64,000 nucleotides of DNA from IMG/VR virus record IMGVR_UViG_3300042402_002792, one strand, 5' to 3'. Position numbers and translations under genes: made by a program. The stretch's first letter is position 1. Each line of letters begins with the position of its first letter. Positions 1 to 64,000 of this stretch are shown piece by piece. This stretch comes from a virus (taxonomy: Duplodnaviria; Heunggongvirae; Uroviricota; Caudoviricetes). A model generated the notes under the pieces. The model was given only the letters and a program-made list of their open reading frames with translations. It made no database searches and was not told where the DNA came from.

Positions 1-146
1 GCAGTAATAGTATTACCCACAGACACATCTGACGAACTTAATGCTTGACCGTATCCGTTTGTATTCTGACCCATAACTGAGCTTACTGTAGCCCTAATTG
101 AATTAAAGTCAGTATTTTGAATTAATTGACCTACACCAGCTGCCAT
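1..146 (-). CDS. Partial virion structural protein (runs off left end)
   Basis: ATG at 146 after AAGGA; reads MAAGVGQLIQNTDFNSIRATVSSVMGQNTNGYGQALSS with no stop to the window edge; continues the minus-strand tail operon. Confidence 0.7.
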   Translation of the reverse strand, partial: MAAGVGQLIQNTDFNSIRATVSSVMGQNTNGYGQALSSSDVSVGNTIT

Positions 147-155
147 GACTTATCC

Positions 156-1289
156 TTATAATATAATTGCTTCTACTAGTTTAACGCTTGTGTCACTAGA
201 ACTTTCTAATGCAATAGCAAATACATCACTAGAATGATGAACTCCTACAACAGCGCATCCATCATTAGCAGCTATCAAATTGTCGCCTTTGCGTACTGCT
301 CCAACTACCTTGACAGGAACACGCCCTTTAAGAGCAACTGCTACTCCGCCTTCTAAATCTTTATTCATTAGATATGCAGGTTTTTCAGAAATAACGCCAA
401 TTGCTCTTTTGCCCCAAGCACTTAAAGTAATTTCTTTTTCGCCGCCTACTATCATTACAGTACCAACTGCATATTCAGCATCTGGCAAATAATTTTCTGC
501 TAAGTCAGCATACTTTGCACTTGACGCTACACCTTGAAATACATTTGCAAACAAGTCGCCAGCACCGTCTCTAGCAGCAACGGTATTTCCTGTTGCTGTA
601 GTAGCCGCACTTCGATAAGATCCATCAACTTTAAGTTGATCTGTCTTCAATGCATTACTAGCAGTACCCCAAATTCTATGTGTAGAACTAGTTACTCCGT
701 CATTACCTGTGTTAATAAATGTAGTGCCTCTCTTAATAACACTAAAACCAACAATAGGATTTAATCCAGAGTCAAGTGTAAACTCATCTGCACTAATAAT
801 AAAAACTGTTTCGTTATCAATGATTGCTTCAATGATAGCATGTAAGATACCACCGGTGTCTCTTACAGAACGAGACTTCATTTGGGTAATGCCAAGACCT
901 GATGCTGTTTCTGGACCAATTAAAACAAACTGTAAACCGTTCCATGCATATAGCTGATCATTAACAGTGTCAAACCAAAAATCTCCAACACTTAATCCGG
1001 TAGGTGCAGTAGCACTAATCTCAGCGCCACCACTAGTACGCCATTTTGTACCATCATAAAATTTTAATTTATTTGTAGCTGCATCAAACCAAATCTGTCC
1101 GCTAATAGGGCGGGGTGGCGCACTTGTGCCAGAAAAATTTTCTAGCAAATGCACAAAATTCTCGTTTTGTACTTCACCGTACCCAGCGTAGTTTTTTCCG
1201 ATTAACTTGAGATCTAAAGATGCATCAAGCGTTCCGTCCTCAACTACAGTAAGTGTTGTACCGTTCCATCTATCAATACTGTATGGCAT
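156..1289 (-). CDS. Tail fibre/baseplate-associated protein with C-terminal intramolecular-chaperone-like (peptidase G2-type) domain
   Basis: N-terminus LIGKNYAGYGEVQNENFVHLLENF..P..GQIWFD is shared with the next two ORFs; C-terminus has YADLAENY...PAYLMN...VALKGRVPVKV. Confidence 0.65.
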   Translation of the reverse strand: MPYSIDRWNGTTLTVVEDGTLDASLDLKLIGKNYAGYGEVQNENFVHLLENFSGTSAPPRPISGQIWFDAATNKLKFYDGTKWRTSGGAEISATAPTGLSVGDFWFDTVNDQLYAWNGLQFVLIGPETASGLGITQMKSRSVRDTGGILHAIIEAIIDNETVFIISADEFTLDSGLNPIVGFSVIKRGTTFINTGNDGVTSSTHRIWGTASNALKTDQLKVDGSYRSAATTATGNTVAARDGAGDLFANVFQGVASSAKYADLAENYLPDAEYAVGTVMIVGGEKEITLSAWGKRAIGVISEKPAYLMNKDLEGGVAVALKGRVPVKVVGAVRKGDNLIAANDGCAVVGVHHSSDVFAIALESSSDTSVKLVEAIIL

Positions 1290-1325
1290 TACATATACCC
1301 CTTAACTATCATATTTAGCTCAATC

Positions 1326-2408
1326 TTAGTGTAAATCTACCCACACATTATTTGCGTAGGCTTGTACTTTATTCACAGTAGAATTATAAATTAATTCTCC
1401 GTTTTCTGATGTTTTAGCATCTCTGTCACCTGTTGTATAAGTAGGCAACTTAAATGCAGATGATGCTCGTAAACTACCAGCAATATCTAGTGTATATTGC
1501 GGATTAGGTTGAAAAATACCAACTCTTTCTGTTAAAGATTTAATTGTTATAGCATCTTTAGTTATACCGCCACTATTTTTAATTCTTATAGCATAATCTT
1601 GACCTGTATTATTACTAGTCACTCTAAAAGATGATACATCAGCAGTGATTTCGTAATTCTGACTGGGACCTAATCTTAGTGGTAACGGGTTTGAAATTGT
1701 TATAGTACCGCTGGTATTTGTGTTCCCAGAAGTAGTCATAAAATCTTCTGCTGTTTTTATTTGTCCTAATGTGTTAACTAACGCATCAGACGATGTGGCT
1801 CGCACATGAAATTTCATTCCTGCTAAGTTACCAGCATTAAACCCTGGTTTAATTACCCCAGTAAATCCTGGAATAGCTACCTTTGGTTGAAAGTCAAATG
1901 TATATTTGCTAAAAATACCCAGTAATGTTTGAGCTACCCATAAGTAAACTACTGTTCGAAGAGAGCCAGCAGAATCATATATTGATTCTACAGTAAATCC
2001 AGACAATCCTTGACTGTCTTTATATATAGGACCTGCTAACTGAAGATCTGTTCCGTCGTAAAAAAACAACTGATTCTCAGCACTGTCGATCCATAAATCA
2101 CCTTGAACAATGTTCGATGGTTGTGTTCCTGATACTATAGGACCACTACCTATTCTAAATCCATTACCGTCATAAACTTTTAATCTATTTTGAGCACTAT
2201 CAAACCAAATTTGACCCATTATAGGATTATTAGGTTCTGATGTACTAGCAAAATTTTCTAAAAGCTTAACAAAATTTTCATTTAGAAATTCACCGTAACC
2301 TGCTACATTTTTTCCAACTAGAGTTAAGTCACAAGCTACTTGATCAACAGTACTATCAACAACTTCAGCTAATAAAGAACCGTCTGTTTTGTTAATTTTA
2401 TATGCCAT
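1326..2408 (-). CDS. Tail fibre/baseplate-associated protein (paralog of neighbours)
   Basis: Same N-terminal module (LVGKNVAGYGEFLNENFVKLLENF, GQIWFD, GDLWID); TAATG coupling with upstream gene. Confidence 0.65.
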   Translation of the reverse strand: MAYKINKTDGSLLAEVVDSTVDQVACDLTLVGKNVAGYGEFLNENFVKLLENFASTSEPNNPIMGQIWFDSAQNRLKVYDGNGFRIGSGPIVSGTQPSNIVQGDLWIDSAENQLFFYDGTDLQLAGPIYKDSQGLSGFTVESIYDSAGSLRTVVYLWVAQTLLGIFSKYTFDFQPKVAIPGFTGVIKPGFNAGNLAGMKFHVRATSSDALVNTLGQIKTAEDFMTTSGNTNTSGTITISNPLPLRLGPSQNYEITADVSSFRVTSNNTGQDYAIRIKNSGGITKDAITIKSLTERVGIFQPNPQYTLDIAGSLRASSAFKLPTYTTGDRDAKTSENGELIYNSTVNKVQAYANNVWVDLH

Positions 2409-4540
2409 TATATAATCCTACCAGTATAAATTATGTAGTTTATTGTTATGTATGGATTCATAACGTCTAAAGGAACATCTACAGTAGGAGCTTCTACTTG
2501 TCCAGCATTTACTAACATTCTAGAAAATCCATTAGCCATTTGTACAGATCTTCCTACTGCGTCTACGTCTGAAATACCTGTTGATCCCGTAACATCATCT
2601 GTAACCGCATAGAACTGAGTTCCATTTTCTCCAGTTAAATCGTGTGTATGTTCTGGAAGGTTAGCTACTAATATTTCTTTTTCTTGTGAACCATTTCCTA
2701 AACCTATTTCATCGGCAGTAATTGATGTTACACGATTAGCTGTTAAACTAGGATTACCGTCCTTATCTGTAGTAGTTGTTCCAAAAGACACACCAGTGGG
2801 TGCCAACGGAACTTGAATTCCGTTATTCATGTTATCTGCTCCTAGAGCAAATCTACCTCTTAAATCAGGTAATCTAAAAGTAGCAAGTCCGACGTATGGA
2901 TCTGGACCTTTATATGTATTTCCTATAACTGCATACAGTTCAGGGTACAAAGAAATTTGAACTTCGGCACCATCGCAAAACAGATATCCCTGTGGCGGAG
3001 TAAGGCCTGCAAAGCTTATAATTGACGCAATAGGTACTGTTGCTACGTTTGATAAGAAAGTTGTCTTTGATAATTTACGTAAACCTAATCCAATTCTATG
3101 TACAATTAATTCATCTGTTGTCAAGCTATCAAAAACTTCTGTTTTATTTGTAATAACGTTAGATGCTAAAGTTGTTGTAAATGTAGCAACGCCGCCGTTA
3201 TCTCCATCAAATGCAATTGTGTTACTGGAAACATCTCCTGTTAAACTGAAATTTGTTGCACTAGATAACTTAACTGCTGTGCCTGTTACAGAACCATTAA
3301 AAGCTCCACTAAATTCACCGATAAATTGTGTAGTTAAATCTGGATTTCCAACTGTGTTAGCATAAATTCTTTTATATCTTAAACTATTTGTACCAATATC
3401 GGAAGCATTATTTGCTACAGGTGTAATGTTAGTAGTTGATGTATCACCAGCTATAAAAAGATTGCCGCCTACTCTTAAATTTTTAGTAATAGCGGCGCCA
3501 CCTGAAGTAACAATACTACCGTTTGTTAAGTTTGTTGACTCAGTAGTATCTGTAACTATTATACCGTTACTAACTTTTATTTTTCCTGTTACATCTAGTG
3601 CTTGAACAGGATTTATATTATTAATTCCAACAAAGGATCCAGTAATAGTAAAGGCATCAACTAATGATCCGCCAGTACTTGATTTAATAAAAATACTAGA
3701 TCCGTCAGTTTTGTTAGCTAGTACTACTGCACCGCTTGCAGTTGACAAAACACCGTTAAGGTCTGAACCAAACGTTAATCCAGCATTGTTCCTAACACTT
3801 AAACCAAAATTTGTTAAACTAGCTACATCGCCTCTTAAAAAATTGTTTGCATCTAAACCTTCAGGGTATCCAGAAACTACTAATTTATTAGCTCGGTCTG
3901 CTGTACCCCAAAATTTATTATTAACAACGCCGTCGCCGTCAAAATCTTTTGTTGATATATTTAAACCCTGGTTAATTGAACTAAACCCTTCAATAACAAC
4001 TTTAGGTATAAATGTGTCTTTACTAAAAATAGCAACAACTTCGCCACTAACAATAAATTTAATAACTGTATGGCTAATGTTTAGTGTATCAAAGATAGCT
4101 TCAACTATAGGACCTGCTTGGGCGCCTTCACTAAACTGCGGACCGACTAAAATCCAGCTTGATCCAGACCATAGGTATAATTGCTGGTTAGCTGTGTCGA
4201 CCCATAAATCACCGATCACTCCAGTTGTAGGTTGAACAGTTTTCTTTGTAATATTACCAGCAGCTACCCACTTAGTACCATCCCATACTTTTAATTGAGG
4301 CTGTGCAGGATTATTTGTTATATTTGTGTCGTACCATAACTGTCCTATAATAGGATTTGATGGTGCAGATGCCGCAGCAAAATTTTCTAATAAATGTAAA
4401 AAGTTTTCTGCAATACTTTTGGCATAACCTGTATAATTTTTTCCAACAAAATCTAAACTTGTTTCTTGATTAACTGACTGGTCAGCAACTACAATACTTC
4501 CGTAATTAATTTTATCAGTGCGGTCGATTTCATATGACAT
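2408..4540 (-). CDS. Short tail fibre-like protein with tail collar domain
   Basis: Collar motif VPIASIISFAG..PPQGYLFCDG....YPELYAVIG...FRLPDLRGRF; C-terminal NLPEHTH and MNPYITINYII; shared N-terminal module. Confidence 0.8.
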   Translation of the reverse strand: MSYEIDRTDKINYGSIVVADQSVNQETSLDFVGKNYTGYAKSIAENFLHLLENFAAASAPSNPIIGQLWYDTNITNNPAQPQLKVWDGTKWVAAGNITKKTVQPTTGVIGDLWVDTANQQLYLWSGSSWILVGPQFSEGAQAGPIVEAIFDTLNISHTVIKFIVSGEVVAIFSKDTFIPKVVIEGFSSINQGLNISTKDFDGDGVVNNKFWGTADRANKLVVSGYPEGLDANNFLRGDVASLTNFGLSVRNNAGLTFGSDLNGVLSTASGAVVLANKTDGSSIFIKSSTGGSLVDAFTITGSFVGINNINPVQALDVTGKIKVSNGIIVTDTTESTNLTNGSIVTSGGAAITKNLRVGGNLFIAGDTSTTNITPVANNASDIGTNSLRYKRIYANTVGNPDLTTQFIGEFSGAFNGSVTGTAVKLSSATNFSLTGDVSSNTIAFDGDNGGVATFTTTLASNVITNKTEVFDSLTTDELIVHRIGLGLRKLSKTTFLSNVATVPIASIISFAGLTPPQGYLFCDGAEVQISLYPELYAVIGNTYKGPDPYVGLATFRLPDLRGRFALGADNMNNGIQVPLAPTGVSFGTTTTDKDGNPSLTANRVTSITADEIGLGNGSQEKEILVANLPEHTHDLTGENGTQFYAVTDDVTGSTGISDVDAVGRSVQMANGFSRMLVNAGQVEAPTVDVPLDVMNPYITINYIIYTGRII

Positions 4541-5151
4541 TATTGAACCTCACTTAAACCAGTTAAACTTTGAATTCGTACAGTATAATCAATTTGAATC
4601 AAACGATTTAAACTTTTTTGTACTGGATGAAAAATTACATGAGTTAACAACCGACTAGTCCCAGAAGTGCTATACGATTTAAGACCAAGTTCATCAAAGA
4701 TAAAAGTACTATCAGCATTGTTGGCATTGTCAAATGCATCTTGTGTACTAGGCTCACCGTAATCTAATAGACATGTTACAAAAACATCTGTATAATTTGT
4801 ACCGGTAACGTGTCTTGTTTCAATTTTGTTTCTTATAGGATCAGTATTAACACTTGATCTGTCATCAACTACTTTAGTATAAGTCTCGTTATACAAACTT
4901 GCGTTAGTTCCTGTACTATTAGGAGTTAAGTAAGTTATAATACCAGTTGGATCTATAGTAGTTCCACCGTTACCAAACGCCATTTCATAGATAAATCCTT
5001 GGCCAGCATTGGCAATACTTTCTGCAAGAGAAATACTCATATTCTCATAATGAATAGCATTACGTTTATTGATAGCGATTTCGCCCGTTTCAGGGTACCA
5101 AATTTTAATATGGCCTTCTATATGGATGCCCGATAAGTCTTTTCCTTGCAT
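4540..5151 (-). CDS. Conserved virion structural protein (baseplate region)
   Basis: Likely start MQGKDL at 5151 behind AGAGAG; TAAATA at 5174-5169; position in the tail operon. Confidence 0.55.
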   Translation of the reverse strand: MQGKDLSGIHIEGHIKIWYPETGEIAINKRNAIHYENMSISLAESIANAGQGFIYEMAFGNGGTTIDPTGIITYLTPNSTGTNASLYNETYTKVVDDRSSVNTDPIRNKIETRHVTGTNYTDVFVTCLLDYGEPSTQDAFDNANNADSTFIFDELGLKSYSTSGTSRLLTHVIFHPVQKSLNRLIQIDYTVRIQSLTGLSEVQ

Positions 5152-5197
5152 ATTTTCTCTCTTTAGCATATTTACCTATAGTTATAAACTGTGTATA

Positions 5198-5740
5198 TTA
5201 TAATACTACAGCATAAACTGTACCAGGTCCGGTTGAATCTTTATTTTCTAGGCTTTTAGCAAATACTGCGTTAGGAGAAAAATCACCGCTAGCAACTTCT
5301 GCATGGCCTGCTAGCTCTCCAGTAATCAGTAAATCTCCTTTTTGTACAGTACCTACTACTTTAACTGGAACTTTTCCTCGTAAAGCAACAGCCTGTCCTT
5401 CTGACAAGCTATTCATAATATAAGCTGGGTATTCTGAAATAACACCGGCTACTCGAGTATCAGCTCTGTTTGTTGTCACAGTTATTTCTTTATCGCCGCC
5501 AAAAACTACAACTGTAGCAGGTTCGTAAATTTGGTCTGCTTCATATTTTTCTGCTACGTCAGCATACTGTGCGCTTGTAGCAACGCCTCTAAAAACGTTT
5601 GCAAATATATCCGCAGAGCTATCTCTAGCAGGGATTGTATTTGGAACTGCAGGAACTGATGAAACACCAGCGAGCGAATCACCATCTTGTAATTCTTGTA
5701 TTGTTGATCCGTTTAAAACCAAAGGGTATCGAGTTGCCAT
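5198..5740 (-). CDS. Small protein made mostly of the intramolecular-chaperone-like domain
   Basis: ARDSSADIFANVFRGVATSAQYADVAEKY...PAYIMN...VALRGKVPVKV closely matches the C-terminus of 156..1289. Confidence 0.65.
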   Translation of the reverse strand: MATRYPLVLNGSTIQELQDGDSLAGVSSVPAVPNTIPARDSSADIFANVFRGVATSAQYADVAEKYEADQIYEPATVVVFGGDKEITVTTNRADTRVAGVISEYPAYIMNSLSEGQAVALRGKVPVKVVGTVQKGDLLITGELAGHAEVASGDFSPNAVFAKSLENKDSTGPGTVYAVVL

Positions 5741-5749
5741 TTTATTTCC

Positions 5750-6427
5750 TTAAGATATTAATGATACGTTTGTAATTGTACCTTGTCTTGTTCCCACAGG
5801 TAAAATACCTGTAGCTACATTGATATTGAGAACTGTACCTGCATTTTGAGTGATAGGTAAAAAGTTGTATGGAGTTGTCCAGTAAGGCGCAGTTGAAGAT
5901 GTTCCAGTTCCAGTTTGTGCTAAAAATTTCTTTACTGTAGTAATATTTCCAGGTAACAATGTAGTAACATTTGTAGTTAACTGATACGGAACTGATCCTA
6001 ACGATCCTCCAGAAATATTAGCAGTACTTACAGAAATTACGCCATCAATGTCAACTGTAACTCCTGCCCCAATTTTAACACCACCTAGTGTTAAATTTGT
6101 AGCTTTAGGTAATTGATAGTTAACACTAAGCACACTTGTTTCACTAATTGTTAATCCTGCCCCCACTCTTATACCGCCTAAGGTATCTGTTGTAGCAGGA
6201 GGCAAAACATATCCGCTGTAATTTCTTACAGAAAGCACACCAGTATCGCTGATTGATAGCCCGTTGCCTACACGAACAGCCCCTAATTTAGTCGAAGTGG
6301 CTTGTTCTACGATGTTTCTTTTAAGATCACCAAACGTGATCTTTTTTGTAATTGTGCCGTCACTGATCGGCACTACGTCTCTCTCTGCAGGTACTTCTAT
6401 CTTAGATAAATCTGAAATTCTTGCCAT
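5750..6427 (-). CDS. Fibre-like repeat protein
   Basis: Three ATxxxLG(G/A)(V/I)(R/K)(V/I)GxG(L/V)...V(L/I)SV repeats; probable start MARISDL at 6427, just after the stop of the giant ORF. Confidence 0.6.
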   Translation of the reverse strand: MARISDLSKIEVPAERDVVPISDGTITKKITFGDLKRNIVEQATSTKLGAVRVGNGLSISDTGVLSVRNYSGYVLPPATTDTLGGIRVGAGLTISETSVLSVNYQLPKATNLTLGGVKIGAGVTVDIDGVISVSTANISGGSLGSVPYQLTTNVTTLLPGNITTVKKFLAQTGTGTSSTAPYWTTPYNFLPITQNAGTVLNINVATGILPVGTRQGTITNVSLIS

Positions 6428-6428
6428 T

Positions 6429-9400
6429 TTAATCAAGCTCCAATGGTTCGCCGCCTTCGGTCATAAGTGTTGTGCCGTCGTCTGTAGCTAACACATATTG
6501 ATATTTATCCACCAAGTACTGTGAGAAAATAGCCTCAGTGTTACGAATAAACCTAGGAATATCACCATTATGATAGGTTAAATCTGTTCCATCAGGATGC
6601 CATAAGCTACCCTGACGCTTAACTACTACTATCTTTGTATCTGCTGGAACTTCTGCTGTTATTCTAACTGCATTAGTAGTTCCATTTACACTAAATTCAG
6701 CTTCATACTGACTATCTCCCTCTGGGCTATATGGGTATCCGTTTGATTCTTCAAATAATTTATAGTTTGTTTTCTTTAATCTGTATCCGCCTACAAATAC
6801 TTCAAGTTCATCAGAGCGTCCGTTATTAGCTGGTATTGTTTCAGTATACCATGTTACAGCAGTCTTTTTAGGTAGATAGTTTAAAGGTATAATGTTTGTA
6901 CTGCCATCACTGACTGTCGTTTCGACTACCTGTCGATCAACATACGGAATAGTTTCCGAATGACCTATATCAATTACATTAGTACGCACCCTGTGTAAGT
7001 TAGGTACCCCAGTGCCTAATGTTCCTCGTCTCAATTGACTTAAGACGTTTCCTGTTTTAACATAGTATTCTATTCTTTCGCCGTTTATTTCAATTATGCC
7101 TGGTAAATTAAGAGCAGGATTACCCGGACTTAATCTTGATCCGTCAACAACGTGTATTTCTCTGTCAGTTTGTAATAGATCTCTAGCCAATCGAGTAGTC
7201 TTAACTTTGCTAATTCTCTTATAATGAGTTCTGTTAAGCATATCTTTAAATTGCATATATGCCCAACTGTGATTAACAACACGATCACTTAAAATAATAG
7301 CATGAATTTCTGCATCCGATGGTGTAAATGGATTTGCTAGCTTGATAGTTTTTAAATCACTGTCAAGATAATAATCAATGCTATGAGCTAACATTTGATT
7401 ATTTTTTACAATCCATACATAGTCATCTGAAGCTACCATCTTAGGTAATTTGAACTGTCCGCCTTTTAGATCTTTAATTGTATAAAACTCATACATACTA
7501 GGATTAGTTAAAAATTCTAGTTGAGTAAATTCTAAAGTTCTTTCTATTTCTAAAACATCATGATCATAGAAAGTATAAACTCTAATTCTCCATCCCGGTT
7601 GTGGAGTAACTGTTACAGTTATTTGGCCATTTTGAACCTTGTACTGTGCTTGAGTGTAATTTGTTACTGTTAATCGAGCGCCCTCTTTATATATTGTATC
7701 TACTAAAACTACATTAACACCACTGTTGTCAAAATAATATTGACTTCCGTAAGTTAATTTTACTCCGTCAAGATAAACTTCAAAATCTGCAGGGTTAGCT
7801 CTAAATGCTTGAACCTTAGCTTTGCTCAACGGATAGATTAAATTGTTATTTGATAAATCAAAATATTCTGACGAGCCTGAATACTGAATTAAATCATTGA
7901 TTAAAACAATTACACTATTAGAATGTGGCTCATTAACTCCAACTGGATTATCTAATGTAAATGTCTTAGTGGAACCGTCTCCTATAAATTCTTGCATCTT
8001 AGTAGTAGATGTTTTTTGATTGTTATTTGCAGTAATTAGATAGGTAATTAAATCATCAGATGTGAATCCTTCTGCAAATCTTAAACCAACTTTTCCTGGA
8101 GACTCATATCCATCATCAGTTCTAAACACTACATGATTTACAGGTTCGCCATTTAATAAAACTACTGAGCCCATATTTTCAATATAGGATGCATTTGTAA
8201 TATATTCAGTAGTACTACCATCTGCAATAAAATAATTTGTATCTAAAATTTCTTGCCCAGCAACTCCTAATGTGATTACACTTACTATTTTCTTAGCTGT
8301 TGGTATCGATGTTAGTGTTATATTTTGTAATTTCCAATTAATTGTATAATCAACACCTTGAGCTAATACACGCCCGTCTAACCTAACAAAGACACTAGGT
8401 TTATTTGCTGGAATTTGAGGCAAACTATATTCAGCTGTTATTCCATCAGCAATATAATTTAAATATGATACTTTAGCTGAAGCAGATGTTGGCAACTGGA
8501 ATACTTTAATTGCTAGAGTATCTGTTATTTGTCCAGGTACTATTTCTTCTGGAGCGTGGCTAGTCATAGGCGTAACAAATTTGTCACCGTCTAATATAAT
8601 ATCATCTGGTGCTAGACCCGTAGCAGTTGAGTATATTAGATCTCCACCACTAAGTTGTGTATCATATTCTCCTGGAAGAGGAGCAACACTACCGTCACTA
8701 GTCTGTCTACGGAATATAATTTTATCCCCAGTATTAATGTCCAACTGCGGAGTATTAGTTAAGTTTGGTAAACTAAAAGTATCTGTTACACCGTTGCCGG
8801 TAATTGTACTCATTACTGTTCCAGCAGGTGCTATTGTTCTGCCGTTAGGTTGAACCGTGCTTCCGTCATATAGGTTAAAGTAAGGATCGTCTATTCTAGT
8901 TCCATTAACGTAAACATTAATTTTTTCGCCAGCTGCTGGTTTATATGGTAATGTAAATGTATATGTACTATCACCAACAACAACAATATAGTCATCAAAC
9001 GAGGCATCAAACCCGTCCCAGCTGTCAGTGAACCAAGGTAAACTATCCCATCCTCCGCTAATATTAAACCCTAAACCAGTAATATTAACACCGCCGTAAT
9101 CAATACCAGTCATTAATTGTGCTAGATCTTTACCGTACATTCCAGTTGTTGGATTATAATAAAAATTAATTCTATCAGCAGCAGATAAATGATGGAAATT
9201 CTTTTTGTATGTAATCTCTATAACATCTCCAGCTGCTGGTGCTGTAGTTAACGTTAATATACCAGAATAGCTAGTAAATCCTTTAGTTGTTGATTTTTTA
9301 GTTGTTAACGTATAGTCGTCTCTTAAAACTTCAATGTTGTTAACAGTCACACTACTTGTTCCTACTGTAGGATCTGGACTAAATTTTAATAAAAATTGTA

Positions 9401-12400
9401 ACTTTGATCCAGTTCCAGTAAATGTTTCTGTTTCAGTAATTTCTGACACATAGTAAGTTCTTGTAATTCTATCAAATTTTATTGCAATTTTATTAGCTCT
9501 GACTACTTCAGATTCTATAATAGCTACTGCTCTAGCTGCGGTTCCATTAACACTTAGACCACCGTCAACAATAATTGTAGGAGCTTTTAAGTATCCAGTA
9601 CCAGGTTTAATTAATTGTATTCTATTAACTTTTCCATTAGCAATGTATGCTTTTGCTTCTGCGCCGGCGCCGTAGCCGCCTTCAATTCGTATTACAGGAT
9701 TATCTATGTATCCACTACCGCCATCAACTAACTCAATATTAATAATTGTAAAGCCAACATTATCATACCAATGCTTCCAAGGATATGTTGTTAACTCATT
9801 ATCAGAGTATACAAGACCACCTTGGCCATCTAATCGAATACCTAACGGACTTACAGCAAATCCTTCATTAATTACAGGTAATAAATCAAAATCAGTAACC
9901 GATGATTGTGAAAGATCTAATTTTGAATAAGAGCTCACATACTCTCGGATTTGAGTTCTGTAAGGCTTAACTTCTTTTACATAATCTTCGTAATTTTCTA
10001 AATTGTCGCTGTTATAGTTAACTTTTTGTTTTAAACTACCGACATTATGCGTAGCTTTTACAAAACTAGTTTTCATTATCCAGTCAACAAATACCTGTTC
10101 ATGCAATACATATCTTAAACTTGCAAAAAATAATTTTAAGTATTCAACACGCAACTCATCAACAAACAATTTATTTTTAATTGTATCAATGATAATTCTT
10201 AATTCTGTTTCAGCTAGATTATCGTAAATAGCTGTATCAAATAAAGCACTATCGTATCCGATGTCACTAAAATCATATAGATTAGAATTAAATTGAATAG
10301 TACCGTTATTTCTACCCACAACAGAAAAGTTAAGAGTATAATCAATTGTAGTTAAATTATTATATTTTTGTAATAGTAACCAACCACCAGAACCCACATT
10401 GTTAACTTTTACTATATCTCCAATATTAGATTCTAACACTGCTAACTCGTAAGTATTATCAACAATATGATTAACTTGAGTAAACTGACTGTATCCGTTA
10501 GCATACCAATCAATGTAGCGCCAGTAGTTTCTTACATCGTAAGATTGACCTTTTAATCTATTCCATTGTAATGATTCTACATCCCAGTGGTATGTACTCC
10601 ATTTATTAAAAGTATTGCTATCACTTGATACTAATACCGTAAATGGTCTAATAGTAAATGTTGTATTGTTAGTATATCCTTCGCCTTTTTCTACAACAGT
10701 AACTCCTGTTACTTGACCGTTTTGATTGATAACAGTCTTAACAACAGCTCCTCTTCCAGTATTAGAAATTGTTATGTACGGAGCATTGATGTATCCTTGT
10801 CCCGGATTTACAATATATGCGCCAATAATTCTACCATTTTCAATAACAGGTTCTAATCTAGCTTGAATTAATGTTGCTGTTCCAACAAATCTTAATTCAG
10901 GCTCCGTGTCAATTTTTAAATCCCATGTCCCAGACATAGCAGAAGGAGGATCGTTAAATTTTAACAAATCGCTAAGATCGTAATCGTCAGCAACAAGTTT
11001 TAATTTTAGTACATTATTAACACGCTCAATAAATTGTTTTAACGCCTCAATTCTATTAACAAACATACTTTGTCTAGGTCTAAATGCAATACCATAACGT
11101 TGTTTTACTTGCAACTTGATATCGGGCACTGGTCTGTCATTTAGATCTTTACCAATCAAACTGTGTATCCACTTAGTTTCAATTTCTGGCGGTATCACTG
11201 TGTTCGGATGTTCGCTTAGTATCTTCCACTGACTGTGGGCATTAGTTTCAACAAAGTTTAAATTTACATTCCAATATTGTACTAATAAATTATGATCAGA
11301 AGATGATATTAATCTTTCAACATTGACAAGACTAAAAGAGTTACTACCTGTCAAAGCTAGGCAGGTATATCCTTCAGATGCAGGATCAGAAATAAGTCTT
11401 GAAACACTATATGCTGATAATTTTCTATTTGGGTGAGTTGGCATTACTGTAGGATTCTTTACCCAGTAATAATATATATTCTTAAAAGTTTTAGAAATTT
11501 TATCATAATTTTTCTTTATACTATAAGCACTGTCGCCATATTTTGTTAAGCCTGTGATACCTAAAATGCTTCCTCTATCACTAGAAGATATTTCGTCCCA
11601 CTCAGAAGGCTTATATTTGCTTTCTACCCATTCATAGATATCAATAGATGCTGTTTCGTATAATCGATTCCATGTAGTGTTTCTATAAACTACATCACCA
11701 GCTCCGTTTTCTAAGAATTTAGCCTTAGTTAAATCCCACCATAAGGTACCAACTTGTAAGTTAGTCCATTGCATACCTTCGTCAACATTTAAGCCTGTTG
11801 TTCCTAAAGAATATGTTGCAGGGTCAAAGAAAGTTTTGTAACTGAGCTCTTGCTCAGCTGGTCCTGCAATCTTTCCTTGTAACGGATCGACAAGATCGAG
11901 ATATGCTGTTAGTTGATTTTCTTTCCTACTATAGATATAAGCTTTTTTAATATTTTCTATATTTGGTCTTAATGCTTCTTCGTGATATACAGACCACGCT
12001 GATGATTGATGAGGTTTAGAGTATGCATAAACTTTACCTTCCTTAGCATACGTTCCTGTTTCGTTAGGAGCACCAATCATAATGTTGTTACTGTTAACAG
12101 CTATTGAATGTCCAAATAAATCTGATTGATCGTTCGATGTTGACGAAAATAGTGTTTCAGCAAAAATAAAATTATTGTTAAGTCGTTCAAACACATCTAC
12201 TCTACCAGCATCAATTTGAATGTCTACTATTCTTAATGTACCATTATCAATTGTTGTAGGAGTTTCTTGAACAGCAGATTCTGGATTGTTTACATAGCCG
12301 GTTAATATTTCAGAATAGATATCAAACGTTGTTCCAATTTCAGAATCGCCGTTAGCAGAAAATATTGCAAGGTTATCATTGTCTAATAACTTAACAGTTC

Positions 12401-15400
12401 TACCAAATTTTTCCGCTTCTTCTTTTTGGTTACTAAAAATAGTTTGTTGTAAAGCAAATGTATTTCCTGAATAAACATAAACTTTTCCAGAATTAACATT
12501 TAGCGTATCACTCGATGGTGCGCCCACTATAAGTGTCTTAGCATCGTTAGACAATGTTATAGAAAATCCAAACTGATCTCCGTCGGCTTCTCCAGTCAAT
12601 GTTTGAACTCGAGTATATCCTGCTGACGTTAATTCGTATACATAAACTGCTCCGCGGTTATTATTATAACCCGGAGCTGATATTACAAGAACTTCGCTAT
12701 CTTCTGATATTGCTAAGTCATACCCAAACAGATCATTTGGAGCAGACCCTACAAGCACATCATTGTATCCATTATACCATCCAGCTGGGCTATCAGATAC
12801 ATACTCATACAAATAAACTTTTCCTCTAAGTTTATATTGACTCAGTGCAGGATCAGTATAATCTTCTAGTGCTGTTACAGCTAGAACACGACTTGTAAAG
12901 ACTGATTTCCAACCAAACTTTTCGTTTGCTAAAGGAGTAGGACTAACAATAATCTCATCAACATCCCATGACACTGACGTAGTTTTGTAGTAAATCCCCA
13001 CATATCCTTGATTAGCAAGACCGCTAGAATTAACATCTGAGGCAGTATATGCTGAAATAGCAACAAAACTACCTTGAGGATTAAACGAGATATAATTTCC
13101 AAAGTTCATGTTTACTAAACTTGAAACAGAATCTCTAGGTAAAAGTTCAGAGGCAGCTACCCATGTGTTTGATGCTTTAGCATAAACAAGTACTTTTGAT
13201 TCTGCGGTTGAAACAAATGCTACACTATCAGTTGGAGATAGCGACACACTTGTTCCATATTGAGAATTAGGAGCAGGACTTACAGTGTTTAAAGTATTTT
13301 GTGCAAAGACTTGTTGATTTTTGTACACAGAATATTTTGAATTTCCGTTATTGTCTGCCCATAAAAGTTCAGAAGTTTTTATAACTTTTGGAATAATATT
13401 ATTAGCATTGTCGATGTGATTAACTCTTGCAGATTTAAATTCATAAACTAAAATCTTTGAACTATCTTCAAAAGGATCTTGCCAGTTTTTAATAACTGTT
13501 GATATTTTTATTTCTCGTAAACTAACAGACGTAACCTTATAAAATCCTACAATACTAGTAGCATTTTCTATTCCGATAATATCCCCAGGTTGAACTTCTG
13601 GTATTAAATCTGTTTTAATAGTTAACACATTACTAGCATAACTTATAGTTTGTACTGTAAATCTTGCCTTTGTAAACCTGTAAACATTCCAGTGGTTTGG
13701 TTTAGGGGTTAATGGATCCGAGTAATCTAGAGATGTATCAAATCCACACCAAACGTAATCACCTTCTTTAAAATCACTTATGTCTTCAGTTAATATGTCG
13801 TTTAGAGAATCTAAATTTAATTTTACATCTTCATAACGCACATACCCTGCAGACCTTAAAAATTCTTTTGTACCTTCTGTAGACCACAGATCATTCGAAT
13901 ACCCTAACGGTTTAATATAGATATCTGTAGGAATTTGTCTATAAACAAAATCAATTTTACTAGGATCAATAAAATTAACAAGTTCAAAAGGTTGAGGGTT
14001 TAATTTAAATCTTGACTCGTCTAGTTTAAATTCAATTTCTTTATACGAATCAACTGCTCCATAGTTTCCAACTCTGATAGCCCATTCTTCATTAAAAGTT
14101 AAACTTTCTTGATTATCAGCACTAAGTACATCAAAAAGTTTATTAAACACATTTTGTGTACCTTTTTCAATAATCATTCCTTGATAAAACTTATATTGAC
14201 TAACGTCATCATTAATAATATTTTCAAGGTATTGACGCTTTTGATATCCAATTAAATGCTGGGCCATTTTTTGCTGTCCCGCATCAAAGTTATCAGAATC
14301 AAGACTATAAAAATCTCCAAATTGTAATATTTTATATTCCCAGTTTGGTAATAATTTTGCCTCTGGTGCTTGCTCTAATAATATCCAGTCTGTAGAGTTA
14401 AACGACTCTACACCAGGTAAAAATTTACTTGCTGTATAGAAATATTCTTTATGTTTAACTATTTCACCAATGTTATAATCAGTCCATTGATCCCATACAT
14501 TTATTCTAGCATCATCAAATATAAATCCAGGAGCATTATAACCACCGTTCCAAGTTGATGAAATGTAACCAATTACTTTGATACGTTCTTGTCGATATCC
14601 AGGTTCTTGATCGTAAATTACATCATTAAATAACGTTCTATTATCAAGCAATAACACATGTTCTTTTTGTATCAAATATAATGTTGCTCCATAGATGCCG
14701 TGGTTGGTATTCTTTGGCGTTAATACAAATTCGTTTTCATTTCTAAATGTATTTGCAAACTCGTCGTCAAGTTTTTGACCGTCAACACGGAATACTTTGT
14801 ATTCAAAGAAATTATCTTTTATGTCATTAACAACGGCATACGATGTCTTTAAAACAAGATTATTTGCTGCAGGGCTCAAAGAAATAATTGCACCTTCAGA
14901 CCAATTCTGTGTAGTCCAGAATAAAAATTCTTTTATTGCAGATTCCCAGTTATCAACATTTTTAAGATTTGTGTTAAATCCATCAAACACAAATCCTTGT
15001 TCTTCAAGATAACGTCCGTAACCTTGAAGGAAGTCAACTACTTCTTGAACTGAAGAAAATTTTGTACCATAACTTAAAAATAACTCTGTACTAGTATCAA
15101 ATGCTTTTCTTAATTCAGCGTCTCGACCTCCGGTCATAGGAAGCTCTGGTAAACGTTGATAATACGCATTATCAAAAGTGTCACCTGTTTGATGACTGAC
15201 TTTTACTCTATAATACTGATTGTTAGATCGAATTAATTTTCCAGACGCATAGTATTTGCCACTTGCCCAGTTTAAGAAACTTTCTGAAATTCCACCTACA
15301 TTAATAGTTCGTCCTGGCAAAGTATAAGGATAGTATATGAAATAAGGACTATCAACATTATACCCTCTAACTTCGTAACCGTCGGCGTATTTTGTAATTG

Positions 15401-18400
15401 CAACACCACTATAATTAATTTTTTTAATCGGACTTGAAGTGTTTGCAACAACGTTATAATTTTCATCAGGAATAAACACGCCTCCTGAACTAGCAACATT
15501 TTTACTATCTAAGATAAGTCTAAATTTTTCTTTAGATGTAAATCCGCCAAGCTTAGATCCTATTTGCATCTGAAGATTTTTTAAATCAAACTTGTACTGT
15601 GTATACAACTGTTCAGTTTCAGATGTGAGATAATCAACTATCCAGTTAATAATTCCAGATGTTATAACTCTATCTGTGCTGTTACTTGTTGATGGAATAA
15701 TTAAATCTGCTAATCTAATTCGTAGTTGAGTTTCTGTATAAACCAACTGATCGTTTTTATTCTTAATAATTCTACTTCTATCTAATGTTCTTCCTAAAAC
15801 TGAATTCGGTTGCATTAGAATTGCAGAATAAATTACTGCAAATGGATAATAACTACTGCGCCTCCATGCTGATTCAACTGGGCCAATGTCTCCAAATACA
15901 TAATAGCCTTCGGGTGTTTCTTTAATAAACCCTTGTGTAAAACCAATAATATAAGGATCAATCAAGCTACCGTTTTCATCAACAGGTGTACCTTTTTCTA
16001 AAATTGTTTTTGCAAAATTTGTTCTAGTTCTAATAGGGACCCCTGGTTCTCTTACTGTGCCAGTTTTAATGTCTTCCCATAAGACATAGTTGTTATTTGT
16101 ATACGGTGCTGGACCGTACACAGTGTCCCACCATTTTGGTTTTATACTGAATCCTAAACATTCCCATGGATGTGTATGAGGTCTATCAGTGTCCAGTGTC
16201 CATTTGTAAATACCTCTCCAGAATGCAGGGGCATCAGTTTCGTCTGGTAGGAAGTTATCTCGATAATTCCATGTAAACGGATCTAATCGATTCCACAAAT
16301 CGTTATTTTGTTTTGTATAATCTTGCGGAATGTTAGCTGTCCACTGGAAGAAAAATTGACTTAATATTTGTTCAACTTCTTGTTTAGAATATAAAGTTTC
16401 TCTTGAATATCCTGGAATGTATTGATGAATGTCAAATATTTGCGGGTCGTACTTAACTTTAATATTATTAAAAATTCTCATCTCTAGTTCGAGAATGAGG
16501 TCATCTCTATAATCATTGAACGCTATTGTGATACTACCATCATGACCTTGTATAACTTTTACCGGATCTAGATAGGTATCATCGATATATATCTTTGGTT
16601 CATATAATGGATATAAACCTAGTTTAGTAGGTGTAGCTGGGCAGTAAGCACCATCTGTCGATTCGTATTCAAATGTTTCAATAATGTCATCTTCTGTTAG
16701 AGTAACAGAATCTGATATTGTAAAAAAGACATCGTCACTAAACTCATAATCTCTACCGTGTAACAATTGATTACCATTTAAATAAATGTTCACAGCTTTA
16801 TTAGAAAGAGTGTTTAAATTAAAAGGAGCCGACAACGGATATGATTTTACCCTAGGATCTAAAACTATATACTCAATTCTTTTTCCGCCTGAATATCCAA
16901 ACATATCAGAAAGATAATATGTCTGTGTTTTAGTCTTATCTTTAAATAAAGTTTCTAAAATAAAATCAACATGACGCTTAGGATCTGTATCAATTCCCGA
17001 CTCTGAAGCAAATGTTATAAAAGCTCTCTTAAATTTACCATAGTCGTTTGTGGCAGCACTTAGTGCCTTAAACGCATTTCCAACTTTTGATCCTAAATGA
17101 TAAAGACTAAAATTTAAAGGACCAGTATGTTGTACAAATCTAGTGCCGTAAGGTGTAATATTTCCTAAATTTCTAATGTTATTGTTTCCTGGAAAGACTC
17201 CTTCAAATCCAGGTAAATTTTCTACTATTGAATTTACATGATCAATAACCTGCCCTAAAGTAAATTCTAAAATATTATTATTTTGAGGATTATTTTGTAA
17301 ACTTATCGGTATTTCATAATAACCGTTTTGATTTTTTGGCTGGTTAGCATAACACTTTAGTGTTACTACATCAGACGGGGAAATATCCCCGTCTATAAAC
17401 TTTACATATTTTCTAATAGGACCATCAAGAACAACAAATGTGTTTTTGTTTTTACGAATACCATTAACATATGCCTTCACTTCTAAATCTATTAACTGTT
17501 CTTTAAAGTCAAATACGTCAATAGGAAAATCATTTAAAACAAGTTCTGTCGAGCCATTTGGTAATACTCTAGATTCTTCTTTGAAAACTCTTACTATTCC
17601 TTGACTATTTTCAATAAACGATTTAGTCCAACCATTAACATATTCAAATCTATTTAGGTCAAATATTTTTCTTAAATAACCAACATTTGTATTTTTAAAT
17701 AATCGCTGAGCTGCTATTTTATAACTAAAACTATCTGCTAACAAATTAAATTCAAAAACTATGTCTCCAGTATTATTAATGTTTTGATACGATAGTGGAA
17801 ATTTTAATTCTGTATCAACTGCTCCGGTACCAATTTTATAAGAAAAAATCCTTGAGCCTTGAAAGCTTGATCCATCGTATACACTAATATCACTATAGCT
17901 TTTTTCATTTTCATCAAAAATGTCAAACAAGGGAGGTTGATTAGTATACTGTTTGTATTGACCTAATGTCCACTTAGATCCATTGTACCAAAACATTCTT
18001 CCTTGATTAGTAGCACCTAATTTAATTAATACTGTTTCGTATTCTAAAGGAACAGTATCTTCATCTTCAACAAGATTAATCTGACGACGTAATCCGGCAA
18101 AAACTTCAAGTTTGTGAATTCCTGTACCGACAGCAAAGATATCAATTTTATTTGCAAAATTTTTGTCTGCAAATAATCTGATCTTTTTTGAGTCAACTAC
18201 AGAAACATAATATACTTGTCTGTTATCTAAACCTTCTATTGTTTCATTTCCGTTAATAAGATAGGTAACTTGATTACCTGTTACTAATCCGTGTTCTTGA
18301 TCAAACGTAATAACATCGTTAACAATGTCAATACTACTAAAGGCATTGAAGTCAATCTGGCGGCCTGGTAAGGTTATAGTAATAAAATTTACTTTAAAAA

Positions 18401-19862
18401 TTTTACCATTAACATATCGATCAGTATCTGCTGTAAACAATACACGCATACCGTCTGTAAGCGGAATACCATCAATGTTATAGCCTAATGTGCCTTCAAT
18501 TGTTGAAAACACATCAGTAGTAAATGTATCAATAACATCTACGTTTTTCTTTGCTTTATGACCAAAGTTAAAAAGTTTTAAGCCTTCGTCAAATTCAATA
18601 ATTGGTCTAATCGCACGTTGAGTTTGGTCAAATTCCGGAACAACATTTTGAGCTTGCGCTGCTGCTAAAATCACATCTTGATGGAACCAACGATTATATC
18701 TAGACCATTGATTTCTATCAATACTAGATCTATTAATAACTACATAATCTTTTTCTTTTGGAAACGAAGTTAGTGTACTAAATGGAGATTTATCAAACGG
18801 TTCGTCATCAAATAATAATGCACGTTCTTCTGTATAGCCGCTGATAATTTCTAAATCGTCTTCGTTTACTAATTTAATTGCAGTGCCAACACCTTCAACA
18901 TACCAGTATCCTTCATTGTAAATTTCAGGAGTCACACGGCCAGCAAATGAAACTTTCATTCCATTTGCCAAAGCAATTCCGTTGCTTAAAGTATATGTTT
19001 TCTTACCTAAAACATCAGCACCAACATCTAAGAAACTGTTTTCATCGATGTCTTTAATTTCAAAAGCGCCGCCAGTGTTAGCATCAGCTTCGCTAACATA
19101 ATACAATACATCTGGAGCATTTGACAATACAGTAAATGTAATAATACCATTAGTTACGCTAGAAGCAGAGACGCCGTCAACATACTTGTCTAAACTACCG
19201 GCTACTCGTCTTGTCTTAATTGTAAAAGGATTATTAGGAGAGTCAATTACAAAATTATATGTTTGACCCCTATATAGTGTTAATATCGGATTCCTAGTTA
19301 AACCGTCAGGAGTGAATAAAAATGCGTAATTGTCGTCTTCATCAACTACAGACACTGTATACGTACTCTCAATTGCTTGTTGTTGGCCTTGTATTTCAAT
19401 AGGAGTAGGTCCGTAAGGCAACCAGTAATATTGTTGAAAGTTTACAAATTTATCCCAATTAATATGGGGATTCCAACTATAAAATTCTTCTTTATTAAGA
19501 CGTGCATGATTATTAACAACTCCGCCTTGTGTTTCTATATGATTAATATGATCAATATAATCTTTATAAAAGTTTACATTATCTAATTCATCTTTAATAA
19601 CTGCTACAGGTTCTAGTTGGTAATTTTGACGATCGCTATCAGATGCTGAAATATATACATCGTTAGCTGTAGAAGCTTTAGCATTTCTTCTTCCAACAAA
19701 TCCAGATAGTTTTTTAACAGTACCTGGCTGAGTAAGTTGATCTAATGTAGCAGATAAAAACTTTTTATTAGCATCTGTTCTAAAAAAACGAGGCAGAAGA
19801 TCAGAAGATTTTCTATTAGAATTATTAGAAGTTGGAAGGCCTGATTCGTTTTGAGTATCCAT
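6429..19862 (-). CDS. Giant (4477 aa) baseplate/virion structural protein with FG-GAP-like beta-propeller repeats
   Basis: Uninterrupted 13.4-kb ORF coupled (TAATG) to gp6; FGYDLAIS..LVISAPG..GAVYVY and FGFSITLS..LIVGAP..GKVYVY repeats; GxGY..P repeats; (G/A)DGST..(F/Y) repeats near the C-terminus. Confidence 0.75.
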   Translation of the reverse strand: MDTQNESGLPTSNNSNRKSSDLLPRFFRTDANKKFLSATLDQLTQPGTVKKLSGFVGRRNAKASTANDVYISASDSDRQNYQLEPVAVIKDELDNVNFYKDYIDHINHIETQGGVVNNHARLNKEEFYSWNPHINWDKFVNFQQYYWLPYGPTPIEIQGQQQAIESTYTVSVVDEDDNYAFLFTPDGLTRNPILTLYRGQTYNFVIDSPNNPFTIKTRRVAGSLDKYVDGVSASSVTNGIITFTVLSNAPDVLYYVSEADANTGGAFEIKDIDENSFLDVGADVLGKKTYTLSNGIALANGMKVSFAGRVTPEIYNEGYWYVEGVGTAIKLVNEDDLEIISGYTEERALLFDDEPFDKSPFSTLTSFPKEKDYVVINRSSIDRNQWSRYNRWFHQDVILAAAQAQNVVPEFDQTQRAIRPIIEFDEGLKLFNFGHKAKKNVDVIDTFTTDVFSTIEGTLGYNIDGIPLTDGMRVLFTADTDRYVNGKIFKVNFITITLPGRQIDFNAFSSIDIVNDVITFDQEHGLVTGNQVTYLINGNETIEGLDNRQVYYVSVVDSKKIRLFADKNFANKIDIFAVGTGIHKLEVFAGLRRQINLVEDEDTVPLEYETVLIKLGATNQGRMFWYNGSKWTLGQYKQYTNQPPLFDIFDENEKSYSDISVYDGSSFQGSRIFSYKIGTGAVDTELKFPLSYQNINNTGDIVFEFNLLADSFSYKIAAQRLFKNTNVGYLRKIFDLNRFEYVNGWTKSFIENSQGIVRVFKEESRVLPNGSTELVLNDFPIDVFDFKEQLIDLEVKAYVNGIRKNKNTFVVLDGPIRKYVKFIDGDISPSDVVTLKCYANQPKNQNGYYEIPISLQNNPQNNNILEFTLGQVIDHVNSIVENLPGFEGVFPGNNNIRNLGNITPYGTRFVQHTGPLNFSLYHLGSKVGNAFKALSAATNDYGKFKRAFITFASESGIDTDPKRHVDFILETLFKDKTKTQTYYLSDMFGYSGGKRIEYIVLDPRVKSYPLSAPFNLNTLSNKAVNIYLNGNQLLHGRDYEFSDDVFFTISDSVTLTEDDIIETFEYESTDGAYCPATPTKLGLYPLYEPKIYIDDTYLDPVKVIQGHDGSITIAFNDYRDDLILELEMRIFNNIKVKYDPQIFDIHQYIPGYSRETLYSKQEVEQILSQFFFQWTANIPQDYTKQNNDLWNRLDPFTWNYRDNFLPDETDAPAFWRGIYKWTLDTDRPHTHPWECLGFSIKPKWWDTVYGPAPYTNNNYVLWEDIKTGTVREPGVPIRTRTNFAKTILEKGTPVDENGSLIDPYIIGFTQGFIKETPEGYYVFGDIGPVESAWRRSSYYPFAVIYSAILMQPNSVLGRTLDRSRIIKNKNDQLVYTETQLRIRLADLIIPSTSNSTDRVITSGIINWIVDYLTSETEQLYTQYKFDLKNLQMQIGSKLGGFTSKEKFRLILDSKNVASSGGVFIPDENYNVVANTSSPIKKINYSGVAITKYADGYEVRGYNVDSPYFIYYPYTLPGRTINVGGISESFLNWASGKYYASGKLIRSNNQYYRVKVSHQTGDTFDNAYYQRLPELPMTGGRDAELRKAFDTSTELFLSYGTKFSSVQEVVDFLQGYGRYLEEQGFVFDGFNTNLKNVDNWESAIKEFLFWTTQNWSEGAIISLSPAANNLVLKTSYAVVNDIKDNFFEYKVFRVDGQKLDDEFANTFRNENEFVLTPKNTNHGIYGATLYLIQKEHVLLLDNRTLFNDVIYDQEPGYRQERIKVIGYISSTWNGGYNAPGFIFDDARINVWDQWTDYNIGEIVKHKEYFYTASKFLPGVESFNSTDWILLEQAPEAKLLPNWEYKILQFGDFYSLDSDNFDAGQQKMAQHLIGYQKRQYLENIINDDVSQYKFYQGMIIEKGTQNVFNKLFDVLSADNQESLTFNEEWAIRVGNYGAVDSYKEIEFKLDESRFKLNPQPFELVNFIDPSKIDFVYRQIPTDIYIKPLGYSNDLWSTEGTKEFLRSAGYVRYEDVKLNLDSLNDILTEDISDFKEGDYVWCGFDTSLDYSDPLTPKPNHWNVYRFTKARFTVQTISYASNVLTIKTDLIPEVQPGDIIGIENATSIVGFYKVTSVSLREIKISTVIKNWQDPFEDSSKILVYEFKSARVNHIDNANNIIPKVIKTSELLWADNNGNSKYSVYKNQQVFAQNTLNTVSPAPNSQYGTSVSLSPTDSVAFVSTAESKVLVYAKASNTWVAASELLPRDSVSSLVNMNFGNYISFNPQGSFVAISAYTASDVNSSGLANQGYVGIYYKTTSVSWDVDEIIVSPTPLANEKFGWKSVFTSRVLAVTALEDYTDPALSQYKLRGKVYLYEYVSDSPAGWYNGYNDVLVGSAPNDLFGYDLAISEDSEVLVISAPGYNNNRGAVYVYELTSAGYTRVQTLTGEADGDQFGFSITLSNDAKTLIVGAPSSDTLNVNSGKVYVYSGNTFALQQTIFSNQKEEAEKFGRTVKLLDNDNLAIFSANGDSEIGTTFDIYSEILTGYVNNPESAVQETPTTIDNGTLRIVDIQIDAGRVDVFERLNNNFIFAETLFSSTSNDQSDLFGHSIAVNSNNIMIGAPNETGTYAKEGKVYAYSKPHQSSAWSVYHEEALRPNIENIKKAYIYSRKENQLTAYLDLVDPLQGKIAGPAEQELSYKTFFDPATYSLGTTGLNVDEGMQWTNLQVGTLWWDLTKAKFLENGAGDVVYRNTTWNRLYETASIDIYEWVESKYKPSEWDEISSSDRGSILGITGLTKYGDSAYSIKKNYDKISKTFKNIYYYWVKNPTVMPTHPNRKLSAYSVSRLISDPASEGYTCLALTGSNSFSLVNVERLISSSDHNLLVQYWNVNLNFVETNAHSQWKILSEHPNTVIPPEIETKWIHSLIGKDLNDRPVPDIKLQVKQRYGIAFRPRQSMFVNRIEALKQFIERVNNVLKLKLVADDYDLSDLLKFNDPPSAMSGTWDLKIDTEPELRFVGTATLIQARLEPVIENGRIIGAYIVNPGQGYINAPYITISNTGRGAVVKTVINQNGQVTGVTVVEKGEGYTNNTTFTIRPFTVLVSSDSNTFNKWSTYHWDVESLQWNRLKGQSYDVRNYWRYIDWYANGYSQFTQVNHIVDNTYELAVLESNIGDIVKVNNVGSGGWLLLQKYNNLTTIDYTLNFSVVGRNNGTIQFNSNLYDFSDIGYDSALFDTAIYDNLAETELRIIIDTIKNKLFVDELRVEYLKLFFASLRYVLHEQVFVDWIMKTSFVKATHNVGSLKQKVNYNSDNLENYEDYVKEVKPYRTQIREYVSSYSKLDLSQSSVTDFDLLPVINEGFAVSPLGIRLDGQGGLVYSDNELTTYPWKHWYDNVGFTIINIELVDGGSGYIDNPVIRIEGGYGAGAEAKAYIANGKVNRIQLIKPGTGYLKAPTIIVDGGLSVNGTAARAVAIIESEVVRANKIAIKFDRITRTYYVSEITETETFTGTGSKLQFLLKFSPDPTVGTSSVTVNNIEVLRDDYTLTTKKSTTKGFTSYSGILTLTTAPAAGDVIEITYKKNFHHLSAADRINFYYNPTTGMYGKDLAQLMTGIDYGGVNITGLGFNISGGWDSLPWFTDSWDGFDASFDDYIVVVGDSTYTFTLPYKPAAGEKINVYVNGTRIDDPYFNLYDGSTVQPNGRTIAPAGTVMSTITGNGVTDTFSLPNLTNTPQLDINTGDKIIFRRQTSDGSVAPLPGEYDTQLSGGDLIYSTATGLAPDDIILDGDKFVTPMTSHAPEEIVPGQITDTLAIKVFQLPTSASAKVSYLNYIADGITAEYSLPQIPANKPSVFVRLDGRVLAQGVDYTINWKLQNITLTSIPTAKKIVSVITLGVAGQEILDTNYFIADGSTTEYITNASYIENMGSVVLLNGEPVNHVVFRTDDGYESPGKVGLRFAEGFTSDDLITYLITANNNQKTSTTKMQEFIGDGSTKTFTLDNPVGVNEPHSNSVIVLINDLIQYSGSSEYFDLSNNNLIYPLSKAKVQAFRANPADFEVYLDGVKLTYGSQYYFDNSGVNVVLVDTIYKEGARLTVTNYTQAQYKVQNGQITVTVTPQPGWRIRVYTFYDHDVLEIERTLEFTQLEFLTNPSMYEFYTIKDLKGGQFKLPKMVASDDYVWIVKNNQMLAHSIDYYLDSDLKTIKLANPFTPSDAEIHAIILSDRVVNHSWAYMQFKDMLNRTHYKRISKVKTTRLARDLLQTDREIHVVDGSRLSPGNPALNLPGIIEINGERIEYYVKTGNVLSQLRRGTLGTGVPNLHRVRTNVIDIGHSETIPYVDRQVVETTVSDGSTNIIPLNYLPKKTAVTWYTETIPANNGRSDELEVFVGGYRLKKTNYKLFEESNGYPYSPEGDSQYEAEFSVNGTTNAVRITAEVPADTKIVVVKRQGSLWHPDGTDLTYHNGDIPRFIRNTEAIFSQYLVDKYQYVLATDDGTTLMTEGGEPLELD

Positions 19863-22800
19863 TAGTTGTTTCCTGCGCTAGTAATGCTTTGTTGACTATT
19901 TGTTGTGATCGAATACGATATTGCACCGTTGCTCTTAATCCTGCTTGCTGTAACAGCTGAAATTATTTCAATGTCGTCAACTGTAGCTCCATTAATAAAA
20001 ATTTGATCTTTTTCTGATTTGATTTCAAATAAACTACCAAACGTAAGATCTGATTGTTTAGGAACTATTAAGAAGTTTGCAAGATTTGGTGCAAGTCTAT
20101 TCATAACATACGTTGATAGTTCAGTAAAATAAAAATTATCCCCAAAGTCCCAGTTTTCTAAAGCAAAGAATTCGTTTATTGCTGAAAGAACTTTTGCTTT
20201 AATATCATTATCACTGATTACTACTTCAGGGTTTTTTACAACCTTAAACGAAGATTGTAAATCTATACTGGCTGTAGAACCAAACAATACTTTATATCTC
20301 ACCGGATGATAAATTATTTCGTCTGATACTGATTTAATTTTATTAAGTTCTGTAGATAACATATTATATAAAAAGTCTGTGCTTGGCGGCATAGGCTCTT
20401 CTTCAATGCTATTGTTTAGCCACTGTCTAAAAGATTCGTCGTAGTCTTTAGTTAGAACAAAAATATCAATAATATTTGTTAAACCTGGGTCAATTCTTGA
20501 TTCGTAATCTGCATTATGAATATACTGAAATTTAATACTATCTCGGCCTTGATAAACTTTATAATCTAAAGACACTTCAAATGCACCAGTTGTCTTATTC
20601 AATCTTTTAACAGTATTAGTATCTATAAAATAAAAATACTGACCGTCAACTTCACTATTAACACTTACAACTGATTGACTTGTTCTAATTTTAACTATCT
20701 CTGACGAATTATCAACCCATCTGTAATCTTCTTGATTTTGAGATAGTTGATAAAGTTCTTGAACAATATACTTGTTTGTAGGATTTATTGTAGGTGCAAC
20801 AGTTTCTTCAAAGAGGTTAGGATTATCAACAACGCTGTCATCATCACTGTCAGCAAATGTTAATTGAATTTTTTTAGTATCAACATAGCCATCAATACCT
20901 CTAAATTCTTCTGTTATTTCCCATTCTTTATCATAGGTAAAAGGAATAGTTAAATCTGGTTCTATGTTTATACTTAAAATTTTTATCTTGTCTTTTACTA
21001 CAACATTTGACCTAGTGTCATAAATTTTATCGCTAGCATCAAAATAAAATCTTAATTGTTTGTCGCTTTCAAAAATATACCGCATTAATCTTGACCTAAC
21101 AGTATAAAACTCAGTATCTGTAGTAAACAAAATTAACCAACTTGAATCTAATTGTTGATTAGAAATGTCTCCTTGCTTGCCCAGATTAAAAGAATTAGCA
21201 GTATCTAAATTAACTTCAAACACAATCTTCCATGCTCGTGATTCAACATCATAACGTAGACCAAATGGTTTATTTGAAAATACTAGATCTACCATAGTGC
21301 TAACAGTGTTAGTATCAATTGTTGCTCTAAAAGCAGGAATAATCTGTTTAATGATCGATCCCGTTGGAATAATGTCGTTTAACACTACAGGGCCAGAGCC
21401 GTCTGTAAGAATTCCTGTTAGATTATTTGTACCGTCACCGTATACAGAAACTACTTTACACCAAAGTGTAGTACTAGAATTATAAGGTTTAAGCTGCCCT
21501 GATAAGACTGTTTCAATAGTATTATCATTGCCTAAATCAAAATATTCAGTTGCAGGATTAGGCACTTCAAATTGAATAAGAGCACCTGGGGTCATAAAAC
21601 GCAACACCGTACTTGTATAAGTTCCAGTCTTATAAGGTGTTAAGGGAGCACCGGGAGTATTGTCAGCAATAAAACCAGTTGACTGATTTGTTTCACTTGT
21701 ACGGGCAAACCATTTTACGTTTAACGATTCTGTAGCAATACGAGTAAATTTTGAATAGTAAAAATCTCGTAATTGTTTTGATTTTAAAATTTCTACAACA
21801 TTATTATAAATGACTGCTTCAATATCTGTTTTAGTATTATAATTAAATCTAAAACTGTCAGTATATTCTTCTTTGAATAAAACACCGTCATCAGCAAACA
21901 AATTTGTTTTACTGTATTTGCCAGTTGGGTCAACTAGATCAAAATAACGACTAATACCACTAGCTGTACGATTTACTGATTTAATTTTAATAACTTGTTG
22001 ATTTACATTTAAAGGACTAATGTTATAATCCTCGCCAGTAATCATTCTATTTTGAGTATAATAGGTAGCTGGAGCATTAGCTTTGATAGAATCATTTGAT
22101 TCAGGCTCTGAAGAGTTAGCTACAGAATTTGTTAAGCTTACAGTAACAGATAAAGTTTCAAACTGATTTAAATTTGAAACGTAAGGAATATCAATTGTAA
22201 CGTTTCTTATGTCCCTAGGATTAATTGTATACGTTACACCAGCACTTTGTCTGTAATATATTCTAAAATTACCTCTAGGTAAAGTTCCAAAAACGCCATC
22301 ACTAAACCCTAAACTAACAGCATCATTAGTTCTAGAAATAACAGTATAAATGTTCCTAATGTTTTTCTTTAAACTATTATAAATTGTATTATTGCCTTCT
22401 AAGGCAGAAATCTTTGCCCAGTACTCAGATTCTAAATTTTGACTATCTAATTTGTAAAGCCATACATCATCATTATTAATATTAAAAGCATTAATATCAA
22501 TAATTTCATTACTACTAGGTTGATCAATAGTAAAAGCACCTTGACTTAAAATGCCCTGTTTAAAATGTACGAAAAATCCAGTATTAGAACTACCGTTTCC
22601 TTTACCATCATTTCGGTATATGAAAGCCATACGATTGCCTACCGCAGGTGGTTCTTCGTAGATATATTCTTGATCTTTAAAAGTGCTTGATACAATTTCA
22701 AACTGTAAATTTCTACCATCTACTGACTTAGTAAATGAGTAAACTGGTACATCAGTATTACTAGCTTGAAATCTATATTGTTCTGTAGGTATACCATAGA

Positions 22801-23335
22801 TTATACCTTTATCGTCAGGGTTACCAAATTGTCGCGTGGCGGGAAGTGCTGCATTTATAACTTTAATAAATTGATCATACCAATTTGGATTACTAGGGTC
22901 ATTCCATTGTACTGTTTGGCCTGAAAGATTTTTACCATTGCTATCATAAACAACTTGACTAGTGTTTACAGTTACAAACTTTAATAGTCCGCTAGCAGCA
23001 ATATTTCTTTTAGCGTTATAACTTAGCAGTTGTGCTAATCTTAGTACACTTTCTCTACGCTCTGCTAATTCTAAAAAGTTATCTCTAGCATTAAGATCTA
23101 TACGGAAGGCTAAGCTTTGACCTAAAAATGCAATAAGGTCGATAAGAGCTAGGTACTCACTTGATTCGATATAATCATTAAAATCTTCTGGATAGTTTTC
23201 ACGAATATAACTAACCATAACTCTGCGTAGATTTTCAAAATCGTAACTTTGAAAATCTGCATTTCGGAAACTTTGATAGATACGTTTCCAGTCTTCTGCT
23301 ACCAGCAGTCTATTTTGTCTATCAGTTGTTGACAT
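19862..23335 (-). CDS. Baseplate wedge subunit, T4 gp6-like
   Basis: DFQSYDFENLR, DFNDYIESSE, LAERRESVLRLAQLLSYN, ESNDSIKANAP..YYTQNRMITGEDY; follows gp25; likely ATG at 23335 after GGGAAG. Confidence 0.85.
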   Translation of the reverse strand: MSTTDRQNRLLVAEDWKRIYQSFRNADFQSYDFENLRRVMVSYIRENYPEDFNDYIESSEYLALIDLIAFLGQSLAFRIDLNARDNFLELAERRESVLRLAQLLSYNAKRNIAASGLLKFVTVNTSQVVYDSNGKNLSGQTVQWNDPSNPNWYDQFIKVINAALPATRQFGNPDDKGIIYGIPTEQYRFQASNTDVPVYSFTKSVDGRNLQFEIVSSTFKDQEYIYEEPPAVGNRMAFIYRNDGKGNGSSNTGFFVHFKQGILSQGAFTIDQPSSNEIIDINAFNINNDDVWLYKLDSQNLESEYWAKISALEGNNTIYNSLKKNIRNIYTVISRTNDAVSLGFSDGVFGTLPRGNFRIYYRQSAGVTYTINPRDIRNVTIDIPYVSNLNQFETLSVTVSLTNSVANSSEPESNDSIKANAPATYYTQNRMITGEDYNISPLNVNQQVIKIKSVNRTASGISRYFDLVDPTGKYSKTNLFADDGVLFKEEYTDSFRFNYNTKTDIEAVIYNNVVEILKSKQLRDFYYSKFTRIATESLNVKWFARTSETNQSTGFIADNTPGAPLTPYKTGTYTSTVLRFMTPGALIQFEVPNPATEYFDLGNDNTIETVLSGQLKPYNSSTTLWCKVVSVYGDGTNNLTGILTDGSGPVVLNDIIPTGSIIKQIIPAFRATIDTNTVSTMVDLVFSNKPFGLRYDVESRAWKIVFEVNLDTANSFNLGKQGDISNQQLDSSWLILFTTDTEFYTVRSRLMRYIFESDKQLRFYFDASDKIYDTRSNVVVKDKIKILSINIEPDLTIPFTYDKEWEITEEFRGIDGYVDTKKIQLTFADSDDDSVVDNPNLFEETVAPTINPTNKYIVQELYQLSQNQEDYRWVDNSSEIVKIRTSQSVVSVNSEVDGQYFYFIDTNTVKRLNKTTGAFEVSLDYKVYQGRDSIKFQYIHNADYESRIDPGLTNIIDIFVLTKDYDESFRQWLNNSIEEEPMPPSTDFLYNMLSTELNKIKSVSDEIIYHPVRYKVLFGSTASIDLQSSFKVVKNPEVVISDNDIKAKVLSAINEFFALENWDFGDNFYFTELSTYVMNRLAPNLANFLIVPKQSDLTFGSLFEIKSEKDQIFINGATVDDIEIISAVTASRIKSNGAISYSITTNSQQSITSAGNN

Positions 23336-23389
23336 ACGACTTCCCAATTATTCAGTATTTAGCGTATGTAATTAAGTGAGTATTTAATG

Positions 23390-23833
23390 TTAAGCTATTA
23401 ATCCGTTAGCTTGATCAAATTTAAATTGAATGAATTCTTGTATGTTATAAGGAAAATAAACTAATGTACATTCTACTTGTATACCGGTTTCGTAAGCAGT
23501 GACTATAATCTGTTCTGCTCTAATTCTAGGATCATAGTTACAAATAGTTTCAACATTTTTTGCTATTAGTTCTTTTAATTCGTCAGTAAGCGGATCAAAA
23601 AGAACGTCCCAAATTATAGTTCCAAATTCTGGATTTTCTAACTTTTCCCCTAGTCGAATATGAAAATGATTTAATAAGTCTTGTTTAATAAGAAACAAGT
23701 CATAAAGAGCAAAACTTTCTGCAGATGGAGAAACTGTACTAAAACCTTTGTAAGTTTTAGATTTTGGGGCAACCTGAACTTGATTTTGCCCTTGTATGTT
23801 AATTTTATCGTAAAGACGACCTAGTGCAGACAT
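23390..23833 (-). CDS. Baseplate wedge subunit, T4 gp25-like
   Basis: LIKQDLLNHFHIRLGEKLENPEFGTIIWDVLFDP...YDPRI fits the gp25/GPW family; lies between the spike and gp6 genes. Confidence 0.85.
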   Translation of the reverse strand: MSALGRLYDKINIQGQNQVQVAPKSKTYKGFSTVSPSAESFALYDLFLIKQDLLNHFHIRLGEKLENPEFGTIIWDVLFDPLTDELKELIAKNVETICNYDPRIRAEQIIVTAYETGIQVECTLVYFPYNIQEFIQFKFDQANGLIA

Positions 23834-23841
23834 AATAGTAT

Positions 23842-25800
23842 TTAACCTTCTTTTCTAAAGGTATCTGTAGCGGTACTGTATTCACGCCAAGAACTAGCAG
23901 GTTCATTCATGTCACTAGTAAAGTCACTTTGTTCATTTAATTCTTCACCGTCCGTAGATTCATATCTACCATCTTTATCCCTATCAGTTTCTGCAGGTTT
24001 AAACTTTATAGGATCTAAATTTTCATGATGCGGATAAGGTTCTGGTGTAGGCATTCTACGCACAATAGATTCAGTACTAGTTAAATCTTGCCATTTGTCT
24101 TGTCCTGGCAAATCAACAATTGTATGAAGTTTTAATCTTTGAGGTAATCCAGCTTCTTCAGCAGCTGCCGCATCAGGTCCCCCAGAGGCAGCGGCTGCAA
24201 TAGCAGCAACACTTGCATTGCTAGTACCACCTGTACTACCAGGGCTATATAAAAGTTGAGGAGCATCAATAATGTTGCTGTTGCCAGATTTAACTTGTGT
24301 GTTAGTACTAGCAGTAAATTTATTATCACCTGTAGTATTAATATCTAGACCGCCGCCAGTTGTAAGTTTTCTGTGTCCAGTAACTGTGTGATCAAATGTA
24401 CCGTTGTGCGTTATTCTGATGTTACCATTTACAATAACATCAGTGTTACCGCCTGTGGTTGTTTTAACTGTGCCGCTTTGTGTGACAAAGTTTTCAATTA
24501 CACTATTATAAACAGTATGCCGGAAGTCTTTTTCATATAACTTATCTACTTGTTGTTTAACATGATGTTTGTAATTTTGATCGTATAGTTTATCTACATC
24601 TTGTTTAACGTGTTGTTTGTAATTTTGTTCAAATGTTTCGTCTACATCTTTTTTAATTTGAATTTTTTGATTACCGTCAACAATTAAAATTTGATCTCCA
24701 ATAACATGGGTATGTTTTTCACCTTTAACTTTTGTGTTAAAGTTACGGCCTGCTTCCATATTAATGTCACGATCTGCATAAAAATTAAAATCTTGTTTAG
24801 TTCTAAAACTAATGCTGTCTTCTGCAAAGATATCAATTTTACCATCGCTGGTTATTTCTATCCATGCAGTGCCTCGACTGTTACCAATGTAAATTAAATC
24901 TTCACTATTGTGTAGTAGAATTTGGTGTCCTGTCCTTGTACGCAATCGTATAAGTTCATTATGTGGTCTATCTCTTAGTGCAGTCTCACCTGCTTCAACA
25001 GATACATATTCTGGCGGACCATCTGTAGGTAAAGTTTTGCGCTCCCACTTGTCATCACCATCATCCATAACAAAACTTGAACCACCTAGTCGACTTATAA
25101 ATGCTGCTGCCACTTTATGTTCGTGTTTACCAACTTTACCCTGCTTACCTGTTTTGTCAGTAGGTCCCGGAGTTGAAATGCCAAACACCATACTAGGTAC
25201 TTCACGTCGACCGCTAGAAGTAGTGATACCTCTTATATCATCTTTTAACAGTCCTTGATCTTCAAGTGCTTTGGCAAACGGATGTTCTGGTTTTAATTTT
25301 TTAGTAGTATCGCTTTGTACTTCAGGATGGATTATTTTGTTGTATTCTGTTGTAGGAACTCTTGATTTTTCTTTATCGGTTTGTCTACTATCATCAACTA
25401 CATATTCAGTAGCTGCAAAACCAGGAATACTAAAATCCATATCCTCGTCTTGAACACAACCAAACCAATACCCTTTACGTGTGTCGCCGTTGATAAAGAT
25501 ACACGCTACAATTGTACCAATGTCAGGAGGCACAAACCACATACCATAAGCTTTTTGTGTTTCATTATGTGTATCAGGGCTCTCTCCTACAAACTCTAGA
25601 CTAGTAGTTCCGTAAAAAGGATTAAGATGTTTAACTACTCGTAATTGACCTTCTCTATCTTCATCGTTACCAGATTCATGTAATAGCTGTACTTCCAATG
25701 ATCCCATATATGAAGGATCAAGGTGGCTGACAACTTTAGCTAAAAATGGTCCTGGATTTGGTGTTGAATAATTCGCACCTTTTCTTTCTTCTTGTGGCAT
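23842..25800 (-). CDS. Baseplate central spike, gp5/VgrG-like, with no lysozyme domain evident
   Basis: N-terminal OB-fold-type (DPSYMGSLEV, GMWFVPPDIGTIV, YWFGC); RTRTGHQILLH and WIEITSDGKIDI followed by 8-residue-period beta-helix repeats. Confidence 0.75.
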   Translation of the reverse strand: MPQEERKGANYSTPNPGPFLAKVVSHLDPSYMGSLEVQLLHESGNDEDREGQLRVVKHLNPFYGTTSLEFVGESPDTHNETQKAYGMWFVPPDIGTIVACIFINGDTRKGYWFGCVQDEDMDFSIPGFAATEYVVDDSRQTDKEKSRVPTTEYNKIIHPEVQSDTTKKLKPEHPFAKALEDQGLLKDDIRGITTSSGRREVPSMVFGISTPGPTDKTGKQGKVGKHEHKVAAAFISRLGGSSFVMDDGDDKWERKTLPTDGPPEYVSVEAGETALRDRPHNELIRLRTRTGHQILLHNSEDLIYIGNSRGTAWIEITSDGKIDIFAEDSISFRTKQDFNFYADRDINMEAGRNFNTKVKGEKHTHVIGDQILIVDGNQKIQIKKDVDETFEQNYKQHVKQDVDKLYDQNYKHHVKQQVDKLYEKDFRHTVYNSVIENFVTQSGTVKTTTGGNTDVIVNGNIRITHNGTFDHTVTGHRKLTTGGGLDINTTGDNKFTASTNTQVKSGNSNIIDAPQLLYSPGSTGGTSNASVAAIAAAASGGPDAAAAEEAGLPQRLKLHTIVDLPGQDKWQDLTSTESIVRRMPTPEPYPHHENLDPIKFKPAETDRDKDGRYESTDGEELNEQSDFTSDMNEPASSWREYSTATDTFRKEG

Positions 25801-25808
25801 AACAACCT

Positions 25809-28043
25809 TTATGGAACGTAAATTTCTTGACTATCTGGCATAGGTTCTTTTTCTGGAAACTGGCCGCCACCGGCGTCGACAATACCCAACTTTTTAATCA
25901 ATTGTAATTTTTGTGTAAATTTTCCTCTTACAAAACTACTATCAACTGATTGTATTTTGTAATATCCGCTAAATTCTCTAACAGGTTTACCTTCTCCGCC
26001 AAAATCATAAAGACCCGAATCAGTGTTAAGATCTTCAGGCATTCTAAAAGTTAACTTTAAATATTGTTCTCCTTCATGCCACGGCATACAACTACCATCA
26101 GTAACGTAAAAATTACCCATACCGCTGTCACCTAATAAGAAGGGATCTCCTAAAATAGTCAATTCAAGATTTAACATATCATATGACTTAGTGATTATGT
26201 CATGGAACTGTCTTGCTGCAACAGTTGCAGCATCATCAAATGAGGCTCCACCAAAAAGTCCTGTCATTGACTGGTTAGCATCTCTCCTAACAACTTCTGG
26301 TCCTGTTTGACCGCTCGGTTCTGTATCAGGAGGTTTATTTCCCGATCTAACTGGTGCTGCATTACTAGATCTGTTAGCTAGATTTTTATCATCAGAGTTT
26401 GCGCCGCCGTCGGCATTGTGTGCTCTATAAAATGCTAGTTTGTAATCAATATTCCAATCTAAAATATCGTGATTTTTTCCTGTGTACAACCAATATAAAT
26501 CTCGTACCGGAGGAGGATCAGCAGTTTTAGTGTTAGGAGGGAAAAATTTAGCAGCATCAACTTTATAAGGTACAACTCTAAATATTACCTTTTTAGCCTT
26601 TTCACCTGTTTTAGTATCTTCACTAGATATGTTATGATATCTAGTTTCAACACGCCACCAGTTTACCCAAGTACCTGGATTTTCTAAAGCTTTTCTAGCG
26701 TAATCGCTAGATAATAATACTTGATTAATAACATCTTGTACTGTAGCACCTTTGGCAAATTTGTAATCGCCATTCTTTACATTAATAGACAAATTTCCTC
26801 GTTTAAAAACACCGTTTTCATAAGTTGCACCGTCTTTAGCAAATGGCGTATCAGCTCTGTTATATTGATTTAATCCTAGATCAGCTTCTCCAATTTCGTT
26901 TCCATCACTATCGCTGTCTCCTGGAGGAGGAGGGAAACAGATTTCTATTTCGTGTGCATTTGTTACTGTTTGCTTTCTAGTTTTATCGTCTTTAAGTTTA
27001 TCGTTTAAAACTTTTTTCATACTTTTTTCAGCAAACTTTAGTAAATCTTTTACTTTGAACGGACCGTCTTTATCACACTGAATAGTAAGATCAGTTTTTA
27101 ATTCGTTGAATGTTCTAGACATGCCTCCTTCGTTCCAAGGATAAGCATTTATTTCATATTCAGTACCACGTTTTGTCACTTTCATTTGCATATCGAGAAT
27201 TTTCATATGAATGAATTTATCGGTGTTTGGTACTGTGATAAACGCTGCTTCGTGACTAGCATGTCCTAAAAATCTTATAGCTAGTTGGTATGGTGCCGTA
27301 GCATAGTTTTTATGTCCGGCCGCTTCTGCCTGTAGTTGAACTGCTTCCCAAAATTTACCCATACTGTGGGGTTCAATAACTGTAAAAGATATACTCATTG
27401 CATTTGAATTGCCAGTTGTTTGATCCATTCCAACTACGCCAGAAACTCTAACGTTATCTATATAGGTTACATACGGAGCGCCATCGCCGTTTGGCATATT
27501 GATAATAGTTCGGCCGACATTCATTCCTCGGGCGCCGCCATTAGCTTCACCGTCACTTAAACAAGACAATCTGAACATATAAGTGTAAGAAGCAAATGCA
27601 TGTAGAGGATTAGATCCAGCCCCACCACCGCCTCCGCCACCGCCTCCACCTCCATCGCTAGAAGATGTTGCACCGTTTCCACTACCCGTTAACATTCCAG
27701 CAATCGATTTAACTGATTGTGCAATTTGTCCTAATGCTGCAACTGCACCGGCTGCTGCTGTTGCAGTAACAGCAATATTAGAAGCGGCAGCAGTTAATCG
27801 ACTATTGCCTGTGATAACACCTACTGCTGCAATAGCTCCTGCTGCTGAGCCAACACCAGCAGCTACTCCTGGAAGAGCACTAATTATTCCTGTTCCAACA
27901 TTTGTAACTCCGCTAACTGCGGCATTTCTAACAGCGGAAGCAGATCTTCCAATGCCTGTTGTTGCTTGAGTGATAGAAGTTGTTACTCCCTGTACCGCTG
28001 AAGCTGTTTGCTGAATTTGTGTATTAAATGTTGCAAATGGCAT
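25809..28043 (-). CDS. Baseplate hub/tail protein (gp27-like by position)
   Basis: C-terminal LELTILGDP...FSGYYKIQSVDSSFVRGKFTQKLQL typical of contractile-tail hub proteins; lies between gp53-like and spike genes. Confidence 0.55.
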   Translation of the reverse strand: MPFATFNTQIQQTASAVQGVTTSITQATTGIGRSASAVRNAAVSGVTNVGTGIISALPGVAAGVGSAAGAIAAVGVITGNSRLTAAASNIAVTATAAAGAVAALGQIAQSVKSIAGMLTGSGNGATSSSDGGGGGGGGGGGAGSNPLHAFASYTYMFRLSCLSDGEANGGARGMNVGRTIINMPNGDGAPYVTYIDNVRVSGVVGMDQTTGNSNAMSISFTVIEPHSMGKFWEAVQLQAEAAGHKNYATAPYQLAIRFLGHASHEAAFITVPNTDKFIHMKILDMQMKVTKRGTEYEINAYPWNEGGMSRTFNELKTDLTIQCDKDGPFKVKDLLKFAEKSMKKVLNDKLKDDKTRKQTVTNAHEIEICFPPPPGDSDSDGNEIGEADLGLNQYNRADTPFAKDGATYENGVFKRGNLSINVKNGDYKFAKGATVQDVINQVLLSSDYARKALENPGTWVNWWRVETRYHNISSEDTKTGEKAKKVIFRVVPYKVDAAKFFPPNTKTADPPPVRDLYWLYTGKNHDILDWNIDYKLAFYRAHNADGGANSDDKNLANRSSNAAPVRSGNKPPDTEPSGQTGPEVVRRDANQSMTGLFGGASFDDAATVAARQFHDIITKSYDMLNLELTILGDPFLLGDSGMGNFYVTDGSCMPWHEGEQYLKLTFRMPEDLNTDSGLYDFGGEGKPVREFSGYYKIQSVDSSFVRGKFTQKLQLIKKLGIVDAGGGQFPEKEPMPDSQEIYVP

Positions 28044-28044
28044 A

Positions 28045-28356
28045 TTATAATCCTAACGCTTCGACTAGTTGTTCGCCTTTTGGTATATAAATTTGCAGGC
28101 CTGGAACAAAATCGTATATAGGATCTTGAATTCTATCTAAATTTCTTTGCATGAATACCCACCATAATTTTGGTGTTTTATATAAATCATAGGCTAACAA
28201 ATCAGGCCGATGTGTATATTGACTTTCTACTGTATAAAGAAAATCGTCACCGTCTGCTGGTATAGGACGAATTTCTAAAAATCCTAAATATCCCTGAGTC
28301 TTAGGAGTAGTCTTCCACGGACTAGTTGATTTATAAGTTGCATTATATGAAGACAT
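28045..28356 (-). CDS. Baseplate wedge protein, gp53-like (LysM-like)
   Basis: YTHRPDLLAYDLYKTPKLWWVF...N...DPIYDFVPGLQIYIP; start at 28356 by TAATG coupling. Confidence 0.75.
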   Translation of the reverse strand: MSSYNATYKSTSPWKTTPKTQGYLGFLEIRPIPADGDDFLYTVESQYTHRPDLLAYDLYKTPKLWWVFMQRNLDRIQDPIYDFVPGLQIYIPKGEQLVEALGL

Positions 28357-29171
28357 TATACCCACTTCCCGTTATGTATCGACGAAAGGCTAAATCCTTT
28401 AACTTCTTCTCTGCTATAAACAGGTTGAAGTTGAATGCTAAAATTGCTTTTAATAGGTACATGATCAGTTCCGGCAGCAATGTAGTCTACACTGCTCGGT
28501 AAATCAACACTGAAAGTTTTAATAATTACCGGAATAGCATTAAACACGTGATCGCCATAAGCATCAAACTTACAAATAAATGGAGGATTTCCGTCTGGAA
28601 ACATTTTTACACTTTTGCGTAAAAAATTAACTGCTTTAACCCATGCCATACCCTGTACAGCATCTTCGTTAAACCACGGTGCAGTAATTGATATTGTTTC
28701 TGCTTTAGAATTCTGATAGGCAAAAAAACTATAATTTTGATGAGTGATTGGAACTTCTTCGTAGTTGGCACCACCATTTATAGCAATTGTTGGTGTGTAA
28801 GGAAAAATTAATTTCTCGCCGCCAAAGCCGGTAATACGAGCACGCCAATCTCCTCCGCCGCCACCGCCGCCTAGAGCACCAAATGCTCCAGCAATTCTAC
28901 CCACAGCGCCAGTAGCTTGGTTAATAGCTCCGCTAAATAATGCGGCTCCAGCTGCTACTCTAGCAATAGGGTTGCCTCCAGGGGGCAAATTAATGCTCCT
29001 TAATGCAGAGATTGATGCTGCTGCCGATGTCACATTATTGATAGCGCCAGACATTCTAGCCGCTGTTCCTGCTACTGACCCAACTACACCAACTGCTTGA
29101 CTAGCAATAGAGCCAACCGATGAAGCTGCATTACCTATCGATCCAGCAAATGAATCAAAATTTGGCATCAT
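28356..29171 (-). CDS. Tail tube initiator/baseplate protein (gp48/gp54-like by position)
   Basis: LIFPYTPTI...H.NY....YQNS...ISITA...GNPP.IC...YG..VF..IPVII..FSVDLP..VDYI; first gene of the baseplate operon. Confidence 0.5.
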   Translation of the reverse strand: MMPNFDSFAGSIGNAASSVGSIASQAVGVVGSVAGTAARMSGAINNVTSAAASISALRSINLPPGGNPIARVAAGAALFSGAINQATGAVGRIAGAFGALGGGGGGGDWRARITGFGGEKLIFPYTPTIAINGGANYEEVPITHQNYSFFAYQNSKAETISITAPWFNEDAVQGMAWVKAVNFLRKSVKMFPDGNPPFICKFDAYGDHVFNAIPVIIKTFSVDLPSSVDYIAAGTDHVPIKSNFSIQLQPVYSREEVKGFSLSSIHNGKWV

Positions 29172-29190
29172 TAATTCCTTTTTGTCATAT

Positions 29191-29196
29191 TATTTA
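29191..29196 (-). promoter_or_regulatory. T4-type late promoter (TAAATA) for the baseplate operon
   Basis: TAAATA 20 nt upstream of ATG 29171 with AAGGA between; same motif recurs before many structural genes. Confidence 0.7.
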
Positions 29197-29197
29197 G

Positions 29198-29226
29198 TTG
29201 ACAAAATTAACTGCATAGTTTATAAT
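29198..29226 (+). promoter_or_regulatory. Consensus sigma70-type promoter for gp55
   Basis: TTGACA (29198-29203), 17 bp spacer, TATAAT (29221-29226). Confidence 0.9.
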
Positions 29227-29233
29227 ACAAAGT

Positions 29234-30067
29234 ATGACAACACCACCTAAAGTTAACTACTTAAACAACAAAGATTTATTAGAAGAAATACACAAAAGTA
29301 AAGTAACTTACTGTAGCTTTACTCAACCAGAATATCATAGATATGATATTATTCTTCCTAATATCGACAAAATTAATATTAGAACTATTGCTGAAGCTAA
29401 ACGAGCACAGGCTAAAAGATTAGGCCAAAAAGCGTTTGAAGCTCGTAAAGCTGCCGGTGAAAAAATTAAAGCTAGTGAATGCGAAATTGATTACAAAAAA
29501 ATCGGCAAGCAAGACTTAGTGTTTAGGATTATGACATTTGATCATATTCCACTAAACAACACTAGAAAAAAGAATCCAAAAACAGTAGCTGACCATAGAG
29601 ACAAAGTTAATTTTCCCCCTTTCCAACACTGGAAATTTGATGAGAACGATATTTTAGTATGTGTGGGCAAAAGCCACTGGCGTGGACCAGTAGACAAAGG
29701 CAAATTTAGCAAGGATCACGGGCAAATTACCAACACACTAGCCCGTATGTACATTAAATTATGCGAAAGATATGCTACAAGAGGTAATGTTCGTGGGTAT
29801 ACTTACAACGATGAAATGCGAGGGCAGGCAATTTTACAGCTTACTCAAATTGGTTTACAGTTCGATGAAAGTAAATCGGACAATCCTTTTGCTTATTTTA
29901 CTGCCGCCGTTACTAACAGCTTTGTTAGAATCATTAACATAGAAAAGCGCAATCAAGTTATTCGTGACGATCTTCTAGAAATTAATGGTATGAATCCTAG
30001 TTATACTAGAATGGGGGAAGGCGAACATGCGGCTGCAATGAAAAGAAACGAAAGTTCTGATGATTGA
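29234..30067 (+). CDS. gp55: Late-transcription sigma factor, T4 gp55-like
   Basis: YLNNKDLLEEI; YATRGNVRGYTYNDEM...FDESKSDNPFAYFT...SFVRIINIEKR; T4 gene order 55-47-46. Confidence 0.85.
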   Translation: MTTPPKVNYLNNKDLLEEIHKSKVTYCSFTQPEYHRYDIILPNIDKINIRTIAEAKRAQAKRLGQKAFEARKAAGEKIKASECEIDYKKIGKQDLVFRIMTFDHIPLNNTRKKNPKTVADHRDKVNFPPFQHWKFDENDILVCVGKSHWRGPVDKGKFSKDHGQITNTLARMYIKLCERYATRGNVRGYTYNDEMRGQAILQLTQIGLQFDESKSDNPFAYFTAAVTNSFVRIINIEKRNQVIRDDLLEINGMNPSYTRMGEGEHAAAMKRNESSDD

Positions 30068-30092
30068 CCTTTTTTGGTTAATCAGTTATACT
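30064..30092 (+). promoter_or_regulatory. Sigma70-type promoter for gp47/gp46
   Basis: TTGACC (30064-30069), 17 bp spacer, TATACT (30087-30092); GGAG at 30101 ahead of ATG 30116. Confidence 0.7.
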
Positions 30093-30115
30093 GTTGTGCT
30101 GGAGATAACATAATA

Positions 30116-31126
30116 ATGAGTTTATTTAAAAAAGTAGCCTGTTTCACAGACATACACTTCGGACTTAAATCAAATAGTCAAACACACAATCAAGACTGCG
30201 AAGAATTTGTAGACTGGTTTATTAAGCAGGCAAAATTTCACGGCTGTGACACCGGTATGTTTTTAGGAGACTGGCATCACAATCGCAACAGTCTTAATAT
30301 TACTACTATGGATTATAGCCTTAGGGCTTTAGAAAAACTAGGAAAAGCATTTGATCAATTTTACTTCTTTCCTGGTAATCACGATTTATATTACAAAGAC
30401 AAACGTGACATCCATAGTGTAGAATTTGGCAAATACATTCCTGGTATTAACATAGTATCTAAACCAGAAACTATAGATGAAGTTACCATGTGTCCATGGT
30501 TAGTTGGCGACGAGTGGAAGTCTGTAGGCAAGAAAAACAGCAGGTATATCTTTGGTCACTTTGAATTACCGCAGTTTATGATGAATGCCATGGTACAGAT
30601 GCCAGATCACGGTGAAATTCAACTAGAACACTTTACTGGATATGAGCTAGGATTTAGCGGGCACTTCCATAAGCGCCAGCAAAAGAAGAACATGTGCTAT
30701 ATTGGTAATGCGTTTCCTCATAACTATGCAGATGCGTGGGATGACAATCGAGGTATGATGATTATGGATTGGGGTTCTGATCCCATGTATATTGATTGGC
30801 CAGGCTGTCCTAAGTTTAGAACATTAAAACTAAGCGAACTAATTGATAATGCTGATAAATTATTAACCAGTAAGATGCATCTTAGAGTAAGCTTGGATAT
30901 TGATATCAGTTACGAAGAAGCTAACTTTATCAAAGAAAACTTTATCAGTAGTTACGATATTCGAGAACTTACTCTTATACCAGAAAAGAAAGAAGTAGAA
31001 ATTAACACTGATATTGATATTAAAGCATTCGAAAGCGTAGATCAGATTGTAAGTAATCAATTAGTTAATCTACAAGTAGGATCATTTGATCCTAAAGTTC
31101 TACTTAATATCTACAATAACTTATGA
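30116..31126 (+). CDS. gp47: Recombination endonuclease subunit (Mre11/SbcD-like)
   Basis: Metallophosphoesterase motifs DIHFG, GDWHH, GNHD, GHFE, GHFH; start reassigned to MSLFKK at 30116. Confidence 0.9.
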   Translation: MSLFKKVACFTDIHFGLKSNSQTHNQDCEEFVDWFIKQAKFHGCDTGMFLGDWHHNRNSLNITTMDYSLRALEKLGKAFDQFYFFPGNHDLYYKDKRDIHSVEFGKYIPGINIVSKPETIDEVTMCPWLVGDEWKSVGKKNSRYIFGHFELPQFMMNAMVQMPDHGEIQLEHFTGYELGFSGHFHKRQQKKNMCYIGNAFPHNYADAWDDNRGMMIMDWGSDPMYIDWPGCPKFRTLKLSELIDNADKLLTSKMHLRVSLDIDISYEEANFIKENFISSYDIRELTLIPEKKEVEINTDIDIKAFESVDQIVSNQLVNLQVGSFDPKVLLNIYNNL

Positions 31127-32904
31127 GCATTAAACTAAAAGAATTAACTGTAAAAAACTTTATGAGTGTGGGTAATCAAACCCAGGCAGTAAACTTTGGC
31201 AGAGAACAACTAACTTTAGTATTAGGTGAAAATTTAGATCAAGGTGGAGATGACAGCGGAAGCCGCAATGGTACAGGTAAAACAACTATTGTTAATGCTT
31301 TAAGTTATGCTCTTTATGGTCAAGCACTGACTAATATTAAAAAAGATAACTTAATTAATAAGATTAACAATAAAAACATGTTAGTTACACTAAGTTTCGA
31401 AAGAAGCGGTACAAAATACCGTATCGAACGAGGGCGTAAACCAACTGTAATGAAATTTTTTGTTGATGATAAAGAACAATCAATTGACGATCAAGACGAT
31501 AGTCAAGGCGATTCTCGAGAAACACAAAAAGATATTGACCTATTGTTAGGCATGAGCCATACAATGTTTCAAAACATTGTAGCGTTGAATACCTATACTG
31601 TTCCTTTTCTTAGCATGAAAGCTAATGAACAGCGTGAAATTATTGAGCAGTTACTAGGTATTACTCTTTTAAGTGAAAAAGCAGAAACTTTAAAAGAACA
31701 GGTTCGTCGTACCAAAGATCAAATACAACAAGAAACTGCTGACATTGAGGCTGCTAAAAAGTCTAATGAGCGTATACAGCAAAGTATTACTGGTTTAGAA
31801 ACTAAACAGAACGCTTGGCGCAAACAACAGTCAACTGATTTAGAAAAACTAGCTAATAGTATACTAGAATTAAAAGATGTTGATATTGAAAAAGAATTAG
31901 AACAACATGCTAAACTAAAAAATTACGACGAGCTATCTGCTAAAATTAAAAGTCTTAATAAAGAAAAAGCAACACTTGAAACTGCTATTACACAAGCAGA
32001 TAAACAAGTTGACAAATATAAGAAAGCAGTTGAAGAGCTCAAAAATAATATTTGCCCCAGTTGTAAACAAGGGGTGCATACACATACACATGAAGAAATG
32101 ACTGCCGAAGCTGAAAAAAATCTAGCAGATGCATTTGTGTATTTGCAAGGAATTTCAGATAGCTATACTACTGTTGTACAAGAGTTAACCGAAATAGGCG
32201 ATATTAACGGTCGGCCTAAAACATTTTATGAGACAGTAGAGGAAGCTCTCAAGCATCAAAATAATTTAACTACCTTAGAAGCTGCACTTCTTAAACGTAG
32301 TGAAGAAACAGATCCCTATCAAGAACAAATTGACGAATTACAAAACACTGCTATTCAAGAAATTAGCTGGAATAAAATTAATGAGTTAACTGTATTAAAA
32401 GATCACGAAGAATTTTTATTAAAGTTGTTAACTAACAAAGATAGTTTTATTCGTAAAAAGATTATTGATCAAAACTTAGCCTACTTAAACAATAGGCTTA
32501 CATACTATCTTGACAAGATGGGATTACCGCATCAAGTAAGTTTCTTAAATGATTTGAATGTTGAGATTACACAATTAGGTCAAGATTTAGATTTTGATAA
32601 CCTGTCAAGAGGAGAACGTAACAGACTTATATTAGGTTTAAGCTGGGCGTTTAGAGATGTATGGGAAAGTTTATATCAAAACATCAATCTGTTGTTCATT
32701 GACGAATTAGTTGATAACGGATTAGATGCAGCTGGTGTAGAAAATGCGCTTGGAGTATTAAAAAAGATGGCTAGAGAAAGAAATAAAAACATTTATCTTA
32801 TCAGTCACAAAGACGAACTTATTGGTCGTGTTAACAATGTACTTAAAGTTATTAAAGAAAACGGATACACCAGTTACGCAAACGATATTGAAATAGAAGA
32901 ATGA
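31123..32904 (+). CDS. gp46: Recombination ATPase subunit (Rad50/SbcC-like)
   Basis: KNFMSVG, Walker A NGTGKT, coiled coil with CPSC zinc hook, LSRGE signature, LLFIDE Walker B, ISH. Confidence 0.92.
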   Translation: MSIKLKELTVKNFMSVGNQTQAVNFGREQLTLVLGENLDQGGDDSGSRNGTGKTTIVNALSYALYGQALTNIKKDNLINKINNKNMLVTLSFERSGTKYRIERGRKPTVMKFFVDDKEQSIDDQDDSQGDSRETQKDIDLLLGMSHTMFQNIVALNTYTVPFLSMKANEQREIIEQLLGITLLSEKAETLKEQVRRTKDQIQQETADIEAAKKSNERIQQSITGLETKQNAWRKQQSTDLEKLANSILELKDVDIEKELEQHAKLKNYDELSAKIKSLNKEKATLETAITQADKQVDKYKKAVEELKNNICPSCKQGVHTHTHEEMTAEAEKNLADAFVYLQGISDSYTTVVQELTEIGDINGRPKTFYETVEEALKHQNNLTTLEAALLKRSEETDPYQEQIDELQNTAIQEISWNKINELTVLKDHEEFLLKLLTNKDSFIRKKIIDQNLAYLNNRLTYYLDKMGLPHQVSFLNDLNVEITQLGQDLDFDNLSRGERNRLILGLSWAFRDVWESLYQNINLLFIDELVDNGLDAAGVENALGVLKKMARERNKNIYLISHKDELIGRVNNVLKVIKENGYTSYANDIEIEE

Positions 32905-33137
32905 CTACAAGGCATTTACACGAAGCATTGATGAAAGAGTTTCGAGCTTACTTTGAAGAAAATCAAAAGTACGAAACCTATGAGCATCATGCTAGTGGTA
33001 TTAGGCTACGCAAACACTTATACGAAATTAGGCGAATCGCACTAGAAATGCGAGAAGAAATCTTATCTACAAGAAAAATTAAACAAAAAGAGTACGCTCA
33101 AAAGAATAAGGCAACAAAGGCACAAGATAATACATAG
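32901..33137 (+). CDS. Small basic helical protein, possibly Hc1/histone H1-like DNA-binding
   Basis: ASGIRLRKHLYEIRRIALEMREEI resembles the AxxRxRK..L motif of Hc1-like proteins; ATGA overlap with gp46. Confidence 0.4.
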   Translation: MTTRHLHEALMKEFRAYFEENQKYETYEHHASGIRLRKHLYEIRRIALEMREEILSTRKIKQKEYAQKNKATKAQDNT

Positions 33138-33140
33138 TAC

Positions 33141-33584
33141 ATGCTATGGACATATCAAGATCAACAAGTAGAAGAAATACCAGAAGGCTATATTGGCTTT
33201 GTTTATTTGATTACTAATCTCACAACCGGGCAAAAGTACATAGGCAAAAAACTTGCACAATTCAAACGTACTAAACCACCACTCAAAGGCAAAAAATTAA
33301 AACGCAGAAGCACAGTAGAAAGCGATTGGCGCGATTATTGGAGCAGTTCTGATAGGCTCAATGCAGATGTCCAAACACTAGGTCCGGAAAAATTTACAAG
33401 AGAAATACTTTATTACTGCAAATCTAAGGCAGAAATGTCATATCTAGAGGCAAGAGAACAATTTGAACGTAGAGTTCTTGAAACAGATGAATACTATAAT
33501 GGTATTATCAACTGTAGAATTGGTGGTTCAAATGTACTAAGGCAACGCCTACAAGAACAATCACAGGCAAAATCAAACGGTTAA
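33141..33584 (+). CDS. GIY-YIG family nuclease (Seg-like catalytic domain only)
   Basis: GFVYLITNLTTGQKYIGKK, YWSSS, FTREIL, YLEAREQ, YYNG. Confidence 0.8.
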   Translation: MLWTYQDQQVEEIPEGYIGFVYLITNLTTGQKYIGKKLAQFKRTKPPLKGKKLKRRSTVESDWRDYWSSSDRLNADVQTLGPEKFTREILYYCKSKAEMSYLEAREQFERRVLETDEYYNGIINCRIGGSNVLRQRLQEQSQAKSNG

Positions 33585-33587
33585 AGC

Positions 33588-34018
33588 AAGCGTCAGCTAA
33601 TTTCGGACGCCCAAATCCTCGGTGATGTCGCGGGGTAAGGAAATCTCTCGCCGTTGTGAGTTTATAGCAACTATCCTTTACAGGACGATGTTCGGATATG
33701 CCTACATACAACCGGATTTGCTATACAAGAAAATTTTAAAAAGGCTAAAAGAGGGAGAAAAACCCGCGGCTATACTTGTGTTAGCGTACATTTATAGGCC
33801 TGCCGTTGTGATAAAGACTCAGCTCGTGGTACCGGACAACCGCCACTGTAATGCTGTAACGCTAGTGTGACATGTTCAACTCAGATAATGTTTCATTTTT
33901 TGCCCGCAAGGGCAAAGTGTGACTGAACAATCTAGATAATATTTAAACTGCTTCGCAGTAATAAAAGAAAACAATAGTTCGAGCGATAGCGAAGAACAGA
34001 AGAACGTAAGTTCTTCTT
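33588..34018 (+). ncRNA. Putative large structured non-coding RNA (unassigned family)
   Basis: Longest intergenic stretch; many helices including long-range TATAGCAA/TTGCTATA and TTAGCGT/ACGCTAG; GCAA- and GTAA-capped hairpins read as GNRA on the plus strand. Confidence 0.6.
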
Positions 34019-34020
34019 TA
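33998..34020 (+). terminator. Hairpin with short T tract closing the structured element
   Basis: AGAAGAAC-GTAA-GTTCTTCT followed by TT, immediately before the next late promoter. Confidence 0.45.
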
Positions 34021-34034
34021 ATAAATATAAAACT

Positions 34035-35384
34035 ATGAAAGTTTACGAAGTTCTCGAGAAAAAACAAATTAATGAAGCACTTCCTATTATTGGGGGTATT
34101 GGATTAGGTGGAATTTTGACTGCTATCTCTATTGGAATAGCAGCATGGAGTGCCTATGATGTATATAATTTTATTAAGAAATATAACGAGGATCCTGAAA
34201 AAATCACTGATGAGGAATGGGAAGAACTTTTTATAGATGCTATACTGATGTTTACTCCTGGATTTTTAAAATTAGGCAGAGCAGGTGTAGCAAAAATAGT
34301 TCCAAAAGCTGCTAAGACTAAAGGCGGCAAGTGGTTAAGAAGTAAAATTAACAAAAGATATGCAGAAGTAACTGCAAAAAGAGCTGCTAGAGGCAAATAC
34401 AGTATTAAAGGACTTACAGGCAAACAAAGAACTGAAATGTTGGCCAAACGTGCAGCAGCTTCAAAAACAGCGGCAGCGGCAGGTGCAGCAGCATTAAGTG
34501 CAAATGCCGCTGTAGCAGGATTAATCCGAACTCTTGGTCTAGGTGCAGTTATTGGAAATTATCTAATACAGATTGCAGCCATTGAAGAAGATTTTGTAGA
34601 GTTGCGAGATTCGTTGAGTTCCGGAAAAGAAGTTTCAGAAGATAACATTTTTAAAGGCATGTCATTTGAAGAAGCTAAGGAACAAGGTCAAAACTTGCGT
34701 CAAGACCTACTAGGAGAAGCAGCCCTACAAATGGTTGGACTAGGATTAGCAGGTAGAATTATAGGAGCTTTAGGTAAATTTGCAAACCTATTTGGCATTA
34801 TAGGGCAAGTGTTTGGCAGACCGTTGCAGTTTGCAGGATGGCTAGCTACTTTAGGCGGTGGTGCAAAAATGACTGCGGTAAAGACTGCTCTTACAGCATG
34901 GTTTAGCACAGAGTCAGGTCAAGAATGGCTTAAACAATTTGCAATTGGGTTAGCATTGATATCTGCAGGTCAGCTAGCTAAGTCTATACTAGGTCCTATT
35001 ATGAGTTGGTCTGCAGATATTATTGTTACACTGTTAGACGAGGCATTAGCATATATTTCAGAAAAAACAGGTATACCTTTAAGTGTACCAGATGCTGCAA
35101 AGTCGCCATTTTCACCTACATCTCCAGATCAAGCTACTAAAGATGTAGAAGATGAAAGAGCGGCAAATGTTAAATTTGTAGGGGGTGTTCCTGCTACTAC
35201 AGGTGACGGCTATCTACGAAATGATCGAGCATTTTGGCTTACGCCTAATTTAGGTATTATAGCAAGACGAAATGCAAATAATAAACCTAGTCCCTTACCT
35301 CATCCCTTACAAGGTTTACCGTTAAATCCTAAACTAACATATCCTAGCGATCTAATGGCCAAAGTTGGATTTACACCTAGTTAA
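34035..35384 (+). CDS. Hypothetical late protein with hydrophobic segments, possibly an internal head/ejection protein
   Basis: TAAATA at 34022-34027; N-terminus MKVYEVLEKKQINE-A; several Gly/Ala-rich hydrophobic helices and a basic central region. Confidence 0.5.
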   Translation: MKVYEVLEKKQINEALPIIGGIGLGGILTAISIGIAAWSAYDVYNFIKKYNEDPEKITDEEWEELFIDAILMFTPGFLKLGRAGVAKIVPKAAKTKGGKWLRSKINKRYAEVTAKRAARGKYSIKGLTGKQRTEMLAKRAAASKTAAAAGAAALSANAAVAGLIRTLGLGAVIGNYLIQIAAIEEDFVELRDSLSSGKEVSEDNIFKGMSFEEAKEQGQNLRQDLLGEAALQMVGLGLAGRIIGALGKFANLFGIIGQVFGRPLQFAGWLATLGGGAKMTAVKTALTAWFSTESGQEWLKQFAIGLALISAGQLAKSILGPIMSWSADIIVTLLDEALAYISEKTGIPLSVPDAAKSPFSPTSPDQATKDVEDERAANVKFVGGVPATTGDGYLRNDRAFWLTPNLGIIARRNANNKPSPLPHPLQGLPLNPKLTYPSDLMAKVGFTPS

Positions 35385-35614
35385 AGAAAATTCATACCGC
35401 TTTTCTTTGTAGCTTCGATATTTTCTTTGATAATATGATTTAAGATCATTCTGTCTTCGTAAGAGTACAGGTAAAATAGATCTTTGCTATCTACTCCGCC
35501 TCGCATATACCAACTAATTCTAAAAATCTCGTCTTTTAAATTTTTGGCGTCTTGTTCTAGATTTTTTACAGTGTTTTCAATCTCATCTGCGGAGAGGAAC
35601 AAGAGCCTTATGCG
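35381..35614 (-). CDS. -1 frame extension of the tail assembly chaperone (gp51-like/lambda T-like segment)
   Basis: Only a TTG start with no SD; in frame with a -1 slip at T-TTT-TTC (35620-35614); ISWYMRGG...YSYEDR..L..II.EN. Confidence 0.65.
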   Translation of the reverse strand, partial: RIRLLFLSADEIENTVKNLEQDAKNLKDEIFRISWYMRGGVDSKDLFYLYSYEDRMILNHIIKENIEATKKSGMNFL

Positions 35615-36432
35615 AAAAAATTACTTTGATCTACCTGTACTGTAATAGAATTTTCTTTACCACATGAAGAACACATAACGGGTTGTGATGGAATATTCCA
35701 AGTTTCTTTATTTTGTTCTAATTTTTCTTTGATAATTTTGTAATTTTCTCTGTCAGTATTACGCAGATATTCTTCAATAAATGCTTTGTCAGTGACCATA
35801 ACACCGTCAGCTTGAACATTTTCAATACTAGTTAAGAATAATTGTAATTGTAACTCTGAAAGAGTTTTATAAATCTCATCAATTTGTTTTTGTCTTTGAT
35901 CTTCTGGAAGTTCACCGGTTTGATACAATGTTTTTTGTAATTTAAAGTTTTCAATACTAAAATAGGTCATTTCTTCGTATTGTAAAGGTCGTACACTAAT
36001 AGTTAACCCTTCCATGACTTGAATTTGACTAACATACTTTAAAGAACTAAAGTAATCGATTAACTTAGTAAGTTCAATTTCGTATTCATTTTCTGCATCG
36101 CAATGCTTACAGTTTTGCGATATAGTCATTTTTTCACCAAATGTTGCAATTCTAATTGCAACTAATAAAGAATCTATATCGATAGTAGGCATTAACTTAG
36201 CATTTGTTATATAAGGACAGCAACTTTCAATAACTTTAGCAGTGGCTTCTCCGCTGAATAAAGCATCTGGAGTTTTCATTATGATTTCATCCATACCACT
36301 CATGGCAAAAATAGGAACATTACTCCAGTCTCCTTGAAGAGCACCGGGTTCGTAATAAATGCCCTTACTTGGTAATGAGACATAGAGTTTTGGTTGTCTA
36401 AAAAATCTTTGTAACGGGTTATTTCCTGTCAT
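35608..36432 (-). CDS. Baseplate hub assembly protein/tail assembly chaperone, T4 gp26-like
   Basis: NPLQRFFRQPKLYVSLPSKG, DIDSLLVAIRIATFGE, two CxxC pairs (CKHC, CSSC), ends in NFF; adjacent to the tape-measure-like gene. Confidence 0.75.
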   Translation of the reverse strand: MTGNNPLQRFFRQPKLYVSLPSKGIYYEPGALQGDWSNVPIFAMSGMDEIIMKTPDALFSGEATAKVIESCCPYITNAKLMPTIDIDSLLVAIRIATFGEKMTISQNCKHCDAENEYEIELTKLIDYFSSLKYVSQIQVMEGLTISVRPLQYEEMTYFSIENFKLQKTLYQTGELPEDQRQKQIDEIYKTLSELQLQLFLTSIENVQADGVMVTDKAFIEEYLRNTDRENYKIIKEKLEQNKETWNIPSQPVMCSSCGKENSITVQVDQSNFFA

Positions 36433-36443
36433 AATCTATCCGA

Positions 36444-36466
36444 TAAATATAATATAGGTATTTATA
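36444..36466. promoter_or_regulatory. Pair of face-to-face late promoters
   Basis: TAAATA on plus at 36444-36449; exact T4 consensus TATAAATA on minus at 36466-36459. Confidence 0.7.
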
Positions 36467-36491
36467 TACGTAGATTTTACCGGAAAAAATA

Positions 36492-39449
36492 ATGTCATTA
36501 ACTACAGCAGATGCTCAACTTATTGCAAGTGAGATAGCAAAATCTTTAAAAATAGCAGGAGTTACCGGAACAGGCGGTAAAGGCAGTAGCACCGGTACTG
36601 CTCCAGGCTCATCTGGATCTTCTATAAGTGATTTAACTAAATCAGGTCAAGGACTAACAGCCGGTTTTGACACTCTTAAAGATGTTGTAGGTCAAGCAAA
36701 AATACAATATACAAATCTTTCACAAGTTATCCAGGATAATCTTAATACATGGAGAGATTTAAGCAAGGTAGGTGCTAGTTTTAGCAATGATATTGTTGCA
36801 ATGCGTGCCGCCGCCGCTGGCGCACGACTAGACGTTGGAGAATTTGCAGGAGTTATCAAAGAAAATTCTGCTTCAATGACAGGCTTTGGTGGCGATGTTA
36901 GTAAAGGTGCAGCATCTTTTGCTCTTGCTAGCAAAAGAATGTTTGACGAACTTGGTCCAGTTACTGATCAACTTCGTCAAATGGGATACACAAACAAAGA
37001 TCTCAATGATATTTTAGCTCTAACTAATGTATCGTCTAGAGCTCAATTTCAAAACGATGAATCAAGAAGTAAAGCATTAACTGAAAACGCTACTGCTCTA
37101 GCTAGAGAAATGGACTTAATGGCCAAACTCACTGGTAAGACTAGAGAAGAACAAATGGCACAAATGCGTAAAAACAACGCAGACATGGCATTCGAAGCTG
37201 CTCTACGATCTAAAATGATGGAGATTGATGATCCAGCTAAACGAGCAGAGTTTGAAAAGAACGCTAGAGCACAGTTAGCAGAGGCACAGAATCGAGGCCA
37301 AGGCCAGATGTTTAAAGAAGTATTTGCTACTGGACAGATACTGAGTAAAGAAGCTGCACAACAGGCATCTCTAATGGGAGAACAGTCTCGAAATACCATG
37401 CGAGCTGCTCAAGTCAGTGCTAATACTCAAATGGATAGTGCTGAAAGAGAAAAACAAGCAACTGATGCTCAAATAGCAGCTAGAAGTGCATTTAATAACG
37501 ACATGCAAAACAAACAAGTTCTCTTAATGGCTTCAATGGACAACACATCTGGTGCAGTTGGTAAAACATTTAGAGATAGTATGTCAGCTCAAATGGATTA
37601 TCAAAGAGGTCTTGAAGGAATTGCTGCTGCAAATAAATTAGATCTAAGTGATAAAGCACAATTAGCAAAAGCTCAGCAATTATATAGAGAACAAGCAGAA
37701 AGAGGTCAACAAGGTGCTAAAGAAAACGGTGACCAAACTAATGCTGCTACTAGAGCTATGATTAATTTAGGTGCTAGAACTGCAGATGTTGAAAGTGCAT
37801 TCTTTAACAAATTAGTTGTACCACTTAACGAAAAAGTTAATCCAGCATTGACTAAACTTGCTGACGGTGCATTAGGTGCTACTAAAGTTGGTACTCAAGA
37901 AACATTTGTTCAAGGCATTGAAAAACAATTAGAAAAAGGATTTTCAAAAGCAAACGATGCAGCTGGTCCTATAGCAGGATTAGGAAAAGCAGCATCAACT
38001 GCTGCTGATGCTTTATTAAAATTAGCAGGAATTCAACCAGCACCTGGAGGACAACCGGCAGCACAAGCACCGAGAAGAAATACTGGTAGTTTAGGAGCTA
38101 CAGGTAACCTGTTTGAAAATTTTGGAGAAGGTACCCTAGTAGAATTACATGGCCTAGAAAGTGTCATGCGTCCAGATGATTTAAAGAAAGTTGTACAGTC
38201 ATCAATGAGTGGCATGACTGGCATGATGTCTAAAATGTCTACGCCTGACTTAGTATCAGGTGGCGGTTTTAGTGGTGGAATAAACTTTAACGAAATATCT
38301 AAAGATATTAGCACAACTATTAGCGGTGGCGGATCTTCTAGCATAAAATTAGATACTGCTGCACTAGCAGACATGACTAAACCTTTTGAAAAATCTTTTG
38401 CAGACTTTAATACTGGATTTGAAGACATTGTATCTAAATCAAGCAAAGGTATTACGTTTGCTCCATTTGAAGAAAGTTTTGACGAGTTTGGCAGTAACTT
38501 TGATGATGTAGTGTCTAGAATGGCAACCGATCTACAAGAAGCAATACCGTTGGATTCTATAGATCAAACAGCAAATGCACTTGAATATGCAAGTAAGCGC
38601 CGACAGGAACTTGAAGATATCATGAACGATGGTATTGCAAGAAGTGGTACAGAGTGGGACGAAATATTTGATGAGGCTGAACAGTTAGACGGGCAAATAG
38701 AAAAATTAACTAACAAACAACTAGAAGCAATGTCTAGGTATGCCGACGGCTGGAGCGATACTAGTGATATAATGGATCAAGTGTATGCCGACATTGACAA
38801 TGCTATGCCTATAGACACTGAGTTTGGCGACTTAGAAGGTGCAATGAAAGCAGCCCGAGAAAGAATGTACCCAGACACAGAGTTTGGCGACTTAGAAGGT
38901 GCTATGAAGTACGCACAATCACAACCATATGACGAGTTTGGCGACTTAGATGGTGCAATTGCAGCTCAACAAGCAAGTCAGCCGTATGACGAGTTTGGCG
39001 ACTTAGATGGTGCAATTGCACGTCAAAGTGCAATGGGAGATCTTGTATCGTCATCATCGCCTACTGCTGCACAACAGCCTGGTAGAAATATAGATATCAA
39101 CAGCTTCACCCTTAGTCCAAATGGTATGCCAATACCTAAACCAAAAAGTACAGTTTCAGCAGCTCCAACTAGGCCAGCAGCCGCTGCACAACCAGCAATG
39201 ACAGCAGCTGATCAAGAAGATGCCGATATGGGCGCTGCTATGCGAGCTAATGCATCTAGAAGTTCTGCTGCCGGTGCAGTCGCTGGTGGCAAAGACAGCA
39301 AAACTACTCTTGATGATGTTGTTAATTCTCTAACAGCGTTAAATAGTAGAGTAGCACAGTTAATTACAACATCTGAGCAGGGATATGCAGCTATTGCTCG
39401 ATCAGCAAAAGCTGGTAGTAATAATCTATATGAGAGAGCCAAAGCATGA
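36492..39449 (+). CDS. Tape measure-like protein
   Basis: 985 aa, Ala/Gln/Met-rich and helical; LAREMDLMAKLTGKTREE and GTLVELHGLESV motifs; next to a frameshifting chaperone. Confidence 0.65.
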   Translation: MSLTTADAQLIASEIAKSLKIAGVTGTGGKGSSTGTAPGSSGSSISDLTKSGQGLTAGFDTLKDVVGQAKIQYTNLSQVIQDNLNTWRDLSKVGASFSNDIVAMRAAAAGARLDVGEFAGVIKENSASMTGFGGDVSKGAASFALASKRMFDELGPVTDQLRQMGYTNKDLNDILALTNVSSRAQFQNDESRSKALTENATALAREMDLMAKLTGKTREEQMAQMRKNNADMAFEAALRSKMMEIDDPAKRAEFEKNARAQLAEAQNRGQGQMFKEVFATGQILSKEAAQQASLMGEQSRNTMRAAQVSANTQMDSAEREKQATDAQIAARSAFNNDMQNKQVLLMASMDNTSGAVGKTFRDSMSAQMDYQRGLEGIAAANKLDLSDKAQLAKAQQLYREQAERGQQGAKENGDQTNAATRAMINLGARTADVESAFFNKLVVPLNEKVNPALTKLADGALGATKVGTQETFVQGIEKQLEKGFSKANDAAGPIAGLGKAASTAADALLKLAGIQPAPGGQPAAQAPRRNTGSLGATGNLFENFGEGTLVELHGLESVMRPDDLKKVVQSSMSGMTGMMSKMSTPDLVSGGGFSGGINFNEISKDISTTISGGGSSSIKLDTAALADMTKPFEKSFADFNTGFEDIVSKSSKGITFAPFEESFDEFGSNFDDVVSRMATDLQEAIPLDSIDQTANALEYASKRRQELEDIMNDGIARSGTEWDEIFDEAEQLDGQIEKLTNKQLEAMSRYADGWSDTSDIMDQVYADIDNAMPIDTEFGDLEGAMKAARERMYPDTEFGDLEGAMKYAQSQPYDEFGDLDGAIAAQQASQPYDEFGDLDGAIARQSAMGDLVSSSSPTAAQQPGRNIDINSFTLSPNGMPIPKPKSTVSAAPTRPAAAAQPAMTAADQEDADMGAAMRANASRSSAAGAVAGGKDSKTTLDDVVNSLTALNSRVAQLITTSEQGYAAIARSAKAGSNNLYERAKA
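38820..39013 (+). repeat. Four in-frame direct repeats, core GAGTTTGGCGACTTAGA (EFGDL(E/D)GA)
   Basis: Copies start at 38820, 38880, 38934 and 38991 (periods 60, 54, 57). Confidence 0.9.
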
Positions 39450-41161
39450 GTTGGAAAAAATATTTTACACCGGTAACGGTTGACAACAATCCAGGGACTT
39501 ATAGTCCAATCGGATCGAACTCGTCACGTCCTGGTCCAGCTCGTGCTAACTATTCAAGTTTTTTACCTGATGTATACACCGGTGCTCCAAATCGTATTGA
39601 ACGATATTTGCAATACGATACTATGGATATGGATAGTGAAGTTAATGCGGCACTAGACATTATTGCAGAATTTTGCAGTCAAAAAAATAAAGAAAATCAC
39701 ACACCATTTACTTTGTTTTATAGAACAAAAGCTACAAATTCAGAAATAGCTATTCTTAGAGAATATCTACAACAGTGGTGCAAATTACAAAAATTTGAAA
39801 CTAGAATCTTTAGAATTGTACGCAACGTATTCAAATATGGCGATGCATTTTTTGTTCGTGATCCTGAAAATAAAAAATGGGTCTACATTGATCCAGGCAA
39901 GATTACCAAAGTTATTGTAAATGAAAGTGAAGGTAAAGCGCCAGAACAATATGTAATTCGTGACTTAAATCCTAACTTTCAAGATCTAGTTGTTACTACA
40001 ATTAATCCTAACACGATGAACACTAACAACAGAGGCACTGCTTATGCAGCGGGTGGCGCTGCCGCTAGAGGAAATGCTAGTGCATATCCTATTAGTCCAG
40101 GTACTCGTTTTAGTAATAATCAAAACGAAGTTGCTATTGAAGCAAAGCATGTGGTTCATTTGAGTCTAAGTGAAGGGTTAGATAATAACTATCCTTTTGG
40201 TAACAGTTTGTTAGAAAACGTTTTTAAAGTTTACAAGCAAAAAGAATTACTTGAAGATGCTATTATTATCTATCGTGTTCAACGTGCCCCTGAGCGCAGA
40301 GTATTTTATGTTGATGTAGGTAATATGCCTAGTCACCTTGCTATGAGTTTTGTTGAAAGGGTTAAAAATGAAATTAACCAAAGAAGACTACCTAGTGCTA
40401 CTGGCGGTGGTACTAACGTTATTGATTCAGCATATAACCCGCTATCTATCAATGAAGATTACTTCTTCCCACAAACTGCTGAAGGAAGAGGATCCAAAGT
40501 TGAGACTCTACCTGGAGGGACGAATCTCGGCGAGATTGATGATTTAAAATACTTTACAAATAAACTATTTCGTGGTTTAAGAATTCCAAGTAGCTATCTG
40601 CCAACAGGTGCAGATGATAGCCAAGCGCAGTATAACGATGGGCGAGTTGGTACAGCATATATTCAAGAACTACGTTTTAATAACTATTGCCAACGTTTAC
40701 AAAGCTTAATGCAAGAGATGTTTGATCAAGAGTTTAAACTTTATTTGTACGATAGAGGAGTAAACATTGATTCAAGTATGTTTGAATTACAATTTCAACC
40801 TCCGCAAAACTTTGCTACATATCGTCAAGCAGAATTAGACGGTCAGCGTGTTCCACAGTTCCAACAGGTATTACAAGTTCCACACATGAGTAAACGTTTT
40901 GCTATGAAACGATTCTTAGGTTTAACAGACGAAGAAATGGCAGAAAACGAACGTCTATGGGCTGAAGAAAACGGTAAGAGTAAAGCTATTCCAACAGATA
41001 GCTCAGGCGAAATGCGATCAGCAGGTATTAGTCAAGCAGGCATTGAAAGTGATTTAGGTGACCTAGCAGACGAAGTAGCACCAGATGACGCTGGTGGTGC
41101 AGCTACAGTTGCTCCAGGAACTACTGCGCCTACTGCACCAGTAACACCGCCAACAGCATAA
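39446..41161 (+). CDS. gp20: Portal protein
   Basis: LEDAIIIYRVQRAPERRVFYVDVGNMP, EDYFFP, GRGSKVETLPGG, YFTNKLFRGLRIPSS. Confidence 0.95.
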   Translation: MSWKKYFTPVTVDNNPGTYSPIGSNSSRPGPARANYSSFLPDVYTGAPNRIERYLQYDTMDMDSEVNAALDIIAEFCSQKNKENHTPFTLFYRTKATNSEIAILREYLQQWCKLQKFETRIFRIVRNVFKYGDAFFVRDPENKKWVYIDPGKITKVIVNESEGKAPEQYVIRDLNPNFQDLVVTTINPNTMNTNNRGTAYAAGGAAARGNASAYPISPGTRFSNNQNEVAIEAKHVVHLSLSEGLDNNYPFGNSLLENVFKVYKQKELLEDAIIIYRVQRAPERRVFYVDVGNMPSHLAMSFVERVKNEINQRRLPSATGGGTNVIDSAYNPLSINEDYFFPQTAEGRGSKVETLPGGTNLGEIDDLKYFTNKLFRGLRIPSSYLPTGADDSQAQYNDGRVGTAYIQELRFNNYCQRLQSLMQEMFDQEFKLYLYDRGVNIDSSMFELQFQPPQNFATYRQAELDGQRVPQFQQVLQVPHMSKRFAMKRFLGLTDEEMAENERLWAEENGKSKAIPTDSSGEMRSAGISQAGIESDLGDLADEVAPDDAGGAATVAPGTTAPTAPVTPPTA

Positions 41162-41170
41162 ATATTTCAT

Positions 41171-41410
41171 ATGATTTTACGAGAACTTTTTTATGCTGAC
41201 AAAGACATGCAATCTGTGTCTAATGATCTACGCAGTTCGCCTGCTCGCGACATTACATCTTTAAAAAGAAAAGATACACGTAAAACTCGACTAACACTAA
41301 AACAGATTAACGAGCTTAGAAAAGCTAGTGAATCACATATACTTGAACAAGAAAAAGAATTAGAACTAATTCAATCAATGTATATGGCTCCTGCTCAGCC
41401 AGCAGCATAA
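41171..41410 (+). CDS. Small head-module protein
   Basis: TAAATA 6 nt before ATG; DTRKTRLTLKQINELRK; directly after portal. Confidence 0.6.
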   Translation: MILRELFYADKDMQSVSNDLRSSPARDITSLKRKDTRKTRLTLKQINELRKASESHILEQEKELELIQSMYMAPAQPAA

Positions 41411-41418
41411 ATTAATTT

Positions 41419-42003
41419 ATGAGAAGTTTTGTTTTAGGAAATGGGCGCAGCCGCCTATTAATTAACCCCAACGATATAAAATCTTACGGTAATGTCTACG
41501 GATGTAACGCTCTCTATAGAGAGTTTGAGCCAGATTATCTGGTAGCAGTAGATAGTAAGATGATTATAGAAATTGCCAATTCTAGATATCAATTAAATCA
41601 CGAAGTTTGGACTAACCCTAACATAAGATATAAAACATTTAACGGGTTCAAATATTTTGACCCTAGCTTAGGTTGGAGTTCAGGACCTACAGCCTTGTAC
41701 CTAGCTGCTAAACATCAACCTATAGAAATTTTTGTTTTTGGTTTTGATTTTACAGGAGTTGCTGGCAAAGTAAACAACGTTTATGCAGATACAGACAATT
41801 ATAAAACTTCAGATCAACCAGCAACTTACTACGGTAACTGGGAACGACAAACCGAAAGTGTTGTAAAAACTAATCCTAAAATAAAATTTTATCGAGTAGT
41901 TGATAACACATATTATACTCCCGCATGGGAACAACATAATTTTAGACACATGCATATTAACGAATTTAAGAAATTACAAGAAACGTGGTCTAAAATTCGT
42001 TAA
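41419..42003 (+). CDS. Hypothetical protein, sialyltransferase/DUF115-like nucleotide-binding fold
   Basis: VLGNGRSR, YGCNALYR, PDYLVAVD, SSGPTA, IFVFGFD match the GNGxS...N...S(S/T)G...GFD pattern. Confidence 0.5.
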   Translation: MRSFVLGNGRSRLLINPNDIKSYGNVYGCNALYREFEPDYLVAVDSKMIIEIANSRYQLNHEVWTNPNIRYKTFNGFKYFDPSLGWSSGPTALYLAAKHQPIEIFVFGFDFTGVAGKVNNVYADTDNYKTSDQPATYYGNWERQTESVVKTNPKIKFYRVVDNTYYTPAWEQHNFRHMHINEFKKLQETWSKIR

Positions 42004-42081
42004 AATTACACCATTTTACCCCTATTATTACAATTAAGTGTAAATATATTTGACAGCCTTGCAACCTATAGGAGACAAACC

Positions 42082-42945
42082 ATGACTGATCGAAATAAGT
42101 TCGAGCAGATGCTCGAACATCTTATTAATGAAGAAAGTGACAAAGCCAAAGAGCTTTTCCATCAACTAGTAGTTGAAAAATCTCGCGAAATCTATGAAGA
42201 AATTCTTGCTGAAGACTTCCAAGTAAATGAGGAAGACGAAGACGAAGAAATGGATGAAGCTAAGGATAAAGATGAAGACGACGAACAAGTTGACGAAGCT
42301 AAAGACGAAGACGAAGACGACGAAGAAGTGGACGAGAGTTTTGGTTTTGCTGAAGGCGACGATGAAGACGAAGGTGACGTAGGCGGTGACGCAGGCGACG
42401 ACTTTGTTGATGATATTGACGCCGAAATGGGCGACGAAGAAGGTTCAGAAGGAGAAGGCGATCTAGAAGACCGTGTTGTTGATCTAGAAGACGCACTTGA
42501 TGAATTACGTTCAGAATTTGAAGCATTAATGGCCGACGAAGGCGGAATGGACGACATGGACGACATGGGCGGTGACGACATGGGCGGTGACGACATGGGC
42601 ATGGACAAAGACTTAGAAGATAGCTTTGTTCGTGAGTATGTAGAAAAAGTTAGCTCAGCAAAGATGGGCGACAACGGCGCAAACGCTAAGTCTATTGTAG
42701 CTGGTAAGAACGACATGGGTGGTACAACTGCTAATATTGTTAAGGGTGGCGAAAGCACCACTGGCGGTACAAAAGGCGGTTTAGCTAATCCTAGTACTAA
42801 AGAAGATAACGCAGGTAATGTAAATGTTCCTGGCGGTAAGGCTGGAGTTAAACATCTTAAGAAGATGAGTGCTCCAAAAGGCGGAGATGATGGCGATAAA
42901 AGCGCAGGTAGTCCGCTTAACGGTGCTCCCGGAAGAGCAAAATAA
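42082..42945 (+). CDS. Highly acidic prohead core/scaffold-associated protein
   Basis: D/E-rich with many (V/I/M)xE motifs; TAAATA at 42041 and SD AGGAG; directly upstream of the protease. Confidence 0.65.
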   Translation: MTDRNKFEQMLEHLINEESDKAKELFHQLVVEKSREIYEEILAEDFQVNEEDEDEEMDEAKDKDEDDEQVDEAKDEDEDDEEVDESFGFAEGDDEDEGDVGGDAGDDFVDDIDAEMGDEEGSEGEGDLEDRVVDLEDALDELRSEFEALMADEGGMDDMDDMGGDDMGGDDMGMDKDLEDSFVREYVEKVSSAKMGDNGANAKSIVAGKNDMGGTTANIVKGGESTTGGTKGGLANPSTKEDNAGNVNVPGGKAGVKHLKKMSAPKGGDDGDKSAGSPLNGAPGRAK

Positions 42946-42951
42946 GGTAGT

Positions 42952-43581
42952 ATGATGAACTATCTTCGCGAAAACCTGAGTTTCGACCAAGCGAAAGTGG
43001 TCGTAGAAACCGACGGTGACGGCGGAAAAAATCTCCACATGAAAGGGATTTTTATCCAAGGTGACAAGAGGAATCAGAATCAGCGTGTTTATCCTGTACA
43101 AGAGATTGCCAGGGCTGTCAAGACCCTGAACGATCAAATCGCAGGTGGCTATTCAGTGTTAGGCGAAGTTGATCATCCAGATGACCTAAGAATTAACCTT
43201 GACCGTGTGAGTCATATGATCACAGAAATGTGGATGGAAGGCGCAGACGGTTATGGAAAATTAAAAATCCTACCAACTCCTATGGGACAACTTGTGGAAA
43301 CAATGTTGAAAAGTGGAGTGAAGTTAGGAGTTTCAAGTCGCGGGTCTGGAAACGTTCGTGAGGACGGTTCCGGTCACGTGTCAGATTTTGAGATTATCAC
43401 AGTTGATGTGGTAGCTCAACCTAGTGCTCCGGGTGCATATCCTACACCAATCTATGAACATTTAATGAATACTCGTGGTGGTTATAGAAGCTTGCGTATA
43501 GCGCAAGAGGTTAAAGGTGATCCTAGGGCGCAGAAATATCTCAAAGAGAGCTTATTAGCAATAATAAGCAAGCTCCAATAA
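42952..43581 (+). CDS. gp21: Prohead maturation protease
   Basis: GIFIQG..RNQNQRVYP, LGEVDHP, GVSSRGSG, DVVAQPSAPGA. Confidence 0.93.
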   Translation: MMNYLRENLSFDQAKVVVETDGDGGKNLHMKGIFIQGDKRNQNQRVYPVQEIARAVKTLNDQIAGGYSVLGEVDHPDDLRINLDRVSHMITEMWMEGADGYGKLKILPTPMGQLVETMLKSGVKLGVSSRGSGNVREDGSGHVSDFEIITVDVVAQPSAPGAYPTPIYEHLMNTRGGYRSLRIAQEVKGDPRAQKYLKESLLAIISKLQ

Positions 43582-43596
43582 AAAAAGGAGAATCAC

Positions 43597-44685
43597 ATGT
43601 TGGACGCACTAAAACATCTATTTGAGAATAATGTGATTTCGGAAGAAGTAAAAGCTGATATTGAGAAAGCTTGGGACGCTCGCATTGTCGAGAACCGTAC
43701 ACAAGTAACTCAACAACTACGTGAAGAATTTGCACAACGCTACGAGCATGACAAACAAGTTATGGTTGAAGCTATTGATCGTATGTTGGGAGACCAACTA
43801 CGTGAAGAAATTAGTCAATTTGTAGAAGATCGTAATCAACTTGCTGAAATGAAAGCAAAGTATGCAGTAAAAATGCAAGGCAATGCTAAGTTAATGCAAG
43901 AATTTGTAACTCGTCAACTTTCCAAAGAAGTTAAAGAATTACACGAAGATCAAGTACAAATGGCAGCAAAATTCAAAACGCTTGAGCGTTTTGTAGTTGA
44001 AGCTCTTGCTCAAGAAATTGCAGAATTCCATACAGATAAACAAGATCTTGCAAATACCAAGGTACGTTTAGTTCGTGAAGGACGCGATGCTCTAGCAAAA
44101 ATGAAAGAACAGTTTATTAAACGTGCAGCACAATTAGTCGAAACTACAGTTGAAAAGACTCTTACTAAAGAGATTGGTCAACTAAAAGAAGACATTGAAA
44201 GTGCTCGTCGTAACGACTTCGGTCGTAAGTTGTTTGAAGCATTTGCTACTGAGTATCAAGGAAGTTATCTTAGCGAAAAATCAGAATCAGCTAAATTGCT
44301 CAAGGTCATAGACATGAAAGAATTAGAACTAGCTCAAGCTAAAAACGCTGTAGCAGAGGCTCGTCTAATCGCAGAAAGCAAACAAGCAGAAATTAAGGCT
44401 CTTACAGAGAGTCAGCAACGTCAGGAAATTATGAATGAACTAGTAGCTCCTTTAGGTGGAAACCAAAAAGCTATTATGACAGAATTACTTGAAAGCGTAC
44501 ATACAACAAAACTAAAATCTAGTTTTGAAAAGTACCTACCAGCTGTAATTGCTGGTGAAGCACCAAAAAAGAAACAGGCATTAGTAGAGGCAAAAGAAGT
44601 AACAGGCAATAAAGAAACCAACAGCGTCAGTAGCAGCAGAGAAGACCACAATATAATAGATATTCGTCGTCTTGCTGGAATTTAA
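43597..44685 (+). CDS. gp22: Prohead scaffolding protein
   Basis: Coiled-coil protein between gp21 and gp23; SD AAGGAG. Confidence 0.8.
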   Translation: MLDALKHLFENNVISEEVKADIEKAWDARIVENRTQVTQQLREEFAQRYEHDKQVMVEAIDRMLGDQLREEISQFVEDRNQLAEMKAKYAVKMQGNAKLMQEFVTRQLSKEVKELHEDQVQMAAKFKTLERFVVEALAQEIAEFHTDKQDLANTKVRLVREGRDALAKMKEQFIKRAAQLVETTVEKTLTKEIGQLKEDIESARRNDFGRKLFEAFATEYQGSYLSEKSESAKLLKVIDMKELELAQAKNAVAEARLIAESKQAEIKALTESQQRQEIMNELVAPLGGNQKAIMTELLESVHTTKLKSSFEKYLPAVIAGEAPKKKQALVEAKEVTGNKETNSVSSSREDHNIIDIRRLAGI

Positions 44686-44708
44686 TACATTAATTAGGAG
44701 AAAATATA

Positions 44709-45878
44709 ATGTCAGAACTACTAACAAGCCGTTGGGCAGAGACCAAAGAGGCCCTTCTTGAAGGCCTACAAGGCACCAAGCGTTCAGTAATGGCTAGCAC
44801 CTTAGAGAATACTCGCAAGTATCTCGCAGAAAGTGCTTCCGCAGGTGCTACTTCTGCCGGCAACGTCGCAACATTAAACCGCGTGATTCTTCCAGTAATC
44901 CGTCGTGTTATGCCAACAGTTATCGCTAACGAGTTGGTCGGTGTACAACCAATGACTGGCCCAGTTGGGCAAATCCATACTCTACGTGTTCGCTACAGCG
45001 ATACAAGCGGTAGTGGTACAGGAGATGCAACTGCTGGTGAAGAGGCATTAAGCCCCTTCAAAATTGCTGAAAGCTATTCTGGTGCCGCTGGTACTGGTAA
45101 AGCCGCTTCTACTGCTGCACTAGAAGGTGCTGCTGGTAAGCGTATGAGCATTCAGATCTTGAAACAAACAGTCGAAGCTAAGACACGTAAGTTATCAGCT
45201 CGCTGGACATTCGAGGCTGCACAAGATGCACAAGCTCAGCAAGGTATCGATATCGAAGCAGAAATCATGGCCGCTTTAGCTCAAGAAATTACAGCTGAAA
45301 TCGATCAAGAGATCCTAGCTTCTTTAACAACATTAGCTGGTTCACAAAACCAGTTAGCTTATAACCAAGCTACAGTAAGCGGTACAGCTACATTCGTTGG
45401 TGATGAACACGCTGCTCTTGCAGTTATGATCAACCGTGTTGCTAACGTAATCGCTCAGCGTACACGTCGTGGCGCTGGTAACTGGGCTGTTGTAAGTCCA
45501 TTAGCATTGACAATTCTTCAAAGTGCTACAACTTCTGCGTTCGCAAGAACAACAGAAGGCACATTCGAAGCACCTACAAACACTAAGTTTGTTGGTACAT
45601 TGAACAATGCTATGAAAGTATATGTTAACACATATACAACAAGCGATACAGTTCTAGTTGGCTACAAAGGCGCTAACGAGAGTGACGCAGCAGCATTCTA
45701 TTGCCCATACATTCCATTGATGAGCAGTGGTGTTGTTCTTGACCCATCAACATTCGAACCAGTCGTATCATTCATGACACGTTATGGTTATGTTGAGTTG
45801 TCAAATACAGCTTCTTCTCTAGGTAACGCAGCTGACTACCTAGGTACAGTTACTATCAGTAACGCTGTATTCAGCTAA
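44709..45878 (+). CDS. gp23: Major capsid protein
   Basis: VGVQPMTGPVGQI, KTRKLSARWTFEAAQD, EITAEIDQEI, FYCPYIPL, FMTRYG. Confidence 0.96.
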   Translation: MSELLTSRWAETKEALLEGLQGTKRSVMASTLENTRKYLAESASAGATSAGNVATLNRVILPVIRRVMPTVIANELVGVQPMTGPVGQIHTLRVRYSDTSGSGTGDATAGEEALSPFKIAESYSGAAGTGKAASTAALEGAAGKRMSIQILKQTVEAKTRKLSARWTFEAAQDAQAQQGIDIEAEIMAALAQEITAEIDQEILASLTTLAGSQNQLAYNQATVSGTATFVGDEHAALAVMINRVANVIAQRTRRGAGNWAVVSPLALTILQSATTSAFARTTEGTFEAPTNTKFVGTLNNAMKVYVNTYTTSDTVLVGYKGANESDAAAFYCPYIPLMSSGVVLDPSTFEPVVSFMTRYGYVELSNTASSLGNAADYLGTVTISNAVFS

Positions 45879-45906
45879 TCAACTTACCGCAAGGTACGTT
45901 AATTAT

Positions 45907-45933
45907 AAAGGGCTCTTCGGAGCCCTTTCTCTT
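45907..45933 (+). terminator. Rho-independent terminator after gp23
   Basis: AAAGGGCTC-TTCG-GAGCCCTTT then CTCTT; cUUCGg tetraloop. Confidence 0.9.
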
Positions 45934-45940
45934 GATCAGA

Positions 45941-46034
45941 TAAATACTATGTCTAAAAATAGAGCCTGTTTTATACAGGACTTATGCAGAATCCCTCTGC
46001 GTAGACCTAGAACGTCATATTAAGGAGAAACCAA
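45941..46034 (+). promoter_or_regulatory. Late promoter plus structured 5' leader
   Basis: TAAATA 45941-45946; hairpins CCTGT-TTTAT-ACAGG and TATGCAGA-ATCCC-TCTGCGTA; SD AAGGAG. Confidence 0.6.
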
Positions 46035-46457
46035 ATGGGACGTCCATTATTTAAAGATGTAAACGGTGTTAAAGCTACACGTTCATACACAACAACACAA
46101 GCCGGTATTAAAGTAGAAGGTTATTTCGGCGGATCATTAGCTACAGATTATCAAATTGTCAAACAGCGCGGAGCAAGAACTTTTGTAGTTTTAAGCACTG
46201 CTACTGACGAATTTACTGAAGCAGAAAGCATCTCTGGTATCACAGCTTCAAACTTGCAAGTAGGAACAACAGTAGCTGATCAACCAGCTGCTGACGGTGA
46301 AATTCGTATCCTCGGATCTACAACTGGTCAAACTCCAGGTACTACTGCTATTAAAAAATTAACTCGTAGACTGGCATACGACTTTAGCGACAACAAATAT
46401 ACTTGGTATATTGACAATGATTCTTCAGGTGATGTATTAGTATTAACAGCAGTCTAA
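46035..46457 (+). CDS. Hypothetical virion protein (possible head decoration)
   Basis: Own late promoter and strong SD right after gp23; MGRPL...IVKQRG. Confidence 0.55.
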   Translation: MGRPLFKDVNGVKATRSYTTTQAGIKVEGYFGGSLATDYQIVKQRGARTFVVLSTATDEFTEAESISGITASNLQVGTTVADQPAADGEIRILGSTTGQTPGTTAIKKLTRRLAYDFSDNKYTWYIDNDSSGDVLVLTAV

Positions 46458-46458
46458 T

Positions 46459-47544
46459 ATGAAAGTTTTAAGTATTCCTAACAGTGATTATAAAGTAATC
46501 ACAAGAAACAATGGTAAAATTACCTTAGACGTTGGTAACGACGGTGAGGTAATTGTCACTGGAGATTTAACAGTTGTTGGTGATGTAACTACAATTCAAA
46601 GTGAAACATTAACTGTTAGGGATAATATTATTCAACTTAACATTGATGATACTGGAGATTCTCAAGGTATTAGTTTAGTTTTTAATAGAGAATCTGGTGT
46701 TGAGATAAATCGTGGATCTGTTAAACCTGACGGATATTTTGTACTAAGTGATGCTGTTGAAAGCATTCGAGCAAACGGATCCTCTGCTTACGGAACATGG
46801 TTATTTAAAGATGCTAACGGAGCATCAATGGGTCTTCAAACTTGTTCTATCAAAACTGGACCTAATGAAAATTTATTTTTAATTAATCAAGGTACTGGTT
46901 ATGTTACAGTTACCGGTACAGTTGATTATGAAAAAAATGCTTTAAATTATTCTGCATATTGGCCAACTTATCCTACAGGATCTCCTAGTTATAGTGGTCC
47001 TATAACACTACTTGTTGGCGGAGACGATGTAATTCCAAATGCCAAAGCTATGGCAGACTACACAACTTCGAGTTTATACTTTTTTGATGATTGGCGAATT
47101 AGTGACGCTAACACAAATGTTTCAGTATATGACAGTTTAAGTGACAGTACTCCGGGAAATATATATAGACCAGTAGGATATATACCGCCTACAGATAGTA
47201 AAATAGAATTTACAGTTGATGGTAGTGAACGAGCAGAAATTAATGCCAACGGTTTAAATGTTGACAATTTAAGAGTCTTTACGGACACAGTAAGTAATAC
47301 TAGTATAGGTAATGATTTAATACTTACTGCTGGAAATAATACTGTAAGGATTGACTCAGTAGTTAAGTTACAAGAACAAGCAAGTGATCCAACAAGCACA
47401 AGTACATATGGAAAATTATATACTAAGGCACCTGGCAGTGGCGTCGGAACTCCTGGTAAGACTGGAATTTACTTTGTAAATACTCTTACTAACGATGAAC
47501 TAGTGGCCAAAAATAGAGCATTGCTTTTTAGTATATTATTTTAA
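46459..47544 (+). CDS. Virion structural/fibre-associated protein
   Basis: VIVTGDLTVVG..TT....LTVRDNIIQLN, GVEINRG; hydrophobic C-terminus ALLFSILF. Confidence 0.6.
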   Translation: MKVLSIPNSDYKVITRNNGKITLDVGNDGEVIVTGDLTVVGDVTTIQSETLTVRDNIIQLNIDDTGDSQGISLVFNRESGVEINRGSVKPDGYFVLSDAVESIRANGSSAYGTWLFKDANGASMGLQTCSIKTGPNENLFLINQGTGYVTVTGTVDYEKNALNYSAYWPTYPTGSPSYSGPITLLVGGDDVIPNAKAMADYTTSSLYFFDDWRISDANTNVSVYDSLSDSTPGNIYRPVGYIPPTDSKIEFTVDGSERAEINANGLNVDNLRVFTDTVSNTSIGNDLILTAGNNTVRIDSVVKLQEQASDPTSTSTYGKLYTKAPGSGVGTPGKTGIYFVNTLTNDELVAKNRALLFSILF

Positions 47545-47553
47545 GGATAAAAA

Positions 47554-47859
47554 ATGGCATTATATAACACACCAATTTTAGCAACAAATACAACACTAGC
47601 AAGTGGCTCAGGTGAACGTGCTATAACTACTGTTATTGTTTGCAACACAACTGGTGGAGATTTACCGTTAACTTTATATGCTGTAGCTAGCGGTGGTAGT
47701 GCTGGCACAGGTACTATGATCGTAAATGCGTTAAATGTACCAGCAGGAGATACTGTAAGTTTTGATCAAGAAAAAATAGTATTGTCAACCGGTGATGCAT
47801 TAATAGCAGCAAGCTCGGGCACAGGGTTAACAGCAACAGTGAGTACATTGGCGGTCTAA
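47554..47859 (+). CDS. Small beta-rich virion protein (paralog of 57962..58291)
   Basis: CNTTG...VPAGDT...EKIVL..GD aligns by eye with ANLTG...VPANSS...EKLIL..NN. Confidence 0.6.
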   Translation: MALYNTPILATNTTLASGSGERAITTVIVCNTTGGDLPLTLYAVASGGSAGTGTMIVNALNVPAGDTVSFDQEKIVLSTGDALIAASSGTGLTATVSTLAV

Positions 47860-47860
47860 G

Positions 47861-48409
47861 ATGCGTTTTTTAAAAACATTAACACTTAATCGTAGAGCAA
47901 TTTATGATGACAGAGTAGCTGTTAGAACAGACAGCTCTGTTATAATGAATACTACTAATAATCTACTAGTACCAAAGGGTGCTACTGCTGATCAACCAGC
48001 AAGTCCAGTTGACGGCATGATTAGGTACAATACAGATTTAAACACTCCACACGGAGAGTTTGAGTTCCGTCAAGGCGGTGCATGGCGTCGAGTAAGGTTT
48101 CAAGAACCAAATGGCATAGTTGTACAAAAATTAGGACCAGGCGATGATAGCACTACTGTGTTTGGCCCGCTAACACCAGATCCTTTTACATATACTCAGC
48201 AAGCTGGTGTAACCTGGGATGCTGCACAAATAGCTAAAAATTTAATTGTAATAGTTGAAAACGTATTTCAAATCCCTGGTGCAGGCGAAAACTTTACAGT
48301 GATACAACAACCAACCGGTCCTCTTGGTGCAAACGAAACATATTTACAATTTGCAACTGCTGTACCTACAACAAAATATATCTACATCTTCCATAAATTT
48401 GATCAGTAA
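47861..48409 (+). CDS. Virion protein with PxG.T..P...G.IRYN module
   Basis: VPKGATADQPASPVDGMIRYNTD...FEF..GGAW; VIVENVFQIP. Confidence 0.55.
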   Translation: MRFLKTLTLNRRAIYDDRVAVRTDSSVIMNTTNNLLVPKGATADQPASPVDGMIRYNTDLNTPHGEFEFRQGGAWRRVRFQEPNGIVVQKLGPGDDSTTVFGPLTPDPFTYTQQAGVTWDAAQIAKNLIVIVENVFQIPGAGENFTVIQQPTGPLGANETYLQFATAVPTTKYIYIFHKFDQ

Positions 48410-48440
48410 TAGTCCGATAAATATTTGATCGGAGCTTACT

Positions 48441-51400
48441 ATGTCACAATTAGGTCGCATCAGCGGTCAACTTCTTAAAGACAATCTTACACGTCAAGGC
48501 ACAGATCTTGCCCTTGATACAGACTTATTATATCTAAATGTTAACTCAAGATATGTTAGCATTAACACCGATATAACTAGTAAACCGTTATTTGTCAACG
48601 GTGAATTTTATAGTACAAATTTTAATACTACTAGTATAGATGGCATTACCAGTTTTAATTTAGATTTTGTTGCTAATAGTATTATTAGTCAAAATAATTT
48701 AAACTTAGTTGCTTCAACTTATGTTTTTGCAGATAATATTAGAACTGATAACATTAGTATTGACAACAACAGTATTGTTACTTTACAAAGTAACTCAAAT
48801 TTAGAACTTAGGCCTAACGGTGTTGGCACTGTTGAGATTCAAAGTAATACAAACATTACTGGAAATTTAACTGCTACAGGCAGTATTACCTTAGACGGTA
48901 ATATTATATTTGGTGACTCAGACACCGATAATGTAACTTTTTTAGCAGACATTAATACCGATATTATTCCTGATCAAAATGAATTTTATAATTTAGGTAC
49001 TAACTTAAAGCGTTGGAACACAGTATACCCTGAACTTGTAAACGGCGAAGAAATAACATCTTTAGAAATGTTATCAGGCGGTGTTAACCTAGCACTACGT
49101 CAAGGTAACATATGGTATGTTGCCGCTAATGGCAGCAACAGCAACGTTGGCGACCATCAAAGCGGTCCATTTGCTACCATTGCCAAAGCACTTAGTGAAG
49201 CCACTGCCGGTGATACAGTTTTTATCTATCCAGGTACATACACTGAAATTACACCTTTGACTGTGCCAGCAGGAGTTAGTGTTCGAGGATTTGACTTACG
49301 CTCAGTTAATATTATACCAGACTCAACAACTACTAGCGAAAATATATTTTTGCTTAACGGCGAAACTACAGTCAGTGATTTAACTATTAAGAATTTTTAT
49401 TACGACAGTGTTAACGACACAGGTTATGCATTTAGTTTTGCTCCTGGTATGACTGTAACAAGTCGTAGTCCCTACGTTCAAAATATCACAGTATTAACAC
49501 AAGGCACAACAATTACAGTAGATGATCCAAGAGGATTTGCCAGCGGTGATGCAGGCCGTGGTGCCAAAGTTGACGGAAGTTTAGCCACTGCCGTTAGCAA
49601 AGAAGCATCAATGTTGTTCCACAGTGTAACATTCATTACTCCGGGCGTTGATGCACTAGTAATGACCAACGGTGTGCGTGTTGAATGGTTAAATTCATTT
49701 ACATATTTTGCCAACAGAGGCTTGTATGCTACACAAGGCACACTTGGACTAGCAAGTTTAGATGTTAGATTTGGCGCTGAGATTCGAAGCATTGGCTCAG
49801 CTAACGTCTATGGTAACTACGGTGCAGAAGCTGATGGTGCAAGTACATTAATGTACTTGATACAACACAACTTTGCATACATTGGTGCAGGCAAAGATGT
49901 TACCAACGATCCCAGTCTTAATATATCGGCCAACGAGACTATTGAACTAGGTGGCGGAAAAATATATTATCAAAGTTTAGATAACAAGGGCAATTTCAAA
50001 GTAGGTGATGCGTTTGGAGTTAGTTTTGAAACCGGTCGTGTAACTATTAGCGGTATAGGAGTTGGTGCAGGGGGTGTTACTAGTATTACTCTTGCTAACG
50101 GAACAGACGAAACTGTTATCGATGCTACTGAAGTTTTAGTAAACAACATTAGATTTAGTGGTAATACTTTATCCAGTATATACGGTGATGTTAATTTAGA
50201 TTCGGCAACTAATGAACTAAACACTACTAATAATGTTACAGCAATTAATGATATAGATATTACTGGAGATTTTACAGTTGACGGTATGCTTACAATTGGT
50301 AATGCATTTATCGATGTTGTAGAATTTGTTGCACCTGTTGATTACGGGCTACGTGCAATTATTGACAATACTCACAGTTTAGGAAACAGTACTAAGCGTT
50401 GGGATGATGTAATTGTTTTTGATTCATATATCGGTAACTTAAAAGTTTCTGATAATGTAATCACAACACTAGATTCAAATGCTGATTTAGAATTAAGAGC
50501 CGACGGCACTGGTAGAATTTATGTACCAGTTGATAATGTTGAGTTTGATCAAAACTTAACTATTAACGGAACTAGCTACACAAAAAATATTTCTCTAATT
50601 GGTTCTCTACTTCAAGCTGGAAATATACAAAGAACTGGGGACACAACAACTGGTAATTATACTCAGATAGGTAATCAAACTTTTAATGGTAACGGATTGT
50701 ATGATGATGTTTTAGTTACTGGAAATAGTATAACAAGTTCATCAAGCAATGCTAATTTAGTACTAGATGCAGCAGGTACCGGTCGAATCTACATTCCATT
50801 TTCAGATGTACAGGTTATCAATGATTTTGTTGTAGAAGGATTATTAGATGGATCTATTGCTTCAGTAACAACATCAACAACTGCTCAAACATATTCAAAT
50901 AATAATATTTCTATTGGCACAAACATTATTCAAACTACTGTAAGTAATAGTGATCTAGAATTAAGAGCAGCAGGCACTGGTAGAATTTATGTACCAGTTG
51001 ATAATGTTGAGTTTGATCAAAACTTAACGGTTAATGACACTGCAAATTTAGATAATACAAATATTACAGGATTACTAGATTATACAGGAAATATTACAAG
51101 AACAGGCACAACTACACAAATTGGTAATCAAATTATTACTGGAGATTTAACAGTATCAAGTAATGTAGATTTTGGTGACATTGAATTCATCAACAATAGG
51201 TTAATAACTACTAGATCAAATAGCGATTTAGAATTTAAGACAGCAGGGTCAGGCGTAGTTAAATTTATTAGTCCTACAAGATTTGAACAAGCAGCTACTT
51301 TTAATAACGTCTTTACTAGTAACATTACAAATTCTAATACTGTTACTTCAAATATATTCTACAACGGTAACATTGAATTTTATGATAACAATTTAAGAAC

Positions 51401-52682
51401 AACAAATTCAAACAGTGATCTAGTACTGCTGGCTAATAATACCGGTACGATTAGCATGCCATTAGATCCCTTAGTGTTAGGTCAGGATTTTACAGTAACA
51501 TTATCTAGCACATTAAAAAATACAACAATAAATGGATTATTACAGCATGTCGGTGCAACAGTACAAACAGGTAATAATACTCAAACTGGAAATTTTGTAC
51601 TTACTGGAGACTTAACAGTAGGTAACGACGCATATTTTGAAAATGTTAACTTCATTAATAATCAAATAACAACTGTAAATTCTAATAGTAATTTAGAATT
51701 ACGTGCAGCAGGTGCTGGAGCAGTTATTATCAATGATAATTTAATTCTAGGGCAAGGATTAACAGTTACAGGATTATCGAGCACAGTTACTATTAGCAAT
51801 AGTGCGTTAATAACTTCAGAAAAATTTGTTAATAACGATATACTAATTCAAGACAACTATATTACTACAACTCAAAGTAATAGTAATTTAGTTTTATCTG
51901 GAGAATTAACAGGCGGTCCTAGACTAGAACGCATTAAATTTGACAATAATACAATAAGCACTACTACAGGAAATGAAAATGTTGTCATACAAGGTACAAC
52001 AAACAACATAATTTTTAATACTATAAGTGCAGTAAAAATACCAACTGGTACTAATGCCCAACGTCCTACACTAGCGCAAGCAGATTTAAGATTTAATACT
52101 ACCGAAACACTATTCAACGGTTATAGTGGAGCAAAAGTTACTTTTGGCGGAGTATACAGTGCAGATCAAAGAACAAATTTAACAGCTCATCCTACAAATA
52201 ACACACTTAACTTTGTAGCTAATTTAATTCCGTCAGCAACAATTTCTAGCACAGGCATTAATTTAAACGGGTTATCTACTGATAATAATTTACTGTTTAA
52301 CGGAAATACAATTAGCTCACAGTCTTTAAATTCTGATATTTTCTTTACTACTAATGGAACAGGTCAGGTTAAAATTGACGACTTAGGTGTTCGAAGTAAT
52401 CAGTTTAATAATTTAAACACTACACAACCTTTAATACTACAAAATACCGGATTTGGTTACATACAGTTCGCTGGCACAGGTGGACTAGTTATTCCTGCAG
52501 GTGATATTAGCCAACGTCCATTAAATCCTGAAACTGGAGATATTCGTTGGAACAATGAAGACGAACAGGCAGAAGTTTTCAATGGTACTCAATATCAGTC
52601 ATTCCAGGGAGATTCTGGTACAACGCTTACAGGTGAAGAAGTTGAAGATGTAACTAATCTTTGGGCTCTTATACTAGGCTAA
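48441..52682 (+). CDS. Large tail fibre/adhesin with beta-helix domain and ~78-aa repeats
   Basis: WYVAANGSNSN.G.....PFATIAKAL..A.AGDTVFIYPGTYTE (pectin-lyase-like start); repeated NSDLELRAAGTG.IYVP. Confidence 0.7.
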   Translation: MSQLGRISGQLLKDNLTRQGTDLALDTDLLYLNVNSRYVSINTDITSKPLFVNGEFYSTNFNTTSIDGITSFNLDFVANSIISQNNLNLVASTYVFADNIRTDNISIDNNSIVTLQSNSNLELRPNGVGTVEIQSNTNITGNLTATGSITLDGNIIFGDSDTDNVTFLADINTDIIPDQNEFYNLGTNLKRWNTVYPELVNGEEITSLEMLSGGVNLALRQGNIWYVAANGSNSNVGDHQSGPFATIAKALSEATAGDTVFIYPGTYTEITPLTVPAGVSVRGFDLRSVNIIPDSTTTSENIFLLNGETTVSDLTIKNFYYDSVNDTGYAFSFAPGMTVTSRSPYVQNITVLTQGTTITVDDPRGFASGDAGRGAKVDGSLATAVSKEASMLFHSVTFITPGVDALVMTNGVRVEWLNSFTYFANRGLYATQGTLGLASLDVRFGAEIRSIGSANVYGNYGAEADGASTLMYLIQHNFAYIGAGKDVTNDPSLNISANETIELGGGKIYYQSLDNKGNFKVGDAFGVSFETGRVTISGIGVGAGGVTSITLANGTDETVIDATEVLVNNIRFSGNTLSSIYGDVNLDSATNELNTTNNVTAINDIDITGDFTVDGMLTIGNAFIDVVEFVAPVDYGLRAIIDNTHSLGNSTKRWDDVIVFDSYIGNLKVSDNVITTLDSNADLELRADGTGRIYVPVDNVEFDQNLTINGTSYTKNISLIGSLLQAGNIQRTGDTTTGNYTQIGNQTFNGNGLYDDVLVTGNSITSSSSNANLVLDAAGTGRIYIPFSDVQVINDFVVEGLLDGSIASVTTSTTAQTYSNNNISIGTNIIQTTVSNSDLELRAAGTGRIYVPVDNVEFDQNLTVNDTANLDNTNITGLLDYTGNITRTGTTTQIGNQIITGDLTVSSNVDFGDIEFINNRLITTRSNSDLEFKTAGSGVVKFISPTRFEQAATFNNVFTSNITNSNTVTSNIFYNGNIEFYDNNLRTTNSNSDLVLLANNTGTISMPLDPLVLGQDFTVTLSSTLKNTTINGLLQHVGATVQTGNNTQTGNFVLTGDLTVGNDAYFENVNFINNQITTVNSNSNLELRAAGAGAVIINDNLILGQGLTVTGLSSTVTISNSALITSEKFVNNDILIQDNYITTTQSNSNLVLSGELTGGPRLERIKFDNNTISTTTGNENVVIQGTTNNIIFNTISAVKIPTGTNAQRPTLAQADLRFNTTETLFNGYSGAKVTFGGVYSADQRTNLTAHPTNNTLNFVANLIPSATISSTGINLNGLSTDNNLLFNGNTISSQSLNSDIFFTTNGTGQVKIDDLGVRSNQFNNLNTTQPLILQNTGFGYIQFAGTGGLVIPAGDISQRPLNPETGDIRWNNEDEQAEVFNGTQYQSFQGDSGTTLTGEEVEDVTNLWALILG
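50505..51028 (+). repeat. Two identical 56-nt direct repeats inside the fibre gene
   Basis: GGCACTGGTAGAATTTATGTACCAGTTGATAATGTTGAGTTTGATCAAAACTTAAC at 50505-50560 and 50973-51028. Confidence 0.85.
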
Positions 52683-52695
52683 AAACCAAAACGGC

Positions 52696-52825
52696 TAAAT
52701 ACTTGTGATTACGAAAATGACCGATTTTCGTATGGTTAAACTGTGGTAAACCAGCAAAGAGCCTTCGGGATGCGGACTTGATCCAAACTAGGTTAACCGT
52801 GTAACACGGGGTCTAAGGAGAGCGC
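52696..52825 (+). promoter_or_regulatory. Late promoter plus structured cis-regulatory leader
   Basis: TAAATA 52696-52701; TACGAAAAT/ATTTTCGTA, TGG-TAAA-CCA, CC-TTCG-GG and CCGTG-TAA-CACGG hairpins; SD AAGGAG. Confidence 0.65.
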
Positions 52826-55800
52826 ATGAGTCAGCTTGGTCGTATTTCTGGTCAACTTCTAAAAGAAAATCTAACTCGCAACGGCCACGATTTAACATTT
52901 GACAATGACCTGCTACACTTAGACGTAACAAATCGCAGAGTAGGTATAAAGAAAACAAATCCTGCCTACGAGCTAGACGTAAACGGAACTACCCAAACAA
53001 CAGATCTACGTGTTAGCGGTACAGCTAATATTGGAGATTTAACTATCACTGGTGAAACAATCACCAGCAATACTGGTACACTAAATCTTACAAACGGTAC
53101 TGGTGATCTAATAACATATCAAAATAAACTACGTGTTGATAGTATTGATATTGAAAATAACGTAATCAGCACAAACTCTAGCAATACAAATTTAATAATT
53201 AATCCAGCTGGTACTGGATCTTTAGAAATTTTTGCTAACACTAATGTTTATGGTGATATCTATGCTACGGGAAATATTCGTGCAGACGGAAACATCACAA
53301 TTGGTGATGCAAATACAGATAACATTACAATAAATGCCGATATTGCTAGTAACATTATACCTAACATTAATGATACTTACACGTTAGGAAATTCTAGTTT
53401 TAGATGGAAAGACTTGTGGGTTAAGAACATCTACGCTGATGCTATCGACACAGGCTCTGCTATTATTGACGGTGTTACAATAAACTTAGTTCAAGGCAAT
53501 ATATATTATGTTGCGTCAAACGGTAGCGACACAAATTTAGGTGAACATCAAAACGACCCAGTAGCTACAATCAAACATGCGTTAACATTAGCTAGTGCAG
53601 GTGATACTGTTTATATCTATCCAGGCACTTATACTGAATTATTTCCATTAACTGTTCCAGCAGGAGTAACTGTTAAAGGTTCTGGTATTCGAGCTGTTAA
53701 AATTATTCCAGACTCAACAACTACAGGTGCAGATGCTTTCTTACTAAACGGTGAAACTACTGTTGAAGATTTAACCATAGCAGATTTTTATAGTCCTGGT
53801 TATGCGTTTAAATTTGCTACAGGTATGAATGTAACAAGTCGTAGTCCATATATTCGTAACATAACAGTTCTTACTAAAGGTACTACACTGACACTAAGCG
53901 ACCCTAGAGGTTTTGCTAGTGGTGATGCTGGTAAAGGTGCTTACATTGATGGTAGTGTAGTTAATGCAGCTAGTAAAGAAGCTAGTATGCTGTTCCATAG
54001 CGTAACGTTCTTATGTCCAGGCGTTGACACTATTGTAGCTACGAACGGTGTACGAATTGAATGGCTAAACTCGTTTACATATTTCTCAAATAGGAGTATG
54101 TATCTAACCAGCGGATCAACAGGTTTTGCTGGCGCAGGTTTAACAAGATTAAAATTACCAGTCGCTACTAGAACAGGAACATGGGCAGTAGGTAATACAG
54201 TTAGTTATTATGGTACTGATGGTGCAACTGTTTTAGCATCAGGAACAGTGGACAGCATTGACGGAGATTGGATTAACTTAACAGGTAAGGTTGTAGGATT
54301 TCAAATACCAGCCGACCGTGCTCCTAAAACAGTAACTCTTAATGGCGATGCAAAATTAAGTACAGCACAGAAAAAATTCGGTACAGCAAGTCTTGTGTTA
54401 GATGGTACTGGCGATTTTATTACATTAGGCAGTCAAGTTGACTTTGGATACGGTACCGGCGATTTTACTATTGAGTTTTTCTGGAGACCAACCGCTCTAG
54501 GAACTCCTCAAGTTTTACTAGATCAACGAACTGCTACTAATGATACCGCAGTGTATCTTGAAATGAATGCTGCTGGTAACATTAGATTATTTGTCAGTAA
54601 TGCTTATAGAATAACTTCAAGTGTGGCATGTACTGCCGGTGCGTGGAATCATATTGCGTTATTTAGAACTAGCGGTGTAACAACACTAGCAGTTAACGGA
54701 ACAATAACTCCAACTACTTATACAGATACAAATAACTATCCAGCAAGACCGTTTAGGTTAGGTGCAACTTGGACCGGTAGTGCATTATGTACAGGATACT
54801 TCGACGAGCTAAGAGTTGTTAAAGGTGTAACCAAATATACAACATCAGTAACAGTTCCTACAACACAATTTTTAGCAGATACTTCTACAGTATTACTATT
54901 ACACTTTAATGGATTAAACAACAGTACAAACGTTGTCGATGATGGTGTTACCTTTGTAGACATTCGCAGTTCAGCTGGCGGCACCACAACCGACTTAGCT
55001 GTTGCTGATTACTCAGACTTTGGTGCAGAAGTTCGATCAATTGGCTCAGCAGCTATCTATGGCAACTATGGTATCTACGGCGACGGCGATGGCGTTATTG
55101 CCTACCTAATTGGACAAAACTTAGCCTACATTGGTAATGGCAAAGAAACTACAAACGATCCTAACACAGTTATACAAGCTAACGAAGTTGTAGAATTAAA
55201 TCGTGCAAAAATTTATTACAACAGCGTAGATCACAAAGGTGATTTTAGAGTTGGTGATTTATTCTATGTTAATCAAGCAACTGGTGAAGTTAGCTTTACA
55301 AACTCAGATGTTACTATTGGAACAAGTTTAACTTTTGATGATGGCGGCGGAAATATCACTTACATTGACGCTACTAAAATTGAAACTGGCGACTTTAGAA
55401 TCAGTGATAATACTATTGAAACTTTATCGTTAGATTTTAACATTGACGCTGCTAGTAACTTAATTAATTTAAACAGTAACGTAAATATTGCAGGAAATTT
55501 AGATGTTGCAGGTGATGTAACAGTTGGCGGCAATGTTGTAATTGGTAATCAAAATACTGATACTGTTAAATTTATAGCAGGTGTTAATAGTGATATTTTA
55601 CCTAAACTCGATGCTACTTATGATTTAGGTACAAATTTACTAAGATGGAAAACTCTGTTTACTACACAATTAGACAGCGGTGACATTAGAATTAGCACAA
55701 ACACAATTACAACATTTGCTAGTAACTCAGATCTAATATTACAATCAAGTGGCACTGGAAAAATTTATGTTCCAGGAAATAATGTTGAGTTTGATCAAAA

Positions 55801-57955
55801 TTTAACAGTTGACGGTACTACCTACTTAAAGAATACAGAAATTGTTGGAAACATTACGCAAACGGGCGATGTAACACAAACTGGTAATGTAACACAAACC
55901 GGTAACATTAACTTAACTGGTAATTTATCAATAACTGGTTGGACACAGTTTCCTGATATTAGAATTAGTGGCAATACTATTGAAACTACACAAAGCAATA
56001 GTGATTTAACTCTTGATGCTGCTGGCACTGGAAAAATTTATGTTCCATTTAGTGACGTACAGTTTGATCAAGATTTAACAGTTTTAGGTAATTTAGATGT
56101 CGGTAGTTTAACAGTCGACACTAGCATTACATCGTCTACAGCAACAATAGGCGATATTAAGATTGAAACAAATTACATTACTACACTAACTGGCAATGCG
56201 GATCTTGAATTACGTGCAGCAGGTACTGGTAGAATTTATGTACCTCAAGATAATGTTGAGATTGATAATAACTTAACCGTTAATGGTACAACTAATCTAT
56301 TAGATACAACCATTAATGGAACAGTAGTACATGTTGGTAATGTAACACAAACTGGCGATCTAAATCAAACTGGCAATACTAGTATTACTGGCAGTTTGAC
56401 AGTTAGCGATGTTGTACAATTTACTGATATTAAAATTAGTGGCAATACAGTTGAGACTACAATTGGCAATAATGACCTTAGACTGGAAGCAGCAGGTACT
56501 GGTAGAATTTATGTTCCATTAGACAATGTTCAAATGGACCAAACATTAACTGTAACTGGATTAACAACAACTAGTAATGTTACCAACAGCGGAACAATTA
56601 CATCATCTGTGTTTACTACAGGTGACATTAGAATTAATACAAATGTTATTACTACAACAATAACAAACAGTAATTTGGTTATTGAAGCAGCCGGTACAGG
56701 TATTATCAGTATGCCTAACAACGATGTTGTGTTAGGTAAGACTATTAATGTAACAGGTCTAAGTACACTAGCAGATACTAACATTACCGGAACATTGACA
56801 CATGTTGGCAATACTACTAGAACGGGAAATGTAAATCAAACCGGTAATTATAACTTAACTGGCAATTTGACTGTAACTAATGATGTACAGTTAGAAGACA
56901 TTAGAATTGCTGAGAATGAAATTAAAACTACTATAGGTAATAACAATCTTGTACTTAGCGCAGCAGGAACCGGATCAGTAACAGTACCAACTAATAATGT
57001 TCAACTTAATCAAAACTTATCTGTTACTGGAACAACTACGTCAACTAATATTGTTAACAGTGGACAAATAACATCTGGTTCTTATAGTACTGGTGATATT
57101 TTAATCAGCGGAAATACAATTAGAACAACGCAATCTAACAGCAATTTACAATTATTGGCTGCAGGTACAGGTTATATTCAGTTAGAACAGTTTGATGTAC
57201 AAGAAAATGTAATTAGAATTAACACAGGATCTGATTTAGTAATACAGCCAAACGGCACAGGTATTGTTAATATTGATTCTACACAAAGTTTAAAAATACC
57301 AGTAGGTGCTACAGGGGATAGACCTTTAACACCAGCTGCTGGTATGATTAGATTTAACAATCAGCTAAATCGATACGAAGGTTATAACGGTACAAATTGG
57401 ATTAGAATTGACGGTGTTGAAGACGCAGATGGTAACACTTATGTTACAGCAGAGTTAACACCCGGTGCTAACGATAATACATTTAGATTTGTAGTTAATG
57501 GTGTTCAAGTAGCAGATTTAAATAGTTCTAGATTTAACGTAACAGCAGTTGATGTTGATAGTATTAATATTGATAATAATGTAATTTCAACAACACCAAC
57601 AAACACTGATTTAATTGTAAGCCCTAACGGTTCTGGTGCTTTACGTATAGGTAATTTTAGTTTTAGATCAAACCTGATTACAAATACAGTAAATAATAGC
57701 ATTACCTTGTTTAATCAAACAGGCAGCGGTTATGTAAAGATTAATAGCACTGGAGGCTTTGTAATTCCGGTGGGTACTACAGAACAGCGTCCTGCACTAT
57801 TTGATGTTGGCATGATGCGCTTCAATTCTACAGATCAACGTGTAGAAATTTGGGATGGAGCATTATGGGTGGGCGCTGGACAGGGAGCCGGTGGTGGTGT
57901 ATCTGCTGCTGAAGCACAAGATATTGGTATTGTTAGCGCAATTATATTTGGATAA
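52826..57955 (+). CDS. Large tail fibre/adhesin, paralog of 48441..52682 with inserted LamG/concanavalin-like domain
   Basis: Identical start MSQLGRISGQLLK; KFGTASLVLDGTGD..FTIEFF..WNHIALFR..GYFDELRVVKG..LLLHFNG. Confidence 0.75.
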   Translation: MSQLGRISGQLLKENLTRNGHDLTFDNDLLHLDVTNRRVGIKKTNPAYELDVNGTTQTTDLRVSGTANIGDLTITGETITSNTGTLNLTNGTGDLITYQNKLRVDSIDIENNVISTNSSNTNLIINPAGTGSLEIFANTNVYGDIYATGNIRADGNITIGDANTDNITINADIASNIIPNINDTYTLGNSSFRWKDLWVKNIYADAIDTGSAIIDGVTINLVQGNIYYVASNGSDTNLGEHQNDPVATIKHALTLASAGDTVYIYPGTYTELFPLTVPAGVTVKGSGIRAVKIIPDSTTTGADAFLLNGETTVEDLTIADFYSPGYAFKFATGMNVTSRSPYIRNITVLTKGTTLTLSDPRGFASGDAGKGAYIDGSVVNAASKEASMLFHSVTFLCPGVDTIVATNGVRIEWLNSFTYFSNRSMYLTSGSTGFAGAGLTRLKLPVATRTGTWAVGNTVSYYGTDGATVLASGTVDSIDGDWINLTGKVVGFQIPADRAPKTVTLNGDAKLSTAQKKFGTASLVLDGTGDFITLGSQVDFGYGTGDFTIEFFWRPTALGTPQVLLDQRTATNDTAVYLEMNAAGNIRLFVSNAYRITSSVACTAGAWNHIALFRTSGVTTLAVNGTITPTTYTDTNNYPARPFRLGATWTGSALCTGYFDELRVVKGVTKYTTSVTVPTTQFLADTSTVLLLHFNGLNNSTNVVDDGVTFVDIRSSAGGTTTDLAVADYSDFGAEVRSIGSAAIYGNYGIYGDGDGVIAYLIGQNLAYIGNGKETTNDPNTVIQANEVVELNRAKIYYNSVDHKGDFRVGDLFYVNQATGEVSFTNSDVTIGTSLTFDDGGGNITYIDATKIETGDFRISDNTIETLSLDFNIDAASNLINLNSNVNIAGNLDVAGDVTVGGNVVIGNQNTDTVKFIAGVNSDILPKLDATYDLGTNLLRWKTLFTTQLDSGDIRISTNTITTFASNSDLILQSSGTGKIYVPGNNVEFDQNLTVDGTTYLKNTEIVGNITQTGDVTQTGNVTQTGNINLTGNLSITGWTQFPDIRISGNTIETTQSNSDLTLDAAGTGKIYVPFSDVQFDQDLTVLGNLDVGSLTVDTSITSSTATIGDIKIETNYITTLTGNADLELRAAGTGRIYVPQDNVEIDNNLTVNGTTNLLDTTINGTVVHVGNVTQTGDLNQTGNTSITGSLTVSDVVQFTDIKISGNTVETTIGNNDLRLEAAGTGRIYVPLDNVQMDQTLTVTGLTTTSNVTNSGTITSSVFTTGDIRINTNVITTTITNSNLVIEAAGTGIISMPNNDVVLGKTINVTGLSTLADTNITGTLTHVGNTTRTGNVNQTGNYNLTGNLTVTNDVQLEDIRIAENEIKTTIGNNNLVLSAAGTGSVTVPTNNVQLNQNLSVTGTTTSTNIVNSGQITSGSYSTGDILISGNTIRTTQSNSNLQLLAAGTGYIQLEQFDVQENVIRINTGSDLVIQPNGTGIVNIDSTQSLKIPVGATGDRPLTPAAGMIRFNNQLNRYEGYNGTNWIRIDGVEDADGNTYVTAELTPGANDNTFRFVVNGVQVADLNSSRFNVTAVDVDSINIDNNVISTTPTNTDLIVSPNGSGALRIGNFSFRSNLITNTVNNSITLFNQTGSGYVKINSTGGFVIPVGTTEQRPALFDVGMMRFNSTDQRVEIWDGALWVGAGQGAGGGVSAAEAQDIGIVSAIIFG

Positions 57956-57961
57956 AACAAA

Positions 57962-58291
57962 ATGGCATCATTTTTTAGAAATAAAGTTATTAATGAATTA
58001 GGTACTACACAAATTACTGCTTTACAAACAGCAGCAAATAATCGCATGACTCTAATTGGTATGAGTTTTGCAAACTTAACTGGTAGTATTGTCTTACTCG
58101 ATGTTATTGTACAAGATGACAGCTCCACGCAAGGTTTTTATTGTCATCAAATGATGGTGCCTGCTAACAGTAGTTTGAGATTGATTAACGGGGGAGAAAA
58201 ATTAATTTTAGCTGAAAATAATGCACTACTTATACAAGCTAATATTTCTAACTCGTTAGATGTTATTATCAGTTATGTTGAATTAATTTAA
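57962..58291 (+). CDS. Small beta-rich virion protein
   Basis: Paralog of 47554..47859; follows a fibre gene. Confidence 0.6.
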   Translation: MASFFRNKVINELGTTQITALQTAANNRMTLIGMSFANLTGSIVLLDVIVQDDSSTQGFYCHQMMVPANSSLRLINGGEKLILAENNALLIQANISNSLDVIISYVELI

Positions 58292-58302
58292 GGAATAAGA
58301 TT

Positions 58303-58674
58303 ATGTATTATGTAGGTATTGATGCTAGTATGGGGAATTTGCTAGGAGAAGGTAATCCTAGGTATTTCTATGCACTAAGAAGAGACGAAGAAGGCACATT
58401 ATATTTTGCTAAAATAGATCAGCTTACTGATACGGGTTTAGTTACAGTAAACAATTCTGGTTTAACTGAAAATGATTACCCTGACTTTGAATACGGAGTT
58501 GATTTTTTTGATGGTCGTTTAGAAGAAGACCATTCTAGACCGTATACAAACTTACAATGGGATCAATATCGTTGGGATAACAAACTAGCATTTTATTACA
58601 TCAATACAAACGGTGAATTAATTGTGAGAATTAATCAAAACTATGTTTACGATCCTTTACAGGTCGTTAGCTAA
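58303..58674 (+). CDS. Hypothetical virion protein
   Basis: SD AAGGA; YFYALRR..EG.LYF..IDQ, QYRWD..L.YYIN.NGELIVRIN. Confidence 0.55.
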   Translation: MYYVGIDASMGNLLGEGNPRYFYALRRDEEGTLYFAKIDQLTDTGLVTVNNSGLTENDYPDFEYGVDFFDGRLEEDHSRPYTNLQWDQYRWDNKLAFYYINTNGELIVRINQNYVYDPLQVVS

Positions 58675-58689
58675 TAAGGAAAGTTACAA

Positions 58690-61600
58690 ATGGCTCAAGA
58701 ATTTAAAATTGGTAGACTACGTTACACCTGGAGGGGAATATGGGCTACTGCGACTTTTTACAACAGAGATGCTGTAGCAGCGTTTGATGGTAAAACATAT
58801 GTTTGTATAGTACCACATACTTCAAGTAATTTTTACGACGACTACTTTAATATCGAACCTAGCGGAGAAGTAAAACCTTACTGGACTTTGATGCTCGACG
58901 GTCAAAGTTGGGTTGGTGAGTGGACTCCAACAACAGCATACACAATATCAAATATTGTTTTGTATTCAGGAACTGTATACAAATGTATTACTAATCATAC
59001 TAGTACTACTACATTTGATCCTACTAAGTGGCAAGTGTATGTAGCAGTTGATAGTAGCTGGGTAAATGTTTATACACCATCAACATTTTATTATAAAGGG
59101 GATGTTGCAAAATTTGGCGGCATTGTATATAAATGCAATGTAGATCATTTAGCTAACCCTGCTTATTTTCCTGACTACACTAAATGGGATGTTCAATACG
59201 AAGGTGTAGAATTTAAAGGCGAATGGGATCTTAACAGTGTTCAGTACAAACAAAACGATATTGTAAAGTACGGTTCAAGTCTTTGGATCTGTCAATTTAA
59301 TCACACTTCAAGTTCTGGATTTGACGGGACTATTGATACCGATGACTCAACTAAAGCATGGCTGTTATGGATACCCGGTGCTGAATATGAGAATACATGG
59401 AATTCAGCAATTACATATCAACTAGGTGACGTTGTTATGTACGGCGGTTATAGTTATATAAATCGCATTGTTAATAATACAAATTTAATTCCACCAGATG
59501 CAGCAGACGATTCTACTCCAGCATGGGAATTATTAACTATAGGATATAGATTTTTAGACGGTTGGCAAAATTCTACAACTTACTACATTGGCAGTGTTGT
59601 TAGACACGGCGGTTCTTTATATCAAGCTGTTCAAGATAATATTAATGAAAGTCCTACTGACAATTCAGTAACAACTACTTATACCGCTACTGGTAGCTCA
59701 GGCAGGACACTTAAAGTTGCCTCAACAACCAACCTTGTTCCTGGTATGTTTATTTCTGGTTTAAGGTTTAGTAAAGGGCAATATATTGATAGTATTGTTG
59801 ATAATACTACCCTTAAAATTAGCCAAGAACCGTATGCAACAATAACAAACGGAGCAACACTTACTTTCAGTGGTGTAGATACTGCTAACTGGGAATTAAT
59901 TACTCAAGGCATTCGTTGGCGTAATCGCTGGTCAAGTGGACAGTCTTATCTAGTAGGCGATATTTCTGTTTATATTAATAAAACTTATAGATGCATTAAA
60001 AATCATACAAGTACTCTTATTAATAGACCAGATCAAGACACAAATAATGTTAACTGGGTAATATTTTTAAATCATGATAGAAATAACGTTCTTAATGATT
60101 TAGGAGATATTATTGTTAATAGTGAAGGAAATAATATTGCATTGCCGATAGGATCCGAAGGATACTTATTAAAATCAATTTACGGTGTTCCTACATGGTC
60201 AAATTTCTTACAAACACCTAAAGTGTATTATGTAACGCCTGACGGAACAGATAGTGTAGATAGTGGAACCACATGGGATAATCCGTGGCGCAGTATTAGG
60301 TATGCATGTGACAGTATAAGTGCGGGCCTAAGTAATCCAAATGCAAAAATTTTACTTCTTAATAATAGAAACTTTATTGAAGAAGAAGCATGGCAATGGC
60401 AAGTCTATCAAATTGCTAATAGTATTTCACCGTTTAATGTTTCAGGGCTATCTCTCGATGAAGAAAAAACTAGACGTGACACAAAATATTGTGTTGATGC
60501 AGTAATATATGATTTAGCTCGAGGTGGTAATAGTCAAACTATTGCGTTTACATTAGCGTTTTTTGATAAAGTTGCAAGATACAAATATGCAACAACTGAA
60601 GTAGCACAACAAATTAATTACTATATTGCAACTATAAACAGAATTTTTATATTAATTAATACCATTGCTTCAGGTAATTCTGTAAGTCCGTTATACCAAA
60701 CTTTAAATGGCATTTCTTCTCCTATTGTACAACAATCTGGCCCTAGTTTAACAGCACAATCTTTAACTGACATCGATTCTTTTAAAACTATTGTCACTAC
60801 TGCTCTAGGATCAGGAGATTCTACAGAGATACCGCCAGAAAATTCTGGACTAACTGCAACTATTCAAGTAAAGACCGGTACTTATAGAGAAGAATTACCT
60901 ATTGTAGTTCCTGCAAACACTGCCTTAAATGGAGACGAATTGCGTGGAGTAGTAGTTTATCCTAAAGTTATTATCAATTCTTTAGTAACAAGATCTTTTG
61001 CAGGAACAAATAAATTTAGAGTTGGCAGTACAGCTGGAATGACCGCAGGAACACCAGTTCAGTTTGATTCAATTTATTCAGTCAACGGTGTGAATAGCGT
61101 ATTCGGGGGTGTAACTAGAGGAACAACGTATTATGTTATTGGAAGTTCAATTACAGATACTGAATTCTCTGTAAGTACAACAGCAAACGGATTACCTGTA
61201 CTCCTTAGCAACTTCACCAGTCAGATGTATGTCTATGGCGGTGATGCACTTAAAGATATGTTTAGATGCCAAAACGGTACTGGTATAAGAAATATGACTC
61301 TTTCTGGTCTACTAGGATGCCTTACAGATGAAAACCTTTATCTAACTCGAAGACCAACTGGCGGCTTTTATGTTGGATTAGATATTGGAGCAAATCAAGA
61401 TGACACTAGTGCCTGGATCTATAGAAAAAGCCCGTATATTCAAAACGTATCAACTTTTGGACGCGGAGCAATTGGATTAAAAATTGACGGCTCATATCAT
61501 AATGGCGGTAATAAGTCTATTGTTTGTAACGACTTTACACAAATTATTTCAGACGGAATCGGTATATGGTGTACAGGAACTGATGCATTATGTGAAGCAG

Positions 61601-64000
61601 TTTCTGTTTTCTCATACTATGCTTATGCAGGATATTTTGCAGAGGCTGGCGGTAGAATTCGTGCTACTAATGGAAATAGCTCATACGGAACATTCGGTGT
61701 AGTTGCTGAAGGATTTGATACTAGTGAAGTTCCTATTTCTGGACAGGTAAACAATCAATATTTTGAAGCTCAAGCTACCCCGTTTAGTTCTCTAGGCTCT
61801 GAAGCAGAAATTTTAAAAATTCAATACAATCATGCAGGTCAAAATTATTTTAACGAAGTAACTAATTTAATTCGTTACAGTAATAGTTTTACTACTACTG
61901 GAGGTAACGGCTGGAGTACAGATGGTAATTTAACATTAGTACAATCAATTACTTCCCCTATGGGAACAACTGACGGATGGTTAGCAGAAGGAACTAGTGC
62001 TGTTGGAGCAACTGGCTCAGTTTCAACATCGACCGCAATTACTCCGTCGGGAGCAAGTTATACAGCTCTGTCTGGTATAAACATAACTGGATCAGGTACT
62101 AGTGCTACGTTTAATGTTATAGTATCTAGTACAACCTATCTTGTAACAATTAATGCCGGCGGTTCTGGATACGTTGTTAGTAACCAGATAAGAATATTAG
62201 GTACACAACTAGGCGGAACTAGTCCTGCTAACGATTTAGTTATTACAGTTACTGGTTTGTCCGGTACTACAATTACGTCAATATCGTCAACTGGTACAGT
62301 TCAAAGCGGTGCCACTCAACCGTATTATTTTAGTATTTTTATTAAAAAGGGAACTTCTCCAACATTTGATGTTCAGTTGGAATATAGTGGAACTCAAACA
62401 ACTGGAAGCACTATAAGTTATAATTTTGATTTAAACACTATAACTCCAGGATCTATCTCTGCAGGACTTGTTCCGATTACCTTTAATGCTACCCCAGTGT
62501 CAAATAGTAATGGGTGGATCAGATTGTCTTTTGTAAGCTATGATAGTATTGCTTTAAACAATACACTTACTGTAAGATTATATCCTAAAGGTCTAAGCTC
62601 AATTACAGGTTATAGTTTTATGTTCGGCGCTCAACTCGAACTAGGAAATACCTTAGGGTTTTATCTAAGCACAAACGGACACAGATATACAGCAAATGCA
62701 AACTTTGTTGTTAAAGGTCCTGGATCAAATCTTAGTTTAGTTGCAAATGAAACTAGAAGCTCTGCTGTTTATAAGACTCGTGTTTTAGAAGTTGATGGTA
62801 TAACCGGAGGAACAAATTATCTTTTTGTAGCTAATAACGCTCAATCAGGTAGTGCTAGCACTCTTACTATTGCAGCATCTGATACAACAGGGGAAAAACC
62901 CTATTTAGGCATGCGTTTATTTGTCAATAACGGTTTAGGTGCGGGACAGTATGGAACTATTAGCTTTTATGATCCTTTAATAAAAGAAGCAACGGTACTA
63001 AAAGAATCTTTTAGTCAGCTTGAAGTTACAACAACTGATGCAGCTACTGATAAGTTTAGTCTATCATTATCTACTGATCCGTATACTCTGTACACAGATC
63101 AACCAGTTCAGTTTGTTCCCACACATTATGAAATCGATATTGATCGTATTTCGCAAGACGATATTAATGTACTTAATACTGTAGGCGGAACACAAAATAG
63201 AATGGTAGTTACTTCTACAGCTAAACTTATATTAGGAATGCCTGTTAATTTTAGCGGAACTACATTTGGCGGTGTTACTGATAGTTTTACATATTACATT
63301 ATTAATATAATTGATGAATTTAATATACAAGTCTCTACTACGTTAGGGGGCTCTGTAGTATTTCTCAATAATGCATCAGGAGACATGCAGTTAAACTTTC
63401 CAGCGTATACTAGCTATCTAAGCGGTAGCACTACAAATATGGAAATTAACTTGCCTATATTTTTTACTGGCAATGTGTTAAGCGATGTTGTAGCTGGCCA
63501 AACATATTACATTAACGATATTTTTGGAGCAAATTTATTTACAATTTCGCAATCTTTAGTAACTATAGCTGCAACAGCCACAGCAGTTAACACTAATTTA
63601 ATAACTGTTGATAATACTAGTAATTTAGTAAGTTTAAATCCTATTAAATTTACAGATGTTATAGGGGGATTAACTAACGGAGTGAAATATTATATTAAGA
63701 ATATTCCTAGCCCTAGCACAATTTCCCTTACAGATACAATTATTTCAACTACAGCAACAGCAAGTGTTGAGTCTAGTGATTTAATTACAGTAACAAGTAC
63801 AACCGGATTTCAAATAGGTAATCCTGTAGTATTTACTGGTCCAACATTTGGCGGTCTAGTTAATGATCAAACTTATTACATTCATTATGTTAATGACGGA
63901 ACTACATTCTCTATAAGCAATACGTCTACATTATTAACCGTAAACGTAACTGCAACATCTGATACTAACAATGCAATTACTTGCGGTTCAACAACTAATT
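58690..64000 (+). CDS. Very large fibre/adhesin (partial, >1770 aa) with N-terminal CBM5/12-like repeats and a beta-helix domain
   Basis: Absent from the ORF track because no stop lies in the window; ATG 58690 after AAGGA; MAQEFKIGRLRYTWRG; ~7 W...Y...D.V...G..Y.C...HTS-type repeats; VYYVTPDGTD; RKSPYIQNV; frame spot-checked to the edge. Confidence 0.8.
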   Translation, partial: MAQEFKIGRLRYTWRGIWATATFYNRDAVAAFDGKTYVCIVPHTSSNFYDDYFNIEPSGEVKPYWTLMLDGQSWVGEWTPTTAYTISNIVLYSGTVYKCITNHTSTTTFDPTKWQVYVAVDSSWVNVYTPSTFYYKGDVAKFGGIVYKCNVDHLANPAYFPDYTKWDVQYEGVEFKGEWDLNSVQYKQNDIVKYGSSLWICQFNHTSSSGFDGTIDTDDSTKAWLLWIPGAEYENTWNSAITYQLGDVVMYGGYSYINRIVNNTNLIPPDAADDSTPAWELLTIGYRFLDGWQNSTTYYIGSVVRHGGSLYQAVQDNINESPTDNSVTTTYTATGSSGRTLKVASTTNLVPGMFISGLRFSKGQYIDSIVDNTTLKISQEPYATITNGATLTFSGVDTANWELITQGIRWRNRWSSGQSYLVGDISVYINKTYRCIKNHTSTLINRPDQDTNNVNWVIFLNHDRNNVLNDLGDIIVNSEGNNIALPIGSEGYLLKSIYGVPTWSNFLQTPKVYYVTPDGTDSVDSGTTWDNPWRSIRYACDSISAGLSNPNAKILLLNNRNFIEEEAWQWQVYQIANSISPFNVSGLSLDEEKTRRDTKYCVDAVIYDLARGGNSQTIAFTLAFFDKVARYKYATTEVAQQINYYIATINRIFILINTIASGNSVSPLYQTLNGISSPIVQQSGPSLTAQSLTDIDSFKTIVTTALGSGDSTEIPPENSGLTATIQVKTGTYREELPIVVPANTALNGDELRGVVVYPKVIINSLVTRSFAGTNKFRVGSTAGMTAGTPVQFDSIYSVNGVNSVFGGVTRGTTYYVIGSSITDTEFSVSTTANGLPVLLSNFTSQMYVYGGDALKDMFRCQNGTGIRNMTLSGLLGCLTDENLYLTRRPTGGFYVGLDIGANQDDTSAWIYRKSPYIQNVSTFGRGAIGLKIDGSYHNGGNKSIVCNDFTQIISDGIGIWCTGTDALCEAVSVFSYYAYAGYFAEAGGRIRATNGNSSYGTFGVVAEGFDTSEVPISGQVNNQYFEAQATPFSSLGSEAEILKIQYNHAGQNYFNEVTNLIRYSNSFTTTGGNGWSTDGNLTLVQSITSPMGTTDGWLAEGTSAVGATGSVSTSTAITPSGASYTALSGINITGSGTSATFNVIVSSTTYLVTINAGGSGYVVSNQIRILGTQLGGTSPANDLVITVTGLSGTTITSISSTGTVQSGATQPYYFSIFIKKGTSPTFDVQLEYSGTQTTGSTISYNFDLNTITPGSISAGLVPITFNATPVSNSNGWIRLSFVSYDSIALNNTLTVRLYPKGLSSITGYSFMFGAQLELGNTLGFYLSTNGHRYTANANFVVKGPGSNLSLVANETRSSAVYKTRVLEVDGITGGTNYLFVANNAQSGSASTLTIAASDTTGEKPYLGMRLFVNNGLGAGQYGTISFYDPLIKEATVLKESFSQLEVTTTDAATDKFSLSLSTDPYTLYTDQPVQFVPTHYEIDIDRISQDDINVLNTVGGTQNRMVVTSTAKLILGMPVNFSGTTFGGVTDSFTYYIINIIDEFNIQVSTTLGGSVVFLNNASGDMQLNFPAYTSYLSGSTTNMEINLPIFFTGNVLSDVVAGQTYYINDIFGANLFTISQSLVTIAATATAVNTNLITVDNTSNLVSLNPIKFTDVIGGLTNGVKYYIKNIPSPSTISLTDTIISTTATASVESSDLITVTSTTGFQIGNPVVFTGPTFGGLVNDQTYYIHYVNDGTTFSISNTSTLLTVNVTATSDTNNAITCGSTTN

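What the first reader, a model, noticed from the sequence alone, without database searches (positions are those of the whole stretch)
33141..34020. Minimal GIY-YIG nuclease directly followed by a ~430-nt highly structured non-coding element: candidate nuclease-RNA system
Seen: in an otherwise gene-dense genome, 450 nt without a credible ORF begin at the stop codon of a 147-aa GIY-YIG protein and are visibly GC-richer than their surroundings. Pairings read by eye: GCGTC(33590)/GACGC(33606); TGAGTT(33657)/GACTCA(33816); TATAGCAA(33663)/TTGCTATA(33718) enclosing TCCT-TTAC-AGGA and TATG-CCTA-CATA; GTGG..CGG-ACAA-CCG-CCAC (33826-33846); a pseudoknot-like TTAGCGT(33781)/ACGCTAG(33859); TTTGCCC-GCAA-GGGCAAA (33899-33916); AGAAGAAC-GTAA-GTTCTTCT (33998-34017). 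GCCGTTGTGA occurs twice (33650, 33802). Known: Seg/I-TevI-type GIY-YIG homing enzymes usually carry an extra DNA-binding region, and this one appears to be little more than the catalytic domain. Inference: the RNA could be a partner or specificity subunit of the nuclease (by analogy with IscB-omegaRNA), a new ribozyme-sized ncRNA, or a replication/packaging signal. I could not match it to a family I know.
Basis: partly seen in the sequence, partly recalled or inferred. Interest (0 to 1): 0.85.

Follow-up and report, generated by a model that had tools for sequence, protein, structure and literature searches.

The report
Full-length Polynucleobacter-1 phage RNA
The gene-free gap behind a small nuclease gene of this T4-like freshwater phage holds a real, about 435-base, doubly knotted non-coding RNA; its first third is the catalogued orphan motif Polynucleobacter-1, it does not depend on the nuclease, and its function is still unknown.

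Summary
Window 33585-34020 (+) is a conserved, heavily base-paired non-coding RNA that starts right after the stop codon of a 147-aa SegE-type GIY-YIG gene. It is not unmatched: 33585-33726 is a full-length hit to Rfam RF01718, Polynucleobacter-1 RNA (74.6 bits, cut-off 37). Weinberg et al. 2010 already reported that motif downstream of one phage-like gene family. The remaining 300 nt match no Rfam family but are homologous in more than 200 loci. On 37 sequences, 96.9% of cells pair, against 32-44% in slid controls, and 37 of 68 pairs show compensatory changes, including two pseudoknots.

The nuclease-partner reading is not supported. In the same slot, three loci carry a PD-(D/E)XK nuclease instead of GIY-YIG, and about ten have extra genes between nuclease and RNA. 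In six loci (about four contexts) no GIY-YIG or PD-(D/E)XK gene lies within about 2 kb upstream; one of these has its own perfect sigma-70 promoter. The 5' motif also occurs in 18 of 151 Polynucleobacter genomes, there beside DUF6641. More distant small GIY-YIG homologues have no such RNA.

The best reading is an autonomous, trans-acting RNA gene of mobile elements. One 7-nt word occurs twice and changes in step across the family, and I found no reader for it. This scan has reported the same RNA in at least 18 other genomes.

The parts
30074..31126 (+). gp47-like Mre11/SbcD phosphoesterase, first gene of the run of abutting genes that ends with the RNA
   Evidence: PF00149 Metallophos, E 1.7e-5. 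Syntenic in nearly all related loci.
31123..32904 (+). gp46-like Rad50/SbcC ATPase
   Evidence: AAA_23 at 6.9e-16 and SMC_N. Its start overlaps the gp47 stop.
32901..33137 (+). Conserved 78-aa protein of unknown function
   Evidence: No family match. Homologues sit in the same place in related loci.
33141..33584 (+). Minimal SegE-type GIY-YIG nuclease, 147 aa, catalytic domain only
   Evidence: PF19835 at 2.7e-35 over residues 3-123, and phrog_447 at 9e-39. The model has pLDDT 83.5 and its nearest fold is the I-TevI catalytic domain, a weak match. dN/dS is about 0.1.
33585..34020 (+). Full-length structured non-coding RNA (extended Polynucleobacter-1 RNA), about 435 nt
   Evidence: Homologous end to end in more than 200 loci. 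68 tested pairs are 96.9% paired and 37 are compensated.
33585..33726 (+). 5' domain, a match to Rfam RF01718 Polynucleobacter-1
   Evidence: 74.6 bits against a gathering score of 37, model positions 1-141 of 141, E 5.8e-14.
33590..33610 (+). P1 hairpin GCGTC/GACGC
   Evidence: 99.5% paired; 3 of 5 pairs change on both sides.
33665..33723 (+). Junction stem 33665-33670/33718-33723 enclosing the TCC/GGA hairpin and hairpin 33690-33695/33712-33717
   Evidence: 90.5% and 93.2% paired, with 3 and 4 compensated pairs.
33770..33797 (+). 10-bp hairpin whose loop forms pseudoknot 1
   Evidence: All 10 pairs change on both sides, with 3-6 pair types each.
33781..33866 (+). Pseudoknot 1: loop TTAGCGT (33781-33787) pairs with ACGCTAG (33859-33866)
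   Evidence: 98.8% paired. Two adjacent pairs switch together (GC:22/AU:15 and UA:22/GC:15). In L385 the partners are fully replaced by CTGATATT/AATATCAG.
33805..33840 (+). Pseudoknot 2: GTTGT (33805-33809) pairs with ACAAC (33836-33840), which lies in the loop of hairpin 33826-33830/33842-33846
   Evidence: 99.5% paired, with CG:19/UA:18 and GC:20/AU:15.
33820..33856 (+). Stem CAGC/GCTG closing the middle domain
   Evidence: 100% paired; 3 of 4 pairs compensated.
33865..33889 (+). Twin unit A: GTGTGAC, then ACTC and the 7-nt word AGATAAT (33883-33889)
   Evidence: The word is identical to that of unit B in 206-215 family members, with 21 different words across the family.
33898..33917 (+). 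Hairpin TTTTGCCC-GCAA-GGGCAAAG between the twin units
   Evidence: 98.6% paired.
33917..33940 (+). Twin unit B: GTGTGAC, then ATCT and the 7-nt word AGATAAT (33934-33940)
33947..33959 (+). Hairpin ACTGC-TTC-GCAGT
   Evidence: All 37 sequences form a 4-7-bp stem here, with at least 12 different stem sequences.
33977..33997 (+). Hairpin GTTC-GAGCGATAGCGAA-GAAC
   Evidence: Stems GTTC/GAAC, TGCGTT/AACGCA and TGTGTC/GACACA occur in relatives.
33998..34017 (+). Terminal hairpin AGAAGAAC-GTAA-GTTCTTCT followed by TTT, the likely 3' end or terminator
   Evidence: 97.3% paired; 4 of 7 pairs compensated. The consensus terminator scan did not call it.
34021..34027 (+). ATAAATA, a T4-type late-promoter-like box for the next gene
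   Evidence: Conserved as AATAAATA in most aligned loci. Its function is inferred.
34035..35384 (+). Hypervariable downstream gene (449 aa); not part of the RNA
   Evidence: No family match. Homologous only in L002. Its length ranges from 188 to 707 aa elsewhere.
33622..33870 (+). 82-aa GTG ORF inside the RNA; not a gene
   Evidence: No family match. It is not conserved in relatives and overlaps covarying helices.

Best explanation
Window 33585-34020 is a stand-alone gene for a large, stably folded non-coding RNA. It is a full-length member of the family whose 5' third Rfam lists as Polynucleobacter-1 (RF01718).

In this T4-like phage the RNA is the last element of the gp47, gp46, 78-aa, GIY-YIG gene run. 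It begins at the nuclease stop codon and ends in a hairpin followed by a T run, just before the late-promoter-like box of the next gene. It is therefore probably made as the 3' end of that mRNA and then trimmed out.

It folds into three domains:
- the catalogued multi-stem 5' junction;
- a middle domain locked by two pseudoknots;
- a 3' domain with two copies of one 7-nt word flanking a hairpin.

It most likely acts in trans. Its invariant unpaired boxes would bind a duplicated or dimeric partner from the host or the phage. It is not a guide or subunit of the GIY-YIG enzyme.

The neighbouring nuclease is a separate, selectively maintained small nuclease in a slot that accepts different nuclease genes. 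The adjacency reflects shared ancestry of this gene order and perhaps nuclease genes settling beside a conserved target.

Shown: the family match, the structure, the strand, the conservation and the independence from the nuclease. Inferred: co-transcription and processing, action in trans, and the nature of the partner.
For: - Family: the RF01718 hit is full length at 74.6 bits. The 2010 description places the motif downstream of one phage-like gene family and notes a variable 3' half.
- Extent: the whole gap is homologous directly after the GIY gene in about 50 of 80 loci, and again in loci found by RNA motifs alone.
- Structure: 96.9% of cells pair against 32-44% in slid controls. The covariation score is 0.437 against 0.03-0.08. 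37 of 68 pairs are compensated, and 0 of 500 shuffles reach the observed values. Both pseudoknots covary.
- Strand: U-G/U-A alternation fits the + strand only.
- Independence from GIY-YIG:
  - a PD-(D/E)XK nuclease (PF24608, E 1e-22 to 1e-26) replaces GIY in L272, L321 and L350;
  - inserted ORFs separate GIY from the RNA in about 10 loci;
  - the RNA matches over most or all of its length with no GIY-YIG or PD-(D/E)XK gene within about 2 kb upstream in L287, L302/L324, L320/L363 and L385;
  - L385 has TTGACA-17-TATAAT about 30 nt before the RNA and a hairpin at its end;
  - RF01718 scores over its cut-off in 18 of 151 Polynucleobacter genomes, always beside DUF6641 and not a nuclease;
  - GIY homologues at 56% identity or less, and Melnitz, have no such gap or RNA.
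- Twin word: it is identical in both units, with 21 variants in 215 sequences.
Against: - No transcript data exist for this phage, so processing and action in trans are inferred.
- Within the T4-like clade, almost every locus with enough upstream sequence has a nuclease gene upstream of the RNA: about 194 have GIY directly adjacent, about 10 have GIY with an inserted ORF, and 3 have PD-(D/E)XK. A functional link inside this clade is therefore not excluded.
- GIY is more conserved than gp46 and gp47 and has unsaturated synonymous sites (pS 0.40-0.57 against 0.75-0.88). I cannot explain this. The first 80 loci were chosen by GIY similarity, which biases the comparison.
- A 99%-identical contig (L002) lacks 66 nt, including pseudoknot 1's 3' strand and twin unit A. 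The RNA may therefore be dispensable, or that copy may be defective.
- No partner for the twin word was found.
Confidence: 0.6

Rival explanations
1. Nuclease-RNA system: the RNA is a partner, scaffold or specificity subunit for the adjacent minimal nuclease, which lacks a DNA-binding domain of its own.
For: - The protein is a catalytic domain only: Pfam covers residues 3-123 of 147.
- The RNA starts 0-10 nt after the stop codon.
- In the T4-like clade a nuclease gene precedes the RNA in almost every locus with enough upstream sequence.
- When GIY is missing from the slot, another small nuclease takes its place.
Against: - The RNA matches over most or all of its length with no GIY-YIG or PD-(D/E)XK gene upstream in about four other contexts, one with its own promoter.
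- It occurs in 18 of 151 Polynucleobacter genomes beside DUF6641.
- Genes are inserted between GIY and the RNA in about 10 loci.
- Same-sized GIY homologues work without it in Melnitz and in many other contigs.
- I saw no hypervariable guide-like segment flanked by a constant scaffold, apart from an A-rich linker of variable length.
- RNA divergence tracks GIY divergence only weakly (Spearman 0.42).
Confidence: 0.07
2. Homing-endonuclease hotspot: the RNA gene is a conserved target beside which free-standing homing-type nuclease genes (GIY-YIG, PD-(D/E)XK, HNH) settle, as T4 SegB does in the tRNA cluster. This explains the adjacency and is compatible with the RNA being autonomous.
For: - Three unrelated nuclease families occur at or near this slot. 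L272 has an HNH-NUMOD3 gene (phrog_655, 2.7e-46) and a PD-(D/E)XK gene.
- In L370 a GIY-like gene lies on the other side of the RNA.
- The slot lies at the boundary between the conserved gp46/47 block and a hypervariable gene, where many contigs end.
- GIY has lower synonymous divergence than its neighbours.
Against: - GIY is nearly universal in the clade rather than sporadic, and no empty site was seen among about 200 loci.
- GIY distances track gp46 distances (Spearman 0.73), which points to mainly vertical descent.
- dN/dS of about 0.1 over deep divergence shows a maintained function.
- The protein has no DNA-binding domain for site recognition.
- The alternative, a structure-specific repair nuclease with non-orthologous displacement, could not be settled. 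EndoVII and PDDEXK_15 were not found in four incomplete contigs.
Confidence: 0.2
3. DNA-level element: a replication origin or R-loop primer, or a packaging signal.
For: - It lies next to recombination genes.
- It contains an A/T-rich linker of variable length (33960-33976).
- It occurs in several kinds of mobile element.
Against: - The compensatory changes preserve RNA-type pairs, including G-U on one strand only, and two pseudoknots.
- A promoter and a terminal hairpin bracket exactly the conserved unit in L385.
- A near-identical phage contig carries a 66-nt internal deletion.
- Composition shows no skew switch here.
Confidence: 0.06
4. Cis-regulatory element: a 3' UTR stabiliser of the gp47-gp46-GIY mRNA, or a leader for the downstream gene.
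For: - It sits at the 3' end of an operon-like gene run.
- Weinberg et al. listed the motif as possibly cis-regulatory.
Against: - A length of 435 nt with two pseudoknots and invariant unpaired boxes is far more than a 3' end stabiliser would need.
- The next gene has its own late-promoter-like box after the RNA.
- In L385 the downstream gene is convergent, and the upstream neighbours differ between contexts.
Confidence: 0.07

Closest known systems
Polynucleobacter-1 RNA motif (Rfam RF01718; Weinberg et al. 2010, Genome Biol 11:R31, PMC2864571)
   Same: Window 33585-33726 matches all 141 model positions at twice the gathering score, on the same strand, with the same helices. The location downstream of one phage-like gene family was already reported, as was a 3' half that is not always detected. 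The authors' raw alignment already carries a 'tail' with a pseudoknot.
   Different: The Rfam model stops after the first third. Here the conserved unit is about 435 nt, with a middle domain, two covarying pseudoknots and a twin-word 3' domain. Marine relatives keep the 3' domain but carry a 5' domain that RF01718 does not detect. The 2010 paper found no copy in any purified phage, whereas here it sits in a fixed slot of T4-like phage genomes. The function was unknown then and remains unknown.
   Same: A large structured RNA is encoded immediately next to a small nuclease gene.
   Different: Co-occurrence is not obligate, the nuclease fold is interchangeable, I saw no guide-like variable segment, and the RNA also occurs with unrelated neighbours.
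Large orphan structured RNAs of phages and mobile elements (GOLLD, ROOL)
   Same: This is a complex-folded RNA several hundred nt long, carried by phages and chromosomal islands, with unknown function. This comparison rests on my own knowledge of those RNAs.
   Different: There is no sequence or model match to them: cmscan of the region at E up to 10 gives only RF01718. This RNA is also smaller. Multimerisation was not tested.
T4 Seg-type free-standing GIY-YIG endonucleases and I-TevI
   Same: The catalytic domain family matches (PF19835, 2.7e-35), and the nearest solved fold is the I-TevI catalytic domain.
   Different: The protein has no C-terminal DNA-binding region, is nearly universal and mostly vertically inherited in its clade, and is under strong purifying selection.

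Membership tests
Rfam RF01718 Polynucleobacter-1 RNA | Covariance-model score at or above the curated gathering score | tested here: met
   74.6 bits against 37; E 5.8e-14 over the whole window.
Rfam RF01718 Polynucleobacter-1 RNA | Full-length match with the consensus helices | tested here: met
   Model positions 1-141 of 141 with no truncation. P1, the junction stem and the inner hairpins covary in 37 homologues.
Rfam RF01718 Polynucleobacter-1 RNA | Location downstream of the GOS11034 / PSSM2_218-like gene family, as reported in 2010 | tested here: inconclusive
   The RNA follows one conserved gene, the small GIY-YIG gene, in about 194 loci. I could not retrieve GOS11034 or PSSM2_218 to show that they are this family.
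SegE-type GIY-YIG nuclease (PF19835) | Profile match over the catalytic domain, with the GIY and YIG motifs | tested here: met
   E 2.7e-35 over residues 3-123. GFVY and KYIG are invariant in 9 diverse homologues.
SegE-type GIY-YIG nuclease (PF19835) | GIY-YIG fold | tested here: inconclusive
   The model has pLDDT 83.5. The top PDB hits are the I-TevI catalytic domain and a GIY-YIG restriction enzyme, but only at Foldseek E 0.3-0.6.
Seg/I-TevI-type homing endonuclease | A separate C-terminal DNA-binding region | tested here: not met
   Only 24 residues follow the catalytic domain, and no further Pfam, NCBIfam or PHROG domain was found.
Seg/I-TevI-type homing endonuclease | Sporadic presence or absence among close relatives | tested here: not met
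   The gene is present in essentially all clade members sampled, and its distances correlate with those of gp46 (Spearman 0.73).
RNA-guided nuclease system (IscB/TnpB-like) | Obligate co-occurrence of the RNA and its nuclease | tested here: not met
   The RNA occurs without GIY in L272, L321, L350, L287, L302, L320, L363 and L385 and in Polynucleobacter chromosomes. GIY occurs without the RNA in Melnitz and in L130-L158.
RNA-guided nuclease system (IscB/TnpB-like) | A variable guide segment attached to a constant scaffold | tested here: not met
   The only hypervariable stretch is an A-rich linker of 0-50 nt. The twin word varies, but it is duplicated and internal.
Group I intron carrying a GIY-YIG gene | Match to an intron model, and a split host gene | tested here: not met
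   No intron family matches at E up to 10. The flanking ORFs are complete and unrelated to each other.

The most novel reading that the evidence does not exclude
The RNA could be a nuclease-agnostic specificity or scaffold RNA. In T4-like phages it would work with whichever small nuclease occupies the upstream slot (GIY-YIG or PD-(D/E)XK), and elsewhere with partners encoded at a distance. The twin 7-nt words would present or read a duplicated target. This would be the first RNA-directed GIY-YIG or PD-(D/E)XK phage nuclease.
Probability: 0.06. Interest if true: 0.9.

Novelty: new variant of a known kind. Interest (0 to 1): 0.4.

Why it matters
Complex-folded RNAs of several hundred bases are rare, and the ones that have been solved turned out to be ribozymes or cores of ribonucleoprotein machines.

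This one is abundant in freshwater and marine T4-like phages and also sits in Polynucleobacter chromosomes. Only a third of it is catalogued, and it has had no known function since 2010.

This work provides three things needed for a proper Rfam model and for experiments:
- the full unit, defined by its two pseudoknots and its twin word;
- evidence that it does not depend on the neighbouring nuclease;
- a list of its alternative neighbours.

It also corrects a tempting but unsupported reading as a new RNA-guided nuclease.

Tried and rejected
- **Other RNA families.** The window contains no tRNA or tmRNA. Apart from RF01718, Rfam gives only chance-level hits in the gap. It gives nothing for the 5' domain of marine relatives.
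- **Solved structures.** A sequence search of the PDB with the GIY protein found nothing.
- **Own genome.** The window's own assembly is not held, so copy number could only be checked in related contigs, which have one copy each.
- **Retracted idea.** I first thought the GIY ORF reads into the RNA in some loci. This was an artefact of how I searched for the stop codon, and I withdrew it.
- **Helices not supported.** The long-range helix TGAGTT/GACTCA fails. The helix TGTTCA/TGAACA between the twin units holds in the window but in no register across 215 sequences.
- **Twin-word partner.** A mutual-information scan for a Watson-Crick partner returned only clade-level signal.
- **Resolvase-displacement idea.** EndoVII and PDDEXK_15 were not found in four related contigs. 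Those contigs are only 37-76% complete and the control genomes did not score either, so this is uninformative.
- **DUF6641 as a shared partner.** It was not found in the phage contigs.
- **Defence models.** PADLOC gave only weak homing-endonuclease hits for GIY.
- **Promoters and terminators.** The consensus scan found no promoter in front of the RNA in the window and did not call the terminal hairpin a terminator.
- **Literature.** I found no paper on this RNA other than Weinberg 2010.
Full report
**Setting**

The window comes from a T4-like phage. gp47-like (30074-31126) and gp46-like (31123-32904) genes are followed by a 78-aa ORF and a 147-aa ORF, all abutting or overlapping. The nearest isolates at DNA level are the Methylophilales Melnitz phages (Kyanoviridae). 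The nearest uncultured record shares 32% of sampled words with the window.

**The observation**

The 147-aa protein matches PF19835 SegE_GIY-YIG (E 2.7e-35, residues 3-123) and phrog_447. Only 24 residues follow the catalytic domain. An AlphaFold model (pLDDT 83.5) is closest to the I-TevI catalytic domain, but the match is weak.

From the stop codon at 33582-33584 to the ATG at 34035 there is no conserved ORF. GC rises to 0.42-0.44 there, from 0.31-0.36 in the flanks.

**A described family**

cmscan places a full-length RF01718 Polynucleobacter-1 RNA at 33585-33726 on the + strand, at 74.6 bits against a gathering score of 37. Nothing else in the gap reaches even E = 0.1.

The supplement of Weinberg et al. 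2010 says three things (PMC2864571):
- most copies lie downstream of genes of family GOS11034, with possible homology to a cyanophage P-SSM2 gene;
- the 3' half is not always detected;
- no copy was found in a purified phage.

Their raw alignment already carries a 'tail' with a pseudoknot. So both the motif and its link to one upstream gene family have been known since 2010, and the function has not.

**Extent and structure**

A protein-based scan of viral contigs found at least 597 stretches that encode a relative of the GIY protein. Among the best 80, about 50 contain the entire 450-nt gap directly after the gene.

I aligned 37 dereplicated full-length copies (A1) and tested 12 helices (68 pairs):
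- 96.9% of cells form standard pairs, against 32-44% when partners are slid by 1-3 columns.
- 37 pairs change on both sides.
- The covariation score is 0.437, against 0.03-0.08 in the slid controls.
- No shuffle out of 500 reaches the observed values.

Two pseudoknots are supported:
- Loop 33781-33787 pairs with 33859-33866. Two adjacent pairs switch together in 15 of 37 sequences, and the partners are fully rewritten in L385.
- 33805-33809 pairs with 33836-33840.

Two further hairpins (33947-33959 and 33977-33997) form in all or most sequences with many different stems. U-G/U-A alternation fixes the + strand.

- TGAGTT/GACTCA does not hold across the alignment.
- The inner CGG/CCG hairpin is better read as pseudoknot 2.

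**Breadth of the family**

Marine relatives (GIY about 75% identical) keep an ORF-free gap of 450-550 nt. They keep the 3' domain and a recognisably related middle domain, but their 5' domain is one that RF01718 does not detect.

**Is the RNA tied to the nuclease?**

Within the T4-like clade the link is almost complete:
- the twin-box motif scan gave 33 of 33 informative loci with GIY upstream;
- the 3'-domain motif scan gave 74 of 79;
- the middle-domain scan of metagenomes gave 87 of about 105.

The exceptions are the informative cases:
- L272, L321 and L350 have no GIY gene. The slot directly upstream of a full RNA holds a 170-173-aa PD-(D/E)XK endonuclease instead (PF24608, E 1e-22 to 1e-26).
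- L272 also has an HNH-NUMOD3 homing endonuclease after gp46.
- About ten loci have a 145-324-aa ORF, or a nucleotidase gene, inserted between GIY and the RNA.
- L287, L302/L324, L320/L363 and L385 hold the RNA, over most or all of its length, among unrelated genes. These include DUF7788, metallophosphoesterase, an Rv2179c-like exoribonuclease and an aminotransferase. No GIY-YIG or PD-(D/E)XK gene lies within about 2 kb upstream.
- In L385 a perfect TTGACA-17-TATAAT promoter sits about 30 nt before the RNA, and a hairpin ends it against a convergent gene.

RF01718 also scores over its cut-off in 18 of 151 genomes of the genus of G006 (Polynucleobacter), at 83-104 bits, sometimes twice per genome. 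Every copy I examined faces a divergently transcribed DUF6641 gene. In four loci a catalytic-domain-only tyrosine recombinase follows the RNA.

Conversely, GIY homologues of the same size at 56% identity or less, and the 65%-identical Melnitz homologue, are followed directly by other genes, or by a short gap without the RNA.

The protein family works without the RNA, and the RNA is kept without the protein.

**The nuclease itself**

dN/dS against the window copy is about 0.1. Synonymous sites are unsaturated (pS 0.40-0.57), while gp46 and gp47 are saturated. GIY distances track gp46 distances (Spearman 0.73), whereas RNA distances track either only weakly (0.37-0.42).

The gene is therefore mostly inherited vertically and kept under selection. 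This fits a working enzyme better than a decaying selfish one.

The occurrence of three nuclease families at this boundary, next to a hypervariable downstream gene where many contigs break, fits a nuclease hotspot. I could not decide between a homing role and a structure-specific repair role. One caveat applies: the first 80 loci were ranked by GIY similarity, which inflates GIY identity relative to its neighbours.

**The twin word**

In the 3' domain, ACTC+AGATAAT (33879-33889) and ATCT+AGATAAT (33930-33940) flank a hairpin. Among 215 distinct family members, 21 different 7-nt words occur, including quite different ones in the bacterial copies. The two copies are identical, apart from about four single-base near-misses, while ACTC and ATCT stay distinct.

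I found no complementary partner and no consistent helix between the units.

A 99%-identical contig (L002) has an exact 66-nt deletion (33856-33921). It removes pseudoknot 1's 3' strand, unit A and the hairpin.

**Earlier notes of this scan**

Twenty findings in at least 18 other genomes describe the same RNA. The follow-up reports shown reach the same reading, and they likewise could not explain the twin word. My analysis was done before I read them and agrees with them.

A first-stage note on this window proposed that the two units pair through TGTTCA/TGAACA. That helix does not hold across the family.

**Verdict**

It belongs to a described orphan family, and it is not a nuclease-RNA system on present evidence.

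What goes beyond the catalogue:
- the full 435-nt architecture;
- its fixed place in T4-like phage genomes;
- its alternative neighbours;
- the twin word.

Noticed in passing
window 45964-46037 (+): A second catalogued orphan RNA: RF02980 freshwater-2 RNA, 62.3 bits against a gathering score of 49.9.
   Followed up: no
L401-L407, L398; genomes G028, G032, G045, G119, G130: In Polynucleobacter chromosomes (18 of 151 genomes), and in a Haliscomenobacter MAG contig, the RF01718 RNA always faces a divergently transcribed DUF6641 gene (PF20346) 140-350 nt away. In four loci a catalytic-domain-only tyrosine recombinase of about 188 aa follows on the RNA's strand. This may be an island module.
   Followed up: partly
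L272:8213-12774: A nuclease pile-up. The gp46 ORF is 975 aa instead of about 590 (an insert, perhaps an intein). An HNH-NUMOD3 homing endonuclease and then a PD-(D/E)XK nuclease follow, upstream of the RNA.
   Followed up: partly
L002:3444-3828 compared with window 33856-33921: A 99%-identical phage contig has an exact 66-nt deletion that removes pseudoknot 1's 3' strand, twin unit A and the central hairpin.
   Followed up: partly
window 34035-35384 and the equivalent genes in related loci: The gene after the RNA is hypervariable in length (188-707 aa) and sequence, but it begins with a similar MK(V/I)x(E/Q/D)(I/V/L) N-terminus in freshwater and marine clades. Many metagenomic contigs end in or just after the RNA.
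   Followed up: partly
window 33141-33584: The GIY-YIG gene has clearly lower synonymous divergence (pS 0.40-0.57) than the adjacent gp46 and gp47 genes (0.75-0.88). This is unexplained.
   Followed up: partly
GenBank phage records hit: Small GIY-YIG proteins of this family are widely labelled 'NAD synthetase'. The label apparently comes from phrog_447 and looks like an annotation error.
   Followed up: no
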